Source: Eledone cirrhosa
Taxonomy: Eukaryota
DNA: 64,000 nt
Direction of reading: 5' to 3'
NCBI GenBank assembly: GCA_964016885.1
Contig: OZ024757.1
Coordinates: 37,014,001 to 37,078,000 of the forward strand
The notes beneath the pieces are model-generated. The model made no database searches. It was not told the origin of the DNA and worked only from the letters and a program-made list of their open reading frames with translations. Shown here one piece after another: positions 1-64,000 of this stretch. Within the stretch, counting starts at the first letter, position 1. Each line of letters opens with the position of its first letter. Both the position numbers and the translations under genes were made by a program.

Positions 1-181
1 TAAACAAACCAGGATTTTTTCATTCTGAGGATTGAAAGCAAAACCTTTTGCTTTTAAGAAACCACTGGTAAATGGAATAATTGCCTTATGTTGTTTATTA
101 CATAATAATAATAATTAAGCTCTGTTGCCTACATAGAGCACCCTTTTTTCCTGGACTTTTCCGATGGAATTACTTCATTCA

Positions 182-221
<40 letters not shown>

Positions 222-230
222 TATATATAT

Positions 231-386
231 ATTTAAAAGGAAAAGTTGTACCTCCAAAGGTACAACTTTGCTTTTAGGCTTGCTGAATCCCAGACTATTG
301 TATAATCATTTATAGTGCTTCTGAAGATGTATGATACTTTCTTCTACTCAGTATTATACATCTTTAAATAAATTAGAATAACATAC
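231..386. repeat. Hairpin-rich ~160-bp element, copy 1 (copy 2 at 2702-2868)
   Basis: Inverted repeats AAAGTTGTACCT/AGGTACAACTTT and AAGATGTAT/ATACATCTT; near-identical second copy. Confidence 0.7.
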
Positions 387-493
387 ATACACACAAACAT
401 ATACTGCCCTACAAACACACATACGACACACACACACACACATGCACTCTCTCCCATACTTACACACACATGTAAAGACAGACATACACACAG

Positions 494-794
494 GCTTGTA
501 ACTATCGTCTGCTGACTAAAACACGAATACTTCTACCGGAAGTTTACGATTTTATTTTACGTTTACTTCGTTATTAATGTTTTATTATAAAGTTTTATTA
601 TAATGTTTTATTATAAAGTTGAGGATGTAATTATTGCGAATACATTGATGTTTTAATGTCGGGATTTATTTATTTATTTATCTTGTTGAAGATATTTTTA
701 CCCGCCGAAGTAGGGACTTGGTGTAGTTCTGTTTGTTTATAGATTACCTCCACTTCGACTATAAAATTGGTCTGACTTTGCACACCCGCAATTT
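494..794. repeat. Dispersed ~300-bp repeat, second copy ~1461-1813
   Basis: Shared CTTGTAACT.TCGTCTGC...ACACGAATACTT.TACCGGAA...GCGAATACATTGATG...TTGCACAC.CGCAATTT. Confidence 0.65.
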
Positions 795-2094
795 CAGAGA
801 GTGTTTATGTTGGTTGGTGAGAAAGAGAGAAAGGAGACAGTGTGGCGGTAGGAGGGGGTCAGATGTGAAGAGTGAGAGGGAGAGAAAGGCATAGAAATAC
901 ACTGGAGATGCAGAGAGAGAGAGGCAAACAGATAGACAGAGAGGGATGTTGAGAGAATAGAAGGTAATGCGGAGAGAGGGAGTGAAGGGGAGACAAAGAG
1001 AGAGAACAAGAGGAACAATAAGAGAAAGAAGGGTTTGAGAATAAGAAAGAGAAAGAGAGGGAAGTAGAAAAAGCAGAATAAGTGAGTGGGGGAAACAAAA
1101 ATAGAGAGAAAGACTATAGGAGGGAAACGGCGACAGAGAGAATGAGACGAAGAAGGAAGGGGGGAGAGAGAGAAAGAGAGAGTAAAGGCTGTGTGAGAGA
1201 AAGAGCCGGCAACACGAGAGAGAACGAACAGGCTGTGTGAGAGGGGAAAGAAAGAGAGAGAGTAAGACAGTAAGTAAACGAAAGGGAGTTAGTTGAAAGT
1301 TATGTTGTATTTAAATGGAAGAAAACCAGACACACAATATAAAATGTTAAACACGATATTAGAAAAATATTTTTGTAAATAGGACAATAATTTATAAACA
1401 TACATATATACCTAAATATATACATGTGTTTACAGCTTTATTTATATATATATATACACACTTGTAACTGTCGTCTGCCAAACAACACGAATACTTTTAC
1501 CGGAAATTCACGACGGTTAGGTTTTCATTTTAATTTTTCTTTGTTATTCTTCATTATAAAATTGTGAATGTAATTATGGCGAATACATTGATGTTTTATA
1601 GTCGGATTTTATTAATCTATTTATCTTGTTCGAAATATATTTACCCGGTAGAGCGCCTAAGTAAGGACTTTGTGTCTGTCTATTCTGCCCCCCCCTCTCT
1701 CTCTACCTTTTGTCCCTCTCTCTTTCGCTCTTACTCTGTCTTTCTCCCCCCTCTCTTTCAAATTATCTCCCCTTTGACTGTAAAATTCCTCTAATTTGCA
1801 CACACGCAATTTTATTCCGGCTACCAGAGCAACAGTGTCATCGATAATAACAGCAAAAGTATTGAATGTATTTAATTTTTAGAGACTAGGTTTGATATGT
1901 ATTGATCTCAATGGCCTCCATATCTCTCTTCACAATGTCCTTGTATCGCAGCGGAAGTCGGCTAGTGGCTTTCTTTCTAGAGGCCAGCTCCCCATACAAG
2001 ATGTCTTTGGGGATGCAGCCACCATTCATGTGGTATAATGAATCCATGAATGTATATAAACATATATTATCTCAGGGAAGCCTGCTCAGTGCAC

Positions 2095-2575
2095 TCTACA
2101 TGTGAATGGAGTTTCACGGAAGCAGGTGGAAAAGTTCAAGTATCTCGAGGCTGTGTTCACAAGTGATGGAAGGCAGGAGACTGAATTAAGGGCCAAGATT
2201 GCTGGAGCAGTAATGCACCCGCTTCAGCATTCAGTAATCAGAAGAGGGGAGGTAGTTGTAAAAGCCAAACTTGTTATCTTCAATTCGGTATTCCTGCCAA
2301 CCCTTACCTATGGTCATGAATCTAGGGTGATAACCGAAAGTATACGATCGTGAATACAAGCGACTGAAATAGGGGTTCCTCTGAAAGGTCTTTTGAGTAA
2401 CGTTACTCTATAGAATGTGTAGTTCAGAGGTCAGTGAGTTGCTCCAGGTAGGGCTGCTACTTCTCTAATGAGATATCAGCGATCTGATACTATGGACACC
2501 CAGGAGTTGACCCCAAGCAAGATGGTTGGATAACATCCATGAATTTGGCTGGTCTCACTTGGAGAGCCAGCCATG
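2095..2575 (+). mobile_element. Decayed RTE-clade LINE, ORF2 C-terminal fragment
   Basis: QVEKFKYL..VFTSDGR...IFNSVFLPTLTYGHES, followed by RWLDNI.E.GWSHL-like sequence with stops. Confidence 0.8.
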
Positions 2576-3276
2576 TCTTAAATGTATATTTAGGATAAAG
2601 ATTACAGAAAATAGCATAAAAAAGTTGTAAGTAAAGCATGCTATAAGTGAAAACCAAATGTTAGTTGATAAAAATATATATATATACATATATATATATA
2701 TATTTAAAAAGAAAAGTTGTACCTCGAAAGGTACAACTTTTCTTTTAGGCTTGCTGAATCCCAGACTATTGTATAATCATTTATAGTTCTTCTGAAGATG
2801 TACAATACTTTTTATAATGCTTTCTTCTACTCAATATTATACATCTTTAAATAAATTAGAATAACATAAACATTATATATGTGTAAACTCAAGTATACAG
2901 ATGGAAAAATGAGATTCTAAATTATTTTAAATTCCTTACAAATTTTAAGAGAGTTTTGTATCCAATTATTAGAATATATATATATATATATATTTGTTCC
3001 AGCCGAGGGGCTGAGGCCGTACTGAAGTATATATATATATATATATACACGTGTATATTTTACTATTTTGATATATACAATACTTAATGAATACTTCTTA
3101 AACATAAATAATAAATACAATCAATTATTGCAAGGGACTTTCTAAATATAAAAACACAAAAATATTTGTAATATACGACGATCAGGGAGTTTAACGTTCC
3201 ACTTTCACTTTCAAATTTTTATTGAAAATTTTGTCTTTTTTGTTTTGTTTTATGATGGATAACAACAAACCTCTAA

Positions 3277-3317
<41 letters not shown>

Positions 3318-3330
3318 GAAAATGGTTTAC

Positions 3331-3435
3331 TTTTTCGCATAAGTTTTTCACTTGATTCTCAGAAAGTTGGTTACATTCATATAATTGTTTAATCCATTGA
3401 TCTAATTCTTTTACATTCGATTGACTTTCAACCAT
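3331..3435 (-). CDS. PPP2CA: Protein phosphatase 2A catalytic subunit, first coding exon (rest of gene lies left of the window)
   Basis: [35 protein letters not shown] matches the PP2A-C N-terminus (human [34 protein letters not shown]). A phase-0 GT donor (GTAAAC) follows CEK, the position of intron 1 in vertebrate PPP2CA/B. Confidence 0.9.
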
Positions 3436-3765
3436 GATTTTGTGTTGTTGATACGATTAACTAAAGTAAAAAATAAAAATAAAATTGAAAAAAAAATGAT
3501 TGTTTTTAAAACTAAAAAAAAAGTTTATGAATTTGGTTAGAATTTTGAAAGTAAAATTTAACTTTTTAAAAAATAATTTCGAACAATTTTGTTTGAAAAT
3601 ATCGTCGTAAATTAATAATTAATCGATTTTTGTGGAAATCGATAATATCCGTTTTAGAGATGTGTGTAATAATTTTAATTTAGATCTCCAAATCTTTTAA
3701 GAACCCTGAAATAGTTTCTGATAATAAATAATTGATTTAAAACTAACTTTTTAACATAAATATCT

Positions 3766-4221
3766 AAACCAGGAAGTTAATGGTGATCGGGTTTTGATGT
3801 GTCATCGGGGATAAAAAAAATCAGTTAATAATAAAGATCGTATTGATTTTAACGTTCGATTATAGCTAATAGAATATTTTTTGTTTAAATAAGGTTAATT
3901 AAATGATCAGTTCTGTTTGTGTTGTTTTATATCATTAATATATTAAAAATAATTAGCGAGCACTTTCTCTCCATGACGGTTAGTCTGTATAAGGATATAT
4001 AATGCAACAAATATAAATAAAATATTAAATATTTAAAAGTGGTTGTTTTATTAAAAGAACAACGATAAAATATTGAAAATGTTTTTTATTTTTTAATAGA
4101 ATATATATTTTCTGTTTTATTATGAAACAAACATTTTTTAAAACCGGAAGTTAATTTTTATTCGCTGTGGATGTCAGACAAATTTTCTATCCGGTAGGTC
4201 TCTTCCTGTTGGTAGCCATTT
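3766..4221. promoter_or_regulatory. Putative shared bidirectional promoter: ETS-like sites, TCT/5'TOP start, YY1-like motif
   Basis: AAACC(A)GGAAGTTAAT at 3766-3781 and 4141-4155; pyrimidine tract CTCTTCC at 4200; GCCATTT at 4215-4221. This combination is typical of ribosomal-protein gene promoters. Confidence 0.6.
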
Positions 4222-4292
4222 GGCGTGGATCAGGTTATTTTCTGTACGAGGATAATCGTTAGGAATCCTGATTGAAAACGAGCAAAATAAAT

Positions 4293-4401
4293 ATGACTGA
4301 GCAAATGACTTTGCGTGGAACCCTTAAGGGTCACGGCGGATGGGTTACACAAATTGCTACTAATCCAATAAATCAAGATAATATTGTCTCTGCTTCAAGA
4401 G
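4293..4401 (+). CDS. RACK1: RACK1 exon 1
   Basis: [36 protein letters not shown]; donor G|GTAAG; 109 nt, phase 1. Confidence 0.97.
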
Positions 4402-4862
4402 GTAAGATGTACACATGTATCAGTTTCTCATATCTATCAATCTGTATACGTTGTTTTCTCTAAATACCATTTGTATATTTGTTGATTCGTGTTAATTCTT
4501 TATTCTTGCCATGATCGTAATATATAAAGATTATATCTATTATAAAACCTCGTATAATATATAAATAAATATATATATATAGCTTTAAAAACGACACCGA
4601 AATTGCGAATCGCTGAAATTTGCCCTACATTTATTACAGAACTTTCTCATAAACTTGATATGTATAAAAAATATATATAATAGTACCGATCTAGCATAAA
4701 TTTAGTTTTATTTAATATATATAAAATGTATGTGTGTATATATATTGCCAGATAAGTTATATTTCTCCATTTCCCTCGCTGTTATATACACGTTGGTATA
4801 TATATATATTAGCAGGGAGACCTTATGCTAGTCTCATCCACTTATATATATATATATGTTCA

Positions 4863-4960
4863 TACAGAGGGTCCCAAAATTGTATACACACTTCATCTTG
4901 CTAATAAATATTGCCTCTACAGGTAATCAGTGTGTATACATTTTGGGGGGCCATCCTATA
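4863..4960. mobile_element. Tc1/mariner-like MITE
   Basis: TA-flanked imperfect TIRs CCCAAAATTGTATACACACT / AGTGTGTATACATTTTGGG. Confidence 0.6.
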
Positions 4961-6104
4961 TATGTGTATATAACATTTGTGTAGACCATTTGAAATGTGA
5001 TAATCGGACGAAATACCTTTCATTTTTCTTCAAAGATCTATTGTCAATAATACCCGAAATATAATAATAATTGTTTCTACTTTTGGCACAAGGCCATCAA
5101 TTACCTCAGTACGTTACTGGTACTTTATTTTATCGACCCCGTAAGGATGAAAGGCAAAGTTAACCCCGGCGGGATTTGATCTCGTCTTACCCTCTGCCAA
5201 TCGACCGCCTATAGTAATAATTGTTTCTACTTTTGGCACAAGGCCAGCAATAAACCAATGCATTACTGGTACTTTATTCTATCGACCCCGGAAGGATGAA
5301 AGGCAAAGTTAACCCGCCTATAGTATTAACTAATGTTTCAATTGGACTGCGGCCATGCTGGGGCAGTGCCCTCTAATAACAAATTTCACGGTTTTCACAA
5401 TTTTTCTACCATTTCCTCGTGGCCTTTTTTTTAGTTTTTATTAATCAAGTAATTTAATTAGTTTCCTAATATGTTGGTCTGATCTTTTATCTTTTGATAT
5501 GACTTGTTTCTGCTCCTCGTGTGTTTGGTGGAGCATGCGGGATTCCTGTGAATACGATGAGATATTTTCGTTTTCTTATTTCGGGATCTAATGTCAACGA
5601 TCGCCATGTTTTACCTGACCATTAGCTTTCAATTTGTCTGGGACTGATTATATATATATATATATAACCCCTCTATTTGATGAACGAACTAGACGTATGT
5701 TAATAGTCTAGGGTCCTGAAACATTTGGTAATGGGGTAGTTATATATTGTTCACTTTAAATAGCTCTGGTTTATACATAGAGCACTCTTTTCCTTTTATT
5801 TTTTCTTCGAAAATACTTAACATATATATATATGTGATGGCGCGTGTCTGAGTGAGAGAATTGGATTCGCAATTGTGAGGTTCTGAGTTCGATACCTGGA
5901 CCGGGTAATGCATTGTATTCCTGGGGATTCAGTTGGAGACGGTTGCTTCTTATAGGACCCACTGGTAGAAGTGTTTGAGGACTCTGTTCCCGCGGCCATT
6001 CTTTTTTTTTTTTCAAAATTAAATTGTTTCAAGTTTGTTCGTAAATCATATCAAAATTCTAAAATATAATGGTTTGGCTTTGTTTTTACGTCTTCTCTTT
6101 GTAG

Positions 6105-6279
6105 ACAAAAGTTTAATTCTGTGGCAGCTGACTAAAGATGAACAACATCAGTATGGTTACGCCAAGAAATCTCTGAAGGGACACAACTATTTTGTCTCCG
6201 ATGTGGTGATGTCATCAGATGGAAACTTTGCTCTATCAAGTTCTTGGGACAAAACTCTACGACTGTGGGATCTTAACCA
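6105..6279 (+). CDS. RACK1: RACK1 exon 2
   Basis: TAG acceptor; DKSLILWQL...[14 protein letters not shown]; donor GTAAGT. Confidence 0.96.
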
Positions 6280-6532
6280 GTAAGTAGTAACCATGCTAGC
6301 AATGGTTTGAAGGACCGCGTTCCGTATTGTAGCATGCCTTCTAAGACTGGATGGATGTTCTTCCTAAGGGCAACCACTTTACAGTGTGCTGTGTACATTT
6401 TTGTTTTATGTGGGTGAATATCCTTCAAGGCCATGGAGTCATCGTTTAATGTCTGGTCATGGGTTGGACGTACTTAACTGGAGATGTGGCTCTTCCAAAC
6501 AGACAGACCATATTGCAGAGTGCAGTGGATGC

Positions 6533-6592
6533 AGTCCAATGATTAAAACTTAATTCAGTATTGGTGTTGATAATCCTGCAATTATGAGGACT
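6533..6592 (+). ncRNA. SNORD96: Box C/D snoRNA, SNORD96-like (5.8S rRNA guide), copy 1, RACK1 intron 2
   Basis: Terminal stem AGTCC/GGACT; C box ATGATTA (6539); guide TCCTGCAATT complementary to conserved 5.8S AAUUGCAGGA, directly before the D-box variant ATGA (6584). Confidence 0.8.
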
Positions 6593-6847
6593 TGCTTTAA
6601 CTGTTTACTTCATGGTTGTGTTAGTTTTCCTAGAAACTTGATGGTTTCTAGGAAACATTTTAATGTCTTCTGTGGCTATGGGTGACATGGTTTCTTAGAC
6701 AGAATGCCTTGGGAATATGGTTTTAGAAATTACAATTTCTAGTGTGAATAGAGAATATATTTACTGTTGATTCCTGCCCTAATTTGTCTACAGTGTGTGC
6801 ATGTGTGAATAGAATTTAGCATTAAAACTTCATTTTCTACTCCTCAG

Positions 6848-6995
6848 GTCTATGACTACACGAAGCTTTGTTGGTCACACTAAAGATGTTTTGAGTGTTT
6901 CCTTTTCAAGTGACAATCGCCAGATTGTATCCGGCTCCCGTGATAGATCTATCAAACTCTGGAATACCCTCGGTGTTTGCAAATACACTATTACT
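6848..6995 (+). CDS. RACK1: RACK1 exon 3 (missed by ORF track)
   Basis: CAG acceptor; [49 protein letters not shown]; donor GTGAG. Confidence 0.96.
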
Positions 6996-7453
6996 GTGAG
7001 TTAACTTGTGTTTCATCATTGTTTTATGTATATTTTCCATGCTAGCATGGGTTAGGCGGGTTGTCACATCCTGAGACTTAGCAGGCATGATCTGATCCAT
7101 TTTGGATAATTTCTATGGCTGGATGCCCTCCCTAATGCTGACCTGATTCATTTTTCTGTGGGCTTATTTATGTATATGTTTTTACAGTTTGACCTTCTAC
7201 AAGATGAGATGTTTTCGTAAATCTTTCAAAAATTCATTATTAACCCCTTTGTTACCAACCCAACCAAAACTGCCTCTGGTTCTATGAAATAAAACCACCC
7301 TTTTTAAACGTTTCTAATTTAAATTAAAATCACTAACTTAGTAATGAAATAATTAATAATTTTGGTAAATCCCTCAAAATTCTTCATTAATTGAAATAGA
7401 TTGTATTTGAAATATGATCACAAAGCAGAGTTAACCAGATAAAATTGCACAGC

Positions 7454-7516
7454 AGTCCTATGATTAAAACTTATTTCAGTATTTTTGGTGTTGATAATCC
7501 TGCAATTATGAGGACT
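7454..7516 (+). ncRNA. SNORD96: Box C/D snoRNA, SNORD96-like, copy 2, RACK1 intron 3
   Basis: Stem AGTCCT/AGGACT; same C box, guide and ATGA D box as copy 1; differences only between the boxes and in the flanks. Confidence 0.78.
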
Positions 7517-8383
7517 TGTTTGTGCTGTTTTCTTCATAGTTATGTTAGCTTTCCTAGAAGTGTGGTGGTTTCTAGGAAACATTTAACCTGTTGACTGCCG
7601 CGTATATTTTACAGAGCTACCTACAGTTGCTGTTTTTTTTTTTTGTCCCCAGTAAAATGACTACTTTGATTGACAAACGTTACATCAATATAATAGTAAC
7701 CACATCTAGCTTTGAAGTAATGATCTGTTGGAAAGAAGTTCAAACATGTTAGTGTGAGTTATCTCGTCTGTTGAACTGAAGAGGTTAGACTCTAATTACA
7801 AAGAGATTTAGTAATATAACTTTCTGATTATTAAGCTACTGTGGGGTGGCAATATCTGTAGGGCATCGGGTGAAATCCTTAGTGGTATTTGGTTGGGGCT
7901 CTATGTTTTGAGTTCAACTTTACTTTTCATCCTTCTGCGGTTGATAAAATAAAGCTCCAGTTACGGACTGGTTCCGGTATAATCAATTCTTCCTTTCCTA
8001 CTCCTTTCTCTCACAAATTTCAGGTTTTGTGTCAAGATTAGAAACTTATAATTAAGCTGGTGTTTGGAACAAAAGGATTTACATAAAATTATGATGGAAT
8101 GGTTTTAGATCAATATAAAGAGTTTTAACCCTTTAGCATTCGCATTAATTTTCAAACGTCATGCTTATCTGGCCGGTTTGAACATTAAAGAGTTAAACTC
8201 ATTTCTAACTTGTACACTTATCTAGTGGACTCCAGGCTAAAGAGAGCACCATGCTGAGGTCTTTTCCTGGTTAACAACTGTATAGTTTAGTACCTTGCTC
8301 TAAACAAATACATATATGTGTTATAATAAATTACAATTGTTGTTTGATTTGAAATTATCATCTTGCAATTTTCAATCCCTGTT

Positions 8384-8456
8384 TCTGACTCAATGATGGA
8401 AAAATATTGTATTAGCTATTGATATAGAATGAGAACAACTCTTTCTGAGAGTCAGA
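8384..8456 (+). ncRNA. Box C/D snoRNA candidate, family B, copy 1
   Basis: 8-bp terminal stem TCTGACTC/GAGTCAGA; C box ATGATGG (8393); D box CTGA (8445); 73 nt. Confidence 0.75.
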
Positions 8457-9023
8457 TTTTGTTATTAATTTAAAGTTTGGGGCCAATTTAGTATACTGTA
8501 TGTATCATTTAATTCTTTAGATACCAAACTACACCTGGTTCAAGAATTACAAAAGCTGTAGCGTTTGTATTTATTGAAAGGTCTTCCGCTCAGAACTTAC
8601 AGACTACTCCCAGCCATTTTAACCAGTTAAGGACTGTATAATCAACTATCTCCCTCGTAAATTTTGGGGCTTTTGTCAATGTTAGAAACAAATTATTAGA
8701 CTGGTGTTTTGGAACAAAATGTTTTACATAAAATTATATCAGTATAAACAGTTTAAAAGAAAAAGATCTGTATTGTAGAACCAGGGGTGGTTTTAGGCAG
8801 TTTGGTAACACAAAGGTTAATTAAACTCATTTCTAACTTGTACCTAGATAAAATCTTTACACTTAGTTTTCCTAGTGGCCACCAGGTTATAGAGAGCACC
8901 ATGCTGAGGTCATCTCAGGGTTAATAAATATTTATGTATGTTATAATAAATTACAATTGTTGTTTGATTTAAAATTATCATCTTGCAATTTTCAATTTAT
9001 AACAGGGATCGTATATCCCTGTT

Positions 9024-9096
9024 TCTGACTCAATGATGGAAAAATATTGTATTAGCTATTGATATAGAATGAGAACAACTCTTTCTGAGAGTCAGA
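9024..9096 (+). ncRNA. Box C/D snoRNA candidate, family B, copy 2
   Basis: Identical to 8384-8456; preceded by hairpin AACAGGGAT/ATCCCTGTT. Confidence 0.75.
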
Positions 9097-9573
9097 TTTT
9101 GTTATTAATTTATAGTTTGGGGACTTTTGGGCCAATTTAGTATACTGTATGTATCATTTAACCCTTTAGATACCAAACTACACCTGGTTCAAGAATGACA
9201 AAAGCTGATAACTTTAACCCTTTAGCATTTAAACTGGCTGTATCCAGCCAGAATTCTCTCACTTCTTTCTGTTGAAACTGGCCGTAACCGGCCATTCATA
9301 CTGATCAAAATCTCATAGGCTCAATATTATGTGAGCTAAAGCCCTTTACCATGAAAATACAATAGTAAATATAGAGTAATGTAAATGCTAAAGTGCTAAG
9401 CTAGCCAACACTCGAAATTTATAGTTTATTCAACACTTGAATGTTAGATACAATGCTTTGTGGTATTTGTTCTGGCTGGGACATACATTAAATATATATA
9501 TATATGTTATAATAAATTACAATTGTTGTTTGTTGCAATTTTCAATTTATAACAGGGATCATATAACCCTGTT

Positions 9574-9646
9574 TCTGACTCAATGATGGAAAAATATTGT
9601 ATTAGCTATTGATATAGAATGAGAACAACTCTTTCTGAGAGTCAGA
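9574..9646 (+). ncRNA. Box C/D snoRNA candidate, family B, copy 3
   Basis: Identical to 8384-8456. Confidence 0.75.
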
Positions 9647-10099
9647 TTTTGTTATTAATTTATAGTTTGGGGACTTTTGGGCCAATTTAGTATACTGTAT
9701 GTATCATTTAACCCTTTAGATACCAAACTACACCTGGTTCAACATTTATTGTAAACCAGGGTAAGCAGGAGAGAAGAAAAGACAAACATATATATATATA
9801 TATATTTTTCTTCTGGAGTCATCTCTCCATTAACCCTTTAGCATTTAAACTGACCTTATCCAGCCAAAATTATCTCACCTTTTTCTCTTTGAACCGGTTG
9901 TAACTGGCCACTCGTACTCATGTTAAGGTATTGTTCTCAAAATAAATAACAAGATCTCATAGATTCGATATTACGTAAAAATATAATAGTATATATAGAG
10001 TAATGTAAATGGTAAAGAGTTAAACAGTAAGTTATGTGTTTGCTGTAGTCCAGTAATTAAAGCTTTGTCTTATGTCACTATTTGTTTTCTGCTTGTCAG

Positions 10100-10195
10100 G
10101 AAGAAGGCCATGCAGATTGGGCATCATGTGTCCGATTCTCTCCAAGTACCACTCACCCTATCATAGTGTCCTGTGGCTGGGATAAAATTGTAAAG
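10100..10195 (+). CDS. RACK1: RACK1 exon 4
   Basis: [32 protein letters not shown]; AG/GT flanks. Confidence 0.96.
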
Positions 10196-10976
10196 GTAAG
10201 TACCTATATGTTTCTTCTTTTTTGCCTTGATAGGTTTGTGGGGTCACAGTCCTTTCAGGCGGGCACTGGGTTCCCAAACGATGGAAATGTGGAAGAGGAA
10301 GATCTAGAAAAGCACAGCTGAAAATAACGGGGAGGAAGTAGAAGTCATGGTGTTGGTGGGTAATATGGCAAAATAGAGAAGGTTTTTTGTCATGGGTCCC
10401 ATGCATGACTAGATCCCTACTAGAACAGGGGAAGTGACCATAAAATGCTCTCATGCCACGTTTCTTGTTTGTTCCTGTGTCCGAATATGGTTCCATAATT
10501 TATTTTAATACGAGTGCCATCTTTCTATTGTATTTTTTTTTTTACTATATGTGAAGTAAGTCTCATGTTGTGTCCTGTGCCCACGACATACCAGTGGTAT
10601 CCAAGGTCATCCATACAATCTTATGGAACCACTGACATATACTACCACGGCCCTGCAGCTTGTGAGAGTGTTAGGGTATTAAAACGATTCTTGTTAGTGA
10701 TACAGAACTTCGATAATAAAGGTGGCCATGACCAGCTATTTGCAGTATTTTGTTAATATTCATATAATAAAGCCCTTCTAGGGGGCAGTATCGGTGGCGC
10801 TTCAGGCATGCTTTGTGGGTTCAAATCCTGCCACAGCTTTGCCTTTCATCCTTAGGGGGCTGGTGAAGTATGGAATACCAGTAATACACTGAGGTCGATT
10901 TAATTGACTCACTCCCCTCTCCCAAAATTGTTGGCCTCGTGGCTTAATCATTGATATATAATGTCTTTCTTTCTAG

Positions 10977-11087
10977 GTGTGGAATCTTACCAACTGTAAG
11001 CTGAAGACTAACCACCATGGACATGCTGGATTTTTAAATACTGTCACAGTTTCTCCTGATGGTTCTCTCTGTGCCTCAGGTGGCAAG
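10977..11087 (+). CDS. RACK1: RACK1 exon 5
   Basis: [37 protein letters not shown]; AG/GT flanks. Confidence 0.96.
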
Positions 11088-11910
11088 GTAACGTATTTTA
11101 ACCCTTTCGCATTTAAACTGGCCGTAGCCGACCAGAATTCTCTCACTTCTTTCTGTTCAAACCGGTTGTAACTGGCTCGTCATACTATGTGGTTGAGAAG
11201 TGAACTCGTTAACACACAACAATGCCTGTACGTTTGTTCATGTTAGGTTTCCCCTATGGCTTGCATGTCTTAATGTAATGCAGTCATAGTAGTTTTGTAC
11301 TTAAGAATCTCAATGCTGTGGGATGGGGGTGGGTTATTAACTCATGTTTTTGGTGCTTTAGTGAAAAGACGATTGAAACAAATTTGCAGTTTTACTATTT
11401 TTACCTTATCGAGCCGTCTGGCTGATGCCATGCTGGGGCACTGCCAAATATTTTAATGTGATGTAATCTTATTGTTTTGTACATTTCAAGAAGGCCTCGC
11501 TAATGTGGGGTTTGTGGATTCAACTGTTTATAGTACCTTTACTACATTAATTTTGATTTGGTGTATTCATCGAGGTCAAATTTGCCTTTTATCCATTTGA
11601 GTTTGATATAGTACCAGTGGAGTACTGGGGTCGATTCTTCCTCACTTCCATTCTCTTTTGTCTTTCGTCTATTTGAGGTCGATAAAATACCAGTCAAATA
11701 CTGGATTCTTCCTCTATATCTCTTTCTCACTTCCATTCTCTCACACACGCACACTCTTATCCTTCTCTGGAAGAAATCTGTCGTGTTCAGACCTGGAAAT
11801 GAGATGGGCTCCTTCGATTTTAAGATTATCACCCTAGAAACTCCCTGTGTCAATATGGCAACCAATATTTCAGTGTTTGTAATTGATTTTATTTTATTTT
11901 TCTGTTTTAG

Positions 11911-12105
<195 letters not shown>

Positions 12106-12459
12106 TAAGATGCTACTTTTTATCCCTAAAATAAGTCTAAAAAATCTACCATGCAAACTGAAGGCCGATGGTTGTTTATTACTTTTTTGTACGTCAAAAT
12201 TAGGGTGCGTCCACCAGGGCAAAGCATCTTCGGCACTGGGAAATACGGTACTTTAAGAAAAAGTTAAGAGAATTACAATTTATTTACATATGCGACTTTG
12301 GCAGAGTTGTTTGAATGTTAGATACAATGCTTTGTGGTATTTGTTCCGGCTGAGACATACATTAAATATATGTATGTTATAATAAATTACAATTGTTGTT
12401 TGATTTAAAATTATCATCTTGCAATTTTCAATTTATAACAGGGATCGTATATCCCTGTT

Positions 12460-12532
12460 TCTGACTCAATGATGGAAAAATATTGTATTAGCTATTGATA
12501 TAGAATGAGAACAACTCTTTCTGAGAGTCAGA
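12460..12532 (+). ncRNA. Box C/D snoRNA candidate, family B, copy 4, RACK1 intron 6
   Basis: Identical to 8384-8456. Confidence 0.75.
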
Positions 12533-13037
12533 TTTTGTTATTAATTTATAGTTTGGGGACTTTTGGGGCCAATTTAGTATACTGTATGTATCATTTAACC
12601 TTTTAGATACCAAACTACACCTGGTTCAAGAATTACAAAAGCTGATAACTTTAACCCTTTAGCATTTAAACTGGCTGTATCCAGCCAGAATTCTCTCACT
12701 TCTTTCTGTTGAAACTGGCCGTAACTGGCCATTCATACTGATGTTGAAGTATTGTTCTTAAAATAATATCAAAATTTCATAGGCTCAATATTATGTGAGG
12801 TATAGCCCTTTACCATGAAAATACAATAGTAAATATAGAGTAATGTAAATGCTAAAGTGCTAAGCTAGCCAACATCGAAATTTATAGTTTATTCAACACT
12901 CCTTTGTTTTCTGGCGTTTTAATGATTATTTATTTTTTTTTTTTTTATCTTTAAACTTTATCTCCTGACGAAGAGCTGAAGTTTGATGTAAGTGTGGACC
13001 TAATAATATTAATTTTGTATCTTTGTGTCTTTTTCAG

Positions 13038-13211
13038 GATCTTGAAGGCAAGAATGTTGTTGATGAGCTTCGCCCAGAAGTTATTACCCAGAGTACAAAA
13101 TCACAACCAGTGTGTATGTCATTGGCCTGGTCTGCTGATGGTCAAACATTGTTTGCTGGTTACACAGATAATAATATCCGTGTCTGGCAAGTATCTACTG
13201 CCGCTCGGTGA
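13038..13211 (+). CDS. RACK1: RACK1 exon 7 (terminal)
   Basis: [15 protein letters not shown]...[25 protein letters not shown]; the seven exons sum to 954 nt = 317 aa plus stop. Confidence 0.96.
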
Positions 13212-13253
13212 ATGATTTAAACTTAAGCTAAAATGGCTGTTCAGATAGATATC

Positions 13254-13259
13254 AATAAA
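13254..13259 (+). terminator. RACK1 polyadenylation signal
   Basis: AATAAA about 40 nt after the stop, followed by a T/GT-rich downstream region. Confidence 0.75.
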
Positions 13260-14849
13260 GTGTTGAAGGAAATTGGAACTTGATATATTTGTTGTTATAT
13301 TTTACAAATTGTTTGCTTTGTATCAGTGGTTCATCATCATCATTTCTATGTCTGTTATTTTTCCCATTCTCATGGCTTGGACGAGTCCTTTATCAGTGGT
13401 TATCTTGTCATCATAGTTTCTACGCCTGTTTTTTCCCCACTTTCATGAGATGTACATAGATGGAAAGAGAAAAGGGAATGTCGTTTTGAAGGTTATGACT
13501 TTGCCCTCATGTATATGGAGAGATATGTACAAAGAGAGAGAGTGTATAAAATCACATGAATTAGAAATATTAAAAACAAAGAGGTTGTGTAGCACAACAA
13601 AAAACACAGTCCACACTGTAAATGTTGGTGTTAGGAAGGGCATCCAGCCGTAGAAAACGTGCCAGATACAGTCCTATACAAGCAAGACAGGCACCCGATC
13701 GATCTTGCCTCAAATGGGACAATTACCGTCTAATCTATATTAGCATGGAAGATAGACATTAGGCAATGATGATGAAAGGAATGCTATCAGTAAGTCCTCT
13801 GACATCTTAAAGATGTAATTCTGCACAAGTGACCAGACCTGTGGGCCTTTCAAAATTGTCAACTCCAGCATATTCCTCTCAAATGATGGAAAGTTTTTTG
13901 GCAAAAGAAAGGCATTTTATTTTTTTTTTTTAAGGTAAAAATAAAGTCGAAAGTCTGTCTCAGTCTCATCAGATTGGTGCTTATCTCGGTTTCTATGGTG
14001 TGAAGCAATTGAGAGTAAAGAGTACTTGCATAGGACAGCAGTCCATCACACACCACACGCATCATCCTCCGAGTGTACTGGAGCAATTTGAGATGAAGTG
14101 TTTAGCACAAACACAACCCAGTCCAGACGCCAAACCCAAGACATCATGATCGAAAGGCCAACACCCTTACCTCTAAGTCACGCACCTCTAGCTCTACTTA
14201 TTTGCCAGGCTTTCTATTCTCCAGACATGGCTTCTGACTTCTGGTTGTTTTCTGAAAATGGGACATCATTCAGATTGCTATAGCAGAGCTGAAGTTCATT
14301 CCAGGAGAAACATTCTATTCCAGACGTGCTTCAAACTAGCACTACATAAAAAAACAGATCTGTTGAATTAACCCTTTATCATTTAAACAGACCAAATCCA
14401 AGCAAGATGGTTGGATCACATTCATGAGCTTGGGGATCAGTTGCTCCTGACAGAACATACTGGAAGGAGTGTTTGAGGTCTCAGTCCCCTGCAACCCTCT
14501 CAGGAATAAGTGGGCGAAGAAGATAAACAAAAAATAAATAACAAGAGAATTAATTAAATTTTAGAATTGATTTTTCTTTTCTTTTAATTTATTATTGATA
14601 ACATGAAAGGTTTTTGTCAGATGAAATCTATATTTTTACACATTATTCTTTTACATTACAATATTGTAATTAAGAGAGATTTAATATACACAATAGTTTC
14701 ACTACTACATCCAATATTTATGCAATCAGTGGAAGCTGTTTTTTCAGTTTTCTTGCACCATCTCTATAAATTAAAAACAAAAAACTAAAGCAAAATCGCT
14801 TTGCCCTACATGTTTTATTTTTATTGCGCATCATTACTGCTTTACCAAG

Positions 14850-15128
14850 CTTGGGTATGTGCAGTGTGGGTTTTGCTGATGTTTCTATTGTATTGATAGT
14901 ACTCTTCGTAATATGTGTGCAGTGTCTAGTAGTGCTATCTTTTGTATGCTGTATATATTTGTAAGTCCTGGCCTGGAGTACTCTATGTATACAGTACCTA
15001 GTAGAGCTATTTTATATATTTGTAAGTCCTGGGGTTTTGGTTATGTATTTGTCTTTTTTTTATCATTCCTAGAGCACCTATTATAGGTATTGTTTCAGTT
15101 TTCATTTTCCACATTTGAGTTATTTCCT
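14850..15128 (-). mobile_element. 3' fragment of an RLE-type non-LTR element (R4/Dong-like)
   Basis: EITQMWKMKTETIPIIGALGMIKK...IQKIALLDTAHILRRVLSIQ*, the C-terminal signature of R4/Dong-type elements; adjacent to an (ATT)n tract. Confidence 0.7.
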
Positions 15129-17050
15129 TGGAAGATATATTGTCATCATTATTATTATTACTGATATTACCTTCCGTAGTTTTGAATAGCTTTATGCAAT
15201 ATTTAAAACTTACAAACTGCACAAATAAAGAATTTTTATCCTTAAAAAAAGTAGATACCTTCCTTCAAAATGTTTTCATTTATTTATTTATTTCAAAAGT
15301 GGTTTATGTACAAAACAAAACAAAAAAAAAAAAACATTTTGGCGAAAAGTTTCCAGTGTTCACATATTTCTAGTTATATGCTTTCTACCAGACAATGGGT
15401 CCATATATAAATGTGTGTGTGTGTCTTACTGTAGGGCCAGTAAATTTGTAAAATAATGAACTTATTCAAATTAGTGTTAAGTCTGATACCTCTCTAGTCA
15501 CTAGCTTAGCTTCACAGCTACATATATATAAGCAAAGAATTGCTGCTTTCACCCTTTTACGGGATCTTCTGAAACTCAGAAATAAATATTTGCTCTACAG
15601 GTTTATATATATATATAATCCTTATCAAGCACTCTTCGGATTTTAGTCTTCACAATTATTATTACTATATATATATAGTAATACAAAAACAAAAAGAGGG
15701 CTCTATAAGGATTGTATATATATAAACCCGTAGAGCAAATATTTATTAGTACAGATTAAAGTTTAATCTACTAATAATAAATATATATATATATGTGACG
15801 ACAAGCCCTATTATGATGCAACTAAATTACTATTATATTTTCTTATTTAAACCGGCCAGAATTCTCTCACCTCTTTCTGTTCAAACTGGCCGTAACTTGC
15901 TACTCATACTGATGTTAAGGTATTGTTCTCAAAATAAATATCAAAATTACATAGATTTGATATGTAAGGTAAAGCCTTTACCATAAAAATACAATAGTAA
16001 ATATAGAGTAATATAAATGCTAAAGGGTTACAGGCAGTGAGGGCTGCATTCACCCTTACTGACTCAGCCTCCTGATTACAATGGAAGAATATATAATATG
16101 TATTATACAACACCGGCTTCTTGGGATTTTTTTCTTTTCTTTTAGTTTGCTTGCTTTAACTTCTATGATTTTTTTTGTTTTTAAGTTCAAGAGTTTATTA
16201 TATATACATGTATATATATATATATTTCACATTTTGTCACAATTGATATAAAACTACATATAGTGAATAGGTAGTTTAATGAAAAGGTTTTTAATATCAC
16301 AAAGATCACCAAAATGAAACATTATATACAAGTGTGTATGTATATATACATATAAATATTTACATATAACATATATAAATATATATATATACATACATGC
16401 ATTAGATATAATTATATATATATATATTAATATTGATACTCCATCTGATACCATATACATAATGGTACTCACAACGTGGAGTGCTTACGTCTTATTTCAC
16501 GATAGTTGGTCGATTACTTGGATCAACCAAAGCTGATTATCGAAATATTTATATATATATATATATATATATATACATAAATAAATATATATTTACATAT
16601 TATTAATATTATATATACATAAACATACATTGAATTTGTTTTTTTTTTTCTTATTTTTTTTTTTTTTTACAATTCATAGAAGGATTTTCTCATAGTTTCA
16701 GTCAGGTTTAGATGAATATTTTCAGTTTTTAGAAAAATACAAAAATAAAAAGGATTACAACAAGTTTACCACTAGGTTAAATACAGCACAACACTTTGGT
16801 ATATGAATAGAAGATTTTTGCAGAATAGACGATAGCAATGTTTTTAAAAAAGCAGCATGAATTAGTGAATTTAAATATTAACCCTTTTTTTATACCAAAA
16901 TCACCTAGTTCTATGATATAAAATTTTGTTTTAAAGTGTTTATATTTATCTAAAAACCTTTAAGTTAGGTTCCAAACACTAGCTTAACTGTTTGATAATG
17001 AACTGCCCGAAACCAGATCTGGTTTTATCATATATCATAAAATCTTTGTA

Positions 17051-17259
17051 TTAACCCTTTAGCATTTAAACTGGCCAGAATTCTCTCACCTCTTTCTGTT
17101 CAAACTGGCCCCTTATACTGACGTTAAGGTATTGTTCTCAAAATAAATAATATCAAAATCACATAGATTTGATATGTGAGATAAATATAATAGTATATAT
17201 AGAGTAATGTAAAAAAATATAATAGTATATATAGAATAATGTAAATGTTAAAGGGTTAA
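17051..17259. mobile_element. piggyBac-like MITE nested in a second TTAA-MITE family (~16878-17556)
   Basis: TTAA-CCCTTTAGCATTTA ... TAAATGTTAAAGGG-TTAA. Confidence 0.8.
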
Positions 17260-18084
17260 AGTGTTTAGATTTATCTAAAATCCTTTGTTAAGTTATATTC
17301 CAAACACTAACTTAAATTTTTGATAACCAACTGCCTGAAACCAGATCTGGTTCTATGATATAAAGCTGTTTATATTTATCTAAAATCCTAACATCATAAT
17401 TTTATATAAGAACCTTTGTTAAGTTATATTCCAAACACCAGCTAAATGAGAAAGTTAGTTATATTATTAAATCCCTCCAAATTCTTGATTATTTTCAAAG
17501 TGATTATTTAAATGTCAAGTAGTCTTTCATTAGAAATATGGTAACAAAAGGGTTAAAAGGTGTGTGGTTGTTGATTTTTTAATTTATATTTTGTTTTTAA
17601 TGTTTGTTCATTGGTTTATGAAAAATTCTAGAATAATGGTTTTATATTTAATAAATAAATAAATAAATAAATAGCAATAATAATAATAATAATAATTCTT
17701 TGTAATTTAAGTGGGATTTGAACTCAGAAAGCAAAGATCTGAAACAAAGACCCAAATGATTCTACTAACTCACTGCCCTTATAATAATAATTGATGATGA
17801 ATTGTGATTTTGGCACACAGCCAGGAATTTGTAAGAGATTTAATCCCATGAATTAATTCTATTATATATATATATATACACCACTGATATATATGTATAT
17901 ATATATGTGGTATATATTTTACCAAATCTGGAAATGGGTGGTGGTGGGGAGTGGGGTAATGAAAGGCCAAATTCATCCTGAGAGGGATTTCAACACTCAG
18001 AACTAGAGCTACAAGACTAAATGCTACGTACATTTACTTCAGCATTCAACCGATTCTATCTCTCCATTGTCTTAATGGTCATAG

Positions 18085-18560
18085 CAAAGATTTTGAGGTG
18101 GCCCCATCTTTCTCAAGGAATGATGCGAGAGCAAGCAAAATTTTATGAGGCCCTACATTTTTTGTGGAAAAGTGTGATTGCAAAGTTTTTGAAGCCCCAC
18201 ATTTCTTGAGAAAAACGTTTGATAGCAAAGTTTTTGAAAACCTTACATTTCTCTAGGAATGGTATGATAGCAAAGTTTTCGAGGCCCTATATTTGTCAAG
18301 GGAAAAATATCATACCTACCCAATTTTTTTAGGCCCTACATTTGTCAAAGAATGGTGTGATAGCAATATTTTTCAAGGCCCTATATTTGTCAGAGAAAAT
18401 GTAGCCCCTACGTTTCTTAAAGAAAGGCGCAACAGCAAGTTTTTGAGGCCCTATATTCATTGAGGAAAGATGGGACAGCAAAGCTTTTAAGGTCCTGTAT
18501 TTCTTTTTTCAAGAAAATATATGTTGGCAAAGTATTTGAGGCCCCACATTTCTTGAGGAA
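18085..18560. repeat. Degenerate ~42-bp tandem repeat
   Basis: Recurrent TGATAGCAAAGTTTTTGAGGCCCTACATTT units. Confidence 0.8.
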
Positions 18561-18781
18561 GATAAAATGAGATGTGATGCTCATACATCTCCCCCAAGGG
18601 TGCAAAGGAAGTGAAATAGAGGTGAGGACTGAAACCTTATGATAGATATCTCTTGCCATCTTAGTAACCACTTACTCTAAGACAGTGGTCACCATCTAGT
18701 GGTCTGTGAGACTTCATGGGGGGATGTAGTTGATTAAATCATCCCCTAGTACATACCTGGTATTTACCTTACCAACCCTTG

Positions 18782-18812
<31 letters not shown>

Positions 18813-20191
18813 ACACCAGTAGGGTTTGAACTCCTGAATATAAAAAGATGCAAATAATTGGTGCAAAGCATTTAGTGTTAACCACTAATAACACTATTTC
18901 CTTCTAAGTTTGGCACAAAACTAGAAATTTGTAGGGAATAGGGGGTGTAATTAATTCCATCAATTTCACAGTATATTAACGGTACTTATCATATAGACAT
19001 CCTGGATGAATGAAATGTAAAGTCAACCATGGTGGGATTTGAACTCAGAACATAAAGAGACCTAACTAACACCAAAAGGTACTTTGTTCGTTGTACAACT
19101 GAATCTGCCAATTCATCAGTCATTATAACAATAACATTTTCTAATAGAATAATAATAATAATAATTGTTTCTGATTTAGGCACAAGGCCAGCAATTTGAA
19201 GGGAGGGAAGAAATGATAAAAAAAAAAAAAATACCCCCCCCCCCAAAAAAAAACCCGACCTCAGTGCGTTACTGGTACTTTATTTTATTGATCCCGTAAG
19301 GATAAAAGGCAAAGCTAACCTTAGTTTTCTGTGGTTCTTACTGTGCCAAGCAAACAAGCCTTTTGTCAAGTCAGGAAATTCACCTACTATATCCATCATC
19401 TTAACTCTTTAGCATTTAAACCGTCTGTAACTCGTCACTCATAGTGATGTTGAGGTATTGTTCTCAAAATAAATATCAAAATCTCATAGATTCGATATTA
19501 TGCGAGACAAAGTGTTTACCAGGAAAATTAGCAGATTGAGGAATCCTGAAACAGGTCACTCGTTAGCTTGTTGTTTAACCCTTTAGCATTTAAACCGGCT
19601 GTATCCAGCCAGAATTCTCTCACCTTTTTCTGTTCAAACTGGCTGTAACCAGCAATATCTGACCAGAATTTTCTCACCTCTTTCTGTTCAAACTGGCTGT
19701 AACCAGCCATATCTCACCAGAATTTTCTCACCTCTTTCTGTTCAAACTGGCTGTAACCAGCTGTAGCTGACCACTCATATTGATGTTAAGGTATTGTTCT
19801 CAAAATAAATAATATCAAAATCTCGTAGATTCGATATTATACAACATAATTATGTAAGATAAAGCCTTCACCTTGAAAATACAATAGTGTATATAGAGCA
19901 ATGTAAATGCTAAAGGGTTAATGGTTTTGTCTAACGAGGTAGGTGAGGTGGTAAAGAAAATAATCTCATTTTTAAATCCACATAAGGCCTAACAGTAAGC
20001 AGGAGACATAAAACCATATAACCATATAACAATTTGGTCAACAGCCAACAGTTTAAATACGCCACAGTGCACCTGCATATATTCTTTAAAAGAAAACAAC
20101 AACAAAAACACACCATAATCTGTTTCAACAAAACACTGTAACAATAAAGGCCATTATTTTCCTTTGGAATGTTAAAAATTATATTGTAATG

Positions 20192-20415
20192 ATAATAATG
20201 GTTTCTTATATAGGCACAAGGCCAGCAATTTTGGGGAGGGGAAAGTCGATTAAATCGACCCCAGTGCATTACTGGTACTTTATTTTGTTAATCTTGTAAG
20301 GATAAAAGGCAAAGTTAACCTCAGTGGGATTTGAACTGAGAGCATAAAGGGCCATAACTCTATGCTGCGAAGCATGGTGTCTGACGCTCTACCAAAACTG
20401 CCAGTCCACCACCCT
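20192..20415 (-). mobile_element. tRNA-derived SINE with Meta-domain-like core; many copies (e.g. 5085-5320, 10782-10950, 26500-26735, 29690-30096, 38455-38650, 51510-51645, 60680-60822)
   Basis: A box TGGCAG..T.GG, B box GTTCAAATCC, core GCCTTTCATCCTTACGGGGTCGATAAAATAAAGTACCAG in the better-preserved copies, (ATT)n tail. Confidence 0.8.
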
Positions 20416-22086
20416 AATGATAATAATAACAATAATAATTGTTTCTACTTTAGGCACAAGGCTAGTAATTTAGGGGCAGGGAAAAGTTGATTAAATTGAC
20501 ACCAGTGTGTTACTGGTACTTTATTCACCCCTGTAAGGATGAAATAAAAAAAAAAAAATAATGGTTTCTGATTTAGGCACAAAGCCAACAATTTTGGGGG
20601 TGGGGAAATGCAATTAAATCCCCCCCAGTGCATTACTGGTACTTTATTTTATCAACCTCAGCATGTAAAGAACTAATAACAACAACAATAATAATTGTTT
20701 CTACTTTTGGCACAAGGCCAGCAATTATCCCAGTGTATTACTGGTACTTTGATTTCTTTTAATGATGATGATAATATTGTCGTTGTCACTAAATGTTTGT
20801 GTGTGTAGTTTTAGCCTAACACCAGAATATTTTCAAAGCCCAAAGATAACAATTGCTATATTGAACATATATCTAGTCATCTTTTATATAAGAGGGGAAA
20901 AGTTATTTTTCACTCTCCCTTGCTACATCTACCACACAGTGGAGCTATTATGGAAATATAATTGTTTCTACTGTTGGTACAAGCCCAGCAATTACCCCAG
21001 TGTATTACTGGTACTTTATTTTATCGACCCTGTAAGGATGAAAGGCAAAGTTAACCTCGGCGGGATTTGAACTCAGATCATAAAGGGCTGTAACTCTAAT
21101 GTTATACAGATTAGTAGTATTTTGTGGTTCTATCAGCATTTATATGAGTGTATGATATGTGTATTATTCTCTGATGATTCATTAAGTAACTATGTAATGT
21201 GAGGGAGTGATAAGAGCAGTTAATATCTCTAAGCTAATCTCCTTGCGACATAACTTGATGATGAAGAATGTGTTAGAATATATAATTAAATATGTTTTTC
21301 TAATCACGTCTTGTCTGTTTTCCCTAACATATGGATCACGTATTAATTTCTCCCTCCATCTCTCGGGAATTATTCACTTGTAATGATCAGTCCACTAACT
21401 GAGGGGTCTCTTGATAAGACTTATAACCTCACAGCAATGGTGCAATTTGCTGGAATTGCAGTCAGGACTTTAAAGAAAAAGATAGGTATATTTTTGTCTA
21501 TTATTTCTTCGCATTTTTAATTATATATATATATATAGGAAAAGAGTCAGGAACCTGATGGCTGAGCTCCGGTCGTTTCGATAGCTACCCTAAGTATCGA
21601 GTACTCTGGTGTGTTATGGTCCACCTGGTTTTTTACCACACATTCTTTGTTATATATATATATATATATATATAAATATATATATAAGAGAGAGAGAGAG
21701 AGAGTGTTATCAAGATATTGTTGTAACGTTAGGGTGTTTTTTTTCACTTGAAAGTACCTCTTCCTATATTTTTTGTATATATGTTAATGGTAGATTATTT
21801 GAGTTAATGCTCAGATTATAATATACATACACACATATATATATATACACACACACCAAGAAAAGATGGAAATCATGGAATCATCAAATGTGGATGTTGT
21901 AGTCAAAAGAAGTAGGAAAAAAAATTGGAATTTCATCAGACACATTATTTCATGAAGTATCAACATAATAATAATAATAATAATGATAACAATAACAAAG
22001 GTATTGAAGTTACACTAGGAATTGTGCAACAAAAATATAAATAAATAAAATGAAATTAATTTTAAAAAGGCTTAGGAGTGAATCCA

Positions 22087-22122
<36 letters not shown>

Positions 22123-22907
22123 AAGAAAAGGGAAAAGACAAAAAAAAACAAACATTGTTACCCATATTTTAAGATTGCAGAGTTTAGCGTTCAGCAGTGA
22201 AGAAAATGAGGCAACCATTTTGTTTTTTTCTTGTTAAAATATACCTATAAAGACCCTTGTAAAGTAGTAGTGTTGGTGCCATGATAAAATGTGCCGAGTA
22301 CACTCTAATGTGGGAGTACTGGTGTCCTGATAAAATGCACCTAGTACACTCTGAAATGCGGTAGTGTATTAATGTCATAATGAAATGTCCCAGTACACTC
22401 TGAAATGTGGTAGTGTTGATGTCATAATAAAATGTGCCCAGTACACTCTGAAATGCGGTACTGAGCACTAGTGCCACAGTAAAATGTGCCCAGTACATTC
22501 TGTAAAGTGGTTGGCATTTGAAAAGGCATCCAGCCAGCTGTAAATATAATGTCAAAGTTTGGAATGTAAGAGTAAGATGTAGTTAACTGACCATGTTATG
22601 TCTTGGACCTTGACAACCTGTCCAGCCCATGCCAGTATGGAGGGACAAACAGACATAAAAAGAAGAATATTAGGTTATATTTTCTTGAATGTGTTGCAGG
22701 CAACCTAGCAATTTATTTGAAATATGTGTTAGGTTATATTTTCTTGAATGTATTGCAAGCAACCTAACAATTTATTTGAAAAAAATATGAGTTAGGTTAA
22801 CACAATCACAAACCTAATGTATGTGATAATAATTTAAAGTAAACATATGTTTATTAGGAATGTACTGCAGTGTAAATGTCTTATGTACTACACACTCACT
22901 CACCAAT

Positions 22908-22950
<43 letters not shown>

Positions 22951-23065
22951 TGTGTATGTATATTTATGTGCTGTATATTACATAAATTGTAATTACTTAC
23001 TTCATATGTATCTGTATATTGTCATAAGTATGAATAAATATGAACAATTAAAAAAAAAAATCATT

Positions 23066-23113
<48 letters not shown>

Positions 23114-23641
23114 AAAAAAAATTACCATATAAAAGAAATATTTAAGATTTTAAAAACCATTTAGAAAATTTTAAAGAAAAAAATGAAAAAATAATCAAAA
23201 GATTATGCCAGTGATCAATATATTGATGTCATGAAAAATTATTATTTATTATGTTGTTTTTTTAATGTAAATTACATAAATAATAATAAAATTACAAAAA
23301 AATATATAAATATTGAAAAAAAATCAAAAAAAAAATCAAGAAAAATGTAAATTATAATGGAATGTCTCAGATAAGACTAGGCAGTGGTGTTAGGAGGTAA
23401 ATTTTGAAGGGTTAAAGTGGGTAGGAAAAAACAAAACAAAATCTTATGCATTCACAAGACAAAGTCAATAAATTATAGAGAAAGGATCACAGATCAATTT
23501 CTTTCATTTTTGTTCATTTGTTTATTTTTACAATAGAATTATATGGATGTGGAATTGGTTTAATGTTCTTGTCAAAGAGACAAAGACCCCAGGGAAAATT
23601 TTTTATTAATATGGCGAATACAGGGAAGACAAAACAAGAGC

Positions 23642-23675
<34 letters not shown>

Positions 23676-25289
23676 CATGTACATATGTATATATGTGTGT
23701 GTGTATATACGTGTGTGTATGTATGTGAAATAAATATGTTCGTAGGGAGAGTCAAGACTATATGTGACACCAAGATCTTTTCACTTAACTGTTCCTTGTT
23801 CTAGGATACAAAACTGTTGTTTGTTTTAAAAGTATTTATATTTTATCTAAAATCCTTACATTATATATTGGGAGAGAGAGAGAGTTGAGTCAAAACTATT
23901 TGTTTTAACCTTTTAGTATTTAAACCAGCCATATTCAGCCAGAATTTTCTCACCTCTTTCTGTTCAAATCAGCCATAACTTGCGGTTCATATTTCTGTTA
24001 AGGTATTATTCTCAAAATAAATAATATAAAAATCTCGTAGATTCGATATTATGTGAGATAATTATGTGAAATAAAGCATTTACCGTGAAAATATAATAGT
24101 AAATATATAGTAATGTAAATGCTTAAAGGGTTAAAGTCTGTCCCAAGCTTGGAGGCTGATCAGACTGGAGCTTATCCAGATTCCATTGGGTGTTAAATAA
24201 CTGAGAATGCAGGACTCTTTCTCACCGGGATGGGACACTAGTCCATCACAGGTTTAGTTCTCTAGCTATTGGTGTTGGGGATACTCATTTGTATGCGAGT
24301 GGACTGGAGCAATGTGAAATGAAGTGTGTTGCTCAAGAACACAATGTGATGCTCAAGCTTGGAATCAAACCCACGACATTAATATCATGAGTATAAAACA
24401 CCATAACCACTAGTCCACAAGTCTTCACAAGGTTAATAAAAACTATTAAAAATGTCTCTTTTTTAATAGTCCTCAATTTTAGCAGTATTTGACCAGAAGA
24501 TAGTATTTTTTATATTTTTTTTTTAATGGAGGAAGATCGGTTGAATATTTTTTTTTTTTGCTTCTTTCTACAAGGAACAAAAAACAAAGACAAAAACAAA
24601 AAAATAATAATCCCACCTCGAGAGAAAATATATTTATAAAATATATTGATATGTTATGAAGATTTTTTTTTGTTGTAGAAAGAATTACACATGAAGCTTG
24701 TTACTGAAACACAAGCAAAAGAACTGTGATAGAAACACAACCATAGGTTTCATCAACCATCTTTTGCATATATATTATATTATATGATATATTATTTTAT
24801 ATGTAGTAATTTTGCATACATTTCATGTTTATATTATATAAGCATTCAATTTTGAAGAAAGAAAAAAAGAAAGACGACCTCTCCTCCCGCAAAAAAAGAC
24901 ATGAAATGAAAAAGTAAAAATTATAATCTCATTTTTACAACCAAAATGGTTGTAAAAATGTTTTGTGGATTAGATATATAAATTTCCATTTTTCTTTTTT
25001 TCTTTGCATTTCTAAGGAAAAATATTTCAAAGATACCTTTCTAGGTTTAAAACAAAAAGTTTTTTTTTCTTCTTCTTCAACAATGGTTTGAGACAATCAA
25101 AGATAAAAAATCTGCAAGTAGTCATGGTCACCGCCATACAATAAATTAACAGTCTGTTGTGTATTTTAGGAATTAATAATTTTTCTTTTTACAAATTCAA
25201 GTTTCTTTCAGACAATATTGTAAAAAATACGTTAAAATGGAGGAGAAAGAAAAGTTTGTTTTTTCTTTAACAAATTTAAGTATGATCAA

Positions 25290-25325
<36 letters not shown>

Positions 25326-26385
25326 CATACAGCATTATAAAATAACATTATTTTATGTGTTTGTATAGTTATATGTGTGTATACATGTATATATACACAC
25401 ACATACATAGGAATGTAAGCATTATATATATATATATATGCAGGAATGTATATAAGTATATATATGCAGGAATGTATATAAGTATATATATATATATATG
25501 TGTTATGTAAATATTATGTGAGAGATTTGTTCCTTTCACACAATAACAGAAGTTGAATTCATTAATAATTGCTCAAAGATTTGCTGAGAAGAGACAGATA
25601 CACACATACATACTTATACACACATACACTCATGGACACACCACATACATACATATATACACATACATACACATATACACATACACTCATGGACATACCA
25701 CATACATACATATATACACATACATACACTCATGGACACACCACATACATACATATATACACATATACACATACACTCATGGACACACCACATACATATA
25801 TACATATACGCTCATGGACACCACATACATACATATATACACATACATATATATACATACATACACATATACACATACACTCATGGACACACCACATACA
25901 CTCATGGACACACACATACATACATTACACACCACACACATATATATATACACAAACAAGACTCAAGGACACACCACACACATACATACACACGTACACT
26001 CATGACACACCACATATTCATACATACATACATACATACAGAGAGAGAGAGAGAGGACTACATAACACTGACTGTGTTATGTTTCAGGTCCTATGGTGAG
26101 GGCGAGGCTGGAAGGGTGGAGATATGCATAGTTCGATGTATACAAGGGATGGGTGGGAGATGGTTGCTGTGGTGGTTGATGTCAGTGTGAGTATGAGTGG
26201 TCGATCGAGTTTGAGTGTGAGTGGTCGTCCTGTCAAGGAGGAGTGGAAGATGTGAAAGAGGAGATAGGGGGAGCGGGGAGAGAAATTAATGAAGTGGCGG
26301 TGGCGACGGTGGTGGTGGACAAAACAACAAAAAACAAACAAAATGAAAAACAAACAAACAAACAAAGCTTTCTTCAAAAATTTCT

Positions 26386-26464
26386 TCAAACTTCGATGGG
26401 TTCAGTAGCATCCTTCATGTTAAACGGCAGCCCTTCTGGGGAAACTTCATTGCTGCTGCACGAA
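26386..26464 (-). CDS. Uncharacterised single-pass membrane protein, terminal exon
   Basis: TTTATTTCTAG acceptor, phase 2; SCSSNEVSPEGLPFNMKDATEPIEV*. Confidence 0.7.
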
Positions 26465-53838: not shown

Positions 53839-56800
53839 TCATCATCGTCATCAGTAGCAGAGACAGACAGACACCAGCACACATACACACTAATTAACTA
53901 GACACATCACACACCCTCTCTCTCCACTATCACCAACGTCACCACTATCACCAACCACCAGCCATCATCACCACCAATAGCAGAGACATACAGACAGACA
54001 GACAGACTGACACCAGCACACACACATACTAATTAACTACAGGCAAAATACTACTTAATATATGTCATCATTCGTCCATTAATAAACCAACCTATTTCTT
54101 TGAAGCATGTTTGTATGTATGTATGTATGTGTGTGTTTGTGTGCGCTTCTCTATGTGCATGTATCTGTGTGTGTGTGTGCATCTGTATGTGTATGTATGT
54201 ATGTGTGTGTGTGCTTCTCTGTTTGTGCATGTTTGTGTGTGCTTCTCTGTAAGTACATGCATGCGTATGTCTGTGTGCATCTGTATGTGCATGCATGTAT
54301 GTGTGTGTGTGAGTGTGAGTGTGTGTGCACATCGGTATATGCATTTATGCGTGTGCATATGCACTTCAATGTATGCAGGTGTGTGCCTATGTATGCATTA
54401 GTGTGTGTGTGTGTGTGTCTGTATGCCTATGTTCACATGAATGTGTGTGCATGTGTAAGCATGGGTGTGTGCATATGGATGCATGTGTGTGTGCGTGTGT
54501 GTGCCTGTGTATGCATAAATGGGTATGTGTGTTGTGCGTGTGTGTCTGTATATGCATGAATGTGTGTGTTTATGTGTATGCCTATATATGCATGAATGTG
54601 TGTGTATGTGTGTGTCTGTATATGCATGAAAGTGTGTATGTGTCTGTATATGCATGAAAGTGTGTGTATGTGCGTGTGTGCCTTATATGCATGAAAATGT
54701 GTGTATGTGTGTGTGTGTCTGCATATACATGAAAGTGTGTGTATGTGCCTGTGTGTCTGTATATACATGAAAGTGTGTATGTGTATGAAATAGTGGTGAT
54801 TTGCTCTTCCTGTTCTCCTAGGAAGGAGGAGAGAAAAGATTACCAGAAGCTTCCACCACTTTATGAATGACTTGATGGAATGTTACTAAACTGATCAGCC
54901 CACCATCCCTGCCCCATCCCATCCAGAGTAGAAATGGGTCGGGGTCGGGGAGTGATGGTGTTGGAGATGGGGGGAACTGAAATGTATTTTAGAGAATAGA
55001 AGAGAGAAGAAATAATGTGTGAACTAGTCATACATTCATGTGTCTGTAGATGTACCTGTGAGTGTGTTTGTGTGCTTGTATGCATGTGTGTGTATATATA
55101 TGTATACACACAAACATATATATATACATACACACACACACGTGTGTGTATATATACACACACATATATATATATATATATACACACTCACACATATATA
55201 TATATGTGTATATACACACAAACATATATATATACAGGTAAAATTCCATTATAACAAAACTTTTTTCAATCCCTGGCCATACGCTCGCTCGATGTTTAAG
55301 GTCGATCTTGTTATAAAGAATTTTTCGACCCCACCCGTCCCGTCAATCTATCTTATTCTATCATGTTATTAAGGACATAAGAAAGTCAAGGATAAGGAAT
55401 TATTATTTATTTCTATATCTCTACAAACGTTTCAACGTGGATAGAATATCACATCCATAAGCAGAGGAACTGAAGATTATAAGTTAACAATTATCTCCAT
55501 TATGGGTTCTTTATCCCAGCCCACACTGTAAAGTGGTTGTGTAGGTGCCATGACAAAAAGCACTCAGTACTCACTGTAAAGTGGTTATATAGGTGTCATG
55601 ACAAAAAGCATCCAGTCCACACTGTAAAGTGGTTATATAGGTGTCATGACAAAAAACACCCAGCCTGCACTCTAAAGTGGTTGTGTAGGTGCCATGACAA
55701 AAAGCACCCATTACTCACTGTAAATGTGATTGGTGTTAGAAAGGGTATCCAGCCATAGCAGCCAAGCTAGAAGCAGTTGTGTGTGAGCAAAACATGGTCA
55801 CTTGACCAAATTTGCCTCAAACAGGACAACACGTCTAACTCATGCTAGTGTGTTGGAAAAACACCAGTGGCATGTACTTAGAATAAGGTAGGATTTGGTA
55901 TCATGAAGGGCACCCAACTGTAGAAAACCTGCCAGAAAGAAAGATCTTGTCCAATTCATGCAAGCAAGGATGTCAAAACGATGATGATGGTGATGATAGT
56001 GTGGCGGTGATAGTGGTGATGGTGATAGTGATGGTGGTGTGGTGGTGATGTTGATGATGATAGTGTTAATGGTGGTGATGGTGATGATAGTGGTGCTGCT
56101 GATGATGACAGTGATAGTGATGATGATGATGATGGTGATAGTGATGATGATGATGATGATAGTGATGATGATGATGATGATACTGTTGGTGATGGTGAAA
56201 GTGGTGCTGCTGATGATGATGGTGCTGTTGATGATGGTTGAGATTCCAAGGGTTATCAGAGTATTAGGGTAAAAACAACAAAATTAAAAACAAAAACAAA
56301 AGAAAACAAAAAAAAAATACAAGAAGAGAGTAAAAAAAAAATGAAGAAAAATCACTGAGTGGATTAGTCGGACTTGCCAACTCATCTATTAATTCTTTGG
56401 GGAATGTTGCTCCCATGGTGATAGACTGGCTCCTATCCAGAATGAGCTTCGCCCACCATCCAACCATCTGTTATCTGTTTAACACAAGCTGAACACGGAT
56501 CTAAGCATGGGATTAATAAACTCAGATGGTTGGGTCAGGTAAGTATTAGTCAGAACATGTTGATCAGATATTTCATAAACATGCAGTTGCCTGGCAGCAG
56601 CCGCTTTCATTCAGTTCACACAAAAAAAAAAAAAAAAAAATTTCATCTAATTACCTATGAGGCAAATATCTTGTATGCTATCCACCCCAATCCACCTGAG
56701 CCCCCCCCCCCCTATCCTCCCTGTAGAGCTGTAGTAGATTTAGATTTCACTGGTTGGCATTAGATGGTCTTTTGTGTCACCCCCGTGTCTGTTCAACATA

Positions 56801-58161
56801 CCAAAAAAAAAAAAATTGCCTATAAGGGCAATATTTCATATGCCATCCACCCCAGTTCACCTGAGTACTTCTTCCTCAGGCATCGGCTAGCCAATTGGTC
56901 TGCATGGTGACCTCTGCAGAGCTCTAGTAGATTTAGATTTCACTGGTTGACTCTCAGGCTTTACCTCACATAATTACCACACATAATATCGAATCTATGA
57001 GATTTTGATATTAATTTTGGTATCAGTATATCAGTATGGGTGGCCAGTTACAGTCGGTTTGAACAGAAAGAGGTGGGAGAATTTTGACTGGATACAGTCA
57101 GTTTAAAAGCTAAAGGGTTAATGGAGAGATGACTCAAGAAAAAGAATATGTATATATATATATATTTATTTTTTTTGTAGATCGACTTTCGTCAAATCGG
57201 ACCAGGAAACAATGTTTCCGTTGGTCTTTCCAATTGCTAATACTCTCTATTGGTCGCAACTTCAGGTAGAAGGAGCAACGTGAAATAATGTGTCTTTCTC
57301 AAGGACATAACGCATCGCCCGGTCCGGGAATGAAACTGATACCCTCAAGATTGCGAATCCAATTCTCTAACCACTCAGCCACACACACACACATGTGTGT
57401 GTGGTGTGTGGTGTGTGGTGTGTGGTGTGTGGTGTGTGGTGTGTGGTGTGTGTGTGTGTGTGTGTGTGTGTTTGTCTTTTCTTCTCTCCTGCTTACCCTG
57501 GTTTACAATTAAAGTGGTCAGCTTAATTCCAAGAGACATTTCATTTCTTTTTTATTTTAAACCAGCTCAAGTCAAACAAGAATCTCAAGAACAATTGACA
57601 AAGACCTAATTAGTTGAATTGTCTTATTATAGAGGGTGAGGGGTGGGTGGTATGGTAGGTAGTGGTGGTAGTGGGGTGGGTGGTATTGAGACAAACAAAA
57701 CAACAACATAAACCAGAAGACTAGTTAAAAATCTCTCATATTATTTAGAATTAGTTGGTTGTAACAACACAAAACACACAACAATTAGTAATAGAAAACC
57801 TTGGACATACACATGCATATCATCATCATCATTTTACGTCTACTTTTCCCTGCTTGCAAGGGTGGGACAGGTCCTATTCAGCATCTCTCCGCTTGTCACA
57901 GTTCTTCGTCATCTCCTCCATGAGCTTCAGCTATCTGAGGTCTGCTCTCACCACCTCTGCCCATGTTTTTCGTGGTCTTCTTCTATATATATACATACAC
58001 ACACACATATATATATACACATATATATCAACATATACATGTATATATATATATACACACACACACACATATAGTCTACATCTTTGAAAAGGCTTGCTGA
58101 TCACACAAGCCGAAACCACTTGGTGCCGTAGTTGGGACTTTACATCTCTCTCTCTCTCTCT

Positions 58162-58252
<91 letters not shown>

Positions 58253-58999
58253 CACATCAGGTTTTTTCGATGTCTTCAGGTTTGAGGGACCTTCACACAC
58301 AAAAAATTAGAATACACAGCAAATCCCCCAACTTTACATATCAAAGTTAGCTTCTTAATATCAACTATGTTACAGTATAAAAGCTACATACTTAGAACAC
58401 TAACAAGTATTTTAAATATATTTATTAAATATGCATGCATGTAATCATGGTCCCGTAACTCCTGAGGGAGTCGTAGGGGCACCATATTGTCATACAGGGT
58501 TTCTAGGGTATTTTTAAAACCTGGCAAAGCCCATCTCCATGTCTAAATACAGCAGATTTATTCCAGAGAAGGTGAGAGAGAGTGAGAGAATGGAAGTGAG
58601 AAAGAGATACAAAGGAAGAATCAACCTCTTCCCCAGTACTATACTGGTACTTTTTTTTAATCGACCTTGAATGGGTGAAATATATCTGCAGACAATTCAG
58701 TACTTTTGGAATTTTATGGTGTTTGTCTGTGTGTCTTTGTGAAGGTCATAGAAAGAAGATAGAAATTTGGTCTTATCTATAAAGTGTTTATCTCTTCTAA
58801 AGAATCTACAAGAGTGTATCGGAGAACAACAGATAACACTGATACAAATTAATTCTTCTCATCAGATTTTCTCAAACTGGAAATGTATTCATGACAAACA
58901 ATATCACCCTTATCTATAGGATATATATATATATGTGTGTGTGTCTATATGTGTGTGTTTGTGTGTGTATATCTGTGTATGTGTCTATATATGTGTGTT

Positions 59000-59035
<36 letters not shown>

Positions 59036-59174
59036 AGCAAAAAGGGATATTCAATTTGTTGGTAATTCAACAAATATATATGTTTATAACTGATTCAAAG
59101 CACTCAACAGATTTTCTGGAGTATAATAGTCAATGATATTAAATAAAGGGAAACTATATTTATAAAACCATATT

Positions 59175-59235
59175 TATTCTATTATATATATTTCAAGGGT
59201 ACCAAAACTTTGGTACACTCTCATCAGATAAAATA
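59175..59235 (-). ncRNA. Minimal type I hammerhead ribozyme (Penelope-type), second copy
   Basis: TATTTTAT-CTGATGA-GAGTGTACCAA/TTGGTACCCTT-GAA-ATATATAT-A-ATAGAATA. Confidence 0.72.
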
Positions 59236-60239
59236 CAAAGTTTGTTTTATAAATATTGACATAACCAGGAAAAAATACCTGAACGATTCAAGTTTTTCCT
59301 GGAAAAACACAGGTTTATTTTTCCTAAAATTCTAATGGAAAGTCTTTCGATAGATATAAAACACTTGAAATGAAACCAGGGGCAGTTTCAGGTGGTTTAG
59401 TATGAAGATTTGAAATAAATACTATGTAAGAAACTCGCATTGATTTAGACTAATGTCCCTACCACCTCATTACAAAGATTGGCCTCATGGCATAATAGGC
59501 TCACAAAAGAGGTTAAAAGCAACAACAACAGGAACAAACAGGTGTATTTACTGCTACACGAACATGACAGAAGTTTTGGAACACCAACAAAGAATGGAAG
59601 ATCTAGTTAGCAACAAACAAATAGCAATCAAACTGGACAAGGTCAAGTTATAATGTATAATTAGGAAATCTTTTTATAACCCAGTAGATAAGGTAGAGAA
59701 GAATGTACGGCAAATGAGGAGGTAGCGATCCGGCAATTGGGGGGATTTATGAGGGCTATGTTTCACTAAACAAACACTTCATAGAACTGATGACATATTA
59801 ACCACTGATACAACATCCTATACACAATTTGGTAATATGTACGTGTGATGTGTTACAAGGAGTGATTAACACAATGTCAAACCTTTTGAATCCATTTCTC
59901 ATTTTACAATACAAAGCTATATATGTTAACCCTTTAGCATTTACATTATTCTACTATTATATTTTCATGGCAAAGGCTTTATCTCACAGAATTATCTCAC
60001 ATAACATGGTATCTATGAGATTTTGATATGTTGAGAACAATACCTTAATGTCAGTATGTGTGGCCGGTTATAGCCCGTTTGAACAGAAAAAGATGAGAGA
60101 ATTCTGGCCGGATATGGCCGGTTTAAATGCTAAAGGGTTAAAGTGTTTATATTTACCTAAAAACTTTCAATCATAATTTTATATAAGAACCTTTGTTAAG
60201 TTAAGTTCCAAATGTTAGTTTAATAATGAGATAGTTCTT

Positions 60240-60435
60240 CTTTGTCCACTGATTCCTGATAGGGTCGTTGAGGCAGAGTCCTCAAACACTCTCCTTCCAG
60301 TGGGTCCTGTCAGAAGCAACTGTCTCCAACTGATCCGGCTGGATCCCCAAGTGTGACCAGCCAAGCTCCTGGATGTTATCCAACCATCTTGCTCAGGGTC
60401 TACCCCTGGGTCTCCTGCCAGTTGGTTTTACCAGT
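60240..60435 (-). mobile_element. RTE 3' fragment (family of 2095-2575; also ~35285-35440)
   Basis: Reverse translation KPTGRRPRGRP*ARWLDNIQELGWSHLGIQP. Confidence 0.7.
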
Positions 60436-60823
60436 AAAATCCATCCAGTAATAAAAGGGTTAAATCAGAATATAAAAAAGAATAACATGAGGAAAAAATC
60501 AGGGTTTTGTAATTGGTCATATCTGTGGGGTTACCTGGCAGAAATATACTACAAATACAACCTACCTACCTACCTATATCTACCTACCTATCTATTTACC
60601 TACCTACCTACCTACCTATCTACCCACCTACCTATTTACCTACCTACCTTCCTATCTATCTTTTTGTCTATCTATAATAATAATTGTTTGTTATATAGGC
60701 ATAAGGCCAGCAATTTTTGGGGAGGGGAAAGTCGATTAAATCGACCCCAGTGCATGACTGGTACTTTATTTCATCGTCCCTGTAAGGATGAAAGGCAAAG
60801 TTAATCTCGGCAGGATTTGAACA

Positions 60824-61028
60824 ATAATAATGAAATTATTGTGTAGTGCTCAGGTGCACTACAAGTCATCAAAGGTGCATGTATAGTACATAGAATAATG
60901 TTCAAATGTCAGGACATTGATCAGTGTATGAGTCATGAAATACATGTGTGCGTGTGTATGGAGGGGAGGGGGGGAGTAACAGGTGTAGTGTTGGCGAATT
61001 TCAGGAAGCATGGAGGTTTTAAAGGATG
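60824..61028 (-). mobile_element. LINE 3' end with (ATT)n tail; shorter pieces at ~30110-30180 and ~35010-35065
   Basis: SFKTSMLPEIRQHYT* followed by TGTAGTGCACCTGAGCACT...AATTTCATTATT. Confidence 0.55.
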
Positions 61029-61066
61029 TATCTATCTATCTATACCGATATTTGTTTGTCCATCAG

Positions 61067-61095
<29 letters not shown>

Positions 61096-61097
<2 letters not shown>

Positions 61098-62180
61098 CTC
61101 TACGTATTCCTCACCGGACAACCGGTGTGGGCCCCGTTCGTGAGGCGAGCCTTCCCACGACTCGTCTCGCTGACCGAGCTGCAGTCCTGGGTCAAGCAGA
61201 GACCGAGGAAAATGGGCGACTGGCACATCGAATGTGCTCAGGCGCTCACAGCCCTCTGGCAGGCGGACCCGGCGATCAGTGGAGACTCCACTTCGTCATT
61301 CTATAGAGGGTTGGTCCGCAGCAAGTGCGACGACGCGCTCGGTGAAACTCTAGGCGTGGAGGAAGATGAACTGGCCAGTCTGTTCGGTAGGACCTTCCGC
61401 CCGGGACCGATGGACAACTTCCAAAAGTCCCTGGCCTGGCAGTGCTACCGAGGAGCTCTACCAGTTCGAGACAAGCTCTACAGACATGGGCGCCCGGGCA
61501 GGGACCCTGCAAAAAAGATCTGTCCGAGGTGCGTGCGAGACGAAGAAACCGTCGCGCACGCATTCATACACTGCCCGGGCGTCACTGACCTGTGGGGCTA
61601 TGTAGAACGACTATTGTCGCGGGTGGGACCAATCCAGTTGACCACCGAGTCCATTGTCATGATCAAACCGCCACCCTCCTTCAAAAACGAAGGAGAGGCG
61701 GTTTTCCTTTGTGTGATAGCTATGGCGAAAGAGGTTGTATGGTGGACAAGGTTGAAAGGGCTGAGGTCAGACACCTTTCTCTCCGGCCAACAACTGATTC
61801 TTTTTTTCAAATACCACTTTGGAAGAAGAATCAGGATGGAGAGAGAGGTGCTGTACCCCAGCAAGTTTTATGAAAGGTGGGTGAAAGTGGCGAGAATGGC
61901 CCGAGTGAATGGGCCTTCTCTCTATATCAGCCTGTAGGTTGAGGAAAAGGAGGAGGAGAGGAAAGGAGTACAAGCTCTTCGTACTCCTGGAGATGAGGGT
62001 TGCACATTTTTTTCGGGGGTCTGTGTTACCCATATAAACTGTCTCCCTCTATTGGGGAAAATCGACTAACTTTTAAATTCCATCTGTGATAACATTTTAC
62101 ACGTTTTTATTGTATGTAAACTTCCCCCTTTGTATTTGTCCCCTTCTTTTGTGCCCCTGTGGCTAATAAAGAAATATATC
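61096..62180 (+). mobile_element. L1/Tx1-clade LINE 3' fragment with zf-RVT, copy 1
   Basis: LAWQCYRGALPV...CPRC...EETVAHAFIHC CCHC motif; stop 61937; 3'UTR, AATAAA, (TATC)n. Confidence 0.9.
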
Positions 62181-62183
62181 TAT

Positions 62184-63290
62184 CTCTCTACGTATTCCTC
62201 ACCGGACAACCGGTGTGGGCCCCGTTCGTGAGGCGAGCCTTCCCACGACTCGTCTCGCTGACCGAGCTGCAGTCCTGGGTCAAGCAGAGACCGAGGAAAA
62301 TGGGCGACTGGCACATCGAATGTGCTCAGGCGCTCACAGCCCTCTGGCAGGCGGACCCGGAGATCAGTGGAGACTCCACTTCGTCATTCTATAGAGGGTT
62401 GGTCCGCAGCAAGTGCGACGACGCGCTCGGTGAAACTCTAGGCGTAGAGGAAGATGAACTGGCCAGTCTGTTCGGTAGGACCTTCCGCCCGGGACCAATG
62501 GACAACTTCCAAAAGTCCCTGGCCTGGCAGTGCTACCGAGGAGCTCTACCAGTTCGAGACAAGCTCTACAGACATGGGCGCCCGGGCAGGGACCCTGCAA
62601 AAAAGATCTGTCCGAGGTGCGTGCGAGACGAAGAAACCGTCGCGCACGCATTCATACACTGCCTGGGCGTCACTGACCTGTGGGGCTATGTAGAACGACT
62701 ATTGTCGCGGGTGGGACCAATCCAGTTGACCACCGAGTCCATTGTCATGATCAAACCGCCACCCTCCTTCAAAAACGAAGGAGAGGCGGTTTTCCTTTGT
62801 GTGATAGCTATGGCGAAAGAGGTTGTATGGTGGACAAGGTTGAAAGGGCTGAGGTCAGACACCTTTCTCTCCGGCCAACAACTGATTCTTTTTTTCAAAT
62901 ACCACTTTGGAAGAAGAATCAGGATGGAGAGAGAGGTGCTGTACCCCAGCAAGTTTTATGAAAGGTGGGTGAAAGTGGCGAGAATGGCCCGAGTGAATGG
63001 GCCTTCTCTCTATATCAGCCTGTAGGTTGAGGAAAAGGAGGAGGAGAGGAAAGGAGTACAAGCTCTTCGTACTCCTGGAGATGAGGGTTGCACATTTTTT
63101 TTCGGGGGTATGTGTTACCCATATAAACTGTCTCCCTCTATTGGGGAAAATCGACTAACTTTTAAATTCCATCTGTGATAACATTTTACACGTTTTTATT
63201 GTATGTAAACTTCCCCCTTTGTATTTGTCCCCTTCTTTTGTGCCCCTGTGGCTAATAAAGAAATATATCTATCTATCTATCTATCTATAT
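62184..63290 (+). mobile_element. L1/Tx1-clade LINE 3' fragment, copy 2 (tandem, offset 1088 bp)
   Basis: Same 5' truncation point and a few substitutions; (TATC)n tail. Confidence 0.9.
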
Positions 63291-64000
63291 AGGTCTCTAT
63301 GTGTTTATATTTAAATACAATGACATTTTTTTTTCAAGGTAAAATAGAGAAATTATTACTCATGACTGTATACCTGTTTCTTTCTATATCTGTTTTTAGA
63401 ATACTATATATATATATATCATCATCGTCACCACTTAACATCTATTTTCCCACATTAGCACATATATATATATCATCATCATCATCATTTTACGTCCACT
63501 TTTCCCTGCTTGCAAGGGTGGGACGGGAACTGATTCTGGCTTGATTTCTACAGCTGGATGCCCTTCCTAACACCAACCTCATTTACAGTGAGTGCTGGGT
63601 ATTTTTTTGCCGTGGCTCCTCCACGACCACTTTGCAGTGGAATGATAGGACCCCAGTCCCTATCATCTCATTTCTACAGCTGAGTAAACTGGAGCAATGT
63701 GAAATAAAGTGTCTTGCTCAAGGAAATAACACATCACCCGGTTTGAGAATTGAACTCACAACCTTTCGATTGCAAAGCCATATATATATATATATATATG
63801 CTGATTGTAGATATTATTAATAAATATTAAATTTGACAAAATATACTATAGATAGAAGCATTGTGACACTTGAATGACATTTCAACAACATTTATAAATA
63901 CAAAGATATATTTTGGTACGTTTACTGATATATAAAAATATATCTCCAAAGATTATCTGTATTTTTAGTATATATGTGTGTGTGTTCACCCCACCCTGAG

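Follow-up and report, generated by a model that had tools for sequence, protein, structure and literature searches.

An octopod RACK1 gene carries two SNORD96-type copies

We analysed a 64,000-nucleotide stretch of Eledone cirrhosa DNA (hereafter the window), whose forward strand, on which all window features below lie, carries a RACK1 gene at 4293–13212. The gene model comprises seven coding exons (4293–4401, 6105–6279, 6848–6995, 10100–10195, 10977–11087, 11911–12051 and 13038 to the stop codon) that encode 317 amino acids; its introns are GT-AG, its frame is free of stops, and the gene is intact. Named Octopus RACK1 proteins share 98.1% identity with the encoded protein, which our tree places, with good support, among octopods. 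Some 90 nt before the start codon, at 4200–4208, a pyrimidine run, CTCTTCCTG, is reminiscent of a 5′ TOP start. Such starts are typical of snoRNA host genes. Primers for mouse RACK1 exons 2, 3 and 4 (available part of PMC3941584) encode, by eye, peptides of window exons 2, 3 and 4. The last coding exon is uninterrupted both in the window (13038–13212) and in a second invertebrate lineage described below (L175), giving seven coding exons. Human RACK1, as far as the sources covered describe it, differs from the window gene and its two snoRNA copies in having eight exons and U95 in intron 1.

Intron 2 (6280–6847, after codon 94, phase 2) houses the first of two SNORD96-type box C/D snoRNA copies, at 6533–6592, and intron 3 houses the second, at 7454–7516, both on the sense strand of RACK1. 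In copy 1, a 5-bp terminal stem (6533–6537 with 6588–6592) encloses a C box ATGATTA (6539–6545) with U rather than G at position 6, the guide TCCTGCAATT (6574–6583), which is a 10-nt antisense match to 5.8S rRNA with D+5 at the C at 6579, and a D box ATGA (6584–6587) whose first A pairs with U6 of the C box. The corresponding elements of copy 2 are a C box at 7460–7466, a guide at 7498–7507 and a D box at 7508–7511. An earlier reading made from the letters alone (the sequence-only reading) had placed the guide directly 5′ of the D box and described both copies as having boxes ATGATTA and ATGA about 50 nt apart, and this is what we find, with C-to-D spans of 49 nt in copy 1 and 52 nt in copy 2. 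It had also proposed that a SNORD96-type guide lies in RACK1 as in vertebrates. Human SNORD96A (U96A), which guides 5.8S Gm75, lies in RACK1 intron 2 (available part of PMC3941584), and the window copies in introns 2 and 3 show this vertebrate arrangement.

The internal C′/D′ boxes of the window copies are degenerate candidates only, and the second lineage has clearer ones; in copy 1 the putative D′ box is CAGT (6556–6559) and the putative C′ box GTGTTGA (6564–6570). A CAGU D′ box and a UUGUUGA C′ box are listed for zebrafish SNORD56 in the portion of PMC7668251 covered. An unbiased C/D scan of the RACK1 gene, in which C6:D1 had to be paired and the stem to span at least 4 bp, returned the two copies, four copies of a second element (see below) and nothing else, leaving intron 1 with no other C/D candidate. 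Contigs from three public runs, which represent one sample, possibly the window's own source, and are therefore not independent, match positions 5900–7060 with zero differences; these contigs are unspliced. Because they agree letter for letter, a consensus error is an improbable source of the variant boxes in copy 1.

The guide is predicted to target 5.8S rRNA

All 10 nt of the guide pair without mismatch to zebrafish 5.8S rRNA, placing D+5 on G75 (source available in part). The guide pairs equally well with seven Rfam-confirmed eukaryotic 5.8S loci out of eight fetched, with D+5 on G74 in one of them (L243); all were fetched by the target motif and so show the position of the site, not its conservation. 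The D+5 rule does point, as the sequence-only reading proposed, to a G of 5.8S, namely G74/75 in the 5.8S of other eukaryotes. Methylation of the equivalent site is recorded for fly, human, Arabidopsis and Xenopus (PMC11014333 Table S4). From the pairing, we predict that the window copies guide 2′-O-methylation of the 5.8S G equivalent to human G75. Seven contigs in bacterial genome bins (L243, L244 and L246–L250) are eukaryotic rDNA, that is, contamination.

At Rfam gathering thresholds, the whole window yielded no matches. When all families were searched in E-value mode, SNORD96 (RF00055) was the sole family match at either copy, with 24.8 bits (E = 0.57) at copy 1 and 26.1 bits (E = 0.26) at copy 2, both missing the gathering score of 43 bits. 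The model search proposed earlier therefore matched SNORD96 at both copies but fell below threshold, while SNORD96-type identity holds up on the sole family match, the guide pairing to 5.8S and the RACK1 intron. All 14 RF00055 rows from the second lineage likewise score 24–33 bits, so the threshold misses these invertebrate members generally, and genome annotation probably omits them. The RF00055 consensus differs from the window copies in having canonical boxes, 85 positions and a second, D′-linked element absent from the window. We assign the copies as SNORD96-type on the basis of guide, target and host, and claim no formal Rfam membership.

The 10-mer by itself is weak evidence: with one mismatch allowed it matches the window eight times against 5.3 expected, and when the 7965 intron bases were shuffled 3000 times, the exact 10-mer turned up in 44 of the shuffles. 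None of the 3000 contained the guide followed by NTGA, or the full motif of C box, guide and NTGA, each of which occurs twice in the actual sequence. A model built only from 14 second-lineage sequences ranked the window copies first in the 64 kb (27.6 bits for copy 1 and 27.3 for copy 2, versus 16.9 bits for the next match); in these homology tests the 10-nt guide is common by construction, the host location is not. Viral contigs matched the snoRNA pattern at 35 loci and a 5.8S motif at 83, and these matches were taken as chance background.

A second invertebrate lineage has the same snoRNA in RACK1

We scanned metagenome contigs for the pattern of C box, guide and D box and obtained at least 124 loci from 18 of the 64 parts of the collection. 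Snorna-like matches of a single family are present at 15 of the 124, scoring 64–81 bits with a model trained on these loci versus at most 32 elsewhere, among the 96 loci that the scoring covered. RACK1 exons occur in 11 of these 15 loci, the other four having 300-base flanks only, and in none of the remaining 109; two locus pairs share a contig, and L142 equals L219 in sequence. A separate pattern group (L126, L140, L197 and L222, with a 12-nt match) was rejected, as it lies antisense in a long ORF, without RACK1 and without a SNORD96 match.

All 15 loci belong to one lineage. In five distinct genes of this lineage, with exon-2 DNA identities of 82–88%, a copy lies downstream of RACK1 exon 2, in an intron that matches window intron 2 in position and phase (after codon 94, phase 2); in two of the five (L131 and L142) the contig stops before exon 3. 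RACK1 introns 3, 4 and 5 hold further copies, of which two have a single mismatch in the guide. Two copies, L168:1544-1632 (-) in intron 5 and L187:1489-1561 (-) in intron 3, have G replaced by C at guide position D+6, adjoining the target, and these paralogous copies may be either decaying or retargeted. The 16 aligned second-lineage copies all have canonical boxes, with C-to-D spans of 50–59 nt and one of 68 nt. The nearest named RACK1 is that of Platynereis, at 87%, and the lineage groups with Capitella (SH-aLRT 87), outside vertebrates and cephalopods, in RACK1 trees that include clearly wrong groupings and thus place it weakly; at most, it is likely to be annelid.

The variant boxes form one compensatory base pair

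Neither window box fits the literal consensus RUGAUGA/CUGA, each departing from it by one change. In stem II of the kink-turn, position 6 of the C box pairs with position 1 of the D box. Because of this pairing, G to U in the C box together with C to A in the D box converts a G-C pair into U-A, and we read the two 'non-canonical' boxes as one compensatory change from G-C to U-A. The combination ATGATTA/ATGA would keep the kink-turn geometry, as both G·A pairs and the U·U are retained, with U-A at C6:D1. Across 18 sequences, C6:D1 is G-C in 16 and U-A in two; 95.2% of stem cells are paired, and four of seven pairs, including C6:D1, are altered on both sides, as are three of the five pairs of the terminal stem flanking the boxes, though the sequences are related and shuffles therefore overstate the significance of this covariation.

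This box variant is already known. Zebrafish SNORD96 resembles the window copies in its rack1 intron, its guide core, its AUGA D box, its U at C6 (C box GUGAUUU) and its target, 5.8S G75 (PMC7668251, available parts of Supplemental Data 4 row 101 and Data 1 row 105). It differs in being longer, in keeping a CUGA D′ box, in forming an 11-bp duplex and in a C box that ends in U; its expression and methylation have also been measured, whereas the window copies are known from sequence. Since the zebrafish snoRNA functions with the same two changes, with Gm75 scores of 0.89–0.94 over five stages in the part of the supplement covered, literal consensus boxes are not required. Among the 91 rows with boxes counted in the zebrafish table (same source, in part), the D box is AUGA in two, both with U at C6, and C6 is G in 88 of the 89 rows without an AUGA D box. 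An AUGAUU/AUGA pair in nucleomorph snoRNAs of Guillardia theta is itself called compensatory, and in archaeal mutagenesis cited in the same work restoring the pair restored L7 binding (available part of PMC6461891). Both the nucleomorph GtNM-R12-14 and zebrafish SNORD143 share this compensatory pair with the window, but their guides and hosts are unrelated. The surprise that the sequence-only reading saw in the boxes and in the compactness of the copies is accordingly not supported: the changes restore one base pair, documented in zebrafish SNORD96 and nucleomorph snoRNAs, and the canonical relatives are equally short (50–59 nt in 15 of 16).

Nop5/Nop58 specifically contacts the bases lost in the swap to U-A (available part of PMC5389607), and one study reports a requirement for a consensus kink-turn at either the terminal or the internal position, with the swap not among the mutants in the portion of PMC6770171 covered. 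The lost Nop58 contacts and the degenerate C′/D′ boxes count against full activity of the window copies. Because the family toggles between G-C and U-A, it offers a natural pair for testing the weight of the Nop58–stem II contacts. Tentatively, RACK1 intron 2 may have housed SNORD96 ever since molluscs, annelids and vertebrates last shared an ancestor, while the kink-turn pair of this guide toggled between G-C and U-A separately in the teleost and cephalopod lines. If true, independent toggling would point to family-specific tolerance or tuning of snoRNP assembly, the U-A form being rare overall (two of the 91 zebrafish rows).

Duplication and predicted activity of the two copies

The two copies are identical at 56 of 58 aligned bases, apart from a 3-base indel, and lie within a block of about 130 bases that is present twice; copy 2 would have arisen by a local duplication of that length. 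They differ at two of 58 positions within the snoRNA, against 13 differences among 71 positions of the co-duplicated 3′ flank (Fisher p = 0.011), and since the snoRNA diverged less than the flank, the comparison suggests that both copies have been kept by selection. Co-duplicated with the snoRNA, about 35 nt downstream of each copy, is a strong 13-bp hairpin (6626–6655, second copy 7550–7579) with identical outer 10-bp arms and a diverged middle, which could be a processing aid or a remnant.

Judging from known snoRNP biology, RACK1 co-transcription would supply the snoRNA, and the copies would be released from spliced introns. With both G·A pairs and a Watson-Crick C6:D1 remaining, Snu13/15.5K should still fold the kink-turn, after which Nop58, Nop56 and fibrillarin would load, exonucleases would trim the debranched intron down to the terminal stem, and fibrillarin would methylate the G opposite D+5. 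In the gene model, copy 1 lies 256 nt and copy 2 lies 2585 nt from the 3′ splice site. An extended flanking stem could support snoRNP assembly far from the branch point. Such a stem is present beside the window copies.

Three other readings bear on activity. A chance match in AT-rich intron DNA might be suspected from the E-values of the all-family scan (0.26 and 0.57) and from a looser pattern that also picks up 35 viral loci and, in the metagenomes, about 109 unrelated ones, but the absence of the full motif from all 3000 shuffles, the covarying stem and above all the presence of the same element in RACK1 of another lineage leave it scarcely credible; the cross-lineage co-location effectively refutes it. 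More serious, though still quite unlikely in our estimation, is the reading in which at least one copy is a weakened or silent relic, with Gm75 guided from another locus or lost. The sub-threshold Rfam scores, degenerate C′/D′ boxes and loss of Nop58-contacted bases would fit relics, whereas the box changes are compensatory rather than random, neither copy has lost any of its guide, the snoRNA has diverged less than its flank, and the same boxes accompany near-full methylation in zebrafish. A functional alteration by the U-A variant, such that fibrillarin also methylates the neighbour at D+6, has a precedent in the AUGA D′ box of yeast U18, where a base other than C at the start of the D′ box lets two neighbouring sites be modified (available part of PMC5389607), and the window has the same U-AUGA context. 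We nevertheless hold it to be very improbable: the U18 case is a C′/D′ motif with an inserted base, and zebrafish, with the same terminal swap, lists only U8, U14 and G75 for 5.8S in the source portion covered.

Age of the RACK1 link

The sequence-only reading further suggested that the link between host and snoRNA dates to the bilaterian ancestor. The five second-lineage RACK1 genes uphold this part-way; the Drosophila guide for Gm74, whose location in Sf3b3 counts against RACK1 inheritance (PMC11014333 Table S6), and the weak placement of the second phylum hold it back. That guide, snoRNA:Me5.8S-G74 (CD34, 69 nt), resembles the window copies in guiding the equivalent Gm74 and differs from them in its host, its CUGA D box and its CUGAUGA C box. 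On balance, the copies are likely to be SNORD96-family intronic box C/D snoRNAs, predicted to be released and to guide the Gm75 equivalent of 5.8S, that probably inherited their place in RACK1 from the bilaterian ancestor.

Alternatively, a functional snoRNA could have reached RACK1 independently in spiralians and vertebrates, with ribosomal-protein introns capturing snoRNAs repeatedly. Among 22 ancient introns in a published set, one row bears an Ensembl identifier that we take to be that of RACK1. Those introns carry non-homologous snoRNAs in different supergroups, in keeping with snoRNA positions that are not conserved across eukaryotic supergroups (available part of PMC3511168). Even among vertebrates, snoRNAs keep their hosts less stably than their sequences (PMC13736004, portion covered), Drosophila uses a different host, and copies move among RACK1 introns 2–5. 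Against such capture, guide, host and intron number agree in human, in the octopod and in five genes of the second invertebrate lineage, and deep retention has a precedent in SNORD100, kept in RPS12 from sponges to vertebrates (available part of PMC3412847). Inheritance followed by relocation in the fly lineage is simpler, because the alternative needs two independent arrivals with the same guide, gene and intron number, and we regard independent capture as unlikely.

Inheritance within RACK1 would supply a protostome data point on how long intronic snoRNAs keep one host gene, with few stable host cases beyond vertebrates in the literature covered (SNORD100–RPS12). SNORD100 parallels the window copies as a C/D snoRNA retained in one ribosomal-protein host across animals and missing from that host where introns have been heavily lost, and differs in belonging to another family and in its older link (sponges) (PMC3412847, in the part available). 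Because the SNORD100–RPS12 link is older, long retention in one host has been seen before, and no new mechanism is revealed. Our literature search, with most subscription journals and snoRNA orthology databases outside its scope, found no report of SNORD96 in mollusc or annelid RACK1: the main text of PMC6984369 mentions neither SNORD96 nor RACK1, PMC13736004 mentions neither of these nor invertebrates, PMC2653536 has U95 in GNB2L1 only, and PMC2656528 holds nothing useful on SNORD96 in RACK1. The cross-phylum host link is fairly well supported, new to the literature searched and of a known kind.

A second C/D-like element in RACK1

The other element returned by the C/D scan spans 71 nt at 8385–8455, with a C box ATGATGG, a D box CTGA and a 7-bp stem, and has identical copies at 9025–9095 and 9575–9645 in intron 3 and at 12461–12531 in intron 6. 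The four copies sit in duplicated blocks whose flanks differ. In the public-run contigs of one sample, its depth is about four times that of a single copy, so with four copies it is probably confined to the RACK1 gene. Several identities were rejected: snoR31, U54 and SNORD73, for which all Rfam matches were sub-threshold; zebrafish SNORD95 and SNORD143, whose guides do not match by eye; and targets in partial rRNA loci, where the matches were wrongly placed relative to the D box. By eye, the element has a 10-bp match to zebrafish 18S 166–175 that would put D′+5 on U169, a position absent from a six-species site table. If real, this match predicts that the residue corresponding to human U169 is a Um not yet catalogued.
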